From the NCBI RefSeq assembly GCF_000142905.1, contig NW_013657656.1, forward strand, positions 52,327 to 116,326: 64,000 nt of DNA. Reading direction: 5' to 3'. Shown here piece after piece: positions 1-64,000 of this stretch (position 1 is its first letter; every line of letters begins with the position of its first letter). A program made the translations under genes and the position numbers. This stretch comes from Thecamonas trahens ATCC 50062. Its lineage: Eukaryota > Protista > Apusomonadida. The notes below the pieces were generated by a model. The model made no database searches and was not told where the DNA came from. It saw only the letters and a list, made by a program, of their open reading frames with translations.

Positions 1-1234
1 TGCTCGGGTGCATATGGAGGCTGTTGACGACAACGCTGTGCGAGTGATGGCAAGCCTCTGTCCGTACCTGACTGCTATCGAGCTGCATGGATGCGACGGC
101 GTGACGAATGCGGGACTCTTGGCGCTGGCTCACGGTGCTGAAATGCTCGAGCGTGTGTCCCTCCCGAGCGGCCGCAACATCACCGCGAAAGGGCTGGCGG
201 CACTCGCGGCCTGCCGCTCGCTGAAGGAGGTCCGGATCTCATGGGCGGAGCACCTTGGTGACGACGCGCTGGAAGCATTGGCAGAGTGCACAAGCTTGAC
301 TACTATCTCGCTCGACGCGTGCACAGGGGTGGGCGATGCCGGCGTAGCAGCGTTGGCGAGCGGCTGCGGCTCGGCGCTAACCTCGATTACGCTCTCCGGG
401 TGCGATCAGGTGGCCGACGGAGGCCTGCAGGCGCTTGCAGACGGATGCCCCCGGTTGACAAGCATTGTGGCGTCATCGTGTCCCAGTGTGACTAGCGCGG
501 GCATCATCGCGCTTGCGGACAGCTGTCCTCAGCTCACAGCAGTCGACGTCTCCGACTGCGAGCGTGTCGGGGACGAGGCGCTGGCGGCACTGGCGATCGG
601 GTGTCCCCGCCTCGAGACGCTGCGAGTGGCGATGTGCCCAAGCGTGAGCGCGGCCGGCCTTCGTAAGGTTGTGGATGGGTGCAGCGCACTGCGAGTGCTG
701 GATGTGACCGACTGCGCGCGGATTGACGACGAGGCGCTGGCGGTTCTGGGTGGGTGCCGCGCGCTCGCGCATCTTGACCTTTCCCGCTGCACACAGATCA
801 CCGGGTCGGGTCTAGCGGCGCTAGCGCACGGCAGCGCTGCGCTCGCCAAGATCAGCCTGGAAGGATGCACCCAGGTGTGCGACGCAGTGCTTGATGTTGT
901 CGCGCGCTCGCTGCCGTCTGTAACCGCGCTCGATCTGACCGACTGCCACCAAGTGACCGACAACGGCGTCGAGGCGCTCGCCAGTGGGTGTCCGGGCCTG
1001 GTGGATGTGAATCTGACGGCGTGCGCCAAGGTGACGGATCAGGGCATCATCTCGGTCGCGGACGGATGCAGCGGGTTGGAGCGGATCTCGTTCCTCCAGT
1101 GTCCGCTCGTGACGGACGCCAGCGTTCGCGCGCTACTGGTTCTGAAGCGGATAACCGTCATTGACGCTCGAGACTCGGGTGTGACGCCCACGATGGAGCT
1201 GCGACTCGAAAACGATGGTCTATGTGCATTGTAG
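1..1234 (+). CDS. Leucine-rich repeat protein, F-box/LRR (FBXL/AMN1-like cysteine-containing LRRs); probably 5'-partial
   Basis: About 15 repeats of ~26 aa (LxxLxLxxCxxVTDxGLxALAxxCPx). The frame is open from the window start; stop at 1232-1234. Confidence 0.85.
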   Translation, partial: ARVHMEAVDDNAVRVMASLCPYLTAIELHGCDGVTNAGLLALAHGAEMLERVSLPSGRNITAKGLAALAACRSLKEVRISWAEHLGDDALEALAECTSLTTISLDACTGVGDAGVAALASGCGSALTSITLSGCDQVADGGLQALADGCPRLTSIVASSCPSVTSAGIIALADSCPQLTAVDVSDCERVGDEALAALAIGCPRLETLRVAMCPSVSAAGLRKVVDGCSALRVLDVTDCARIDDEALAVLGGCRALAHLDLSRCTQITGSGLAALAHGSAALAKISLEGCTQVCDAVLDVVARSLPSVTALDLTDCHQVTDNGVEALASGCPGLVDVNLTACAKVTDQGIISVADGCSGLERISFLQCPLVTDASVRALLVLKRITVIDARDSGVTPTMELRLENDGLCAL

Positions 1235-1296
1235 CGTAGTTAGCGTTGAAAGACTGCCGATCGGCACACTTGTCTTTGAGCCCATTGCTGTCTTTG

Positions 1297-2136
1297 ATGG
1301 ATGCGAGCACGATGACCGACGCTGATGAGCCGCGGCTTGTCTACACTTTGCCCGTGGTCATTGTGGGCGCGGGCGAGCTCAATTTGGAGACGCTGGACCA
1401 GTTCCTGGCAGCGGCCGGAGACGAGCGATGCGGCGCAGTGGACGAGGCGAGCTCGACTCGGCACGGGGAGCGTGTGGCGATTGTGGCTGTAGACGGCGGA
1501 ATGGATGCAATAGCGCAGGCTCGACCTCATCTGGCGGTTGACGCGCTTGTTGGCGATCTGGACTCTGTTTCCGACGCCGCCGAGTGGAAAGCGGCGGGCG
1601 TGCGGGTGGTCGGCTTGACCGAACAGGATACGACCGATTGCCACAAGGTGCTGCGGGTGGTACATGCGCCACTAGCGCTCATGGTCGGGTTCGAGGGGCG
1701 GCGGGTGGATCACTTGCTTGCTGCACTGTCTGCAGTGGCTTCGGCGGAGCAGCGAGCGGTCATGGCTGTCGGAACCGACCTTGCCTTTCGCTTGCCGGCC
1801 GCGGACAGTGGCGAGTCGTTTGCCATCGACCTGCCGCCGACCACCCGGTTCTCGCTCTTTCCGCTCGGCCATGTCGCCGGGCTGGTATCTACGGGCCTAC
1901 AGTGGCCGCTTGATGGGATAGTCTTTGCGCCTGCCGGCATGCTCGGCACCTCGAACGCGGTGGTGGCCGGCTCGGACTCGGTTGGCACCTTGGCCCAGGA
2001 CGACGGCCAGGCGGTCACTGTCCGCATCACCGCGACCGAAGCGACCGGACCAATGCTGGTCATTCTTGGTCTCGCTCACCTCGATGCGGCAATGGTGTCG
2101 CTGATGCGAGCAGGTCGTGAGTGCGATGAAGCATAG
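1297..2136 (+). CDS. thiN: Thiamine pyrophosphokinase (bacterial ThiN-like)
   Basis: Motifs IVAVDGG, LVGDLDSV, EQDTTDCHKVL, GRRVDHLLAAL, FSLFPLG, STGLQWPLDG, GTSNAV. First in-frame ATG at 1297 (alternative 1312). Confidence 0.9.
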   Translation: MDASTMTDADEPRLVYTLPVVIVGAGELNLETLDQFLAAAGDERCGAVDEASSTRHGERVAIVAVDGGMDAIAQARPHLAVDALVGDLDSVSDAAEWKAAGVRVVGLTEQDTTDCHKVLRVVHAPLALMVGFEGRRVDHLLAALSAVASAEQRAVMAVGTDLAFRLPAADSGESFAIDLPPTTRFSLFPLGHVAGLVSTGLQWPLDGIVFAPAGMLGTSNAVVAGSDSVGTLAQDDGQAVTVRITATEATGPMLVILGLAHLDAAMVSLMRAGRECDEA

Positions 2137-2326
2137 TGCGCCGCGGAGTAGCCGCGAGTCGACGGCAGCGAAAGGAGGACATGTTGCTCCAGCGGATCAG
2201 TAGCGGTGCATTTGTGAGTGTGGGGAAGCGGCAGGTTGGTCTTGACCACGTGGAACGCTCGGCTGGGACGAGGGCGGCCGAGTTGGTTGCGCCAAGGTGG
2301 TGTGGGTGAACCAGAGTCGGACGTAA

Positions 2327-2476
2327 GGGTGCATGGATCAAGAGCATCTCCACCCGTGATGGCCCATGTGTGCACGGTGCGGGGCCATGTATCGCTGGCA
2401 GGGGTGCATGGATCAAGAGCATCCACACCCGTGATGGCCCATGTGTGCATAGTGCGGGGCCATGTATCTTTGGCAT
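2327..2476. repeat. Two-copy 75-bp direct tandem repeat, intergenic
   Basis: GGGTGCATGGATCAAGAGCATC...GGCCATGTATC starts at 2327 and again at 2402 with few mismatches. Confidence 0.9.
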
Positions 2477-2863
2477 AATTCGCTGGTCGTGTCCGTTGTG
2501 TGCCCCCTCTTTTTGCGGTTAACGCTAACAAGTGTGACGTCTTGTCCCGATCCAGAAGTGCGACACCGTTGCTCACGGCTCACCAGAGCCTGTGCAACCG
2601 CCCACACTCGACTACCATGCTTTCTTTGTACGTCTGCACCAGCTACCGACTGCGTCTACTGTCTGCGATATCTGCATCGGTCTGTCTCGTCGTTGCTGGT
2701 GTGAGCTGAGGCGTGGGGTTGCCCTCGGCGCGCAAGTCGAGCACGCGCTGCGGCACCTCGCGCTGTTTTCTATTTGCGGCCGACGACACACACGCTCTCT
2801 CACAATCACTCACACGCACCACCATGCTTGCGGCCTGCGGTCTGATACTGGGCCTGTGGTCTG

Positions 2864-4341
2864 ATGTTGGGCGCGGAGGATGACAGGTCGGACGCCGCCT
2901 CGGCAAATTCATCAGATGCAGATGCAAACGTCGACGAGTACGATAACGCCAGATCGGACGACATGCAGTCCGACTCGTCGAGCTTTACCAGCAACGAGTT
3001 TTCGCCAAAATACCCATCGAGTGCGCAAGACTCGGGTCCCGGAACTGGCGTGGTGAGCATGGTTGTCGAGCACTCACAGCCGACTCCGCTGACAGCATCT
3101 TCATGGCCGGAACTGCCACACTCTCCACCGCCACCGCCGCCACCACCACCACCGCCGCCGCCAGCGGCGTTGAGCCCCCAAATCTTGGCGATGCCGCCAC
3201 CGCAGCAAGTTGGGAGCCCTTGGCCGATTGCGTACGAGCGGCATGATGCAAGCGGCAAAGGGAAGGGCAACGTTGGAGCTGGAGGCAGTGGCAGTGGTAG
3301 TGGCAGTGGCAAGGACAAGCGCAAGCGTATGCGAAAGGGCAAGAACAAGAGCAAGCGCGGTCAAGAGCAGAAGCAGAAGCATGCACGCGACGCCGATGCC
3401 GATGCCGAGGCGGGTGATCGCAGAAGCGTTCCGCACGTACCATCCGCGATGGCGGCGGATCCGGCTGCGATGGCGGCGAAGCCGATCGCAGCTAGCGCGT
3501 TCGTCATGGTCGAGCCAGCAGCTGTAGCAGCTGCAGCAGCGTCAACGGCATCAGACGCGTCCTCGTCTGACGAGTCGACATCGTCGGAGAAGCCCCCGCG
3601 CAAGCGCACACGGAAGTCGGTGACATCGCGGCGCACTTCAGTACGGCTACGGTGGGGGACGCGCAATGCGCAGGCACAGAAAAGAGATGAAGCACACGAG
3701 CGTGCGGAGCGGGCGGCATTGCGGGCGGCGTCGAAGGAAACTGCCACGCGCAAGGGCCGCTCCCGCCGGCGGGCGCCGACAAAGCCCCGGCGTCGAGTGG
3801 CACACGTTGAGAAGGATGCGGCGACAGCGCAGGCGCACATGCACCTTCTGAGCGAGATTGCGGGGCCGTACTTTGGCGATTGCGGGCTGGTGCCCGGCGT
3901 CGAGATTGCACCCGCGCAGTCGCAGGGCGGGGAGCGGCCGCGTCAGCGATCGCCCATCCCATACCCACCTGCCCAGGCTGCCGCCGATGACGATGCTGAG
4001 GAGAGTGATCGGGCGTTGTCGGCCACCAGCGACGCCGTCACCAGTGGCGAGACGAGCGATGGCGATGCCGCCGCGTCATCGTCGGCATCCGCTGAACTGA
4101 CTACCGGCGCGCCGCTGCCTCAACCCCCGCCCAGGCCTTCACGGGCCTGGGCGACATGTGCCTCCAGACTCGGTCCGATGGACAAGGGGTGATCGGACTC
4201 AGCCAGTTCCACATTGCCCCACATCTAGTGCCCAACCTCTCTGTCCCGTTCACGCTCGAGTTCTCTGCGAGCTACCCCAGCGGCCAGCCAGCGTTCTCGT
4301 ACCGGATCAGCACGCATCCGGCCGCCCACCCCGCGCCCTAA
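2864..4341 (+). CDS. Hypothetical low-complexity protein (Pro-rich, basic NLS-like tracts); probable frameshift near 4124-4128
   Basis: ORF 2864-4192. One extra C in the C5 run at 4124-4128 joins it to a frame ending at 4341 (AQAFTGLGDMCLQ...FTLEFSASYP...). Confidence 0.55.
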
Positions 4342-4522
4342 TCCGTGATTCCTCTAGCGCCGATCCCCCTCCACTCCATCTCCCACGCGCCATCCCCCCA
4401 ATCCCCCCCGGATGAACCAAAGACACCAAACCACCAGTGACCGACGCCAGTGACACGCCCACGCCCGACAGCCACGCCCACGCCCACGCCCACGCCCACC
4501 CCTCCCCCCTACCTCCCCGGAC

Positions 4523-5619
4523 ATGTATCTGGCCCTCCTCGCTCTTCCTACCACATCCCCTCTGCTTGTGGTCACCCTCATCATTGTCGGCTACCTCTTC
4601 TCCGTCCGCTACTTTCGGTACACCTGGCAGCGTGAGACCGAGGACATGCCACTCGCACGGTATCGGGCCATGGGTCGACTGGTGGCGCTGTATGACATGC
4701 CCACCATTTCCCGAACTGCATCCACCTTTGGCTTTTTTATACCTACGCCGTTCCGTCCATTGCAACGCTGCTCAATGCCACAGCTGAGTTCAAGATCAAT
4801 GGACAGAAGCGGTATGACGATACGGAGCTGCTGCTGGCTGAAATGGTTGAGCGATGCGTGGAGGTTGGTCGATCAGAGGCTGCTATCGCCAGGCTCAACG
4901 TCATCCACGGCGCGTACAACATCTCTGATGATGACTACTTGTTCACGCTGACTTTGTTTGTCGTCCCGGCTGTGCAATGGGTTGCGCGATGGGGCTGGCG
5001 CCCCTTTACCGCTAAAGAGGCCGATGCCATCGCGCTGGCCTGGTCCGAGCTCGGCGCCAACATGGGCATGCCTGCTCATCGCCTCCCGCTCGACTACGCG
5101 GGTTACCTTCAGATGTTCAACGAGTACACGTCGCCAGACTCGCCCCACTACCGCATCCGCCCGTCAGCAGCCGGCGCCGCTGTCACCCGCGACTCGCTCG
5201 AGACTGTCTACACTTGGGTGCCAGCAGCGGTTGTCCCGCTCCTCCGCCCAGCCCTCACCTGGCTCATCCGCGGCTGCCTGCCAAGCGACGTCACGGCCGC
5301 CATTGGCCTCGCTCCGGCGGGCCCAACGCATCGCGCGCTCATATCGGGCTTCCTGCACCTCCGCGCCTTTATCATCCGCCACGCTTGTCTGCCGCGTCCG
5401 TCGTGGTGGCCGTACGTGGTGACCAGTGGTAAGGTGCTGCCGTCAGGCGCACGCGCTGCCCCGTGCTCGAGGTCCTACCGCGCTACCGGCTACTGCATCG
5501 GATCGCTGGGCCCGGCCAAGTTTGCAGCGGCTCCAACGTCCGAGGCGCATCCACCGACTATCCACGCCGCCAATGTGGCGGCGTGGATGGCCCGCCGCGA
5601 CGCACACTACGGCTGGTGA
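4523..5619 (+). CDS. ER-bound oxygenase MpaB'/DUF2236 family protein with N-terminal TM anchor; frameshift at T6 4733-4738
   Basis: After a -1 shift the protein reads TYAVPSIATLLNATAEF..KRYDDTELLLAE..AIARLNVIHGAYNISDDDYLFTL..WVARWGWRPFT..W.ELGANMGM, typical of this family. Confidence 0.8.
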
Positions 5620-6557
5620 CTCTGGCTCTCGACCGCTGCCGTCGTCATGGTGTGGATTCGCTGCTTGAGGTGCGCAAGGTCGTTGAGCGCGGCTTCGGTA
5701 CGCTGCAGCGAGCCAAGGGTCTCGACCTCGCGCGCCCGCGACGCCGCGAGCTCCTCGCGCAGCGACACGATCTCGTCCTGCGCCGACTTGAGCAGCTGCC
5801 GCAGCTCGTCGCGCTCCTCGCTCACCACCCGCTGCCGTGCCTCGAGTGCGCGCAGCTCGGCTGCGAGCTCATCGCGAGCCTGCATCACAGACGCCGCATT
5901 TGCTTGCGCTGCCTCGCGCTCGGCCCGCGCTGCCTTGACCTCATCGTTGGCGGCGTCGATCCCGGCCTGGCACCGCTGCACTTCGGCCTGCGCCCGCACC
6001 ATGGCGGCCTCGGTCTCGGCCACCCGTGCCTGGGCCACGTCCTTGACATTCTCCGCGTCAGCTACAACGGTAGCCACTTTGTCCGCAGCCTCCTCCGCCG
6101 CGGCCTCTGCGGTTGTGGCCCGCGCCTGCGCGGAGGCCTCGCCGTCGCGCGCCACTGCGGCCTCCTCGCGCGCAGCGGCTGCCTCGCGCCGTGCCGCCGC
6201 AGCCTCTTCGCGCGCTCGCGACGCCTCCACCTGCGCCTTCACCGCCGCATCCTCGGCTGCCTCGGCCGCCTGCCGCAGCGCGAGCACGTCGGCCGAGAGG
6301 ACCTTGACCCGCTCCGACGCCGCCGCCGCAATGGCGTCCGCCTCGGCCAGCGCCGTCGACCTCAGCGCCAGCAGCTCGCGCGCATGTGCCAGCTCGTGCC
6401 GCAGACCCATGGTCGCACCCATCGCCTCTTCTGCCACCACATCGCCCATCGTCCGCCTAGGCGACAGCGAGCCCAGCCGCAGCGGCGACCGAACCGCCGA
6501 TGACCGGCGACTCGTCTCGGTCTCCAAGCTATCCCGCGTGCCCGACCACTCTGCCAT
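5607..6557 (-). CDS. Ala/Glu-rich coiled-coil protein
   Basis: 316-aa ORF with continuous heptad-like composition. Its stop overlaps the 3' end of the convergent oxygenase gene. Confidence 0.7.
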   Translation of the reverse strand: MAEWSGTRDSLETETSRRSSAVRSPLRLGSLSPRRTMGDVVAEEAMGATMGLRHELAHARELLALRSTALAEADAIAAAASERVKVLSADVLALRQAAEAAEDAAVKAQVEASRAREEAAAARREAAAAREEAAVARDGEASAQARATTAEAAAEEAADKVATVVADAENVKDVAQARVAETEAAMVRAQAEVQRCQAGIDAANDEVKAARAEREAAQANAASVMQARDELAAELRALEARQRVVSEERDELRQLLKSAQDEIVSLREELAASRAREVETLGSLQRTEAALNDLAHLKQRIHTMTTAAVESQSHQP

Positions 6558-6869
6558 ACCGCCGATGCTAGCACCCCAGTCAGAGAGATGCCAGATCAGT
6601 GACCAGTACCACTATGACCACCGGTTGAGCCGCAGATAACGACCGAGAAAGAGACCACACCCGCCAGTGCCGCCAGTGCCCGTCGGTCACCAGTCAGTCA
6701 CCACCGCCGCCTGTCTGCTGTCACAGCCAAACCACAGTCGAGTCTCACCCGAGCAAAAGACCTACGCGTAGCAAGCGAAAAGACCTCCCACCGATAGCCA
6801 ACAGAGCCACTATCCACAAACCTGGTTACGGTTTGGGTCAAGTGTCTGTCCCAGCACTTGGCCCCCCCT

Positions 6870-7010
6870 CACCCCCGCCCGCCCGCCACCAGCCGGCCAC
6901 CCGCCACTAGTCACCGGTCACCCGCCCGCCACCCGCCGGCCGGCCGCCCGCCACAAGCCACCGGTCACCAGTCACCCGTCCGGTCACCGGTCACCGGTCA
7001 CCGACCAACC
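6870..7010. repeat. Degenerate CCGGTCA/CCCGCCA short repeats in a divergent intergenic region
   Basis: Repeated ccggtcac units, e.g. 6979-7002, between head-to-head genes starting at 6557(-) and 7072(+). Confidence 0.6.
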
Positions 7011-7071
7011 CAGCTGACCCGCCCACCCCACGCCTCACCCCCCTCCATCTCCTCCATCCCCCATCACCCCC

Positions 7072-8670
7072 ATGGACAACCTCCCGCCCCACCTCAGCCG
7101 CCACATCTCCTCCACCCCCCCCGCCACCCTCTACACCATCGGCCGAAAAGTTGGCGAGGGTGCCACAGGCGCCGTCTATGCTGCAAGCCCCTCTTCCCCG
7201 TCCCTGCCAACCATGGGCAAGAGCCACACAGAGTCCTCGCTGGAGGTCGGCGAGGGCGAGGCCGAGGACAAGGCGGATATGGTGGCAGTCAAAATTGTGC
7301 CGCTCAACTCGCCCGATGCCCTCGTCTCGCTCACCAACGAATTGGAGCTGTTGCACTCGCTCGAGCCGCACTCCTCGCTCCTTGCTTACCACGCCGCACA
7401 TCTCAATCCAAGGGACTCGTCGCTCTGGCTGGTCATGGATCTCTGTCCCGGCGGCTCGCTCGCTGCTGCGCTCGACCTCTTCCGTGGCTGCCACCGGGAG
7501 CTCTTCACCGAGCCGGTCATCGCCGCCATCATGGTCCAGCTCCTCTCGGCCCTCGACCACCTACATCGGGCTGGCTGCATCCATCGCGATGTCAAGGCCG
7601 ACAACATCCTTCTCGCTGCAGACGGCTCCATCAAGCTGGCCGACTTTGGCGTTGCCGCCACACTCAGCCCAGACCTCCCCACCCGCGCCACCTTTACCGG
7701 TACTCCCTACTGGATGGCTCCCGAGCTTATCACCGAGGAGCCGTACGCCGCACCCGTCGACATCTGGGCCGCCGCCATCACCGCCATCGAGCTCGCCGAC
7801 GGCGCGCCACCACACGCCTCAACCAACCCCATGCGCGCCCTCTTCCTCATCCCCCATCTTCCGCCGCCCACGCTCGCAAACCCAGACGGGTTCTCCGCCG
7901 ACTTTGTCGACTTTCTCGCCACTGCCCTCATCCTAAACCCGGCCCATCGACCGTCCGCCGCGTCTCTCCTTGACCACCCGTTCATTGCCTCTGCTCCGCC
8001 GCGCTCTGCTCTCCTCCCCCTCTACGCCCGTGTCATCGCGGCGCGCAACGCGGCCGCAGATGCCACCGCCGCGCAGCTGCGTGCACTCCTCGATGCCCGC
8101 CCACAGCATCCTGCCGCGGCCAGACCCCAAGCCACGCCTCTTTCTGCGCCACCGCCGCCGCAACTTCCCGCACCGGCTACCAGCATCCAGGAGCGGCTGC
8201 TCGACGAGAACGACGAGCTCCGTGCCCGCCTCCTCGCCGCTTCCCGCGAGATCGAGACCCACAAGGCGGCTGCTGCCGCCGCCGCTGTTCAGGTCTCCGA
8301 CCTCCGCACCCGCCTTGCCGACTCGGCCGCTTCGTCTGCCACCGTCATCGCCGACCTCCGCACTCGTCTCGAGTCGCTCGCAGCCTCTACGGCCACCGCC
8401 GCCACCGTCGCTGCGCTCACTGCCGAGCGCGACGCCCTAGCTGCTGAGCGCGACGCCGCCCTTGCCGAGCGGAATGCCGCCCGCGCCGACGCCGCCGCTG
8501 CCCACGACGCCCTTCGCGCTGTCGCCGCCCATCCGCCGCCTCTCCACCCAAACCCGACGCGCGGCGAGCTCTCCGCCTTTGCGACTGCGTACGCCTCCGC
8601 CACTGCCCTACTCCACACATCGCTCGTCAAGCGCACAGCCGCACTCGAAGATCTCATCGCATCGATGTAA
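7072..8670 (+). CDS. STE20-family (GCK/MST-like) Ser/Thr kinase with C-terminal coiled coil
   Basis: VGEGATGAVY, VAVKIV, HRDVKADN, KLADFG, GTPYWMAPELI, TAIELADGAPP, NPMRALFLIP. Confidence 0.92.
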   Translation: MDNLPPHLSRHISSTPPATLYTIGRKVGEGATGAVYAASPSSPSLPTMGKSHTESSLEVGEGEAEDKADMVAVKIVPLNSPDALVSLTNELELLHSLEPHSSLLAYHAAHLNPRDSSLWLVMDLCPGGSLAAALDLFRGCHRELFTEPVIAAIMVQLLSALDHLHRAGCIHRDVKADNILLAADGSIKLADFGVAATLSPDLPTRATFTGTPYWMAPELITEEPYAAPVDIWAAAITAIELADGAPPHASTNPMRALFLIPHLPPPTLANPDGFSADFVDFLATALILNPAHRPSAASLLDHPFIASAPPRSALLPLYARVIAARNAAADATAAQLRALLDARPQHPAAARPQATPLSAPPPPQLPAPATSIQERLLDENDELRARLLAASREIETHKAAAAAAAVQVSDLRTRLADSAASSATVIADLRTRLESLAASTATAATVAALTAERDALAAERDAALAERNAARADAAAAHDALRAVAAHPPPLHPNPTRGELSAFATAYASATALLHTSLVKRTAALEDLIASM

Positions 8671-8676
8671 ACTACT

Positions 8677-11600
8677 TTACTCAGTCCGGAGGCACACCCC
8701 GCGCATCCGCCAGAAGCTCTCGTCGCCCGAAATTGGAAGCGCCATGTCGATGATGACCCGGCTCGTGTCGCCACAGTACAGCGGCGCCGCGTACACCAAC
8801 CGATCCCTGGATAGCTGGCCCACATCCACAGGCCGGACCCACACCACTGGCATGCTATTGCCGACCGCGTGCCCGGACGGCTCTACAAGCACCTTCTGCC
8901 CGCCGTCCCACGCCGCGTTCTCAAGAACAAGGTTGCCCACGTACACTCCCACAGGCGGGTGCTCCCGCGGAATCACTCCCGCCCGCTGGACCACAAAGTC
9001 AAATCCAAACGCATGCAGCGGCGCGTCGGAACCAGACGTGCGCGTCGCGACCACAAGCAGCCGCGCAAGAAGCTTCTTCGGCGCATGGAGCAGTCCCAAG
9101 TTGACGACTACAGGGAGCCCGTGCTGTCGCCAGTTGCTCATCTGCGCCACCTTGCGCCGCATCTGGTCCAGCCACCGCCAGAGCGGCAGCCCGTCCGCAC
9201 CACTCGCCCATCCGTCGGGCACTCGCCCGTCCATCAAGCTCAGCCACTGTGAGTACAACGCTGCGTCGAGCTCCCGCCGTCCGCGCACAACGTCCAGCAG
9301 TCTGCCCAACCCGACATGCATGGCATTGAGGACAGCGCCCAGCGCTGCAGCCTCGGTCTCGAGAACGTGGTCGAACATCGGCTGCGAGAACGAGCCCCGA
9401 GGCGGGAGCTCTACAGGTACTGCGCTCTGTACACGCTGAACCAGTGTGGTGAGCTCGTTGATAGTGCACAGGTGCCGCCCCACGCAAGCAACGCGCCATC
9501 CGCGGTGCTCGTCCACCACCGGCGCTATCCGCTCGCGCACAACCACCGGCAGCCGAAGCTCCGCCAGCCGCACCGCAAGCTTGTTCCGAAGGCCGAGCAC
9601 GTCAAGCGGCACCACTTCCGGGAACGCACGCCGGATGTACAACACGTGGTACGCCAGCGAGCCAAACGGCGGCGGGTGCATGTTGTGGTTCGAGGCAGAG
9701 AGCGCGTGCTTCTCGTCGAAGAGAAACTCGCCCAGGCATGCCTCCATCACAAGCTCGAGCACCGCGCTGTCCACCCCGTGCACCGTGCTCACCATCACCG
9801 CGCTCACCATGCTCCGCAGCTCACTAAAAGGCACAAACGCCCCGGCTTGCTCGTCCTCGGCTTCGTGATGCGGAAGGCTCGCCAGCCGCTCGCGGAGCCA
9901 GGCCACCACCGCAGCCACTCGGCCCTCGCTCAACTCGACAGCGTCCACAAACCCGTGAGGCGCGCCCATGCCGCGCCGGACGCACACATGGGCCACAGCA
10001 AGAGCAAGCCCAAACAGCACTCGCCGAAGCACTCGCGGGAGACTCCCTCCGACGCTCGCCACAAGCCGCGAGTACGTCGCATACTGCACAAGTAGTGCTC
10101 GCTTCAGCTGCCGCGGCCAGTCTACACGGACAACGTCGGCCACGCGCACAATCTCGCCAGGCACCTCGCTGGCATCGTCGGCAACCACAACAATCCGTCC
10201 GTATGGCGCCTTCTTGCGCAGCCAGCCCACCCGCCGCCCGCCAGATGGACCGCCCACAACTTGCGCCGCACACTGCAGCACCCGACCACAAGCCTCGCTC
10301 GCCGCAAACACAACCAGCCACGATCCACGCTCGAGCTCGTCGCGCATCTCGTTGACGTCAATGTCGGCTTCGCTCCCGCTCGCAACAAACACCAGCCGTG
10401 CCTTGTTGGCGCCCTCGCGCTCAAGCACGGTCTCGCGCCACCAGCGCGCCACCCACGTTTCCACCTGCCGCCCGGCCTCGCGCACAAGCACCGTCACCAG
10501 CGCCTCTCGCTTGCCAACCTCGTCGACACTGACAATGCCCAGTGAGCTAAAGTGCACGCCGAGCGCGCTCTTCACCACTTGCCGCATAGCAGTCTCCAGC
10601 ACATCCGGTCGCACCAACCGGACCAGCACGCACCGCCGCAGAGGCGAGAGCCGCTCCACAATCGACGGCGTCGAGGTTGAGGCCGAAAGCGGCGCCGACG
10701 AGTGAATAAACGTGTACCACACCTCAATGTCGCGGACGACAGAGCGAAGCAGTCCGTCAAACGCGCCCACATCAGCCTCAAGCTTTCCGAGCATGTTCCA
10801 GAGCTCAGCAGTGAGCCAAGACTCGCGCGGCTTGCTCGGTACACCACTGCCGGTAGACAGCACCGCCGCCTCGACCTTGACATCTTCAAGCGCCTGTGCG
10901 CCGTCGACCAGCACCCGCCACTCGGTCGCACTCAGCTTCTCGGCATCGGTCTGGTCGCTTGCCTCCGCTGCCGCGAAGAATGCCAGCGATAGCCCAGCAT
11001 CCTCCGGCAGTGACTGCATCAAAGCGTCAAACACCATCTTCGGCAGTTGCGCCACCGGCGTCTCGCCGTTGCTGGCCACTATCGCACTTGCCGCGCTGGT
11101 CACAGCACTACTCAGCCTCTCAAGCCCAACAACAGCAGGCTGCAGCCGCGACGCGCCACGCCACAGTCCAGCCACCGCCGCAACCTCTGCCGCCACAGAC
11201 TCGCGCGCCAGCGCCACCAGCCGCCGCAGCCGCACCTCGAGCTTTAGCACCGTTGCCGTCGCAGACGCAAACGTCTCCATCGACAGAGCAAGGCCCGAGA
11301 GCGCCTCGTTGTCATCCACAAGCGTCGTCTGCTTGCTCACAAACTTCTCCGTCAACAGCATCTCGACTGCATCGCTATACAGCGAGCTCACCAGGTGCGA
11401 CTCGGACGCCAGTCGCGTCGCTATGTCGCTCACCTGCTTTGCCAGTGCCGGCTTGATCTGCTGTGTCACCATCGCCACCGCGTGCGCTTCGCCCACGCTT
11501 GGCGGCGCGGCAAAGGTGACCACATGTACCGACCCGGCGAGCACGTCGGGCACCTCTATCTCGCGCTCACGAGAGACGAGGAAGAGCCGGAAGCCGCGCC

Positions 11601-14600
11601 GGACCGCGCGGTTTTCCGCATCGCCGTCAGCACTCGTCACTGTCATACGCACCGTCACCCGCTCGACCAACTGCACCTCATCGCTCGAGTCACCACCGAC
11701 AAGCTCTGAAGACCGCGCACGCGCGTGCGCACGCATCATGTCCTGGAACACTTCCGAGGCACTCCGTGGGTCCGCGGCCTCGTCGTCCGACGACATCCCG
11801 CTGTCATCGCCAGACTCGCCGCCCTCACCCACCTTTGATCCCACCACGCTCGTCTCGAGGTACCCGACCCCGGCCAGCACCGCGCGGAGCAGCGGCGTGA
11901 GCCCAGTCTCCAGCGATCGTCCAAAGCCATGGACCAGCAGCGCCCGGCCAGACACCATCGCTTCGGTCACAACGTGGTCCACATACGGCGACGAGACATG
12001 CACCTCGCGGAGATCATGGTCGCCCTCAAGCTCTCGCAGCGCAGGCACGCCCAAGTTGTCAGGATCCACAAGCACTGGCGTCACCGCAGAGTACACCGTC
12101 TCACGGAGCGCCCCGAGCAGCCACCGCCCACTTGCTCCACACGACCGCACAAACGCCGTCTCGGCAACAGGCAGTCGCTGCAAGAGCGCAGATGGTGGCA
12201 GTGCCGCGATCTCGTCTTCGCCTCCAAACCCGCTCCCGCGCGAACCGCGAGCCTCGCAGTACACCAGCGGCCGCGGCAGCGTCTTCTCTGCCAAGGGCGC
12301 AGGCATGCTTCCCAGTCGCTCCTCGAGCGAAGACGAGACTAGAAGCGTCGTCGATACCACCGACTCCAGAGCAGCAGCTTCACCTGCCCGCCCAAACACC
12401 GCCTGTGCCGCGGAGACCACCGCATCGCCAAGTAGCGTCGCCTCCCGCGCCGACATCTCGACCTGGACTGCAGACAGCGCCTCCGCCATTGGCGCCACGG
12501 ACGCCATAGACGACGTCATCAGCTGTAGCTCTTCCATCGACGAGCTCACAGAGGCTTGTAGCGAGCTCTTCGACAGCTTGGCCTTCTGCGACTTGAGTCG
12601 CTGCAGCCGCCCGCCGAGATGCTTAGCCTTCTCCTGCGCGTCATCCAGAGCATCTTGTGCGTCCTTGATTGTCCGATCGAGCTCGTCGATCGTCGCCTGC
12701 TGAACCCGCAGCTTGGCATGTGTGATGGCCACCTCGTGAACGGCTTGGACCCATCCGCAAAGGTCACCACCCAGTGGTGGTGACGCCGCAGCCACTTCGC
12801 TCAGCACCACGCCATCGTGGGCTAGCATCCGCTTCAGCGCACTCCGCATGTTGTCAGTCATGCTCGCGGGCTCGTACGTCCGCGCCCACTCCAGGAACGC
12901 CGGCGCGTTTGCCTCGCCAAGGAGCTCCATCACGTCCTTCCAATTGGGACTCTCCACGCCCGTGAGCATGGTGATAGCCTCCATAGTAAAGACCAGCCCA
13001 TCAAACGGCTTGTGCACACTGGCGAGATCGCTCACGTCTTCCGCCCGCGCAAGGCGCAGCCGGTCGCGATACTTGTCAAGCACAGGCATGACCTCGCCCA
13101 GCTTCGCCGCCATGTATGCCTCTTGTGCGTCGCGGGACTGCCGCGCCGTCATGAGCGTGCCCTCGGCCTCAGTCATCTCGCCCCGCGCTCCGGCAAGCCG
13201 CGTCTCGGTCTCGACAATGAGCCCGGTGAGCTCCTCAGCCTCTTCAAGCTGCGCCTGGACCTGAGGTTCAAACCGTGCCACGTCGTTGCGGATCTCTTGC
13301 AGACGCTCACCCGCCGCTTGCAGCGTATTGAGCGCACTCTGAGCCCTCGACGCCGTCAGCCCAGTGTACGTCTTGGCGTCGCAGTAGAGCGTGAGCGCGA
13401 GTCGGATCAGCCGCGCCACGCTCACAACCACAGACCCAGATTCGAGCCGCCGGCAGACGTCCAGGGCCACACTCGCCACGCCACTCACGCTGCTTGCCGG
13501 CAGCGGCAACTGCGCCGTGAGGTCCTTCACCACATTCAGCGCATACGTCTCGTTGTCGCGAACCTCGCCGAGACTAACCACGCGCCGCACCACTCCGGCC
13601 CGCCCAGCAGCCACAAACGCCTCGCGCCACACCGAGCCGGTGCACGAGCTCCGCGGCCGCGCCAGCATCTCCACTGCCATCTGCTCTGTCCCTTCCACAA
13701 CAACCCGCAAGTGCTGCCGGACACTTGCATTGAACTGCGCGACGAGGACGCCAAAGGCCAAAGGCTCGTTGGCCTCGCGGCTGTTGCTGAGCGCGTCAGC
13801 CGACGCCCGCCCGCTGCTCCGCCGCGTGCCCACCAGCTGGCGAAACTCGGCTTGGGAAAACGGCGTAACCAGCGCACCACTACTGGATGGTGAAAGCAGC
13901 AGCGAGAGCACGCAAAGTGCCATCGATTCCTCATCCGCGCGCGGCGCGAGTACACGCTCAAGCACCGCAGCAGGCACATACACCGTAACCCGATTGCCCT
14001 CAATGCCACTCGCAATGTAGCAGAGCTTCAGCCGCTGCTCCAGATCCCCAAGCTCTGCGCCCGAGATCTCGATCAGCTTCGACTTGTGCATGCCTGCCAC
14101 AGCCCGCGAGAGCGCGAGCCCACTCGATTGCGGCCCGCGGAGGACAACCAGAGCGCCAGAGCTCCGCGGGCCAAACAGCGCCAGGCCCAGCTGCGCGAGG
14201 TCCCCGGGGTGCATCGCCGAGCCCGAGAGTTCGCCCTCAAGTAGACTGCGTCTCACATCCATGGCTTGGTGCTCGGCTGGAGTCATTGTCCCCAGTACCG
14301 CCTGCGCGCGGGTTAGCGAGCTCGAAGCCGTTCGGCCCGACGCCACCATGGGTGCCCCGATGCGCTCTTCTTCGCGCGAGGCGAAAACAAGCCACGGAAG
14401 TGCAAGCTGTGCCAGCCGCGGCTCGCGCACCGTTGGCACCGACATCGCAAACGCCTTGGTCGTCACCATCTTGACCTTGCCACTCACCGAGTGTGCACGG
14501 AAAACAAGGCCGCCGTCGTCGTCCGACACCTCTGGGAGCTCGACCGCAAGGCCCTCGTCATCCATCAGCGCCTTCAGCCGAAGGTTGAGCGCGGCACCAA

Positions 14601-17600
14601 GGACTGAGGTCTCACCCAGAGGCGCCACATACACCAGCCGCATCGCTTCGGCCCACCAAAGCGTTGCCAGCTCCGGAGTAACAAGCCCGGTCTCCAGCTC
14701 ACCAAGGCTCTCCATGACTGCGACGGCCGCGCCCAGCGAGGCTGCAAACTGACTCGGCCACGCAGATGACGCCAACTTGGTCGCGGCAAACAGCCGCAGC
14801 TCGGCCGTCACACGCGCAAGCTTCGTGGCAATCTCGGCGTACTCGGGGTCCATCTCGCGCGGCTCGTCGCTTGCGTCTTTGTCGTCATCATCGTGCGAGA
14901 GCCTCGCCAGCGCAGCAGCGGCACGAACCTCAAGAATCCCCTCGATCGCCGCAGGGCTACTCAGCGTCGAAACGACAGCCATGCTACCATAGAGCCGCTC
15001 GAGGACAAGCGCCCACTCGCGCGACGCTGCCGAGCCGCACTCGTCCACCACAACCGCAAACTGGACTCCACAAAGCGTCAGCCTATGTCCGTCTTCCCAC
15101 GCCGCCCGGACAGCTGTTGATGTCGCCTGCGAGACCCGCCGGTCGTCACCAAGCATCGTGCCCGGAATGTATGACGCCGTCTCGAGCAGCTCACCATGTG
15201 GAAAGGCAGCGCCTGGTGCCTTGCCCGAGCCGAGAAGCGGCTGCGCGGAAGTCGTGCCATTGGCGGCGAGCTTGGTAACCAGGCGCAAGACGCGAATGGC
15301 CTCGGCTTCAAGGTATGCCGAGCCGCTAAAGCCCGCGCTCGGCACACCGTCAACGACAACCAGCAGTCGAGTCCCAGGCGCCGTACCCATCATGCTCGAA
15401 GTGTACTGCATCAAGTGCGTCTCCAGCACGCCCAGCAGCCGCTCCGACCACTGCGGCTCGGTCAGGCTCACCCGGATGAGCTGAGCGTCGTCTCGCCGCA
15501 GCACGTACTGCTCAAGAAGCCAGCCCTTGGACGACGCTTGTGGACCACGTAGGACAATCGAGGACGAGTGGTCAAGCGCCAGTGCACTCCACTCAAACGC
15601 GCACATCAACGGCGCGTCCCAGTACGACGGCGTCGGCGAGCTCTCACACAGGGGATCAAGCACTTGCTCTTCCGGTGGCGTACAGACACTCCCGTCGTTA
15701 CCCATAAAAGCATCGGCGAGAGTGGTGCCTGCTGGCAAGCTGCCAACCAGCCGTGAGACGAGCGAACGGTGCCAGATGCCCATGAACTCGGTGGCACCAG
15801 CGGGCAGGAGGCTGGAGACTGCCCGGAAGAGTGCAAAGCCAAAGAGCGCGTCGAGTGCTGCCGGACTTGTCGACGGAAGGATGAGCGTGCGGAGCCAAAG
15901 CAGGATTGCGTCAGCAACAACCTGCAGCGGCAGCGCACCCTCAGGCAGCTGGCTCACCGGCATTGTCAGGTACCGGGTTTGGATCCGCAGCTGCGCCGTC
16001 TTGTCGTTGCCTTCGGCCGCTGCAAACGACCGAGTGGGAGAGCTTGGGGCCGAGTCTGCCCCGCCGGCCGCATCAGCCATCTTGAGCATGGCCGCGGCAT
16101 AGGCCGCAAGGCTCGCCGAGACAAAGTTGCCCAGCTCGTGGACGTATTCCTCCCGCGTGGGGTTGAGGTGCAGCGAAGTGACCCAATCTGCAAAGGCTTG
16201 CTGCCAGAGCCAAGCACCTCCCGAGGCGCCGATGCCGACACGGACAACGGGCGCTGCTGCCAGCAGCTTGTGCGGCGTAAACTGTCGGTCGTTGACAATC
16301 ACAATCAGCCGGAGGTTGGCAGGGAGATAGAGCGACTCGCCGTTGCCCCAGGTGATTCGCGCGGGAGACACCAGCTGCGGGAGCACAACTCGTGACGGCT
16401 GGGCCGCTGCTGCTGTTGCCAAAGCCACATGCGATGGCCGCTGCGACTGGTTTCCGGCCGAGTCTGGCACTCCCATACTGAACGAGCTGTCCAAATCAGG
16501 CGCGTCCGTCATGCTTCTGTGGTTGAGCTGGACCATGGCTGGCGCGAGAATGTCGGCGGCCACAGCTGGCGGCACGTTGTGGAGGACAACCCAGAACAGC
16601 TTGGCAGGCTCAAGCTCGGCCTTGGTCGCCAGGGCACCCAGGACCACTGCAAGCTGACCAGGCACCCAGTACGGCGCACCAGTAGGAGGAATGACGTATT
16701 GGCCGACGAGCTGGGCGCGTGTGAGCGTGTCAAAGTCATGGCGTTCGTGATGAACCTTGGCCGGCCCGAGCGCAACCTTGGGCATGGCGGCGAGCAGAGC
16801 CTGCGGCGTGTCAGACGCCGACAGCAGCGATGCTGCCGTTGCCCACGGCAGCGAGTCGACCGCTGCCGCCGTCGCCTCGGACGTCATCATCGCGAGGTAC
16901 GCATCGGCGCCGTCGTTCATCATGGCCGCAAGGAGCTCAGCGCAGCCGTCAACAACGCGCTCGGTGTCAGGCCGGGCGGCACAGATGACGCCGTTGGAGA
17001 GTGCCAGCAGTGGGAAGAGCTCGAGCGCGAGGAGGACATACGGGTGCTTGCGGACCCGCCCTGCGTCGTCAGCGCCGAGCTGCTCAGCGAGCTTGGTCGC
17101 CACCGATCGGCGAAGCGCCGCAGGCGGAGGCAGCGCGTGGGTCTTGCGGACAAAGACCTGCTCGGTGAGGCTGAGAGCCCGCGAAAAGGCCGAGTCACTC
17201 AGACTCGCCTTGAACACCGTAGTGATGGCGACAAGAACAACAATCGACTCCTTGGTCAGCTGGACCCGCGCCCGGAGGGTAGCCGCTAGATCGACGACCT
17301 TGAGGACAAAGCCGAGTCCATACGAGGCCACGCTCGCTGGGTCATCGGCGTTCGCCTCGGCTTCCATGAGGTTGTTGAGGACAAAGAGTGAAGAGGCGAG
17401 CGACTTGGCGCCACGGAAGCCCTGCGAGTAGAGCGCAGCCTCAAGAAGGAAGAGCATGTCCGGAACGGCGGTGTGCGAGATTTCAAACGCGGAGCGAAGA
17501 CATGCTGGCAGGTTCGCAACCATGGCACCGGTCGCGGTGGCACTCGAGCCCAGTGGCGGCGAGCAGGTGAGCGCAAGACCGGCAGTCGGCATCATGCGGA

Positions 17601-20600
17601 GCTCCCGGCCAAGGAGCATGAATGATCGCGGCTCGCCGACTGTGGCCAGCGATTCGGCACCAAGCGCAATCGAGCGCGAGAGCGTCACCGCGGCCGCTGA
17701 AAGGAGCGAGAGCGCCGGTAGCGGCAGCGACGAAGCATGCCTGACCACGCCCCACAGGCCACCGGCGGCGACGCCGCGGAGGAATGCTGCAACAGGCGCA
17801 AAGGCCACCATCGGCGAGGCCGAGGCAGGAGGCTCGACCGCGCTCAGCGGCGAAGCGTCGAGGACGACGAGCCGGCGACCGGCGACAAGCGCGAGCTCGC
17901 GCAGCGTCTCAGACTTACCGGACGACGCCGGCCCGGCAAGGCCCAGCGCCGAGCCAGAGGCGAACCAGCGGGCAGTCGTACCGAGCGTGCCGAGCGCTGC
18001 CGAGTTGGCCATCGGGTAACGAACGAGAGCGTGATACTCGTAGCCGTAGCTCAGCTCTGCGTCCTGAATGCGGATGAGCGGCATGGCCAGGGCCGGGTCC
18101 CAGTAGGCACGCAGTTGGGTTGTCCACTGGACAGCGTGGATGGAGCCAACGTCGTCGGTGATGAGCGCGCGGAGGAGCTCGAGCCGGTGCATGTCGGCAA
18201 CCATGTAGTTGGCGATGGTGATGGCGTGGTGCTGGGCGAGAGCGGGCGAGGAGCGAATCTCGGCCCAGGTGACCAGCTGCTGGCGGTAGGTTTGGAGGAG
18301 GCGGGCAAGGGTCGGCTTGACCGGCCCGCTACGGAGCGACGAGTTTCGCTTGCCGGTCTCGGCGGCCGAGTCCTGCACTGCGGCGCCAGAATCGCCGCCA
18401 TCGCCGCCACTCCCGATGACCCCAGCGCCGAGCGCAGTCTCGACCTGTTCGGTAAACTTGATGTTGGCGACGAGGAGGATGGCCTGCGAGGGAGCCTTGA
18501 AAACCCAGTCGTGGCAAAGGAACTTGTCAAAGCTGGCCAGCGCCGACTTGACGTGGGCAGCCAGGACCTTGGACGAGGCCTCAAGCGCGTCGGCGAGCCA
18601 GGTGTGAGGCGGGCCAAACGTCTGCAGCGGGCGGCCAAACTTGAGCCGTTCGGCCATGCCCGAGTCGAGTGCGATGAGCTCGACGGCAGCCGACTCTGAC
18701 GACGAGGTCTGGAACGAGAGGCCGGGGCCGACAATGGCCGACATGAGCGGGATAGAGCGGACAAGGGCACGCGGGCGCTCAGCGAGCGCGTACAAGTGTG
18801 CGAGCTGGGTGTTGGAGAGGAGGTAGAAGCGCGGAAAGTCTGCGCGGCGGGCATCGAGCCAGGCTGCAAGGCCGCGAAAGGCGAGCTCTAGCGAAGCGCG
18901 CGAGTCGACAAGGTGCTGGGTGAGGCCCGGCGCAGCGCAGGCCTCGTGGAGTGAGCTGGCCTTTGCGGCGGCGCGCATGGTCATGCGGAAACGACGGTCG
19001 ACAAGCTTGAACTTTGCGGCGACCGAGGGCAGAGCCTCGGAAATGGAGGTCGACGACGAGAAGAGCGGCTCCATGAACCGCCACAGACTCTGCAGCGTCT
19101 CCCACTCGGCGAGAAGTGCCGAGTGAGAGAGGAGGCGCAGGCGGATGGCTTCGACCTGGCTCTGCATACCTGACACGTACTTGGACGAGAGCATGCGCGA
19201 AAGCTCGAGCTGGTCGGCCTCGAGGAGGGCGAGCAGGTCGCCAAGCGGAGCGAGAAGGTACATGCCCTTGCGGACCGTTCGGCCGTCCGGCGAGTACGGG
19301 ACGGTCGGTAGCTGGGTGGAGGCCCAGGTGGAGGCGACGTTCTCGAGTGCGGCATCGATCTCGGCCTCGCCGGTGGCAATGTCAGAGACCTGGAAGACAA
19401 GGTCCGAGTGAGCGACGACGTCGAGGGACAGGAGCTGCGGAAGAGTGAACGACGACGACATGTGCTCGTACGACTCACCGAGAGCAGCAAAAATCTGGAT
19501 CCAGTGGCGCGGCTGCATGGCCGGATTGGCGAGCTCGAGCAAGGTCGGCATGGCAGACGCCAGTTTGGCCACCTTGGAGGCGATGGCAGCGAGGACCGGA
19601 TGATGCGGAAGTGTCGCCTGCGCCTCGGCAATGCGGGCTTCGAGCTCGCGGACCGGCTGCTCGAGCGAAGCCTCGGCGAGCGAGACAAACGGTGTCGACG
19701 AAAACGAGAGCTCGAGAGCGGCCCAGTCGCCTGAGAGCTTCCAAACGGCGGCGAGCGCGTCGAGCTGTGAGGTGAGATCGCCAAGCTCAAGAACTGGCGA
19801 CGGCGGCATGCCAAGTGCGTCGAGGTACTCGGCATACTCGGTCGCATGGTCTCCGATGGAGGCGAGCTGCTCGCGGAGCGAGTCGAGCTCAGCGACAAGG
19901 GTGGCCGGCGTAGCGGTGAGCGAGGCAAAATGTGGCGCCTTGAGCGCCTGCGCAACCGAGGAGATGGATGCAGCAAGCGCATCGACGTGAGTCTTGAGCA
20001 CACCGGCGTACTGGAAGAAGAGCTCTGACTTTGTGTTCCCAGCCTCTGCCACGACAGAGAGAAACTGCGAGAAGAGCGAATGGACCATCGAGTGGTCCGA
20101 GGCGGTGTCGGACGGGAGGAGGACGTCATGCTCGAGGAGCAGGTCCTTGGCGGCGTCAATCGAGTCGAGCAGCATTCGGGTCGCCTCCTTCTCGTCGGGT
20201 ACGGTGGCAAGAAACTGGGCAAAGCGCACATACTCGGTGAGCGAGTGCGGCGAGCCACGGGCTTTGTATATGTTAGCCTCGAGGCGGGTTGAGAGGGTGT
20301 CGATGCGAGCGGCGACAATGCGGGTGAGAAGGTCGAGAACCTCGGCCTTGCACTCGATGGGGATGGGCGCGAGGTTCTCGCGGAGGCTCTTGGAGTCGAC
20401 GAGGAGCATGCCGCGTGACGAAGCGGTGTGGAGAGCCGAGACCATAGCGTCCCACTTGGTAAGCTTGGTAAGGTCTGCGCGGATAGCGGCGAGGTCGAGC
20501 GGGGCCTGCAGGGCGTCCGGCTCCAACCAGGGTGCGGCGTAGTCGCTCGCCGACCAGGAGACACCAAAACTGTGGACAGGCGCAACCACCGAGAACAACT

Positions 20601-22479
20601 CGGCGTAGGCCTGAGCGTCGTCAAATGACTGGACAATGGCGGAACGGAGCGAGGATAGGCAAGCATCGCCACCGGGGCCGTACACGTCAGAGGAAGAGAG
20701 GAAGGCGGCGAGGTGCGGGCCATCACGCGAGAGTTGTGACGGCTTCATGCCCGAGAGCGAGATGAACTGGAGGAAGCCCTGGTTAAAGGGCACGCGCGGA
20801 AGGGCGATGAGTGTGTTGACCGTACGACCGACAAGAGCATCAAACTGGTCAAGGACAGCGGCCCTGTCTGGGGTGAACGAGAGGCGTGAGTTGGGCTCAA
20901 AGTCAAGGACGACGCGAAGAAGCATGGCGTTGTCGTGCCATGCCATGTTGAGCAGGCGTGAGAGCTCCTTAAGGGCGAGCTCGTGGAACGACTCGAGGAT
21001 GCGGTAGTCGACGAGGCGAATGAGCTTGCCGACAACGCGGAGCTCGGCGTTGACCATTTCGGCCTTGCGGGCGCGCTCGAGTGCCTTTTGCTTCTCGAGG
21101 AGCATGATCTGGCGAAGTGAGACGGTGCGGCGGGCGGAGGATGCAGCCGAGGCCGAGACCTTGATTCGCTCCGGATCACGGATGTCCTCGATGAGGCGCT
21201 GGACGCGGGCCTTGACCTCGTCAAGGACCGAGGCCAGGAGGCGTTTGACCTTTGCCAGCGCGTCGTCAGTAGCGTCGACAAGTTCTTCCATGGTGAGCGT
21301 GTTCTGCAGCTCGAGGGCAAAAAGGCGTGCGGGGAGAACGGTGCCCTCAATAAAGGCATGGACGTCACAGAGTGCGGCCTGAAACATAGGGTGGAGAACA
21401 AAGATGCGCTCGAGGAGGGCCTTGCGGTTGGCGGCAAAGCGGCGGCGGCGGACGAAAGCGCGCCAGACCTTGATGGTCTTCCAGAATCGAAAGTGGCGGA
21501 AGACCGGGAGCGCCGAGAGGTGCTTGAAAAGGGTGGCAGCGCGGACAAACGAGGCCATGGGTGTAAACTCGGTGTGGCCGTCGGCAGAGACCCTGGTAAC
21601 GCCGTTGGTGGAGAGTGTGTAGTACGCCTTGCCGGCGCCAGACTTGGCACGAGGGAGAGCACCGGAAGCGGTGAGGGCCGACGACGGAGGCGCTCCCGAC
21701 GTGGCCGACGTCGAGAGCACGGTAGCAAGCTCGTCCTTGGGCACTACCTGCAGCGAGTACGGATGGAGCGAGAGCGATGATGGGTCCTCGACCTCGGTGA
21801 GGAAGACAAACTTGGTGGTGTCGTCGTCGTAGTTCATGGAAAAGTGGATGATGGGCGCGCGCGGACCAACGAGCTCGTCGGTGGCGGTCCCGTGCCAGAC
21901 GGCCTCGGTCTCCTCAATGGCCAGGATGGCGTCGTCGATGTTGGAGACGAGCCGTGAGCTCCCGCCCTGGCCCGACAAGGGGTCCTTGACGTGATCGACG
22001 ACCGATGCAGCGCGGGCGACAGGCGACATGGCCGGCGAGCGCATGCCTGCCACCGAGAGCGAGCGCAGCGGAGATGGCGGCGGAGGCGGACGATACGCCC
22101 AATGGTCCAGATCTTGATCAGGAAAGTCAAAGAGCGGCGAAGTAAGCGAGGAGAGACGCGAGGTGTTGACCATCGAGTTGGACAACGACGTGGCCGGTCT
22201 CCCAGCCGCCGGGCCTGGCGAGCCATCATTCGCCCTAGACTGGGCCCTTGACCGACGATGAGCAGCGACGAGTGGATTCGGAGAGAGCGGAGTACCATAC
22301 ACAGGCATTCTCCCTGGTGATGCCCTTGACGGCGTTCTCATGACCTTGTCCCGCCTTCCTCCCCGTCGGCTCGACGACTGACTTGCCCGGCTTGACTGCC
22401 GTGCTGGGCTCGCCCGGGCAGCACGGACAGCCGCCCGGTGGACAGCTTCCACCTCTTGGTCGTATTCGACAAAAGACAT
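8677..22479 (-). CDS. Divergent axonemal-type dynein heavy chain (DNAH6/DNAH14/DNHD1-like tail) with degenerate AAA motifs, ~4600 aa, intronless
   Basis: Tail FRHFRFWKTIKVWRAFVRRRRF, MQPRHWIQIF; linker DFPRFYLLSN; AAA1 YGYEY..GPASSGKSET; stalk coiled coils with MTBD; C-terminal GVYVGNLVLENAAWD..FWRMRGVCL. Start set at MSFVEY (22479); the upstream ORF extension is C-rich leader overlapping the next gene. Confidence 0.88.
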   Translation of the reverse strand: MSFVEYDQEVEAVHRAAVRAARASPARQSSRASQSSSRRGGRRDKVMRTPSRASPGRMPVYGTPLSPNPLVAAHRRSRAQSRANDGSPGPAAGRPATSLSNSMVNTSRLSSLTSPLFDFPDQDLDHWAYRPPPPPSPLRSLSVAGMRSPAMSPVARAASVVDHVKDPLSGQGGSSRLVSNIDDAILAIEETEAVWHGTATDELVGPRAPIIHFSMNYDDDTTKFVFLTEVEDPSSLSLHPYSLQVVPKDELATVLSTSATSGAPPSSALTASGALPRAKSGAGKAYYTLSTNGVTRVSADGHTEFTPMASFVRAATLFKHLSALPVFRHFRFWKTIKVWRAFVRRRRFAANRKALLERIFVLHPMFQAALCDVHAFIEGTVLPARLFALELQNTLTMEELVDATDDALAKVKRLLASVLDEVKARVQRLIEDIRDPERIKVSASAASSARRTVSLRQIMLLEKQKALERARKAEMVNAELRVVGKLIRLVDYRILESFHELALKELSRLLNMAWHDNAMLLRVVLDFEPNSRLSFTPDRAAVLDQFDALVGRTVNTLIALPRVPFNQGFLQFISLSGMKPSQLSRDGPHLAAFLSSSDVYGPGGDACLSSLRSAIVQSFDDAQAYAELFSVVAPVHSFGVSWSASDYAAPWLEPDALQAPLDLAAIRADLTKLTKWDAMVSALHTASSRGMLLVDSKSLRENLAPIPIECKAEVLDLLTRIVAARIDTLSTRLEANIYKARGSPHSLTEYVRFAQFLATVPDEKEATRMLLDSIDAAKDLLLEHDVLLPSDTASDHSMVHSLFSQFLSVVAEAGNTKSELFFQYAGVLKTHVDALAASISSVAQALKAPHFASLTATPATLVAELDSLREQLASIGDHATEYAEYLDALGMPPSPVLELGDLTSQLDALAAVWKLSGDWAALELSFSSTPFVSLAEASLEQPVRELEARIAEAQATLPHHPVLAAIASKVAKLASAMPTLLELANPAMQPRHWIQIFAALGESYEHMSSSFTLPQLLSLDVVAHSDLVFQVSDIATGEAEIDAALENVASTWASTQLPTVPYSPDGRTVRKGMYLLAPLGDLLALLEADQLELSRMLSSKYVSGMQSQVEAIRLRLLSHSALLAEWETLQSLWRFMEPLFSSSTSISEALPSVAAKFKLVDRRFRMTMRAAAKASSLHEACAAPGLTQHLVDSRASLELAFRGLAAWLDARRADFPRFYLLSNTQLAHLYALAERPRALVRSIPLMSAIVGPGLSFQTSSSESAAVELIALDSGMAERLKFGRPLQTFGPPHTWLADALEASSKVLAAHVKSALASFDKFLCHDWVFKAPSQAILLVANIKFTEQVETALGAGVIGSGGDGGDSGAAVQDSAAETGKRNSSLRSGPVKPTLARLLQTYRQQLVTWAEIRSSPALAQHHAITIANYMVADMHRLELLRALITDDVGSIHAVQWTTQLRAYWDPALAMPLIRIQDAELSYGYEYHALVRYPMANSAALGTLGTTARWFASGSALGLAGPASSGKSETLRELALVAGRRLVVLDASPLSAVEPPASASPMVAFAPVAAFLRGVAAGGLWGVVRHASSLPLPALSLLSAAAVTLSRSIALGAESLATVGEPRSFMLLGRELRMMPTAGLALTCSPPLGSSATATGAMVANLPACLRSAFEISHTAVPDMLFLLEAALYSQGFRGAKSLASSLFVLNNLMEAEANADDPASVASYGLGFVLKVVDLAATLRARVQLTKESIVVLVAITTVFKASLSDSAFSRALSLTEQVFVRKTHALPPPAALRRSVATKLAEQLGADDAGRVRKHPYVLLALELFPLLALSNGVICAARPDTERVVDGCAELLAAMMNDGADAYLAMMTSEATAAAVDSLPWATAASLLSASDTPQALLAAMPKVALGPAKVHHERHDFDTLTRAQLVGQYVIPPTGAPYWVPGQLAVVLGALATKAELEPAKLFWVVLHNVPPAVAADILAPAMVQLNHRSMTDAPDLDSSFSMGVPDSAGNQSQRPSHVALATAAAAQPSRVVLPQLVSPARITWGNGESLYLPANLRLIVIVNDRQFTPHKLLAAAPVVRVGIGASGGAWLWQQAFADWVTSLHLNPTREEYVHELGNFVSASLAAYAAAMLKMADAAGGADSAPSSPTRSFAAAEGNDKTAQLRIQTRYLTMPVSQLPEGALPLQVVADAILLWLRTLILPSTSPAALDALFGFALFRAVSSLLPAGATEFMGIWHRSLVSRLVGSLPAGTTLADAFMGNDGSVCTPPEEQVLDPLCESSPTPSYWDAPLMCAFEWSALALDHSSSIVLRGPQASSKGWLLEQYVLRRDDAQLIRVSLTEPQWSERLLGVLETHLMQYTSSMMGTAPGTRLLVVVDGVPSAGFSGSAYLEAEAIRVLRLVTKLAANGTTSAQPLLGSGKAPGAAFPHGELLETASYIPGTMLGDDRRVSQATSTAVRAAWEDGHRLTLCGVQFAVVVDECGSAASREWALVLERLYGSMAVVSTLSSPAAIEGILEVRAAAALARLSHDDDDKDASDEPREMDPEYAEIATKLARVTAELRLFAATKLASSAWPSQFAASLGAAVAVMESLGELETGLVTPELATLWWAEAMRLVYVAPLGETSVLGAALNLRLKALMDDEGLAVELPEVSDDDGGLVFRAHSVSGKVKMVTTKAFAMSVPTVREPRLAQLALPWLVFASREEERIGAPMVASGRTASSSLTRAQAVLGTMTPAEHQAMDVRRSLLEGELSGSAMHPGDLAQLGLALFGPRSSGALVVLRGPQSSGLALSRAVAGMHKSKLIEISGAELGDLEQRLKLCYIASGIEGNRVTVYVPAAVLERVLAPRADEESMALCVLSLLLSPSSSGALVTPFSQAEFRQLVGTRRSSGRASADALSNSREANEPLAFGVLVAQFNASVRQHLRVVVEGTEQMAVEMLARPRSSCTGSVWREAFVAAGRAGVVRRVVSLGEVRDNETYALNVVKDLTAQLPLPASSVSGVASVALDVCRRLESGSVVVSVARLIRLALTLYCDAKTYTGLTASRAQSALNTLQAAGERLQEIRNDVARFEPQVQAQLEEAEELTGLIVETETRLAGARGEMTEAEGTLMTARQSRDAQEAYMAAKLGEVMPVLDKYRDRLRLARAEDVSDLASVHKPFDGLVFTMEAITMLTGVESPNWKDVMELLGEANAPAFLEWARTYEPASMTDNMRSALKRMLAHDGVVLSEVAAASPPLGGDLCGWVQAVHEVAITHAKLRVQQATIDELDRTIKDAQDALDDAQEKAKHLGGRLQRLKSQKAKLSKSSLQASVSSSMEELQLMTSSMASVAPMAEALSAVQVEMSAREATLLGDAVVSAAQAVFGRAGEAAALESVVSTTLLVSSSLEERLGSMPAPLAEKTLPRPLVYCEARGSRGSGFGGEDEIAALPPSALLQRLPVAETAFVRSCGASGRWLLGALRETVYSAVTPVLVDPDNLGVPALRELEGDHDLREVHVSSPYVDHVVTEAMVSGRALLVHGFGRSLETGLTPLLRAVLAGVGYLETSVVGSKVGEGGESGDDSGMSSDDEAADPRSASEVFQDMMRAHARARSSELVGGDSSDEVQLVERVTVRMTVTSADGDAENRAVRRGFRLFLVSREREIEVPDVLAGSVHVVTFAAPPSVGEAHAVAMVTQQIKPALAKQVSDIATRLASESHLVSSLYSDAVEMLLTEKFVSKQTTLVDDNEALSGLALSMETFASATATVLKLEVRLRRLVALARESVAAEVAAVAGLWRGASRLQPAVVGLERLSSAVTSAASAIVASNGETPVAQLPKMVFDALMQSLPEDAGLSLAFFAAAEASDQTDAEKLSATEWRVLVDGAQALEDVKVEAAVLSTGSGVPSKPRESWLTAELWNMLGKLEADVGAFDGLLRSVVRDIEVWYTFIHSSAPLSASTSTPSIVERLSPLRRCVLVRLVRPDVLETAMRQVVKSALGVHFSSLGIVSVDEVGKREALVTVLVREAGRQVETWVARWWRETVLEREGANKARLVFVASGSEADIDVNEMRDELERGSWLVVFAASEACGRVLQCAAQVVGGPSGGRRVGWLRKKAPYGRIVVVADDASEVPGEIVRVADVVRVDWPRQLKRALLVQYATYSRLVASVGGSLPRVLRRVLFGLALAVAHVCVRRGMGAPHGFVDAVELSEGRVAAVVAWLRERLASLPHHEAEDEQAGAFVPFSELRSMVSAVMVSTVHGVDSAVLELVMEACLGEFLFDEKHALSASNHNMHPPPFGSLAYHVLYIRRAFPEVVPLDVLGLRNKLAVRLAELRLPVVVRERIAPVVDEHRGWRVACVGRHLCTINELTTLVQRVQSAVPVELPPRGSFSQPMFDHVLETEAAALGAVLNAMHVGLGRLLDVVRGRRELDAALYSQWLSLMDGRVPDGWASGADGLPLWRWLDQMRRKVAQMSNWRQHGLPVVVNLGLLHAPKKLLARLLVVATRTSGSDAPLHAFGFDFVVQRAGVIPREHPPVGVYVGNLVLENAAWDGGQKVLVEPSGHAVGNSMPVVWVRPVDVGQLSRDRLVYAAPLYCGDTSRVIIDMALPISGDESFWRMRGVCLRTE

Positions 22480-22717
22480 GGTGGTGGTGGCAGGGGTGGT
22501 GGGGGGTGGGGGGAGGGGAGGGGTGGGGGGAGGGGTGGGGTGGTGGGTGTTGGTGGTGGCGGGTGGAGGGGGGGGGGGGTGGCGGGTGGCGCGCGCGGGC
22601 AACCGTTGATTGGGGGTTGGGGGAGGGGGGGGGGGGGGCAGGTGGAATTGCAGACGGCGATGGTTGTTGTCATGGGCGATTGTGATCATCATGGACACGG
22701 GTGAGGAGAAGAGATGT

Positions 22718-24037
22718 TTAGTTGGACTCATCGCGGGACGAGTCAGAGATGGTGGCGGTTGGGGCGTTGGGCTTGGGCTTGGGCGTGGAGGCAGACTCGA
22801 TGAGGGCAGCGACGACCGAGTCGACGACGGTGGCAGAGGTGGCGGTGGGGGAGGAAAGGAGATCGTCAGAGGTGGCGGGAGGGACAGGCTCGATGGGATC
22901 GGCGGGAGCAGCGGGAGCGGCGGGAGCGGCGGGAGCGGCGGGGGCGACAGAAGCGGTCGTGGCGGCGGCAGCAGTGAGATGCGGATCCGAAGAAGAGGCG
23001 GGGAGAGTGAAGAGGGCACCCGAGCTCGAGTCGACGGTGATGTCAATGGGCGCAGTCTCGTCGTTGTCATCATCATCATCGTCGTCGTCGGTGTGCTGCC
23101 AGAGCGGGTGGTCCACGTCCGACTCGGACGAGACCTCGGCAAGGAGGCACTGCTCCGATGTGGAGAGCTTGACCCGGGTGGACTCGTCCATGCGGAGGGC
23201 TGCTAGCCGAGGGGTGGCGCGGATGTCAGCCGGCTCGGGAGTCTCGCCGTCGCGCAACACTGCAGGAGTGCGCTCGGCAGGCTCGTCCTCAAACGACGAG
23301 CCGCCGTCACGGCGGCGGGCAGTCCCAGCGTCCGAGGTCGAGTCAAAGCCGCCGCCGGCAGGCACATCGAGCGAGTCGTCCATCGAGCCGAGGGCGTCAT
23401 CGGTATCGATGGACGACAAGTCGCTGCCGTCGACCACAAACCGCGGCTGTGGGTCCATGTCCTCGTCAAGCGCCTCGACAGTCCGAATGTCGGTCTGCGG
23501 CGAGCCGGCGTACGCCCGGGCATCAGCCATGCGCAGCTCGCGTCGAGCCTCCATGGCCAGGGCATAGTCTAGCTCGGGAGAGGGATCATAGCCCAGCTCA
23601 GGCGAGGGCCCAAAGTCATCGCCATCGTACTCATGCCCGTTCTCCTCGTACATGTACTGCCGACGACGACCGTGACCACGGCGATGCTGGTGGCCACGAT
23701 CATGAGAACGGTGACGACGACCGCTACCATCTGTCGAGCCGTGGTCGTTACGAGAGCTGCTGGCAGCGTCAAACGAGTCGTCAGCAAGACCAACTACCTC
23801 GCCGACCATACGCATCATAGCAGCCATCTGCTTCCTAGCAGCAGCAGCAGTGGCCTCAGCCTGGTGAGCACGAGCCTCGGCTGCCCGGCATCGCTCTTCG
23901 GCCGTAGCCAGCTCTGCCCGGAGAGCTTCCACCAGTGGCGCATACTCAAGGCGGACAGCAGCCTCTACCGACCGCTCACGTTCAGCAAGAAGCATCTCGA
24001 ATGCCATGCCAAAGGCCGACACACCTTCGTGGGACAT
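22718..24037 (-). CDS. Hypothetical protein: N-terminal coiled coil, acidic disordered C-terminus
   Basis: 439-aa ORF with an ATG preceded by a C-tract, as in neighbouring genes. Confidence 0.65.
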   Translation of the reverse strand: MSHEGVSAFGMAFEMLLAERERSVEAAVRLEYAPLVEALRAELATAEERCRAAEARAHQAEATAAAARKQMAAMMRMVGEVVGLADDSFDAASSSRNDHGSTDGSGRRHRSHDRGHQHRRGHGRRRQYMYEENGHEYDGDDFGPSPELGYDPSPELDYALAMEARRELRMADARAYAGSPQTDIRTVEALDEDMDPQPRFVVDGSDLSSIDTDDALGSMDDSLDVPAGGGFDSTSDAGTARRRDGGSSFEDEPAERTPAVLRDGETPEPADIRATPRLAALRMDESTRVKLSTSEQCLLAEVSSESDVDHPLWQHTDDDDDDDDNDETAPIDITVDSSSGALFTLPASSSDPHLTAAAATTASVAPAAPAAPAAPAAPADPIEPVPPATSDDLLSSPTATSATVVDSVVAALIESASTPKPKPNAPTATISDSSRDESN

Positions 24038-24088
24038 GGTTGTGGGGGGGGGGGGCTGACAGCAGTTTGTGGTTTGGCTTGATTCGAG

Positions 24089-25613
24089 CTACGATGGAGT
24101 TGCCTCGACAAAGAGGGAAACGTGGCCGACGAGGCCGGCGTCGGCGAGGCTCGCGCTGCGGTCGGTGTAGAGGGTGCGGGGAAAATTGGCAACGAGCACG
24201 TAGCCCGAGGTGATGACCTCGTCAGGGAGGTCACAGGTGGCGATCCAAGCGTAGACATGCTGCACCTTGTGGCTCGCCACAAACCGCCGCTGGCTCTGAG
24301 CTCCGTCGGGAAGCCGGACCCGAATGGTGACAACGCCGTCGGCGTCGGCATCAGGCTCATCGGGTACGAGTTCAAAAAAAACACTCGCGCTCGGCAGCGG
24401 CGGCGGCAGCAGCAGCAGCAGCGGCAGCTCACCCCTCGGCAGCAGCAGCGGCGGCGGCAGCGGCGGCCTCGGCCTCGGCAGCAGCCGCCCCCACCGGCGC
24501 CCGGCCTCCTCGGCACGCCGGGCATAAAGAACGAAAAAAGGTCAGCGGCAAGAGAGGCCTCGTAGGCGGCGTCCTGCTCAGCGCGGATGCGGCGGTCAGC
24601 CTCGCGAGTGGCGGCGGCAGCAGCAGCCTCTTGGTCGCGGGCGGCGCGCTCAGCGTCGAGGCGGCCGGTCACGTCCTGCAGGCCGGCGAGAATGGTCTCG
24701 GCCGGGGTGTTGCCCTCGAACACTGCGAGAACGGCAATGTTGTTTGACTGCGGCGAGGCGACAACCAGCGCGAGGTACGGATAGGTGCTGGCCCGGAGAG
24801 CGGTGGAGACGTGGTGTGCCTCCTGGTGGGCAATGTCGCCGGCCCAGGCGATACACGACTCGTCGATACGGGGCACCAGCGCCGGGTCACTCAGCGTGCC
24901 CTCGCAGAACGCCGCTGTCTCGGCGTGGAACTCCGAGTGCAGATAGACAACGAGGACCTTGCCCTCGCGGGCTGCGCGGTGCACAGCCTCGGTAAACGGC
25001 GTGAGCATGAACGCCGGGTGCACGTCGCCGTATTCGGCCTCGAACGCTGCCACAAAGGCATGCGCTCCGCCGCCGCCGCCGCCCATCGTCGTTCCGGTCA
25101 CAAGCGACAGCAGCGGCGCCGCAAGCGTGCCTACAAACCCCACTGCACCCGAAAGAATCGAGAACAGCAGCGACGCGCCCATGCCAAGGATGCCCTGGTT
25201 GGCAGGCATGTCGCCGCCGGTGCTCGGACCCGCGCCGCTTCGGTCGACCGCATACTGCGGGCGCTGCCGCGCTGCCACCGCCGCCGGCACCGGTGCTGCC
25301 GCCGGGAGCCGGAGCCGCACCACTCGCCGCTGCCGCGCTGCCNNNNNNNNNNNNNNNNNNNNNNNNNNNNNNNNNNNNNNNNNNNNNNNNNNNNNNNNNN
25401 NNNNNNNNNNNNNNNNNNNNNNNNNNNNNNNNNNNNNNNNNNNNNNNNNNNNNNNNNNACACGTCATGTACGGCCAGGTCATGGAGCATGGGGATGGAGG
25501 GGGGGGGCTGGAGAGGGGGGGGGGGGAGGGAGGAGGAGGATAGGAAGGGGTTTGGATGACATACCTTTGAACTGGGCAACGAGAGCCTGTTGCTCATCCG
25601 TAAGCATGCTCAT
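24089..25613 (-). CDS. FAF2: UBX-domain protein, FAF2/UBXD8/Ubx2 family (UBA-like start, hydrophobic hairpin, UAS, coiled coil, UBX); interrupted by an intron, an assembly gap and low-quality frameshifts at ~24370-24545
   Basis: Exon 1 MSMLTDEQQALVAQFK then GTATGT donor at 25564; UAS (KVLVVYLHS..FCEGTL..YPYLALV); RRIRAEQDAAYEASLAAD; UBX (VTIRVRLPDG..QRRF..ANFPRTLY..SLADAGL..SLFVE). Confidence 0.8.
25343..25458. other. Assembly gap (N run)
   Basis: Run of n. Confidence 1.
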
Positions 25614-25902
25614 CTGTCCGCCCCGTCCCTCCACTGGTCGTCAGAGTGCTGTGTCATCCCCCTCATTCCCCTCATTCGGCTGCTCATCGCTCATTTGACA
25701 CTCCGCTCGCCGGACACTCTGCTCATCATCGCTCGCTACGGACAATCACACCCGTTTCAAAAATGCCCGTGGCTTTGGTTCACCATTGTACTGCATGGCA
25801 CGTCGTTCTGGGTCGACATCAAGTCAATCGCCATCGTCATCGTCATCGTCGCTTTTATCCCTATTCGGTACGGAAGGGACCGAACGACCGTACCGGTACG
25901 GG

Positions 25903-27336
25903 TTAGCTCTCGGCCTCCACCACGAGCACAACCTTGCGCTTCCCGGCCTTGATGACAACTCCGCCAAGCTCGCTGATGTCGCTTGCGGAGACAACTGCGT
26001 CTTTTGACGCCACTCGTTCGCCGTTGAGGTACAGGCCGCCCTCGTTGGCCAGCCGCTTGGCGGCAGACTTGGACGGGGCCAGGCCGGCCGCTGCTGCGAG
26101 CGCAACTACCGAGGCGCCGTCGAGCGGCGCGCCCGGTGCCAGCTCATGCCGCGGATAGGCCGATGCCGGCGCCGCCTCGCCGTCGCGGGCATAGAGCGCG
26201 TCTGACGCTCTGGCAGCCTCGCCTGCCGCACCCGTGCCGTGAACCATCCGCGTCACCTCGGCAGCGAGCGTCTTCTGCGCCCGTCGTTCCGACGGCTGGG
26301 CAAAGTGCGCCGCCAGCTCGTCCTCAATGGTGTCAAGTGAGAGTTCCGTCAGCGCGCAGAGCAACGTGCGCACGTCGGCGTCGGGCGCAAGCGCAAAGTA
26401 CTGGTACAGATCAAACGGCGAGGTGAGGCGTGCGTCGAGCCACACCGCGTTGCCCGCAGACTTGCCCAACTTGGCACCGTCGGCAGTGGTGAGGAGCGGG
26501 TAGGTGACGCCGACTGCGTCGGGCCGCTCGTGAGGCGTGCCGTCGCCGCTTCGCCGCCGCCGGATGAGGTCCAGCCCGGCCGTGATGTTGCCCCACTGGT
26601 CCGAGCCGCCAATCTGGACCGCCACCGCGTCCGACTCGTACAGATGGGCAAAGTCGATGCCCTGTACCATCTGGTACGCAAACTCGGTGAATGAGATGCC
26701 AGTGCCCGACTCGAGCCGCGAAGCCACAGCGTCGCGGGCGAGCATGGCCGAGACCCGAAAGTGCTTGCCGTACTCGCGGAGCAGCTCGAGCGCGCCCATC
26801 TCCGCCATCCACTCGGCGTTGTTCCGCACCTCCATCCGCCCGTCAAGCAGCTGCATCCGCAACGACGCCTCGATGCTCGCCATGTTCCGCGCCAGCTCGT
26901 CAACAGGCATCAGTGTCCGCTCCGCCGTCTTACCCGATGGATCGCCCAGCAGTCCCGTCGCCCCGCCGAGGAGCACCACCGGCTTCACGCCCACTGCCGC
27001 AAACCGACGCAACATGACCAGCGCCACCAGATTGCCCACGTGCAGCGACGAGGCCGTCGGATCAAACCCGGCATACACCCCCACATCCGCCCCTCCATCG
27101 GCCGCGTCCACCACCGCTGCTAGCCCATCGCGCGAGGAGCAGTCGACCACAAGCCCACGCGCCTCAAGCTCGTCCACAAACCGCTTCCCGGCGCCCGACC
27201 CCGCGCCCGTGCTCGCGCCCACAGCCTCACCGCTTCTCCCCTCAGAGCCCGCCCACACCCTCGTCGCCGCACATACACTCCGCCATCCCCGGCACTCTGC
27301 CCACGCCGTCCTCGCCAGTGAGATTGAGCGCAACAT
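25903..27336 (-). CDS. YARS2: Tyrosyl-tRNA synthetase, mitochondrial (bacterial-type)
   Basis: YAGFDPTASSLHVGN (HIGH), QIGGSDQWGNI, KLGKS (KMSKS), C-terminal S4-like domain; Arg/Ser/Ala-rich N-terminal presequence (MLRSISLARTAW). Confidence 0.93.
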   Translation of the reverse strand: MLRSISLARTAWAECRGWRSVCAATRVWAGSEGRSGEAVGASTGAGSGAGKRFVDELEARGLVVDCSSRDGLAAVVDAADGGADVGVYAGFDPTASSLHVGNLVALVMLRRFAAVGVKPVVLLGGATGLLGDPSGKTAERTLMPVDELARNMASIEASLRMQLLDGRMEVRNNAEWMAEMGALELLREYGKHFRVSAMLARDAVASRLESGTGISFTEFAYQMVQGIDFAHLYESDAVAVQIGGSDQWGNITAGLDLIRRRRSGDGTPHERPDAVGVTYPLLTTADGAKLGKSAGNAVWLDARLTSPFDLYQYFALAPDADVRTLLCALTELSLDTIEDELAAHFAQPSERRAQKTLAAEVTRMVHGTGAAGEAARASDALYARDGEAAPASAYPRHELAPGAPLDGASVVALAAAAGLAPSKSAAKRLANEGGLYLNGERVASKDAVVSASDISELGGVVIKAGKRKVVLVVEAES

Positions 27337-27819
27337 AGTTGGGTATGCCAGCGCCCGCCCGCCCGCCTGCTCAAATTCGACTCAACTTGACGCGCTGCTG
27401 TCGGGAGTGCCAGATGGCAGTCTTATTGGCGGAATTATTGGCGCGACTGTTGACCAAAGTCGCGTGGACCCACAGCAACCTTGCCGCTGTCAATGCACAT
27501 AAGCACGCTCTCATCCCTGCCTTTGCCCGCATCTATCTGTCTACAAAACCAGAATATCACATCTCCTGCCAGTACTCCTCTCTCCACGCTTCTCGCGTAC
27601 ATCCCTGGTCGTCTGCCCTTCAACAACACACAATCGTTTGACCAACATGTCGGACTGTCCCGGCAGTGGCCGCAAACGTTTTCCCACAGACCCACATTGC
27701 GTCGCCTAGTTGCCACCACGCTGAACACAGTCGCTCTCATAGCCACTTCTCCTCACGCTTCACCTTTTCGACTCTCTTCCTTTCTTTCTCTCTCTCTCGC
27801 CCTTCCACACCTTGTCGCC

Positions 27820-28615
27820 ATGGCAGCCGAAGCCGCAAGCCAAGTCATCGTCACACAACAGTACGTGTCAAGTGACCAAAATCGATACCATTGATTAAGG
27901 CATGCTCCCCTTCTTCCATACCCGCTCATTTATGCTCCTCGGCTAACCACCCACACCACCACCCCTACCAAGCATCCACTATCAGCCTCCATCTCCTCCA
28001 CATACGCACGCACACGCAAATACACCTTTTTATCCTGCTCTCTCTGTGTGTGTTTGTCTCTCTCTCTCTCCCCTCCCCCCCCNNNNNNNNNNNNNNNNNN
28101 NNNNNNNNNNNNNNNNNNNNNNNNNNNNNNNNNNNNNNNNNNNNNNNNNNNNNNNNNNNNNNNNNNNNNNNNNNNNNNNNNNNNNNNNNNNNNNNNNNNN
28201 NNNNNNNNNNNNNNNNNNNNNNNNNNNNNNNNNNNNNNNNNNNNNNNNNNNNNNNNNNNNNNNNNNNNNNNNNNNNNNNNNNNNNNNNNNNNNNNNNNNN
28301 NNCGCTGCTGTTTTCCCTCGCAGGTTTGGGTCGGTGTTGTAGTGGGAGGCCCTCCACCGGGGGGACTCAGGCTCAGCGTGCGGTAAAAGGGGTGAGTTAT
28401 CGCGCTCCCCCCCCCCTTGGATGGAAAAAAAAAGTGCACCACCACCACCACCACTACAACCACCTCCCGTGTTGACCCACGGCTGCCGCCCACCCCGCTC
28501 CACCACCGACCCACCATTGTCCACATCCCCACTACGCCTCCATGCCCGTCAACGCCACACACGTGCACGCCGTATAACATATTTTCACTGTTCCGCTATT
28601 CACCCCACATCCCCC

Positions 28616-28654
<39 letters not shown>

Positions 28655-30091
28655 GCGCGCGCATACACATACAGCATACTCTCACTTATTTTCTCCACAC
28701 GCTCCATTCACTCAATCTCATCTTCCTCGGCCTACTTCTCCCTGTCATGGCGGTCTTGGTGTTTGTGATTGGCATGGCCGTAAAAAATCAACATCGATCC
28801 CAGTTTGGCTGCTTCATCCTCGGCACGCGTCCTGCTCGTCGACGTCCCCACGCGTGAAGAGCCCGTGGTGGTGAAGCAAAAGGAGGTCCGCGAAGCTTCG
28901 GCAGACGCCGTCCGCCAAATGGCCACTGAGGTCAGTATTCTGGCGGCGTTGGACCACCCCAACATTGTCCGCCACTTTGACTCGGTCCTCCTCGCGGACC
29001 ACCTCGCCATCACCACCGAGTACCTTGCGGGCGGATCGCTTGCGGCCGTCATCGACAACGCCCGCTCCTCGCGCTCGCGCCTCGACGAGGATTTTGTCTT
29101 GCAAGTCGCCACCCAGCTCGGCCTGGCCATTCACTACCTCCATCGCCACTCGATCCTCCACCGCGACATCAAGCCAGAGAACGTGCTCCTCGCCGCCGAC
29201 GGACACGTCAAGCTCAGCGGCTTTGCCCTCGCAGCCATCCTATCCAAGGAGCAACCGCTTGCCAGCGACCTTGTCGGCGCGCCGTACTATTTTGCTCCAG
29301 AATTGTTTGCCAACGAGCCGTACGGCCCCAAGGCCGATGCCTGGGCCTTTGGTGTCACACTCTACATGACTTGCGCCCGGAAGCTGCCGTTCAAGGCCAA
29401 TTCGCTCGACAATCTGGCCAAGACTGTCGTCGACGACAAGCCACCGCCGCTCTCGCGCACATACTCGCGCACCCTCCGTTCCATCGTCCGCAGTCTCCTG
29501 GTCAAGCTCGCCGACGAGCGTGCATCGACGGCAGACATCTTGCGCATCGAGGACATCCGTGCCCGCGCCCGCTCCTCGCTCTCACCCTCGTCCTACCACC
29601 GCCAGTTCAAGTCATCTCCTTTCGTTCTCTCGCTCGCTGACGAGGGCATGTACGTCCGCCAGCCTGATCCGCTGCACTCGATCCTCGACTCGACTCACGG
29701 CCAGCGCAGCTTTCTCCATCCGCTTGCCTCTCGCTCAGACCTATCTTCTGACGCCTCCTCGCAGCCGCACCTTTCCCTCTCGGGTGACGAATCGATCTTT
29801 CCCGTCAAGGAGCGCGCCTTTCCACATCTTGTTCAGCTCGCCCATGAGCTTACCTTTCCGGCGTCGGTTTCCACGCCGCAGGCCGAGCACAATGCCCGCT
29901 CGTCCGAGCCTTGGGACTCGGGCATCCATCTTGACCTCGGTCCCCACATGCGCTCACTCATCGCGTTTCGCAAGCTCTGGCTCTCGGGTGCCCTCGATTG
30001 GACAGCCTCGCCTGCCATCATGCCCCATGTCTCGTACATCGCCGACGATCTTCATCTCCAATCCCACAGCTCATCGTCGTCGCCGTCATAG
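27820..30091 (+). CDS. NEK-family kinase-like protein, probable pseudokinase; exons 27820-27860 and 28804-30091
   Basis: GTACGT donor at 27861 and CAG acceptor at 28803 are phase-compatible, giving MAAEAASQVIVTQHLAASSSARVLLV..VVVKQ..EVSILAALDHPNIV..HRDIKPENVLL..KLSGFA..GAPYYFAPELFANEPYGPKADAWAFG. The intron contains a gap, so extra exons cannot be excluded. Confidence 0.8.
28083..28302. other. Assembly gap (N run)
   Basis: Run of n. Confidence 1.
28617..28652. repeat. (AC)n microsatellite in the NEK-like gene intron
   Basis: About 18 AC units followed by (GC)n. Confidence 0.95.
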
Positions 30092-30163
30092 CCGTTGCGG
30101 TAGTGCCGTTTGCAGCAACGCTCCCATCAATCTGCTGGTGTGGTCAAACTACCGCGAAAGGCG

Positions 30164-33100
30164 CTAAAACTTTACCCGCTCTAGGAACACAAGGAGATCC
30201 TCGCTGCCGCCGCCAGTCCGCACCAGCAGCTTGTCGCCGGCCACGGAGAGAAGCAGCTTGCGCGACCGCAGCATGTACACAAAATCTTCGACCTTAAACA
30301 GCGGAAGTGAGAGGCCGTGCTCTGCAAACCGCGCCTTCAGATCCGCCACCAGGCCGTCAACAATCGCCGCACGCTGCATCCGCGAGTGCACCGCTCCCTC
30401 CGGCGTCGCCGCCAGCCGGCCACGAAGCGGCGATGCCGTCTCGGCTGTCTCTCTAGGGCCGTTCCCGGCATCGCCCTCGGCCATGCTCGCGCCTGCGCCC
30501 CGCCCGCGATAACCGCCAAGCAGCAGCTGCTGGACCAGGCAATGCAGCGCCGCGCCCTTGGCCTGTACCGCGCGCACAAGAGGCCCCTCACCTGCGCCAG
30601 GCACTGCAGACGCCACCCATGTCTCCACTGCCGCATCCAGCTCGTCCATCAGTCCAATGGCGGCATTGGCTGTCTCAACCAGCGAGCCGTGCCCGCCGCC
30701 GGGTGCTGGGCTGTCGTCAGCGACACGGACCACGCCGGCCAGCGCTGCACGCGCGGACCGCAACTTGCCGGCCAGCGCCGACGACATGCCCGGCTGTCGC
30801 ACCTTGAGCACGTCCTCCAGCATCCGCACTACCATCCGGACCTTGGTCCGCATCACTCGCAGTGACTCTCGCTGCGAATCGCCCAGCCCACGCAACGCCG
30901 CCGCCCACGCCGTCGCCACCTCATCCAGCACCTGTCCGACCTCGGACGCTGATGGCGGGCCACGTGCTCGTGGCGGCGACTTTGGCTTCGTTGTCGCTTC
31001 TTGTGCTGCCGCCGCTGCCACCACCGCCGCATCCGCCATCGCCGCCACCTCCTCTAGCTTGCTTTCCAGCGCAGCTTTCTCGGCGTACAGCGCCTCGATC
31101 TGCGCACTCTGTTCGCGCGTTGCGTCGGCAGCATACACCTTGCTCCGCTCCATCGCGTCGGACGCCGCCGCTTTGGCACTCGCAGCCTCGGTCTGTGCCG
31201 CCATTAGCGCATGCTCCAGCGCCGACACCCGCTCGCGCAGTGCCCGTGCCCCGGCCTCGGCCTCAGCCTTGACCTTTTCGCCGGCAACCACGTGGACTTC
31301 AGAGAGCCGATCTTGCGCCTCCTTCAGTGCTTTCTTTGCCGCAGCCAGTTCATGCGACGCATCCGCCAGCTGTGCTTCACGCGATGCCGCCAGCGCAACA
31401 GCCTCGGCCTCGGCCGCGCGCGCGCGCGCCACCTCGCCCGACTTGGTCCGCGCTGCAGCCAGCTCGTCCTCGAGTTCGCTCACATGGTCCTTCAGCTCGC
31501 GGACCTGCGCCTTGAGCGAGACCACCTGGTCGCGCGCCCGTCGCAGCACTCCCTGCCTGCGCTCTTCCTCCTCCAGCTCGGCCTCGGTCGGAACGGCCGC
31601 TGCTGCCCCGGCTGGAGCAGCAGCTGGAGCCGGGACTGGAGCTGTCGCCGCTGCAGTCGCTGCGGCATTCCGCTGTGCGTTGGCAAGCGCACCTTCGAGC
31701 GAGCGAATGACGTCCTGTGCGTTGCCGAGCGAAGCGTTGAGCGCTGCGTTCATGTCGCGAAGGAGCGCCACGTGCTGCTCCGCCACCGCATGCGTCGCAG
31801 GCTCATCTCGCGTCTCCGGCTTGGGGAAGCCGCCTTTGACGGCGGCGGAGGAGGTGTCGGCTGCAGCGCCGCCTCAGCGCGCCGCCTCTGGATCGACGCT
31901 CGGATGTTCTCCGAGGTTTCCAGCCGAGCCCGGGCAGCTTCCAGCTCGTCCAGCAGTGCATTGGCCTGGGCCCGCGCCTCGTCGCGCGCAGCTTCGGCGC
32001 TCGCCAGTGACGCTGCAAGGGTGTCGCGCTCGGCGGCCAGCGCCAGCGCCTGCTGCTGTGCTGATGCCAGCTGGGACTCCAGCTCGTCTGACGCCGAGTG
32101 GCTCGCCGATCGGAGCTTGCCAACACTCTCGCGCTCACTCTCCAGCTCGGAGCGGATCGCAACCGCGAGCTGAGTCGCCGACGCGACCTGGCTCTCCAGC
32201 TCCGGTACCCGTGCCTCAGCCTGGGCAACCCGCATTTCCAGCTGGCTCTTGTCAGTCGCCAGCGCCTTGCACTTGACTCTGAGCTTAAGCACGGCCGCCT
32301 GTGCGTCATCAAGTTGCTTGGCGAGCAACCGGATCTGGTCGCGCTGCTCGGCGGCAGCAAGGATCTCGCGGTCCTTGAGCTTCTGCTCGGCAGCAAGCGA
32401 CTCGCGCAGGATACCAACCTGGCCAGCCATGGCCTCTGCCGCTGACGCCTCGCGCGCCAGCGCCTGCGAGGCGCGATCAAGTTCAGCGGCTGCCTCGGTA
32501 GCCTCCGAGACTGCCGCCGCCGCCGCGTTCTCCGACTTGCCGAGAAGCGAGCGGAGGGCGGCGACTTCCGCGTCCTTCCGCGCCATGCACTCACGGAGAA
32601 CGGCAGCCTCCTCACGGACCCCGGCCAGCGAGACCTCGGCCTGATGCCGCCGCGCCGCCTCGGTCTCTGCAAACGCCGCATGCTTTGCGGCCTCCTTGGC
32701 CAGCCGCAGATCGGACAGCTGTTGACCTTGCTGCGCAGCGGTCACCGCCGCCCTCGCCTCGGCGAGTGCATCGGCGAGTGCCTCGTTCTCCCGCGACAGC
32801 GCCTGAACCTGCTCGTACACTCTCGCAAGCTGCGACGCATGCGACGAGGTGTGCGACTCTTCTGCCGCCGCCAGCGCCGCCGACGACGCCGACAGCCTCC
32901 GCGCCGTCAGGGTCAGCTCCTGCACCGATGCTGCCAGCCCTCCGCTGCCCTGCTGCCAGCCCTCCGCTGCCCCGCGCCCCGCTCCTCGGCTCGGGCGTCG
33001 CCTTCATTTCATGCCATCGTTCCTCGGAGCTTGGTCGGCCACCTCCGCCGGAGCTTGGTCGGCCACCTCCGCCGGAGCTTGGTCGGCCACCTCCGTCTCC

Positions 33101-33226
33101 GCCTCCGTCTCCGTCTCCACCTCCGCCTCTTCCACCTCTTCGGCCTGGCGTCTCTCGGCTCGCGCTGCCTCCGCCCGCCACTGTCCGACTCGGCGAAGGT
33201 GTGGCGTAAGCCGCAAACGTCGCCAT
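30164..33226 (-). CDS. Large coiled-coil protein (~1010 aa) with C-terminal GAS2-related (GAR) microtubule-binding domain; two apparent frameshifts
   Basis: C-terminus PLFKVEDFVYMLRSRKLLLSVAGDKLLVRTGGGSEDLLVFL resembles the GAR consensus (VRVGGGWxxLxxFL). Three ORFs join if the 22-bp duplication at 32929-32972 is removed and one base is added at 31823-31826. Confidence 0.7.
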
Positions 33227-33364
33227 CTTCCCCGCCTGTACTGCACTGATGGTGGAGATGGCTGGTAGCAGGAGTGGGGGGGGGGGCGCTGGGCGGGGGA
33301 GGCGGAAGGGGGGAGCCGTTGAGCAGCCAGTCAACCAGCCAGTTGAATATTCCATTGTGGCTGC

Positions 33365-33544
33365 GTCGATTAATCGTTGCTGGCTGTCGATTAATCGTTG
33401 CCGGCTGTCGATTTATCGTTGCTGGCTGTCGATTAATCGTTGCTGGCTGTCGATTAATCGTTGCCGGCTGTCGATTAATCGTTGCTGGCTGTCGATTAAT
33501 CGTTGCTGGCTGTCGATTAATCGTTGCTGGCCGTCGATTATTCG
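33365..33544. repeat. 21-bp tandem array (8 full copies plus a partial) carrying the palindrome CGATTAATCG
   Basis: Unit GTCGATTAATCGTTGCTGGCT at 33365, 33386, 33407, 33428, 33449, 33470, 33491, 33512, 33533 (partial). Confidence 0.97.
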
Positions 33545-33547
33545 CTT

Positions 33548-33650
33548 CAACTGCACTACGCATTCTGTTCGTCCGTTCGTTTGTTCGTTCGTTCGTCCGT
33601 TCGATGCGTTCGCTTGCTCCCTTCGCTGCCTCTCGATTTCTTTGAAACTG
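33548..33650 (+). promoter_or_regulatory. Candidate G2/M promoter elements upstream of CDC20 (CHR-like TTTGAA, Myb/MSA-like AACGG/CAACTG)
   Basis: TTTGAA at 33641-33646; CCGTT (=AACGG) at 33573 and 33597; CAACTG at 33548; 75-175 bp upstream of the ATG. These motifs are short and could occur by chance. Confidence 0.35.
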
Positions 33651-33720
33651 ACCACAGTGTACGGCACGTCTCTCAACCTCATCTTCAGACAGACAACCTA
33701 CACACACATATACATACACC

Positions 33721-35420
33721 ATGTCGGCCTTTGTTAACGACTGGACAAACAACCTCAACGCGTTCGACTCTGCGCTCGATACCAAGGTCATCCCGCGGTG
33801 GAAGCGGAAGGCCATGGAGAAGGCACAGCAGTCGAGCGCCAACGCGTCGACGTCGGCCATTACCGCCTCGTCGCTCGCGACCACTCCCTCCCGCGGCACC
33901 AAGCGCCGTGGCTCTGGCACCCCACAGGTACGCTCTTCCCCCTCCCCCGTTCCCTTGAACATGCTCTACTGCAGTGCCAAGGGCAACTTGTCCCCCAAGG
34001 CCTTCATCCCTGTGGAGAGACTCACACGCTGCGGGAGGGGCGACCAACGGACGGACGAATTTTTCAAACTTTTGCGATGGACGGAAATATTTTTCCTTCA
34101 AACTTTCGCGCGCGCGCTCGACACAACGCACAGTGCGATCGGTTTATCCCCAACCGCGCGGCGATGGACATGTCGCTGGGCAAGTTTGCGCTGCAGGAGA
34201 ACAACCCGACCCTGGGTGAGGACGGTAGCGGGGCATACTCGCCGGCCAAGGAGGAGTACCAGCAGACTCTGCAGGAGACACTCCTCAACGGTCGGACCGA
34301 GTGCGCCAAGATCCTGGCGTTCAAGGCCAAGGCGCCCGCGCCGCCGGTTGGCTACCAGAACTCGCTCAAGGTCCTGTACTCTCAGAACAAGGCGTCTGCC
34401 GGGCGGAAGCGCAAGGTCACGCGCCACATCCCGCAGGCGCCCGAGCGCGTCCTCGACGCGCCCGACATGCTCGACGACTACTACCTCAACCTGCTTGACT
34501 GGAACAAGCAGAACATCCTCGCCGTTGCTCTTGGTCAGACCGTGTACCTGTGGAACGCCGAGAACGGATCCATCACCGAGCTCTGCACCACCGAGGAGCC
34601 GGACAACTTTATCACCTCGCTGTCTTGGATCGAGGACGGCTCGTACCTTGCCGTCGGTACCAACACCGCCGACGTCCAGCTGTGGGACACCGAGGCGTCC
34701 CGCCAGGTCCGTTGCATGAAGGGCCATCATTCGCGCGTCGGCTCGCTGGCGTGGAACCAGTTCATCCTCTCCTCGGGCTCGCGCGATTCAATGATCTTCA
34801 ACCACGATGTTCGCGTCGCCGACCACCACATCGCCACGCTCGCCTCCCACACCCAGGAGGTCTGCGGGCTCAAGTGGTCGCCGGACGGCACCCAGCTGGC
34901 GTCGGGTGGCAATGACAACCTCCTCTGCATCTGGGACATCAACGGTGGTGAGTCGCCCAAGTTCACCCTCAACGACCACTGCTCCGCCGTCAAGGCTCTC
35001 GACTGGTGCCCGTGGCAGGAGAATCTTCTGGCGTCCGGCGGCGGGACCGCTGATCGCTGCATCCGCTTCTGGAACACAGAGACCGGCAACTGCCTCAACA
35101 CCATCGACACCAAGTCCCAGGTCTGCTCCCTCAAGTGGTCCACCCATCACAAGGAGATCGTCTCCTCGCACGGATTCTCCCAGAACCAGCTTATTGTCTG
35201 GAAGTACCCGTCCATGGTCAAGATGGCCGAGCTGACCGGCCACACCTCGCGCGTCCTGCATCTTGCCGCTTCGCCCGATGGCGAGACCATTGTCTCCGCC
35301 GCCGGCGATGAGACGCTCCGCTTCTGGAAGTGCTTTGCCCGTGACTCGGCTTCGTCGGCTGCGGCCACCAAGCCTGTCATTGACAACCGCGGCCTGCGCC
35401 GGAACGTCAACATTCGCTGA
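33721..35420 (+). CDS. CDC20: APC/C activator CDC20/Fizzy; exons 33721-33927 and 34134-35420
   Basis: GT-AG phase-0 intron 33928-34133 joins to the C-box CDRFIPNR; KILAFK (Mad2-binding); DAPDMLDDYYLNLLDW; seven WD40 repeats; C-terminal IR tail. Confidence 0.97.
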
Positions 35421-36332
35421 AGTGTGCATGCTGTGCTTGCTGCTGCGCTCGTGGTTGATCATCGACGCCCGCTCTTGACCTGCCAGGTCCACTTTCGCCC
35501 TTGTTGTGATGGTGCACTGCGACCCTAACGCACCACTCTACGAGGACTATGGCTCTGGCTCTTTGGAGCTGTCGTTGGCGTCTCCTACGTTGCGTGGCTT
35601 GGCCCACCCGTGCTCTCCGCCCGGTGGACGCGGCCTGCCCGCTCGTGGTTTGAGTCTGCCCGCCGCCCCGCCCGCCGGTTTGCCTATCCTCGGCTACCTT
35701 TATTTTTGTTTTTGCCCTCCTCCCCCTCCCTCCTCCTCCCCCCCCATCCCCATCGCGCCCTGCGCGCCTGCCCGTTGTTTGTTGCCATCGTTTTCTGGAC
35801 TCTTCTCTCGCCTTTCCCCCTTTTATCTCGACTACCCCCCTCTCTTCCATGTTTCCCCGCCACGCTGCCGAGCCCAACTCGGCTGCCTTGGCGCGACAAC
35901 CAACCCCTGTCGGGATCCAGAACGCGGCACGCCTCGGCGGGCCGCGGGGCCCTCTCGCGGGCCCGCCCAAGTCTTATCAGACTAGGGTGTCCGGCCTTCC
36001 CGGCTTCTTCTCAATCTGTGTCCAGGACCAGACGAGTTGATCGAACCACCACTACCCCCCCCCCCTCCCCCTCCCTATGGATAATAAACGATGTCTAATC
36101 TCTGGTGCTGTGCTTGTCGTGGGTATAGCTGTGGGTGTGGATGGGATTGCGCCCGAGCGGCATTCGGCGAGACAACAACGATGGTTGCAGCGGCGAGTCG
36201 ACGAGCTGACGGCGAGTTGGATAACAGCCGACTTTGCGAGGCTGAGACACGAGGCGGTGGACGGGTACCGAGGCGAGAGATTGAGAAGAGCAAGGTCAAG
36301 CAGGTGGCTGTGTGTGTGGTGGCTCTGAAGCC

Positions 36333-36671
36333 ATGTCTGTGGTGTCGTTTGAGAAAAAGGTGCTCTACACGTACCTCGCTCTTCTGTTCGGTAGCCTCCT
36401 CCTCCTGGCGGTGGTCTTTGATTTGGTGGCCACCTTGGAGTACGAGGATCCGTCGGCTATGCCCTCATCATATGCTGTCTCACTGCTCTTGGTCCACGGC
36501 GGGAGTTTCTATCTCTTCCTTCTCGGCTTTGTCTACGCCTGCGAGACTCAGGCAAAGTCGCACGTCTCCCTCTCCCTCGCTGCCCTCGGTCTCAACGTCA
36601 TCGCTCTCGTCGGCCGCATCACAGTCACGTTTATGTTCATCGACTATCGCCCCACACAGTATGCCGCGTGA
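36333..36671 (+). CDS. TMEM262: Small 3-TM membrane protein (112 aa) resembling TMEM262/CATSPER-eta
   Basis: Three hydrophobic helices. Near gap-free match to my recollection of the TMEM262 pattern: F.K....T..AL.., M...Y.V.L, G..YA..T..K, L.LN.....R....F..I[DE]YR. Confidence 0.65.
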   Translation: MSVVSFEKKVLYTYLALLFGSLLLLAVVFDLVATLEYEDPSAMPSSYAVSLLLVHGGSFYLFLLGFVYACETQAKSHVSLSLAALGLNVIALVGRITVTFMFIDYRPTQYAA

Positions 36672-36768
36672 TGGCCAGTACGCCGCGTGATGGTCGAACC
36701 GCTGTCATGATTGATCCCTCTCAGATGGCGTACGGACGCGGCGGCGGCGGCGGCGGCTGGCGATCCGT

Positions 36769-38135
36769 TTACCCGCTGCTACTGCTCGCGTCGTACGCAA
36801 CACTCACAGGCACTTCGGCAGTAAGCAGCTCCATAGTTGGCGGGCCAAACGCGTACTGCGAGTCCACGCCCGAACCGACCGTGCTGTTGTACGCCGGCTC
36901 GATCGATCCAATCAGCATTGCGCCGGAACCGGTCCCGTGCGACTCGCGGCCGGTCGATTCAAGGTACGACGTGCTCATCATGGTGAGGTCTGCGTATGCA
37001 TCGTCTGCAATGACCACCTCGTCGGACGAGCTAATACGGCGCCGGCGACCGGCGGCCACATGCGCCCGCTCGGCTGTGTTGAGCTCAAAGATCTCGCCCT
37101 GCAGCCGCTGCAACGACTGCGCCGTCGCCAGTCCGACCTGCTCGCCGGCCGCCACATGCGCCCGCTCGGCTGTGTTGAGTTCAAAGATCTCGCCCTGCAG
37201 CCGCTGCAACGACTGCGCCGTCGCCAGTCCGACCTGCTCGCCGGCCGCCACATGCGCCCGCTCGGCTGTGTTGAGTTCAAAGATCTCGCCCTGCAGCCGC
37301 TGCAACGACTGCGCCGTCGCCAGTCCGACCTGCTCGCCGGCCGCCACATGCGCCCGCTCGGCTGTGTTGAGCTCAAAAATCTCGCCCTGCAGCCGCTGCA
37401 ACGACTGAGCGGTCGCCACGCCCATGGGAGGCGGAGGCACACCGCCTGGTCCGAGCAGCTGCAACGACTCTGCCGCCGCCGCTGACGACGACGCCGATGA
37501 CGACGACGACGCTGTGGATGACGTCGAGTCACCGCCCTTACTGGCGAGCTCTTGCAGCCCAACATCTGTGTAGATCGCCACCGACTTTTCCGCACACTCA
37601 CTATCGGTGGTGGCCATGATCCGCTCGCCGCGCGAGACTACGTTTGCGAGCGAGACGTGATTGCGGAAACCGATGACGGCCGCCACCGTAGCTAGGCCCT
37701 GCACCACTGCAGCTGCCAAAATGCCGGCAAGTGCGTTGTCCGACGCTTTGGCCACGCCCTTGCCCGGACTCGTGACCAGCTCGCTCACTAGCAACGAGAG
37801 GAGGAAGACCAAGACGAGAAGTGGGACGAGCTCGGCGACCACAGCCAGCCGCAGCAGCCGCTCGCACCCGCGCCAGAGCATGTGGTCGTCGTCGTCATAG
37901 AGCGCTGCTGCGAGCACAAAGGACGCGCCAGCCATCCATGCACCCCGGCGGCGGCGGCCGGCCGATCAAACCGCGACATGCTCATCACCCCGCGGTCGTC
38001 GCCGCTTCCGGACGACAGGGCAGACTCGAGGGTGAGACCGATGAGTACAAGGCTGATCATGGCTTGTGCCACCACTCCGGCCACTACGGCCCATCGTGGC
38101 GCCACCAGCGTGTCAAAGTCAATGAAGCACACCAT
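36769..38135 (-). CDS. 4-TM membrane protein with a cytoplasmic 32-aa repeat tail; frameshift at 37943-37946
   Basis: ORFs 37788-38228 and 36769-37935 join with one extra G (..FDRPAAAAGGAWMAGASFV..). The join is supported by alignment to the paralog at 40490-41428. Confidence 0.7.
37049..37418. repeat. 96-bp coding tandem repeat, ~3.8 near-identical copies
   Basis: GCCACATGCGCCCGCTCGG.. at 37055, 37151, 37247, 37343; encodes ATAQSLQRLQGEIFELNTAERAHVAAGEQVGL. Confidence 0.97.
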
Positions 38136-38211
38136 AGGCTTGCCTCCCGTGTGATGCCCGAGAAAGCTGTTGCGCCGTCCAACCGGCAGTTCCCGGCAAC
38201 CCTGTCCGCTG

Positions 38212-39894
38212 TCATTGGGAGCTGGCACTCGCGCCCGCTCGCCGCAGCCGGCGCTGGCGGTAGTTGAAGACCGGCGTAAAGAGCTCGGTCATCGCCTTAC
38301 GCTCGGCCTTGGCCCACGCCTGCAGGACCTTGGCCCGCTCGTCGCGCGTCTCGGCGGATGCCACTTGCGCCAGCCAGGGCGCCGACGCCGGCGGCGCCGC
38401 AGCTGTTGCCGCCGCCACGTCGTCAGCCGAGCTGACAGCTTGCACGACAACCACAAACGGCATCATGTTCGACAAGTTCACCGCGTGCATGGAAACCACC
38501 ATCAGGCCGACAACGGCTGCAGGCGAGCGTGCAAGCGCAGGCACCAGCAGCTTGAACTGCGGCGTGAAAAGAACCGCACGCCCGGTACCAGGCACCAGCA
38601 CCCGCGCAAGCTCACCCACGAGCTTGACGTACATGCCTCGGAGTTGCGACGTCCGCCCGCACCGGTGGCCAAACGGCAGATCGGCGATGACGCCGTCGAT
38701 TGTCGCGCTGCGCAGCGGCAGCATGCTCGCGTCCCACTGGACCAACTCGGCCGCGCCAAACTGCGGCGGGTCGTCATCGCGGATTCGCCCAGCCGCCAGC
38801 TCATCGCGATTGCTCAGTGCCGTCTCGCAGTTGACGCGAGCAAGCTCGCCAGAGACAAAGACCGCATCCGCCGACGCTGCCGATGATGCGCCCTCGAGCG
38901 CAATAATGCCAGCGCCGCCGGTGACGTCAACCACCACCGCGCCGTGCGGTAGCGGGCCGAGTGCATCAATGAGCCCGTACGCGACAGATGGTTGAAGCGA
39001 GGAGCCTTGCGCCGTGTCGTCGAGCGGCTCGGCCACCCGCGACTGAACAAGTCGCGTCCGCGGCGGGAGAAGCGGCACCGCCATGCACATCCAGTCGCGA
39101 AAGACAAAGACCTCGAGCTCGATCAGATGCTCCAGCATCGAAGCCTTCCAACCGGGGCAAGCATCACACATGACGCTCCCCCAGCTCGCCGAGAGCTGCT
39201 GCGATGACGCGGTGTGGCTCGTCTTGGTTCCGGCCCGGTGCGCCGAGATCTTGAACGTCAGATCGAGCTCGGCCCAGGCCGCCAGCTCCCCGGCTTGAGC
39301 CTGTTCCGACGCCTGGACCTGCGCGGCCAGCGCCCGGACCTTCTCCTCGTCCTCGCGCGCCATCTCAGGGTACGCTTCGCGGCCGCAGGACCAGTCGTCG
39401 ATGGCGAGCCGGCCGATGACGCCCAGCGCTGCGCCGAGCCGCGGCGCCCATCCCGAGTCCATGAGGCCGCCAAAGTACGCCACCAGCTCGGCCGGAGATG
39501 GCTCGTTATCGTTGCGAATGTGCTTCTTCATGGCAGCTTTGATCGCCTGTTTGGCTTGCCCGCGGAGATGTGTCCGGCCGACCTCCTCACGCTTGGCCTG
39601 CCGCAGCTCGGCACGGATCGCTGCAATGCGAGCCTTCTCTGCAGCGATTTCCTCCTCAGAGCGGAAGAACGGCACACCATCCGTCATCTCCACCAAAACC
39701 ATAACGTCCACGACTGACCGCAACCGAACCAGTGCAAGCAGCTCGTCTGCCGTCGGCCACTCGTGCTCCAGCTCGACCAGCAAATGTCCCGGCGACGGCG
39801 TGGCCATGGCCTCCACCCCGAACTTGGCCCGGAGCTCGTCACGGACGCATGCCCCAAACCCTGGATTGAAGAACACCAGATACCGCACAACCAT
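38212..39894 (-). CDS. THUMP-domain RNA m2G methyltransferase (THUMPD3/THUMPD2/Trm14-like)
   Basis: THUMP (TFKISAHRAG..H..SSQQL..WKASM), SLQPSVAYGL, SAM motif VVDVTGGAGII, WDASMLPLRSATIDGVIADLPFG, LYxxLxxELARVL-like segment. Start MVVRYL at 39894. Confidence 0.85.
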   Translation of the reverse strand: MVVRYLVFFNPGFGACVRDELRAKFGVEAMATPSPGHLLVELEHEWPTADELLALVRLRSVVDVMVLVEMTDGVPFFRSEEEIAAEKARIAAIRAELRQAKREEVGRTHLRGQAKQAIKAAMKKHIRNDNEPSPAELVAYFGGLMDSGWAPRLGAALGVIGRLAIDDWSCGREAYPEMAREDEEKVRALAAQVQASEQAQAGELAAWAELDLTFKISAHRAGTKTSHTASSQQLSASWGSVMCDACPGWKASMLEHLIELEVFVFRDWMCMAVPLLPPRTRLVQSRVAEPLDDTAQGSSLQPSVAYGLIDALGPLPHGAVVVDVTGGAGIIALEGASSAASADAVFVSGELARVNCETALSNRDELAAGRIRDDDPPQFGAAELVQWDASMLPLRSATIDGVIADLPFGHRCGRTSQLRGMYVKLVGELARVLVPGTGRAVLFTPQFKLLVPALARSPAAVVGLMVVSMHAVNLSNMMPFVVVVQAVSSADDVAAATAAAPPASAPWLAQVASAETRDERAKVLQAWAKAERKAMTELFTPVFNYRQRRLRRAGASASSQ

Positions 39895-40489
39895 GTCTTG
39901 CTCTCCGCTCTCTCTTGCTGCGGCCAACGAGTCGCGTGTGCCCCAGCTCCCCCCCCCCCTCCCTCCCCCTTCCCTCCCTCCTCTCCAGGGCTCTTTGCGG
40001 ATCAAAGGCGCTGGACCGACCCTGCTCGATCGTGGGAAGAGGAGAGGGCAAGAGACGTCATCGAGGGAGGAGGAGTGATCAGAGGTTGTGGCTGGATTGG
40101 GGAGAGATGTCGCTGTGCAGTATGGAGTCAGCTGATGGTTGGGGGGGGGGGGGGAGGGGAGTAGGGGGGACGGGCGGGTGCGTGTGCGTGGCAGAACTAA
40201 TGTGGACTCGAGTGACGGATGCACCAGTTTAGCGTCGGTGGGCCCATGGATGGAGGCATTTTTGACGATGTCTGCCAGAGATCATAGCCATGTCCAGAGA
40301 ACGAAGCAGTGCTGGTCTTCTCTCCTTCTAGCCGGAGACAACGGCTTACCTCGACCGCCTCAAGCTCCCCATTGGGCTTGACCTGCGGGAGAAGCAGCGC
40401 AGTGGTTTTTGATGATCACTTTTTTCCAGTTGTGCTCACTCTCCACGACTCTGAGGCTTTTGGTGGCGAAGCGACAGAGTGGGAGGCGT

Positions 40490-41428
40490 TCATTTCTGGA
40501 GCAATCCGACCGGAACATGCGGGAAGAGCCCGCTCTGGGCCGATCGCGACTTGGTCCCGAGCCCTGGTCTCTTGCGTGGCTCAGATGCGACTGCACGCTC
40601 GGCGTGGCGCGCGCGGCGACTCGGACCACTTGAGGCGCTGCCGTCGCGGGCTGTGGCACTCCGCGCTAAAGGATGGACCTTTCCGCGACGACCCGAGTGC
40701 ATGCGGGTCGGCGATGGAGCGGCGCGTGTGGCGGGCAATGCGCCAGCTTGCGTTGGCGCGGCAAGTTCGGCCGAGGCCGAGTCGAGATCTTCCGACGAGA
40801 GCGACTCGAGGCAAAGCGAGTCCGTCCCGGATCCGGAGACGGAAGCGGGCGAGTGCGACGGGGCCGAGTGGCGGTTGACAGTTGCCGATGATCCGTTTTC
40901 GGCATCGGATGCTGAGCACGACCTGCTGGCGGCTGCAGGATCGGCGACAAGGAGCAGATCTTTGTCGACGCGCTGCGGCGCCGCCGGAGCTCCGGCGGAG
41001 CAGATCGCAAGCTGGGCGGCGATGCCCTGGAGTACTGCGGCAGCAAGGAGTACGGTCGCGGCGATGTCACGACCAGTGACGCTGACGGTCGCCGGCACGT
41101 TTGCCGTTGCCGCCACTATGGCCGCGCTCAGCCAGACCAGGGCAGCCAACGGAGCCATCTGGGCCGCGGCTACCAAGCGCGTCCAACCGCGTCTGCTACT
41201 GATGTCTGCGGCTACACACAAGCCCGGCACCATGGCCACAAGGCCTGCTCCGACCGTCCATGCCAGAGCCGTGGCGCAGATGGGGCGATCGAGCTCGCGG
41301 TGCCCGAGCACGCCGTCGTTGCGCGTCGCCGCCGCGCTACTCATCGCCGATCCGAGAGTCAGCGCGATCAGGGCAATGCCGATAGCAGCCTGCATGAGGC
41401 CAAGTCCCCACACCATGCTTGGAGCCAT
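40490..41428 (-). CDS. 4-TM membrane protein, paralog of the 36769-38135 gene, with a disordered C-terminal tail
   Basis: GLMQAAIGIALIALTLGSAMSS..GVLGHRELDRP..AWTVGAGLV..LLAAAVLQGIA aligns with the paralog. Confidence 0.7.
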   Translation of the reverse strand: MAPSMVWGLGLMQAAIGIALIALTLGSAMSSAAATRNDGVLGHRELDRPICATALAWTVGAGLVAMVPGLCVAADISSRRGWTRLVAAAQMAPLAALVWLSAAIVAATANVPATVSVTGRDIAATVLLAAAVLQGIAAQLAICSAGAPAAPQRVDKDLLLVADPAAASRSCSASDAENGSSATVNRHSAPSHSPASVSGSGTDSLCLESLSSEDLDSASAELAAPTQAGALPATRAAPSPTRMHSGRRGKVHPLARSATARDGSASSGPSRRARHAERAVASEPRKRPGLGTKSRSAQSGLFPHVPVGLLQK

Positions 41429-41687
41429 AGTTGCGGCTCGAGATGTGTGTCCCCTTGCCTCTCCCCCCTCCCTCCCCGTTGGTTGCCGCCGCTTCCAAAT
41501 CGCTGCCTTCCCGGCAACCAGCCGTGCCACATCCATCCACCAGCCATCCGCCAGCCATCCGCCAGCCATTGCCCCCTTCCCCATCGATCTGCCGATCATG
41601 CGCCATCACGCCCCCCCCCCCCCCCCTACACACACATCCCCTCCCCCCCAATCCAATGGTGTCGTCCACACCACCATCCCCCCTTCA

Positions 41688-41935
41688 CCCCAAATGCCAC
41701 CCCCAAAAGCCACCCAAATGCCGCCCCAAATGCCACCAAATGCCACCCCCAAATGCCACCCAAATACCACCCAAATGCCACCCCCCCCCTTCTCCCCCAA
41801 ATGCCACCCCCAAATGCCACCCAAATGCACCCCCCCCCCTTCTCCCCCAAATGCCACCCCCAAATGCCACCCAAATGCCACCCCAACCCCCACCCTTTTC
41901 CATCCATTCGCCCCCCCAAATGCCACCAAATGGCG
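41688..41935. repeat. C-rich CCCAAATGCCAC-type minisatellite (11-13 bp units) in a divergent intergenic region
   Basis: More than 10 occurrences of ccaaatgcca(c) between the 4-TM gene start (41428,-) and the NUP35 start (42082,+). Confidence 0.9.
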
Positions 41936-42081
41936 CCCATCCTCCCTTTGCCCCCCTTCGCCCCCTTCCCCTCCCTCTCCCCTCCCCCCCTACTACCCCC
42001 CACCCCTTCTCTCTCCCCCCCGCCCCCTCCCCATCCCACCACCACCTCCCCCCCCCCCTCTTCTCCTCCTCCACCCTTCCC

Positions 42082-43341
42082 ATGTCGTACCCCGTGGGCA
42101 AGACCCCGCGTGAGCCCTTTGCCTCCTTCTCCAACCGGCTGCCAGTGACGCCGCGTGAGACCGAGCCCAAGTACCTCCCGTCACACATCCTGGGCAGGAC
42201 GACTGGCAGTGCCTCGCCTGCACCCGACGGACTGAGTGCTGGTCATGGTGGCCTTGCGTATGGCTCGTCCTTTGCCAACTCATCGCATCTCCCCTCATCC
42301 GCCCATCCCGCCGCCCATCCGTCCCATGCCGGTCACGGACATCACCATCATCATCATCATCATCACTCTGGCCTCAACGGAGCCCTCAACTCGAGCAGCT
42401 CGCTCGTCGACCTCCCGCTGCCGCATGGCATGCGCCAGGCCTCGCCTTCCAACCACAGACGCCACATGTCCCCTGGTGGCGAGTATGCCGATCCGCACGG
42501 CCCCCGCTCACGCCACCCGCAACCGCACCATCGCTATCCCTCGCCCATGGCCGCTTCCGCCGGCTCCATGCCCCGGGCCTCGTCGATGGCTCTCTCTTCG
42601 CGCGGCGCCACTCCCTACGGCGACGAGCGCAGCCGCCTGCGCCACCGCGCCCCGTCAGAGTTTGCCGCTTCAGGCGCGAGCGGCTTCCACGGCTACCCTG
42701 GGAGTGAGCACCCCGGCGAGGTCGGCGACGCTGGCGCCAATGCCCCGCCCAAGGCTCTCGGCCAGTCGGTCTACGCCCAGCTCAAGCCGTCGTCGGACAT
42801 CACCGAGTCGCCGGCTGGTCGCACCGGATATCCCAGCGAGGGGCCCGCCGCTCTTGGCGCCTCGGTCAACCGCGGCTCGCTGGCAAACTCGTCGCAGCTC
42901 GGCGCGTCGTCGTCGGCTCCCCGCCACTCGAGCAAGAAAAAGCCGTTTGACAACCGCTGGATCACCGTCTTTGGCTTCCCCACCTCGTCGACTTCGTTCC
43001 TGCTCAAGCACTTTCAGCGCTACGGCGAGATCCTCAACTACCTGCCTGGCCAGGGCAACTGGATCCACATCGAATACGCCCAGCCCATCCACGCCCAGCA
43101 AGCGCTCGCCCGCAACGGCACCATCTTCAATGAGAAGCTCATGATCGGCGTGATGCTCTCGGAGGATGTCGACCCGTACGAGCTCCAGGCTCCCGTCTGG
43201 GGCAACGATGCCATCGGCATCGGTGCCGGTGCTCCTCAGGCACGCATCATCGCAGACGGCCCAGCGTCGTCCGTCTTTAAGCGGCCTACCGCCTCGCGCT
43301 CTTTCATTGCCAAGATCTTCGAGTACCTGTTCGGCTGGTAG
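42082..43341 (+). CDS. NUP35: Nucleoporin NUP35/Nup53
   Basis: Nup35-type RRM WITVFGFP..GNWIHIEYA..AQQALARNG..MIGV; N-terminal YLPSHILG; C-terminal amphipathic helix FIAKIFEYLFGW. Confidence 0.93.
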   Translation: MSYPVGKTPREPFASFSNRLPVTPRETEPKYLPSHILGRTTGSASPAPDGLSAGHGGLAYGSSFANSSHLPSSAHPAAHPSHAGHGHHHHHHHHHSGLNGALNSSSSLVDLPLPHGMRQASPSNHRRHMSPGGEYADPHGPRSRHPQPHHRYPSPMAASAGSMPRASSMALSSRGATPYGDERSRLRHRAPSEFAASGASGFHGYPGSEHPGEVGDAGANAPPKALGQSVYAQLKPSSDITESPAGRTGYPSEGPAALGASVNRGSLANSSQLGASSSAPRHSSKKKPFDNRWITVFGFPTSSTSFLLKHFQRYGEILNYLPGQGNWIHIEYAQPIHAQQALARNGTIFNEKLMIGVMLSEDVDPYELQAPVWGNDAIGIGAGAPQARIIADGPASSVFKRPTASRSFIAKIFEYLFGW

Positions 43342-43407
43342 ACTGCCCGCCATCCTAACCCCCTTCCCTGCCCCCTCTTCCACTAAACTGTGGCCTCGTC
43401 CTCCTCG

Positions 43408-46400
43408 TCACCCTGCTCCGCCAGTCTGACCCGCTCGCTCACGCGTCCGTGTCCGCGCCTCAGCCGCCAGCTCGCTACGGATCTTGCTTCGCAGTGCGTC
43501 GACCTGCTCTGCCGCCAGCCGCTGCGCCTCAGCTTGAATCCGTGCCACCAGCGTGTCTTTGAGCGCCCGAGTCCGCGAGATTTCCTCGCCGAGCGCCGCG
43601 TTGTGCCGCCGGATCGCCGCGTTGAGCTCCACCACCAGATGGTCGCGCTGGCTCGCAAACGCGGCCTCGGCATGGCTCAGCGTCGCACGCAGCGACTCGA
43701 CCTCTAGCAGCAGCCCGCCGCGGCTCCGCACCGGCGATCGTCCCGGCAGCTCGATCGACCTGTCGTGCGTCGACGGCGAGCCCGACAGCATGCTGTCTGA
43801 GCCAAACAGCACCGACGCCACCGACTCGTTCGCCGCTGGGTTCGGGACAACCACCACCTGTGGTGCCGCCTCGTCGACGCCGAGCAGCGGCGCCGACGCC
43901 ACGTCGGCCTCCAGCGCTGCCAGCGTCGCCATCAGTGCCCGCCCGCTCGACTCGAAGAGCTGGCATGCCGCCGGTGTCGGGTTGGCCACAAACTCGCTGC
44001 ACGCCGAGAGCAGCACGCCGCCGCGCGCCGCCACCAGCCTGCTCGACGCCGCCACCAGACCCCGGACCTGGCTGTCCTCGGTAGCGAGCTGCCACTGCCG
44101 CGAGAACCGCGCCAGCGCTGCAAAGCCAGCCTCTAGCTGCGGGACCGCGAGCCGGACTTGGTACCGACCAAGGACCGACGCTGTCTGCGCATCGACCGAC
44201 GCCTGCAGCCCCACCACCGCCGCCACCAGCGGCCCACCAGCCGATGCCGCACGCACCTCGGCCACAATTGCCTCGAGTTCGCTGGCGATGTTGCGGACTC
44301 GCTGTTCCAGTCGATGGTCTGATGCCTGCTCCGAGTCGGGAGCGTGAAGCCGCGCGCCCACAACAAGCGAAAGCTCGCTCAGCATGCCCTCCAGCAGCGT
44401 TTGGTGCTGAGCAAGAGCGTCGGCGACACCAGGCACCGCCACCGACGCCGCCCATGCCTCGATCCGCCGGAACGTCCGCTCAGCAAACGAGTCAAGCATG
44501 TACGCCCACATCTGGAGCTCACTTCCAGACACGTTCTTCCACTCGCGGAGCTTGGCCGTAAAGTCACGAACGACGTCGACGACCGAGTCGCACGCCACCG
44601 ATGAAACCGCAGTGAGCGAGCTGATGGCGTCGTGCAAGTCCGCCACCATAGCCTCGATGTCGTCGGCGACAGCGTTGCTCGGCGCTGTGGCGTACTGCCC
44701 ACACCCGGCCTCAATGCCGGACACCAGCTGGATGACTTCGGCGTGAAGCGGGAGCGCGAGCTCTGCCGCGGCGGGCGACGCCGCCTCTGCCCACCTCGCG
44801 GACGCCCGCTCGAATCTGGCCAGCTGCCGTGCTACTGCGGCGGCGCGCGACGGCGCGCCTACACTAGTGCCCCTGCCTTGTTCGCAGCCGGCCGTGCGGA
44901 GCGCGCGCCCGACTGCGGCACGGACGCTCCTGGCGAGAGCCAGGAGATCGGCACCGGGCTGGACGGCAGCAACAATGGCAGAGAGGTCGTCGCAGGCAGC
45001 GTCAAAAGCAGAGAGGGCGTCGCACAGGCTCGGATCTGCTGTCTCAAGGAGCTGCGGCGGAACCTGACTTCCTGCGCCACTTGTCACGACGGTCACAATG
45101 CCGAGCAAGCTCTGGCAGGCGGTCGCCATACGGTCCGGGAGCAGTTGTGCCGCATTGCGCGCGGCGCCGAACGGACAGGCTGCAAGCCATGCTGCGGCAT
45201 CGGTGGTAAACTGGGAGGCGAGCGACGCGACGACGGCGTGAGAGGCCCGGAGCTGCGGAATCGGCTCTAGGGCCAGCGCGACAGCGAGGTCGTGGACTCG
45301 CCGCGAGAGCAGCGTCGCGGTTGCGCCCAGGTCCAGCAGCGGACGCGCTTCTTCCGCCGCGTCGGCCATGACGCCGAGCGAGAAGAGCTCAGCCCGCGCA
45401 TAAGCCGACGCGTCGAGCTTGTGGGCGACTAGCTGCTTAATGAGCACCTGATTCTGTTCCTGCAGCCTGGCGATTTCGGTAGTTGCGGCAGCAAGCTCTG
45501 CGTCGGCCGAGTCTGCCTCACTCGTGGCTCCGCGCGCATCTGCGAGGTATTTGGCGAGAAACGAGGACGAGCGCGAGAGCCGCTTGGCCTGCTGTGACGT
45601 CCGCCGCATCGATTCTATCGAGTCGGACCGCTCCATACGGGCGGCGGCAATGGCCGGTCGGATCTCCTCAGCAGCGCACCGCGGCGGGTCGGCACAGACC
45701 GCCTCAATGGCGGCAACCTCGGCCACACCAGCAGCCACCGCCGGCGGTGGAGAAGTCTGCTCCGCCTCGTGTTCACAGCCCGAGCAGCTTGAACCAACGC
45801 TCGCTTCTTCGTCGCTAAACTCGAGCCGCACCGGCTGCGGCGAGCCAGCCTTGGGCGCCGCGACCTGTGGCGGCGCTGCAACTCTCGGCGAGTCGTCCTC
45901 GGACGAGCTGGAGTACTCGGACGAGTCCGAGACTACAAACCTGGCAGTCGAGTTGCCGAATCGGGACAGGCTCGAGTTCGCTGAGCCAATGTTCGAGACA
46001 ACAACGTCTGAAGTCCTTGGCGGGACGGGACTGAGCACCTCGTCCGGCTTGGGGCTGGCGAAGCTCTCTCCCGCCAGCGCGGAGATGTCCTGGCGATGCG
46101 CCGCCAGCGCGATCAGGAGAAGCGGCTTGACGTCTGCGGCTGACGCGAGCCACGCTGCGAGGACGGCTGGAAACGGCGAGTCCCTTGGCCCCGCGGCACG
46201 GACAACCTTTGCAAGCGCGTCGAGGGCAGCGACATTGGCCGGTGGCAGCGCGCCCAAAAGCGCGTCCATCTGGTCGCACGCGCCCGACGAGTCGATGATC
46301 GACGCTGTGATCTCAAACAGCAGCACCGAATCGCGCAGCAGCTTGCCATCCGGCAACGTACGCCTCACTCGTCTCAGCACCTCCCGGGCCGCAATCTCGC

Positions 46401-46521
46401 TCTCACTCCCACCATCTGCATCGAGCGCGAACTGCGCTGACGGCTCAAAGACCGGAAGCACCTCTGCCGCCTCTGCCAGCACCGTCTCAAGCGCCATCTT
46501 CTGAGCCGCAATGTCTCCCAT
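43408..46521 (-). CDS. Large helical protein: degenerate RhoGAP-like N-terminus plus vinculin/alpha-catenin-like helical bundles and a C-terminal coiled coil (tentative)
   Basis: 1037-aa ORF. VLRRVRRTLPDGKLL..LLGALPPANVAALDAL resembles RhoGAP helices; repeated helix-[FY]xxxP-helix segments resemble vinculin-family bundles. The ORF is solid; the domain calls are weak. Confidence 0.5.
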   Translation of the reverse strand: MGDIAAQKMALETVLAEAAEVLPVFEPSAQFALDADGGSESEIAAREVLRRVRRTLPDGKLLRDSVLLFEITASIIDSSGACDQMDALLGALPPANVAALDALAKVVRAAGPRDSPFPAVLAAWLASAADVKPLLLIALAAHRQDISALAGESFASPKPDEVLSPVPPRTSDVVVSNIGSANSSLSRFGNSTARFVVSDSSEYSSSSEDDSPRVAAPPQVAAPKAGSPQPVRLEFSDEEASVGSSCSGCEHEAEQTSPPPAVAAGVAEVAAIEAVCADPPRCAAEEIRPAIAAARMERSDSIESMRRTSQQAKRLSRSSSFLAKYLADARGATSEADSADAELAAATTEIARLQEQNQVLIKQLVAHKLDASAYARAELFSLGVMADAAEEARPLLDLGATATLLSRRVHDLAVALALEPIPQLRASHAVVASLASQFTTDAAAWLAACPFGAARNAAQLLPDRMATACQSLLGIVTVVTSGAGSQVPPQLLETADPSLCDALSAFDAACDDLSAIVAAVQPGADLLALARSVRAAVGRALRTAGCEQGRGTSVGAPSRAAAVARQLARFERASARWAEAASPAAAELALPLHAEVIQLVSGIEAGCGQYATAPSNAVADDIEAMVADLHDAISSLTAVSSVACDSVVDVVRDFTAKLREWKNVSGSELQMWAYMLDSFAERTFRRIEAWAASVAVPGVADALAQHQTLLEGMLSELSLVVGARLHAPDSEQASDHRLEQRVRNIASELEAIVAEVRAASAGGPLVAAVVGLQASVDAQTASVLGRYQVRLAVPQLEAGFAALARFSRQWQLATEDSQVRGLVAASSRLVAARGGVLLSACSEFVANPTPAACQLFESSGRALMATLAALEADVASAPLLGVDEAAPQVVVVPNPAANESVASVLFGSDSMLSGSPSTHDRSIELPGRSPVRSRGGLLLEVESLRATLSHAEAAFASQRDHLVVELNAAIRRHNAALGEEISRTRALKDTLVARIQAEAQRLAAEQVDALRSKIRSELAAEARTRTRERAGQTGGAG

Positions 46522-46596
46522 AGTGACTCTGGCTACCTGTCGACCGCAATCAGGAGCAGATCAACCACGCACTGTAACGCCAGTCGCTCACCCCCT

Positions 46597-46668
46597 GCCA
46601 GTCGTCCACGCCCCCCAGCCAATCGTCCACGCGTCCCCAGCCAGTCGTCCACGCCCCCCAGCCAGTCA
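46597..46668. repeat. ~21-bp tandem repeat (3+ copies) in a divergent intergenic region
   Basis: GCCAGTCGTCCACGCCCCCCA at 46597, 46618 (22-nt variant), 46640, partial at 46661. Confidence 0.85.
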
Positions 46669-46825
46669 CCCCAGTCACATCCACACACCACATGAGTCCC
46701 CTCCATCCCCCTCCATCCCCCCTTCCCTCCTCCCCACCCAGCACCGTACCCCTCCCCGCCGAAGAGCAGTGTGCCACCGAGCACCGCTCTCTCTCCCCCT
46801 CCCCCCCCCCCCCCCCCCCCCGCCC

Positions 46826-49800
46826 ATGCTGCACAGACTACGACTGGCGATTGCTCTCTCCGCACCACACTCACGGGCACTTGCTGCACTGCCTGCTCAT
46901 CCACTGACTCGGTCGCAGACACAGGCGGTGGCACTGGCGGAGACTCGGGTCGGCCATGGACAGGACATGCACTCGCCGCTGACACGCCCCACCCTCCGTA
47001 TCCTCCACTCTTCGCTCACCGCTGCCACCGCTGCCACCGCTGCCAGTGCCACCACTGCTGGCAATGCGACGGCCCGGGTCGAGCTCTCGCGCTACACACA
47101 TACCTACCTCCTCGCCCTCACCCATGCTTGCCTCGCCCCGACGCAGCCGCTCTACCTCCCGGGCCTTGCTCGCCTGCTTCTGGCGGGTGCTACTTCGGAT
47201 CCTCCCTCGCATCAGGCGCATCCGGTCGCGCTCGCTCATCATCTCCCACCGCTGGCTCACATCGTGTCGCCGCGGGCAAAGCGGCTGGCCCCGGCTCCCA
47301 TCCCGGTCAACCTCCTCGAGGCCATGGACAAGCCGCAGCTCGCCCTCGCCACCCTCGCCGCCTACGGCGCTGCCCTCGTCGGCTCTTCGCGTCCAGCCTC
47401 ACACGCCTTTCTTGCCGAGGTCCTCGACATCGACATTCTCTCCTGCCTCTTCCGCGCCCTCCGCGACTGTACCAGGCCAGAACTCGAGCCGCACGCCGCC
47501 CTCCTTGTTCGCGTCCTCGCCGTCGTTATTCGCGCCGCCACCCTCGACGTCACCAGCCTCTCGGCACTCTGCAACGCACTGCCATTCAACGCGTTTCTCC
47601 AGCTCGCCGCCGCTCCCGACCTCCCGCCCGCCATTAGTGTCGAGCTGTGGCAGCTGCTTTGCGTCCTCCTATACCGCGCCACGCCGCTCGACCCCGCGCT
47701 CCTCTCATCTTTTTACAACCTTGGTGGCGACGATGCCCTTGCCACCGCCATCATCGGCCTCGAGACCCGCGACACCGCAGCTGTCAACGCTCTTATCACG
47801 GGCGCCCGTCTGCTCTGCTTTCTCTCGCCCTCTCTCGCCGCCACGCCAGCGTCCACCCCGTCGTCGTCACCCGCCGGCGCCGACGACTCGCTCTCGCTGC
47901 TCACCAGCCCGCTCGCCGACTCGGTCTTCTCGCCGGCTTTCAAACGCGCTTGCACCATCGTCTCTACCTCGCCCATATCCACCCTCCTCGACGTCTTTGT
48001 CTCGGCCTCCCGTGTCGAGACCAAGCTCGACGTCCTTCGCTCGCTCGAGCTGCTCTGGGTTGACAACCCCACCAACTACGCCCTCCTCGGCGCCCTGGCT
48101 CCGTTTGACACCTTTTTGCAGTACTCGACCTTCCACAAGCTTCATCTCGAGCTGCAATACGCCATCCTCTCCGCCCTCACCCGTCTGGTCCTCTCGTCGG
48201 GCCTCCCGCTCCGCAACGAGCTCGCCCATCTGGTTGCACTCCTTGCGCCCGACACGCCCGACATATCCCCGCCGTCAGCCCTCATTCTTGCCCACCACAT
48301 CCGCTACATGCTCCACCACGCGCCGCCGGCCATCAACCTCCGCCGCCGGCTCCGTGCCGCCGGAATGGTCGACCTCCTTGTCGCTCTCACCGCTGCCCTT
48401 GACTCGCCGTCATCGCGCCCGCGCCCGCTACTCGCCATCAAGGACTCGTACCAGCATGCCTTCATCTCCATGCTCCTCACCTCGTTTGAAGACCTGGTCG
48501 CGTCTCCGAACCACTCGGACTTTCTCGCTCCGCTCCCCACGGCGACCCCAACACCAACCGCCATCCTTACCCTCGCTGCCCGCCGCCTCCCAGCCTCGAG
48601 CTACTACCCGATCACCCGTAACTTGCTCGGTCTCTCCTCATCATACGCCTCGTCCACAGCCTCAACGTATCGAACCCGCGCGGATGTCCACTACGGTGTC
48701 TGTGCCTCGCTCCTCGCTCTCGTGGACATCTTTCTCTCCACCAAGCCCGCCACAGCCCAGCCGCTCCGCGCCGCCTTTGTCGCTGCTGCAGGCCTGCCCA
48801 AGCTCTACCGCGTCGTCGCCGACGCCCGCCTTCGTCCGCACGCCCTCGGCATTCTTGCCACGCTAGGCTCCGAGGACAGCGCCCAGGACTGGCGCATCGT
48901 CCCCGATCTCATCGCCGTCGTCCGTGCCGTCCACCCGCGCAACGTCGCCCGGCCCACCGCCCTTAGCCTCCAGCACGACGTCCTGCGCGTCCTCGCCTCC
49001 ATCCTTTGCGCAAACCCGGCAGCCAAGATCCCGTTCCAGACCGGCGACGGCTTCCGCTGGTCCATTGGCGTTCTCGACACCCTTGCCAAGGCGTACCCCA
49101 CGCCAGACACTCTCCCGGTCGCCCCGCGCAAGCTCTTTGACTTTGTCCGCACCCTCCTCGAACTCAACGCCATCGCCATCCACAACTCTCGCGACAACGC
49201 AGAGTACTTTGCCACCTCGATCACCTTTGACGCCCTCGTCAATGTCCTCTCCTCTTCGCGCCTCTTCCTCGCCTCGGACTTTACTCTCGTCCTCTTCGAG
49301 CTGGTCATCGAGCTTGGCCTCGCAGGAACCTGGCCGCCATCCTCATGCTCCGCTCACTCACTCATCGCCTTTCGCTCACTCCCGCAGCGCCTCCGCCTTC
49401 GCGGCCTCCAGCTCGCCATCGCCGTCGCCGAGCCATCGGCCGCCACTCCGCCTGCCGCCGCTCCAACCCCGCTGGCGCGCTCGCTCTTCCCAGACTCCCA
49501 GCGCCCGCCAACGCCGGATCTCGACTCGGACTCGGACTCGTTTGTCACGCCGGCCTCGTCGCCTCCCGCCTCGCCTCCCGCCTCGCCGCCTGACTCGCCG
49601 CACATCAGCTCGCCGCGCTCCATCTTTCCTCCTCGCGCCGCCGCACCCGACGCCGACTTTCTCCTCCCGCCCAAGCTCCGCGCCCGCGAGCGCCACCCGC
49701 CGTCTCCGGTCCCTCTGTTTTCGGTCTCCTCGCCGCCAGACTCGCCGCTCTACCGTCTTCACAACTCGACTGCCCCATTCTCGGCCTCGTTCCGGGCGCT

Positions 49801-52800
49801 CGCCCGTCCGCCGTGTCCAAGAACGCAACCAGCCTCACGCGCCATCCTCCGCTCACCGCAACAGCGCCTCTCCGGCTCCATCCGCTCCTCGTCATCACTC
49901 TCGCTCCTCGAGGATCTCCCACACGCCCAGGCTGACATTGTCTCGGAAGTCTCGTCCGAGCTCGAGCTTACCCTCGCCGATCCCACCTGCCGCACTCTCT
50001 TTGCAGACTATCTCGCTACCACCCGCTCGCTCAATGAGCTGCGCTTCCACGACGCCGTCCAGGCTCTGTCTGCCAAACGGGCTGCTAGTGCGCCCGACGG
50101 CTCGCTCGCCACCGCTGCCCTCGGCCTTGTCGCCACCTACGTTGACGACTCGCACAGCTCATCTCCCAGCGACGCCGACGACGCCCCACTCTACCTTGCT
50201 CCCGAACTTGCCGACACCATCCGAGCCGCAGCCGACGCCCTTGCCCGCTCGCTTTCACGCGCCTCTTCACCGACTTCGCCGCTCCGCTCGCCGGACTCGA
50301 CCTCGGCCTCGCCCTTCCCTCCTGCGCCCGCAGCTGTTGCGGCCATGTCGGACATGGCAACGTCGGATGTCTTTGACCTCGATCTTGATGCCGAGCTCCT
50401 TGCTCGCGTCGCCCCATCCTCGCCAGCTGCGGCCGCCCCGCCAACGCACGATGCGAGTCCTGTCACGTCGCCCACCCGCCTCCGCGCGCCGGCGCTCCTC
50501 TCACCCCTGCTCAACGCGCTCGACGCAGCCGCAGACGCCATCTTTGTCCAGCTCGCCTACACTCACCGATTCTTCCTTCGACAGCTTGGCCGCGAAGAAT
50601 TGTACCTCTTTGAGCTGGCCCACTGCCGCGAGTGCTCGCGTGACATGGCCGTCGTCCTCCCTGCCGCCTTTACCGCCGTCGTCCGCCTCGCCGCTTCGGC
50701 CGTCGCTCTTGACCTCGGCCTCGGAAACCAGATCGCTTACCACGTGCTCCACCTTGTTACCTTTCTCATCGGCGCCTTTCCTGCAAACGTCTACGCCCTC
50801 GGTGAGGCCGACCTCCTTGGTACGGTCCTGGCTGAGTTTGGCGGCATCCTTATCGACGCCAACTCACCTCTCCAGCCGCTGGTCCTTGACCTCGTCGTTG
50901 CCCTCGCCGCCTTTCGTTGCACTGTTGTCAACCTGCAAGAGTTCATGGTTCTTCTCCATCCGCGTTTCGACCCACCGCACAACGTCTACGAGGCTCTGCT
51001 CTACCTTTCGGCACTCCCGCCGCGTCTCGACCACGCCGCCTTCTTCCCGCACGCCGCCAACGCCACACCCCGCCCGCTGCCCATTGACCCGCTCATCGCC
51101 GCGAATCCACTGCTGCCCTCACACGGCGTCGCGCTTCGTTCGCTGGCCACAACCTCCTGGCCGCCCTCCCGCGGCTTCACCCTCTCCATCTGGTTCCAGC
51201 CCGACGGCCCGAGCCCGCACGCCTTTGACATCGGCCGCATCTCGCTCGATACCTCGGCTACCCCGACGCCCCGCGCCCGTACGCACTCTCACTCGCCATC
51301 CGCGGCGAGTCGCTTATCCTCGTCTACGAGCAGGAGCCCCCGGCCTCGCGCAAGCAGCGCATGCGTGACGACGCCGCGGCCTCCGCCGCCACAGAGACGC
51401 CGCCTCCAGAGCCTGCCGCTCACCCCAGGATCCCGACCTCGCTGCCGGACTCGTTCCGCCGCCTACACTCGGTCACGCCCGACTCGTCTCCGCTCGCCGA
51501 CACCCTTGACGATCTGCCGTCGCCGTCGTCGGCCTCTGGGACCGACTCTCCCGAAATGCTCGTCCGCACTAGCTCGGGCTCGTATCCGATCCCCATCCGT
51601 GTCGGTCGCTCACGTCCGCTGCCCGAGCCCGTGGACCGCGGCGCACCCGCCGTCCCGCCGCGGGCGTCGTCGGCTACCCCGCCGCCCTCGGCGTCGTCCT
51701 CAGCCGCCGCTCCGCGGCGAGTGCTCGTCAACCTCGGTCCGCTCACCCCGTACGCCCCGCACCACCTCATCATTTGCCACGTCCGTGCCTCCAAGGGTTC
51801 ACCGCTCGGCAACCTGCTCGTCTACCTCGATGGCAAGCTTGTTGCGCGCCAGTTCTCGACCTTCCTCCCACCGCCTGTCCGCGGCCACATTCTCGGTGAC
51901 ATGCATCCGTTGATTCCAGCTTCACCGGCGCTAGCGGCGTCCGCCCCGGCGTCACCGACCCCATGGCTCCTCGGCAACATGAACTTGCTCAAGAATGTCG
52001 CGCTCGACGCCGCAGAAGCCCTCATGCTCTACGCCCAAGGCTCCGGCCCGTGCTCATCGCTCATCGGCGTCGCCACCGTCTCGCTGCGCTCGTTTGAGTT
52101 TGCCGCGCCCGAATGGCTCGACTACGCCGCCACCCACGACCTGCTCGGTCCCGGCGAGCGGCTTCGCGTCCGCGCCCTCCTCCGTGCACTCTGCCCGGAG
52201 CAGTCGGGCTTTGAGACTCGGCAGCTGCTATTTCCGGCCTCGACCGGAAGCCGCCAAGACGCCCGCTCCGAGTCGGTCTTCCGCCGCCCCTTCTCGCTGG
52301 CATCATCGTTTGCTTCGTCGCTGGCCGCCACGCTCGCCTCGTCACCGTCTACTGCTTTCGACGCGCCGCGGACTGTTCGCATGCTTGACGACGACATCGA
52401 TGATGCGTTCCTCGGCCTCGAGCCGGGCGCTCCCCTCCCACCGGACGCCCTGCCCACCCTTGAAGGTCTTCGCTCGTCCATTATTTTTGTTCTCAACGTC
52501 GGCCGCGGGGTCGTCACCCACGGCGCTGCTGTCTCAGGTTCCTCGGGCTCGGGCTCGAAGGATGCCGCCTTTGCCGGCTCGGTCTCGGGCGCCGGACCGT
52601 CGGCGGCAGCATCGTCATCGTCGGCCGCACCCGTCGCCCTCTATCCGACCGCTACCTGGATGGGCGGCTCAATCTCGCACGTCTCGGAGAACGTCCGCGA
52701 CAACCTGTATGCATGCGGCGGCATGGACTCGGTCCTGTACATGGCTGCGCTCTCAGTCTCGGGCCCACCCGAGCTGCAGCACCTGGTTCTTGCCCTCTTT

Positions 52801-55800
52801 CCGCCGCTTATCGGGCCCGCGTACTCGCCCAACGCCCACCGCATGTCGGCGCTCGGCGGCTACGAGCTTCTTGGCTACATGCTCCGTGCGCCCGACTACA
52901 CGCTGGACATCACGACGGCCATGATCATGTTTGAGCTCTCAGGCCTGCGCAAGCTCCATCTAGCGCTGCGGCCGCATCCCATCACACTGCGCCCGGCCCA
53001 CCTGCTCGAGCACAACATCGAGCCCATTTCGGGCTCGTCATTTGACTTTGTCTACGGTGGCGGCGTGCTTGCCAACGTCGACGCTGCGCTCGCCACCCTC
53101 CTTGACTGGCGGGTGTGGAAGCGGGCACCACCGCGGGTCCAGACCTTTGTCTGGGAGTCGTTTGTGACGCTCCTCGCACCGGGCTCAGCCACGCCCGAGA
53201 CTGCTTCCGGCCGTGCCCGCCTCCGCCACTGCCGGACCAACCTGCAGCTGCTGCGGGCGATTGGCCTCTTTGAGCGGCTTCTTGTCATGATCCAGCTCGA
53301 TCCCGAGTTTCCAGAGGGCCATATGCCGTACATCATTCAGCTCCTTCGCGCGCTGGTCTCCTCGCCGCCACGGAGCTACGAGCTGCAGCTCCTTATCCAG
53401 TTCCTTGTCCGGACCCATCCTGTCTCGCGGGCTTCACAGCAGCGCGTCGCAGTCCCGCGCCCGGTCTCTTCTAGCTCGCTGCTGGACTTTGAGCTCCTCT
53501 CGCGCTCGTTCAACGCCAACCACGACTCGTCGTTTGCCGCTGACTCAACCGTCGACGGCGCATCGACCTCGGTTTCGTCGTCCTCGGTCGAGCTCCCGTC
53601 TGTCCGCCTCGCGCTCCTCTACTTTCTCGTCGAGATTGTCACCACTCTCCCCGACCCGGCGTTGGTTGAACTGGCGACCGACTCGCTTTCGGCACTCGTC
53701 CTTGTCCAGCTGGCGCAGCACCCATGCTCCTACACCCGGGTCTGCCTGCTGCAGATCATCGACCGCTACCTCGGCGTGCCAAGCCTGGCTGCGGCCTTTG
53801 TCGCCTCGGCAGGCTTTGACCTTCTCGGCTCGCAGCTGGCAACCCACCCAGCGACGCGGCTTGTTGTCGACGCGCTGTTTGCAGTCATGCAAGGCTCTAC
53901 CGAGCCGGCCAACGTTTCTCGCCAGCCTGGCCAAAGCTCAGAATCCGGCGCCGATGCGTCCTGCTCTCGCGCTCTGCCACACCCGCACTGCGTCCGCACC
54001 CTCCTCCGCGTCGCCGGCAACTGCTGGGACGACACCGTGCTCCGCCACGCTACCATCCGCCGCCTCCACTACTCGGTCTTTGAAGCGTCCCTGGCAAACA
54101 AGGAGGCGCTCGTCGCTGCAGGCCTTGTCCGCGAGCTCGTGGCTCTCCTCGCCACTGCACTCGCCGAGGATGTGGTTGACACCGTGTTTGAAGGCGACAT
54201 CATTGTCTTCCTTGCTGCCATCGCCGTCTACGGCTGTGGCCTTAAGAGCGGAGACAATGAGCTTGTGCTCAGCGTTGTCACCGGGCTCGGCACGCTCTCT
54301 GGCGTCTCGGCGCTCAAAATCCGCCAGGTCCAGCAGCGGACCCTCCACATGGCGCTTGCAGCCTACCATGAGACGTGGGCGCAGCATGATTTAGGCTCGC
54401 GATCGACGCTTGCAACGCTTGCTGCGCTCGCGCGGTGTATTGTTGACTCGGTCGTGGCGTACTCGCCCGAGTCACCGGGTGTTCATTCCCAGACCGTCGA
54501 GCCGGAGCCTGACACCGCACGGCATGTTGAAGCGCACTCGATCGAGTTTGACCTTGTTGTCTTTGTGGTCAACCTCCTTGTTGACCTGCGTCCGCATGCG
54601 CGGGCGGCGTCGTCGGCGACAGCGCGCGCTCTTGACGACGCGCTGGCCTCCCTTCTCCTCTGGGTCTTCCAGCGGTTCCATGCGCACGCTCTCGACGAGT
54701 CTGCTGAGGAGATGCGCATTGGTCTGCAGGCTGCGCTGGAGGCTGCCGAGGTTGCCCGGAGCCGGACAGAGTCGACGTCAAGCGCGCCGCCGACTGCAGC
54801 CGAGACTGCCATTCTGACGCTGCGGCCCGAGCTGACGGTCGAGGCCGCGTCGGCGACCAAGTCCAGAGATCCGTTCGCGACCTCGAGCGCGGCGAGCGCC
54901 GAGATGATCGAGGAGGCGCGGGCGTCGTCGGCGTCGTCGTCGCGGGCGACGTCGCCGTTTGGCACGCTTATCTCTGAAGAGTTCAGCGAGTCGAGCCAGA
55001 CCTTCCAGCACGCGGTGGCGCTCGCCGAGGCGCTGGCACGTCAGGTGCCGTCTGCAGTTGTGGCGGCGTTTGCTGCCGAAAAGGCCTTTCTCATCCGGTT
55101 TGTCCTCTACACCCAGCCGATGCTTCGGCGCGTCGGGGTGGCGTCGGCCGTTGAGCGGCATTGGCTCGCCATTGCCGAGCACCACTTTTCGACGCTTGGC
55201 CTCATCATCAAGTGTGACATCTCAGCTGACCTCGAGCTGTCGACGCCTGCTGGCGTCCGCGCGCTACAAGCGCTCCTGCACACCGTCGAGGGCATCCGTC
55301 GACCGTCGGACGTCTTTCTGCAGGCGACAATGCGGCAGGCACGGATTGCCGAGGCCGACGCTGCGGCGGTGCGTGACGCGGCAGCGGCGGCGTACACCGC
55401 CAACTTGGCGGCGGCAACTGCCGAGTGTGCAGCTGATGAGTCGGCGGCGTCGCGGACATGGGCCGCAGCGTGCAACGCGTTTCTCACCTCGCAGGTCGAG
55501 CTCAACAAGCCGGTCATGGGTATGGTCCAGCACCTGGCGGAGCAGGACTACGCGGCCCGCAAGCGATGGCGCGGCCTGTGCCAAGACCTGACCCACGAGC
55601 GCGGCCCGTGGCACGTGACCGACGACGAGGTCCGTGTTTGGCTCGGCGAGTCGGACTCGGACGACGGGGGCCAAGACTCGCGGAGCAAGGCCGATCCGCA
55701 CGGCGTGGCCGCAACGCCGGGCCGCGAGTCACAGGCGTCGGCGTCGGTCCGCCGCGCGCGGGCGCGGGCGACGTCTGAGCGGTTTGCCTCTGGCCGGCAC

Positions 55801-58305
55801 GTGGTGTACGCACTCAACCCGACCGAGTCGGCGGCTCGGCTGCGGGTCCGACTCCAGCCTATCCCACCGCCGCTCATGTTTGTTGACTGGCTCTCGGCAC
55901 CCGTGGCCGAGGAGGAGGCCGACAAGCGGAGCGGATCGATGCTTGCACTGGCGGACGGCGAGCGGCTGCAGCATCTCTTCCGGTGTGTGCGGATCACGCC
56001 GGCGCGCAAGGTCGACGGCGAGCTGCTGGTTGGCTCCTCGTCGGGCTACTTTATCCCCGACAAGCACCAGGGCGACGACAGCGCCGGCGGTGCCTCGGTC
56101 GCCCCGCTCGGCTCGGGCCTCGGTAACAGCCACCTCGCACAGCTGTTCGAGGTGGCACTAGTGGTGGAAAACCTCGAGTTTGAGTACGTCGACGTCAAGG
56201 AAGTCCACAAGCGGCGGTATCTGCTGAAGAACTGCGCGCTGGAGATCTTTCTCCTCACCGGCACGACGATGTTGTTTGCGTTCGAGTCGGAGCGGATCCG
56301 TGACGAGGCGTACAAGGCGTTTCTCAAGTCGGAGCTTCCGAACCGCATCGACTACGAATCGTCGATGTCGGGCTCGCTCATCCGCAAGTCGGTCCTTGAC
56401 AAGTGGCGTTCGGGCAAGGTCTCCAACTTTGACTACCTCATGCACCTCAACACGCTTGCTGGGCGGTCGTTCAACGACCTGACCCAGTATCCAGTCTTTC
56501 CGTTTGTCCTTGCACAATATGGCGCGGCAGAGCTTGACTTGTCGGATCCTGCGTCGTTCCGTGACTTTGCCGCGCCGATGGGCGCACAGGACCCGGGACG
56601 GCTGGCCAAGTTTGAGGCCAAGTTTGAGGCGCTGCAGCAGATGCACGCCGAGGCGCCCGACGACGCACCCGAGCCGTACTACTACGGCTCGCACTACTCG
56701 AACATCGGGTCCGTCCTCCACTTTCTTGTCCGGGTCGAGCCGTTCACCCAGTTCTTCATCCAGTTTCAAGGCGGGTGCTTTGACCTCCCTGACCGCACTT
56801 TCCACTCTGTGGCCCACACATGGCGGCTCTCGTCGTCGATCTCGACGTCGGACGTCAAGGAACTTATTCCAGAGTTCTACTATTTTCCAGAGGCGCTCAT
56901 CAACCTCAACGCGTGCAACTTTGGGCGGAAGCAAGACGGGACGCCTGTTGACTCGGTGGAGCTCCCGCCGTGGGCGCGCGGCTCGGCGCGGACGTTTGTA
57001 CGGCGGATGCGCGAGGCGCTCGAGTCTGAGTACGTGTCGGACCACCTGCACGAGTGGATCGACCTCATCTTTGGCTTCAAGCAGCGAGGCGAGGCGGCGT
57101 TAGTGGCCAAGAACGTCTTCTACCCGCTCACCTACGAGGGCGCCGTTGACATTGACGCCATCGACGACGAGATCCAGCGTGTGGCCACCATTACGCAAAT
57201 CTCCAACTACGGTCAGACGCCGACGCAGCTGTTCTCTAAGCCACATCCTGCGCGGTCGTCGTCGTGGCGGTCGTCGGGCTGGCTCTTTGCCGACCACGTG
57301 TTCCTCCCGGATGTGGTACTCGGAGCAACGGTGGTCCGCGGGCTAGCGGCACGGGTGGCGGTTGGCATGATCGCGCCGCAGCCCGGAGCGCCGTCTGCGG
57401 CGCCGGTGGTCATGGGCGCGTCGCGAGTTGCCATTCCACCGCAACTCTCCAAAATGGTCTCGTACGGGCACTGGGACTCGACGTTCCGGTTGACGGCGAT
57501 CGAGTCTGGGCGACAACTTGCGGTGGTGCCGCCGCTGTACGCGGGTGACGAGATTGTGGTGGCCATTGCGCCGGAGCTTGGCGAGCGGTACTCGGCGTCG
57601 AACCCGGGGCTTGTGGTGACCGGCTCAAGCTCGGGCGTGGTCCGGGTGTGGACTCTGACGCAGGTGTCGGACAAGGCGTGCGACATGGTGGAGGCCGGCG
57701 TGCTCGTGGGTCACGAGGGGGCAGTGCTCTCGATGGCGGCGTCAGTCGACTTTGGAGTTATAGTCTCGGGCTCGATGGATGGCTCGGTCATTGTGTGGGA
57801 CCTCAACACGCTGCGCTACGTGATGTCGATGGACGTGCCGGGCTACGCACGGGCACTGGCGGTTTCCAAGACCAACGCAGATGTGGCGGTGGCGTCGTCA
57901 GGCTCGGGCGAGGCACTCTCGCTCTACACCATCAACGGAGCACAGGTGGCGCGGGTCAAACCACACGCCGCGATTACGTGTGTCGACTTTACCTCGGGCT
58001 GCGAGGGCGAGGTTGTCAACGTGGTGGTCGGCGGCACGCTCGACGGCTCGGTGCTCATGTGGTCGACCGAGGATCTGAGCCTCGTCCGGTCACTGACGGC
58101 GACACCGCACATGGCGCCAATTACAGCGCTTGCCATTGTCGGCGCTGGGCTCAAGGTTTACACTGGGGACGCAGACGGCGTGGTGGTCATGTGGCAGGCG
58201 GTGAAGGGCAAGGCAGCGGCCGATGCCGTCGCCGAGTCTGCAGCGTTTGTCCATCCAGACTCGGAGGCCGCCGCAGTGGCCGACGCCGTGTCGGCCGTGT
58301 TGTGA
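46826..58305 (+). CDS. LYST: LYST/LvsB-type BEACH protein (~3830 aa): ARM-like region, RGS-like insert, ConA-like, PH, BEACH, WD40; frameshift near 51261-51264
   Basis: PH (KRRYLLKNCALEIF); BEACH (SNFDYLMHLNTLAGRSFNDLTQYPVFP, YGSHYSNIGSVLHFLVR, PDRTFHS..TWRLSS..DVKELIPEF, YGQTPTQLF), which are LYST-class residues; C-terminal WD40s. The two ORFs join with one extra C. Confidence 0.85.
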
Positions 58306-58784
58306 GGTGTTTACCCTTGCCGGTCGGCGTGGCCGCGCCGCGCTCATCAACGCGTACGCGCTCTACGCTGACGCGAGCCCACGCCCCGCCATGACTCGCT
58401 TGGCTTTTCCACACGACATCATCGACGCCGTTGGCTCCGCGCCGTCGCGTAAGCGTAAGCGTCCCTCTGCAGCGGCTGCTTGTCATCACCACATTCCCCA
58501 ACAAGCCGCTCTGCGACGCGGCTGCCTCGCCTGCCGGAGCTTCATGGTAAGCGATCGCGGTCGTCCTCGCGGACCCTTTGCGCCGCGCGCGGCGTCCATC
58601 TCTGAATCGCTGACTGTTTTCTGTTGTGGCAGCCATTAGCACATTGTACTACTCTTGTTCAACAATCCATGGACGTTGCGACGCCTGTGGAGCGTCGCCC
58701 GGAGCGCAGCTTGCGCGATGGACAGCTTTGTCCATTGCGTACCGTAAAGGGTTAAAGAAGGACAGTGCCCTTGCAGGGGATCAT

Positions 58785-61700
58785 TTAGAGGAGGGCGGCA
58801 AAGGGGTTGTTGGAGATGGCGGCGTCCTTGCCAACCTTGGGCTTGGCGGCCTCGGCCGCGGCGGCCTTGGCGGCCTTGGCAGCCTTGGCGGCGGCACGGT
58901 CCTCGGGCGGAGTGGCCGAGGCCGGCGGGCGCGAGAGGTTGACGAGCCAAGAGGTGGAGACAGTGACGCCGCGGAGGGTGGCGAGGCGGCCTGAGAGGGT
59001 TGAGCCGGTAATGATGGGCCGGTCGAGGACAAGCTCTGCGGTGGTGCCGCGGAGCGTGACGATGTAGCCACAGGTGCCAAACGGGATGGGGCCGGCGGGG
59101 CGGACGGAGCGGACGCGATCGCCGATGTAGAACTTGGTGGGGAGGGCGGCTGGCGTGGTGACCCGAGAGATGGTGTGAACATTGACGAGGTGCGTGGCTG
59201 GGACCGCCTTGACCAGCTTGGGCTTGGACGGCTTGGCGGCGGCTTGTGCGGCGGCGTCGAGCTCGTCCTCGAGGGCGGCGATGGCAGACGCCGAGAGGGA
59301 GGCCATGTCGTCGGGAACGAGCGGGAGCGAGGCGACCTCGAGTTCAGAGAGCCACTTGATGAGGCGACGGAGGTGCATCATCGGCTTTTGCGAGCCAAAG
59401 AGGGCCGAGACCTTGTACGAGCGCTCATTGGGTGCGCGCGAGAGGGCGTTGACAAAGGTGGGGAAGCGGGCCTTGAGGGTCTTGAGCAGGCCGAGCGTCT
59501 TGGTGGAGAACTCCCAGATCTGCCGGGCGGTGCCGCCAGCAGAGCGGATGGTGCGGCGGCGGGCGTAGCCGACGATGCGGAGACCGCGACCGGAGAACTT
59601 GACGCCGAGGCCGATGTGGATGGTGGCCGGGCCGGGGACTGAGACGGTGACGGCGCCGGTGATGCGGGCGACGGCCAGCTGCGACATGCCGACCTCGCGG
59701 GCGGCGTCGTTGGTGGAGACATAGCGCTCGGAGCGCGAGGCCTTGACGACAGGGGTGAGGTCGATGTCGAGGTCAAGCGGCGGGGTGACGGCAACGTTGA
59801 GCTTGTAAGAGGCCGGGCCCGAGGCGGACGGGCCGTCGTTGTCGTCAGCCTCGCCCTTGCCCTTGGAGGACGAGGCGACTTCGAGGACGGTGCCGACGCC
59901 GCCAAAGTGGACGCCACCGACGACGGCGACAGCGGCGCCGCGGGCGTAGAGCTGAGTGAGCGGAACTGGCTTGGGCACGTAGCGGGTGTCCGGCGCAGGA
60001 ACGGTGCGGACGGCGAGCTGCAGCGGAAGGAGGAGCTCCAGACCGGTCTTGGGGTCAGGGCCAAAGTCCTTGGTCACCGAGCCGTCGGCGTGGAGCACAA
60101 GGCGGTGAAGAACAGTGACGTGGAAGACGTAGCGGATGTCGCGGAGCTTGATGCCGTGGTGGATGAGGTAGTCGTTGTCGAGTCGGGCCACTGTCTCGTC
60201 CCAGTCGTGGACGACATCCTCGAGGACAATGCCATCATCGGCGCCAGTACCCGGGTAGTAGTACATGGAAGGGGTGGAGAGCGCCACGACGCGAGCCTCG
60301 ACCAGGTACGGCCAGTTGGCGTACACGGTCTGGCCGAGGTATTTTTCGGCGAGGTAGCGAGCCGATGGGATCGAGGCGAGCGCCGACTCGTCGGGGAGGA
60401 TGATGAGCGAGTCCTCGCGCGACGGGCCGGCGACGGTCTGGACGCCAACTGAGCGGACGGTGTACAGGTAGCGGACGGTGGCAAACGAGGGGAAGCCCGG
60501 GACTGGCGCGGCCGGCGGCGGGCGCGCGCCGGCGCAGAGCTTGGGGGTGAACGGGGCGGCGAGACGAGGCGTGGTGTACGGCACGATGGCGACGGGCGCG
60601 TTGGTGAGGGCCGGTAGGACGGCGAGCTCGCCCGGCGGGCTCAGCTGGGTCTTGTTCGACGGGTTGTAGTGAATGAGGAAGGCAGTGCCAGGCGTGTTGC
60701 GGGCGAGCTCGCTCGGCGAGCATTGGGCGAGGCGGGCGGCGACCTCGGTGGAGAGAGCGGTCTGGTCCACAAACGGAATGAGAGCAATGTCCTTCCAGCT
60801 CCTGCCGGACTCGTCGGGGATGAACCCGTAGTCGGCGGGGAAGTAGGGCGCGAGCGGCGAGTCGGGCGCGGTCATGAGCTCGGCGAGCGGAGGAGGGAGG
60901 AGCGAGGCCGAGTAGTGCGGGAGAACGGCCATGAGCTGCTCAAACGGCGAAAACGGAGTGGCGGTAGTGTCGTACGCCACGACGGCGTCGCGGATGGAGC
61001 CAAGGTCGGCGAGAAGCGGCGCGCAGTAGTAGCCGTAAAACCACGACCACGAGAGCACGCCCTGGTAGTAGTACGACAGGTTCCAGGCGAGGCCCTGGAT
61101 GTACTGCGAGACGACGTCGTGAACATAGTCCTCTGGCGCAGCAGGCGCCATGTGCGGGAACTTTTCGTCGTACCACCACGCGGCTTTTTGCGCTGGCGTG
61201 AGCGAGTTGGCCGAGACCGCTGCCAGCTGCGGCTCGGTCGGCTCGGGCGCCTTGCGCTTGCGCCGCGTCCGCTTGCCGGGCTCAAGCAAGGTCTCCGGCT
61301 GGACGCCGAGGAGGTGGGCCATCGAGAGCAGGTAGTCAGGTGCGGCGTCGGCGGCGTCGTCGGCAGCGGCGGCGTCGTCGTCGTCGTCATTGTTGTCTGT
61401 CTCGGCTGGCGGAGGCGGTGTGGGCGTGTTGGCGGCCGGATCGAGTTCTGCTGACTCGACCGGTGACTGGCCTGCCGCCTGCTGGTCAGTAGAAACACTG
61501 CCGGGCGGCGGGGCCCAGGCCGAGGGGGCGGGCGGCGCCGGCGAGGGGGAGGCGCCGACATTGAGCATTTGCTTGAGCGCGTCGGTAGCAGCAGCGTCAG
61601 CATCTGCAGCAGCAGCCGGGGGCGCCACGGGTGGGTCGACGAGCTCGCCTGGGTGACGGGCGCGCATGACACGGGCCTCGCGCTCACGAAGGGCGTCAAA

Positions 61701-62946
61701 GAGCGCCTGAAGGGCGAGCGGGTTGATGACACAGGCGCCAGCGTCGACAAGCCAGTCAGACCAGGTGGGGAGGAGCTTCTTGTATGTGTCAAAGACAACC
61801 TTGAGGCCGCCCTTGTCGATGTCCATGAGCGGGAGCGGCGGCAGAAAATCGTTGCCGATGAAGAAGCACATAAAGACAAAGTCGTCGAGCAGGCGCTCGA
61901 TGTCCCAGGCAAAGGCTAGCGGCGCGCGCGGCTTGAACTCGTTAATAAGGTACTCGCGGAGGATGGCAAGGTGGAGCATCTCAAAGTCGTCGGTTTGCTG
62001 GACAGCGATGGCAGAGCGCTCGTTGAGGACGCGCGACTGGCCAAAGACCACCTTTTCGCGGACAAGGGTGAAGAGCGGTTCATGGGTGGCGAGGCCAAGC
62101 ATGATGAGGTCAGCATCGAGGCCGTGGAGGCAATGCGAGGTGTTGGGGTCGTAGCCAGGTGCCGACTTTGCGGCGCGGATAAAGTCCATGATCTTGTGCT
62201 CGCCCTCGCCTGGCACGTCGGGCCCCGAGACAATGACGGAGATGGCCTGCCACTCGGCGTCGGTCGCCACCTTGTGGGCCACAAAGTACTTGAGCTGGTC
62301 GACAAGCGCCGCCATGAACTGAGTGCCCGGCGTGATGCAGTTGGAGTCAAAGACGTTGGCGGCGGCGGCGTCATCGTCGTCATCCTCGCCGCTCTCGTCG
62401 TCGCTCTCATCGTCCGACTCGGAGAGCGAGGCAGCGGCGTCAGGCCCTGCACCGGGCTCGGCGGCAACCGCCTTGCGCGCGGCGCGTGCGGCAGCCTTGG
62501 CCTCCTTGGCCGCCTTGAGGCCGGCCTCGGTGGCCGCGGCGGCCTTGAACCGGCGCTGGCGCTGCTGGTTGACCTTGGCGCGCGGCGCGACACCATCGAC
62601 AGCAATGAACAGCAGACGCTGCGGGCCGACAACAGAGAAGACTCGCTCGATGTAGCCAAAGACAGCAGCGGCGATGGTGACCGGGTCCTTCTTGTACGAC
62701 ACAGCCTCGTCGTTGGAGTGGGTAGCGTTGTGCAGCACTCCATTGAGATCCATATACAGATTGTGAAAGACAGGCGGCGGGAGCGTGTTGGCCTTCCGGT
62801 TGATCTCCGGATAGCGCTCCGAGATGAAGCGGAACAGTTTAGGGATCTGCGGGGAGAGGGGGGCGGGGAGGGAGGGGAGGGGTGAGTGGGTGATGCATGA
62901 GAGGGGGGGGGGGGAGGAGGTGCTGCCCGTTGTCACGTACTCCCAT
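58785..62946 (-). CDS. XRN1: 5'-3' exoribonuclease XRN1; exons 62941-62946 and 58785-62846
   Basis: ATGGGA|GTACGT..GCAG|ATCCCT gives MGIPKLFRFISERYP; NLYMDLNGVLH, AVDGVAPRAKVNQQRQRRF, FDSNCITPGTQFM, PGEGEHKIMDFIR, HGLDADLIMLGL, GNDFLP; XRN1-specific C-terminal domains (YANWPYLVEA, IGLGVKF, FYIGDRV..PFG). Confidence 0.96.
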
Positions 62947-63141
62947 GGTGGTATGGGCTGGGTCCGGAGAGCGGTTAGAGTTGTGCGACGGTGTGTGGTG
63001 TGACGGGGATTCACAAACGCGAGGAGGGAGGAGTGGTGGGTATGGGTGCGTGCGAGTGAGTCTGGTGAGGACGGGTGCAGGCGCCTGGGCAGCGGCAAGG
63101 TGGTCGTCATCGAGGAGGAAGGAACTAACTCGGGATTTGTT

Positions 63142-63224
63142 TTGACGACCTTTTGGCGGAACTTGACGACCTTTTGGTGGAACTTGACGACCTTTTGGTG
63201 GAACTTGACGACCTTTTGGTGGAA
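63142..63224. repeat. 21-bp tandem array (4 copies) in the divergent XRN1/Rab intergenic region
   Basis: TTGACGACCTTTTGGTGGAAC at 63142, 63163, 63184, 63205. Confidence 0.97.
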
Positions 63225-63363
63225 GGAGGGCAGTGAGCGCGCGGGTGGCGAGCTGTCGGGACCGAGGCTCAAGCGCGGACCACGCATTGCGTCGCACCGC
63301 ACTCTTGTAGAAGCGAGAGACCAGGAAGGAAGGTTGGCGAGGAAGCGAGCAGAGGCGGAAGCA

Positions 63364-63993
63364 ATGGCTGACAACGGGCCGCCCAAGGTCAAGGTGCTTA
63401 TTATTGGCGCGTCGGGAGTGGGCAAGACGTGCCTGCTGACGCGGTTCTGCGACGAAGTCACACCGTCGTCGACCATCTCCACCATCGGCATCGATTTTAA
63501 GACCAAGGTGGTGAAGGTTGACGGGACAGCCATGCGGCTGCTGGTATACGATACGGCCGGACAGGAAAAGTACCGCACCATCACCTCGTCGTTCTATCGC
63601 GGCTCGGCCGGGGTGGTCCTCGTCTACGACGTGACAGACGAGGCCTCGTTCCACTCCATCTCGGAGCTGTGGATGCCGCGGCTGGAAGAGCTCTCGGGCA
63701 AGAACGTGTCCAAGGTCTTGGTCGGCAACAAAATCGACAAGGAGGCGGCGCGGACGGTGCCGACTCGGCTGGGCGAGGGCCTGGCCGACGAGTTTGGCAT
63801 CCCGTTCTTCGAGACGTCGGCCATGACCGGCGACGGCGTCGAGAACGCCTTCCTGCACCTCGCGGCCGCCATCAAGGCCCGAGTCCTCGATCCTGTCGCC
63901 GAGCAGCGTGCCACCGCCGACGATCCTGCAGTCATCCTCACCGGCATTGCTGGGGATTCCGGTGGACGGCCCCAGAAGTCTGGCTGCTGCTGA
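63364..63993 (+). CDS. Rab GTPase, Rab1/Rab8-like
   Basis: GASGVGKT, STIGIDFK, DTAGQEKYRTITSSFYRG, GNKID, ETSA, C-terminal GCC prenylation motif. Confidence 0.93.
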   Translation: MADNGPPKVKVLIIGASGVGKTCLLTRFCDEVTPSSTISTIGIDFKTKVVKVDGTAMRLLVYDTAGQEKYRTITSSFYRGSAGVVLVYDVTDEASFHSISELWMPRLEELSGKNVSKVLVGNKIDKEAARTVPTRLGEGLADEFGIPFFETSAMTGDGVENAFLHLAAAIKARVLDPVAEQRATADDPAVILTGIAGDSGGRPQKSGCC

Positions 63994-64000
63994 TCCCCCC

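Follow-up and report, generated by a model that had tools for sequence, protein, structure and literature searches.

A short gene in the Thecamonas window

The window, by which we mean the whole 64,000-nucleotide stretch of Thecamonas trahens DNA that was analysed, holds at positions 36333-36671 of the plus strand an ATG-initiated open reading frame (ORF) of 112 codons followed by a TGA stop. Its translation is identical to the one quoted in the original prediction, which had described a 112-aa protein with three transmembrane (TM) segments and had proposed it to be a homologue of TMEM262, the eta subunit of the CatSper channel; three helices were recovered both by hydropathy and in an AlphaFold model (Table 1). 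For brevity, we refer to the ORF as the eta gene. Thecamonas trahens is a marine apusomonad, a biflagellate that branches beside Opisthokonta.

Table 1. The eta gene and the parts of its protein, in window coordinates (residues are numbered on the window protein)
Feature	Window position	Strand	Basis
Complete single-exon CDS, CatSper-eta/TMEM262 homologue	36333..36671	+	ORF/translation, dN/dS, single genomic locus, TMEM262 homology
Residues 4-36: N-terminal amphipathic stretch (SF-x-KK-x-x-Y) running into TM helix 1	36342..36440	+	Model helix, hydropathy peak 15-33, family-alignment motif
Residues 46-72: TM helix 2, with H55/G65/Y68/E71 and motif H-x-x-SFYL-x-LLGFVY-x-x-E	36468..36548	+	Model helix; residues invariant in A3
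Residues 75-101: TM helix 3, with membrane-embedded N88 and R95	36555..36635	+	Model helix; both invariant in A3
Residues 104-107: C-terminal D-Y-R-P motif immediately past TM3	36642..36653	+	Family consensus F-x-DYRP; 7eeb_M alignment

Because the surrounding DNA, at ~63-65 % GC, is rich in overlapping chance ORFs in other frames, we tested the coding status of the eta ORF directly. An orthologue, P0001, is carried on four marine metagenome contigs (L002-L005) and shares 76 % protein identity with the Thecamonas ORF. At the nucleotide level the two are 73 % identical, with the differences distributed 24/11/57 over codon positions 1/2/3, and the comparison yielded a pS of 0.60, a pN of 0.15 and a dN/dS of 0.14. 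The eta ORF is a real gene under purifying selection. A non-coding frame arising by chance, of a kind that the many overlapping ORFs show to be expected at about 63 % GC, can be dismissed with near certainty in view of this dN/dS, the near-saturated synonymous change, the codon-position split, the 68 homologues across eukaryotes and the confident fold prediction described below. The N-terminus MSVVSF is conserved in P0001, where it likewise opens the protein; translation therefore likely begins at ATG 36333, and the gene consists of a single exon. Upon searching the whole 28.7-Mb genome in six frames with the family profile, we obtained one matching locus only, C24:88659-88991, which corresponds to window 36333-36665 (E 3e-38). 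The exact ORF protein is absent from a 15-billion-protein collection, although entries derived from the window may be masked there; the same collection does contain AMSG_06718, the CatSper-beta of the same genome, from NCBI, UniRef and EukProt. Hence, the eta gene appears to be unannotated in Thecamonas trahens, and the earlier guess to that effect appears right.

The flanking genes were inspected in both Thecamonas and the marine relative. Upstream, at window 33798-35420 (+), lies a gene for a CDC20/Fizzy WD40 protein (PF24807, E 1.4e-135), about 900 bp before the eta start. The convergent downstream gene, at window 36769-37935 (-), encodes a multi-TM protein without an informative Pfam domain and is homologous (E 8e-15, 32 % identity) to L002:1570-2526 (-), which occupies the same position and orientation beside the marine eta orthologue, indicating conserved microsynteny. 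Since the alignment begins only at residue 92 of the L002 protein, the model of the downstream gene in the window may miss an upstream exon or N-terminal part. Inside this gene, at about 37049-37418 of the window, a 32-aa (96-bp) unit occurs four times, and repeated peptides appear in both the plus- and minus-frame translations. The upstream neighbour of the marine relative appears, from its sequence, to be a leucine-rich-repeat protein and not a CDC20/Fizzy gene, so that synteny is confined to the downstream side. Several consecutive Ion_trans domains are found on the same contig at G000:C24:24591-28744, about 24-28 kb ahead of the window, probably a four-domain Cav/Nav-type channel that forms no part of the eta finding.

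Homology to CatSper-eta

Searches with the single ORF sequence returned noise only, both in Pfam (Tetraspanin and PMT_4TMC at E~0.7) and in the PDB (a peptide transporter at E 0.24), and the case for homology therefore rests on profiles, several independent ones of which agree. Neighbours of the protein in the ESM Atlas were rejected as relatives, as shuffled sequences reach the same scores. Using a profile of the ORF and two ~75 % relatives, P0001 and P0002, both found by word search (A1), we searched 177,635 distinct PDB sequences with HMMER and found the eta chains 7eeb_M and 9ubw_M to be the only ones at E<=10 (E 0.12), with profile positions 3-107 aligning gap-free to residues 9-113 of 7eeb_M. 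The near-gapless alignment that the original prediction had described with mammalian TMEM262 was thereby reproduced, without gaps, on the 7eeb_M sequence. Against 1.84 billion cluster representatives, A1 found 68 proteins at E<=1e-3 (HMMER), most of them 105-130 aa long and aligned end to end. The profile matched the sturgeon protein P0061 at E 9.8e-5, an entry named 'transmembrane protein 262 / cation channel sperm-associated auxiliary subunit TMEM262-like', and P0061 in turn matched mouse CatSper-eta (7eeb_M) at E 4.9e-13; the chain from the ORF profile through sturgeon TMEM262 to mouse eta is therefore closed.

Deeper profiles led to the same chain. With a 38-member family alignment (A2), 7eeb_M was the top PDB chain at E 6.2e-11 over 97 ungapped residues, the next chain standing at 0.28. 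A strict profile, built against profile drift from 15 members at E<=1e-10 only, of which all the named ones are protists (A3), likewise placed 7eeb_M on top, at E 1.2e-3 with the next chain at 1.6. When A3 was compared by hhalign with an alignment of ten animal members (A4), the two matched with 99.6 % probability (E 7.6e-24) over 113 columns.

The Pfam entry PF15837 is named DUF4716 in version.10 and TMEM262 in a newer release. A precomputed match to PF15837.11 is present on the ORF, P0001, P0002 and cnidarian members; it is weak and known only as E<=1e-3, the curated cut-off of the entry being 27 bits. With the 60-position model of PF15837.10, the ORF and all 38 family members went unmatched at E<0.06, and the curated threshold is thus not reached with this version; we consider the model too narrow as a test because it also missed the sturgeon protein that NCBI names TMEM262. 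The window ORF was missed in a six-frame search of the genome with PF15837. The one match that it gave, a weak one on C36 (E 0.05), was discarded as noise, sitting in another frame within a 467-aa ORF on the minus strand.

Predicted fold and conserved residues

Hydropathy placed the hydrophobic segments of the protein at residues 15-33, 49-67 and 85-103, and AlphaFold2, run on A2, returned a model with a pLDDT of 88.7 and a pTM of 0.75, whose three helices are those of Table 1. Because KK precedes TM1, the N-terminus of Thecamonas eta is probably cytosolic. The positions conserved in the family are P44, H55, G65, Y68, E71, N88 and R95, of which R95 is invariant in 38/38 aligned members of A2. 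Identical in mouse eta are G65, Y68, N88, R95, the E four residues after R95, and the terminal Y-R. Upon comparing the model with 350,542 PDB chains by Foldseek, we obtained 7eeb_M at rank 1 (TM 0.81/0.79, rmsd 1.9 Å, 102 columns) and 9ubw_M at rank 2, followed by a clear drop to a TM of 0.56 at rank 3. The eta match has a modest Foldseek E-value of 0.07, as one would expect of a small protein made of helices, for which the rank and the gap are what count. TMEM262 chains accordingly rank first in the PDB with the 3-, 15- and 38-sequence profiles as well as by structure.

These data bear on whether the resemblance could be convergent, with the ORF encoding an unrelated small three-helix membrane protein of TMEM262-like hydrophobic composition. 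Such a reading could draw on the noise-level TM matches that are all the single-sequence searches yield, on the ESM Atlas neighbours, which are unrelated bacterial hypothetical proteins at chance-level scores, and on the many folds that short helical bundles match. However, TMEM262 alone was singled out among the 177,635 PDB sequences, with the next hit ~10 orders of magnitude weaker; the alignments run end to end without gaps, and the residues G65, Y68, N88, R95, E and Y-R, counted among the polar positions, coincide; the hhalign comparison reached E 8e-24; the two eta chains stand at the top structurally, before the clear drop; and significant intermediates connect protists, cnidarians, amphioxus, sturgeon and mouse. 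We therefore regard convergence as very improbable. The ORF is a true relative of CatSper-eta/TMEM262 in sequence, size, topology and predicted fold, and the homology first proposed from the sequence is borne out by the A2 and A3 matches to 7eeb_M, the hhalign probability and 7EEB chain M as best structural match.

Comparison with mouse eta (7EEB, 9UBW/9UBX chain M) brings out what was kept and what changed. The two proteins are of similar length (112 vs 116 aa), have three TM helices after a short N-terminal amphipathic stretch, align ungapped over about 100 residues with common G, Y, N, R, E and Y-R positions, and superpose at a TM of 0.81 and 1.9 Å; both are encoded in a genome that also holds CATSPER1-4, beta, gamma and delta/epsilon. 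By contrast, identity in the structural alignment is about 22 %, and Thecamonas keeps the KK, DYRP and H55 of the protist/invertebrate consensus that were lost in mouse, where N-Y-R-E stands at the positions aligned to D-Y-R-P. The Thecamonas N-terminus, M-S-V-V-S-F, has no Trp before TM1, whereas in mouse eta helix H0 lies on the inner leaflet and its Trp3 stacks at and stabilises the eta-eta interface (PMC12799140). Trp3 is not universal, being Leu in human eta (PMC12799140), and because it is replaced in human too, we take it for a lineage feature and not a defining one. Finally, the Thecamonas protein comes from a unicellular biflagellate and mouse eta from sperm.

The TMEM262 proteins of non-mammalian animals (sturgeon, amphioxus, coral, sea anemone) are direct matches of the profile, with E-values between 1e-4 and 2e-8 in the search of 1.84e9 proteins, and have in common with Thecamonas the motifs K-K-x-x-Y, H-x-x-(S/A)F, LG-x-VY, N-x3-F-x2-R-x3-E and (Y/F)RPE. 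They differ in forming a clade of their own (100/99), and most of them are labelled 'uncharacterized' in databases. CATSPER-theta/TMEM249 is alike in being a small TM auxiliary subunit that was found via the CatSpermasome structure, is essential for assembly and contacts eta (PMC12799140, PMC10523455), but it is unrelated to eta, with two TM helices and a cytosolic domain, and the window ORF is not theta.

Distribution and phylogeny of the family

The animal members of the family include proteins from amphioxus (P0031), corals (P0030, P0037), sea anemones (P0066, P0070) and sturgeon (P0061). Fungal members come from the blastoclads Catenaria, Paraphysoderma and Sorochytrium and from the chytrids Rhizoclosmatium and Dinochytrium, and protist members from Ancoracysta, Diphylleia, Ceratiomyxa, Fabomonas, Trimastix, Paratrimastix, Rhodelphis, Spongospora and Mastigamoeba. 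The named members thus represent animals, chytrid/blastoclad fungi, Amoebozoa, CRuMs, ancyromonads, metamonads, Rhizaria, Rhodelphis and Ancoracysta. To our knowledge, each of these organisms has flagellated cells or stages, and none belongs to Dikarya, land plants or other aflagellate groups.

We built a maximum-likelihood tree from the 23 rows with an organism name or known origin, leaving out unnamed metagenomic and SRA-derived rows and entering long members with their C-terminal 125 residues. It recovered Metazoa (100/99), Fungi (77/76), the opisthokonts (90/90) and a group of Thecamonas with two marine sequences (100/100). The family tree follows the species tree, which fits vertical descent and not contamination or transfer. 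The earlier suggestion that eta predates animals was, if anything, too modest, as homologues occur in at least 9 major eukaryotic lineages.

Several members depart from the compact form. The fungal homologues P0016, P0017, P0020, P0022, P0026-P0029, P0032, P0035, P0059 and P0067 carry low-complexity N-terminal extensions of 100-380 aa, presumably cytosolic, which contain RRAS-x-x-x-N-x-x-x-PLG-I/L-RKLN and LPPNFGSHVQLF motifs that are absent from protist and animal members; these extensions may be a lineage-specific regulatory or trafficking tail. The idea that members of 210-495 aa are fusions with another CatSper subunit was rejected, their N-terminal parts being of low complexity and without a Pfam domain. 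In two sturgeon entries named 'TMEM262', P0081 (Huso huso) and P0082 (Acipenser ruthenus), TM helix 3 is missing and the protein closes with a short C-terminus of another sequence. Sturgeons have several paralogues, and the two entries represent truncated gene models or else isoforms.

Other CatSper subunits in the Thecamonas genome

The original prediction had tied its case to the presence of CatSper subunits elsewhere in the genome, and CATSPER1-4-like channels, beta, gamma and delta/epsilon were all found. For beta, a 1302-aa open frame on C30, 100 % identical to AMSG_06718, carries the CATSPERB_C match (8e-38); a word search started from this protein returned only three beta homologues. 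CATSPERG_C matched at 5e-26 and CATSPERD-E_C at 2e-32, both on C20. The CATSPERG and CATSPERD beta-propeller models and CATSPERG_Ig-like gave no match in the genome, blanks that do not show absence; the C-terminal models found gamma and delta/epsilon.

The genome holds 89 Ion_trans matches. Among the channels are four of a single domain, each with a different CATSPER1-4 chain as its best single-domain PDB match: L028 with CATSPER1 (161 bits), L035 with CATSPER2 (161 bits), L030 with CATSPER3 (176 bits, its top PDB hit overall) and L027 with CATSPER4 (160 bits). Where bacterial NaV chains were listed for these four channels, they scored 92-123 bits.

Two further observations concern these genes. 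The gene models of beta differ, the open frame (L045:1276-5085; G000:C30) giving 1270 aa from its first ATG as against 1182 aa in AMSG_06718; like mammalian beta, the Thecamonas beta ORF combines a hydrophobic segment at the N-terminal end with a TM helix at the C-terminal end. L024, considered as a CatSper channel, was rejected as a Shaker-type Kv channel.

Proposed role of Thecamonas eta

With a probability of about 85 %, we propose that the gene at window 36333-36671 (+) is the Thecamonas CATSPER-eta (TMEM262) orthologue and that its product is an assembly or stabilising subunit of a flagellar CatSper channel, a role assigned by homology. Mouse eta spans the membrane three times and touches theta on the CATSPER4/beta side of the channel, and the complex needs it both for assembly and for arriving in the flagellum; upon its loss, every CatSper subunit and the CatSper current are gone from sperm (PMC12799140). 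As shown in 2026, it is essential for assembly of the complex and forms a transmembrane eta-eta dimer interface (PMC12799140). By analogy, Thecamonas eta would insert with its N-terminus in the cytosol; the conserved membrane-embedded N88, R95 and the E four residues after R95, together with the juxtamembrane DYRP, would dock onto the TM helices of partner subunits; and the protein would thereby assemble or stabilise a flagellar CatSper Ca2+ channel, which may control the flagellar waveform.

The strongest rival, which we nevertheless think unlikely, accepts the ORF as a true TMEM262 homologue but places it outside CatSper in protists, for instance as a small flagellar or ER protein or as an assembly factor of another channel, with recruitment to CatSper in animals only. 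Against such a role, eta coexists in this genome with CATSPER1-4, beta, gamma and delta/epsilon, and, as far as we know, all named family members come from organisms with flagellated cells. In its favour, association with CatSper has been shown in mouse only (PMC12799140), and the co-occurrence of eta and CatSper was checked directly in this genome and, elsewhere, via the literature for apusomonads, flagellated fungi and animals. That literature reports CatSper from several of the groups that carry eta, namely apusomonads, blastoclads and chytrids, cnidarians, and amphioxus (PMC13358043), which again speaks against a separate role. The rival can also point to a co-evolution screen in which Catsperh did not cluster with the CatSper core (PMC10523455). 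This miss is plausibly technical, however, because a fast-evolving, often unannotated protein of 110 aa splits into narrow orthogroups.

Age of eta and implications

CatSper is the most complex ion channel known, and earlier work has divided its subunits between an ancient core (CATSPER1-4, beta, gamma, delta/epsilon, EFCAB9 and theta) and later additions. The screen mentioned above, published in 2023 and covering 1,256 eukaryotic genomes, found that theta co-evolves with the CatSper core across eukaryotes but did not recover Catsperh, whose orthogroup has a contrasting species distribution (PMC10523455). A published eta alignment covers mammals and 'several nonmammalian species' (PMC12799140), and our literature search on TMEM262/CATSPERH/DUF4716 found no report of eta outside animals. 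The family as such was already known; what is new is its Thecamonas member, and the place of eta in the ancient CatSper core, as opposed to the published screen that sets eta apart.

We conclude that eta arose before animals and probably dates back as far as the CatSper channel itself. Going further, the ancestor common to most or all living eukaryotes may already have had eta in its CatSper core, with retention only in lineages with flagellated cells; eta would then be no late vertebrate or mammalian add-on, and we would give this deeper scenario an even chance. If it is true, the eta/theta assembly checkpoint would be an ancient feature of the eukaryotic flagellum and not a specialisation of sperm, and the same would possibly hold for dimers or arrays that the channel forms through eta in the membrane of the flagellum.

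The case also illustrates how annotation and orthogroup methods systematically overlook small subunits. In addition, the diverse family alignment leaves few conserved polar residues (N88, R95, E and Y-R), which are candidates for the subunit interface. According to a recent preprint, functional CatSper has no heterologous expression system (bioRxiv 10.64898/2026.01.05.697741), and because of this a minimal ancestral subunit set would be of practical use. Eta in Thecamonas also makes CatSper assembly accessible to study in unicellular models.
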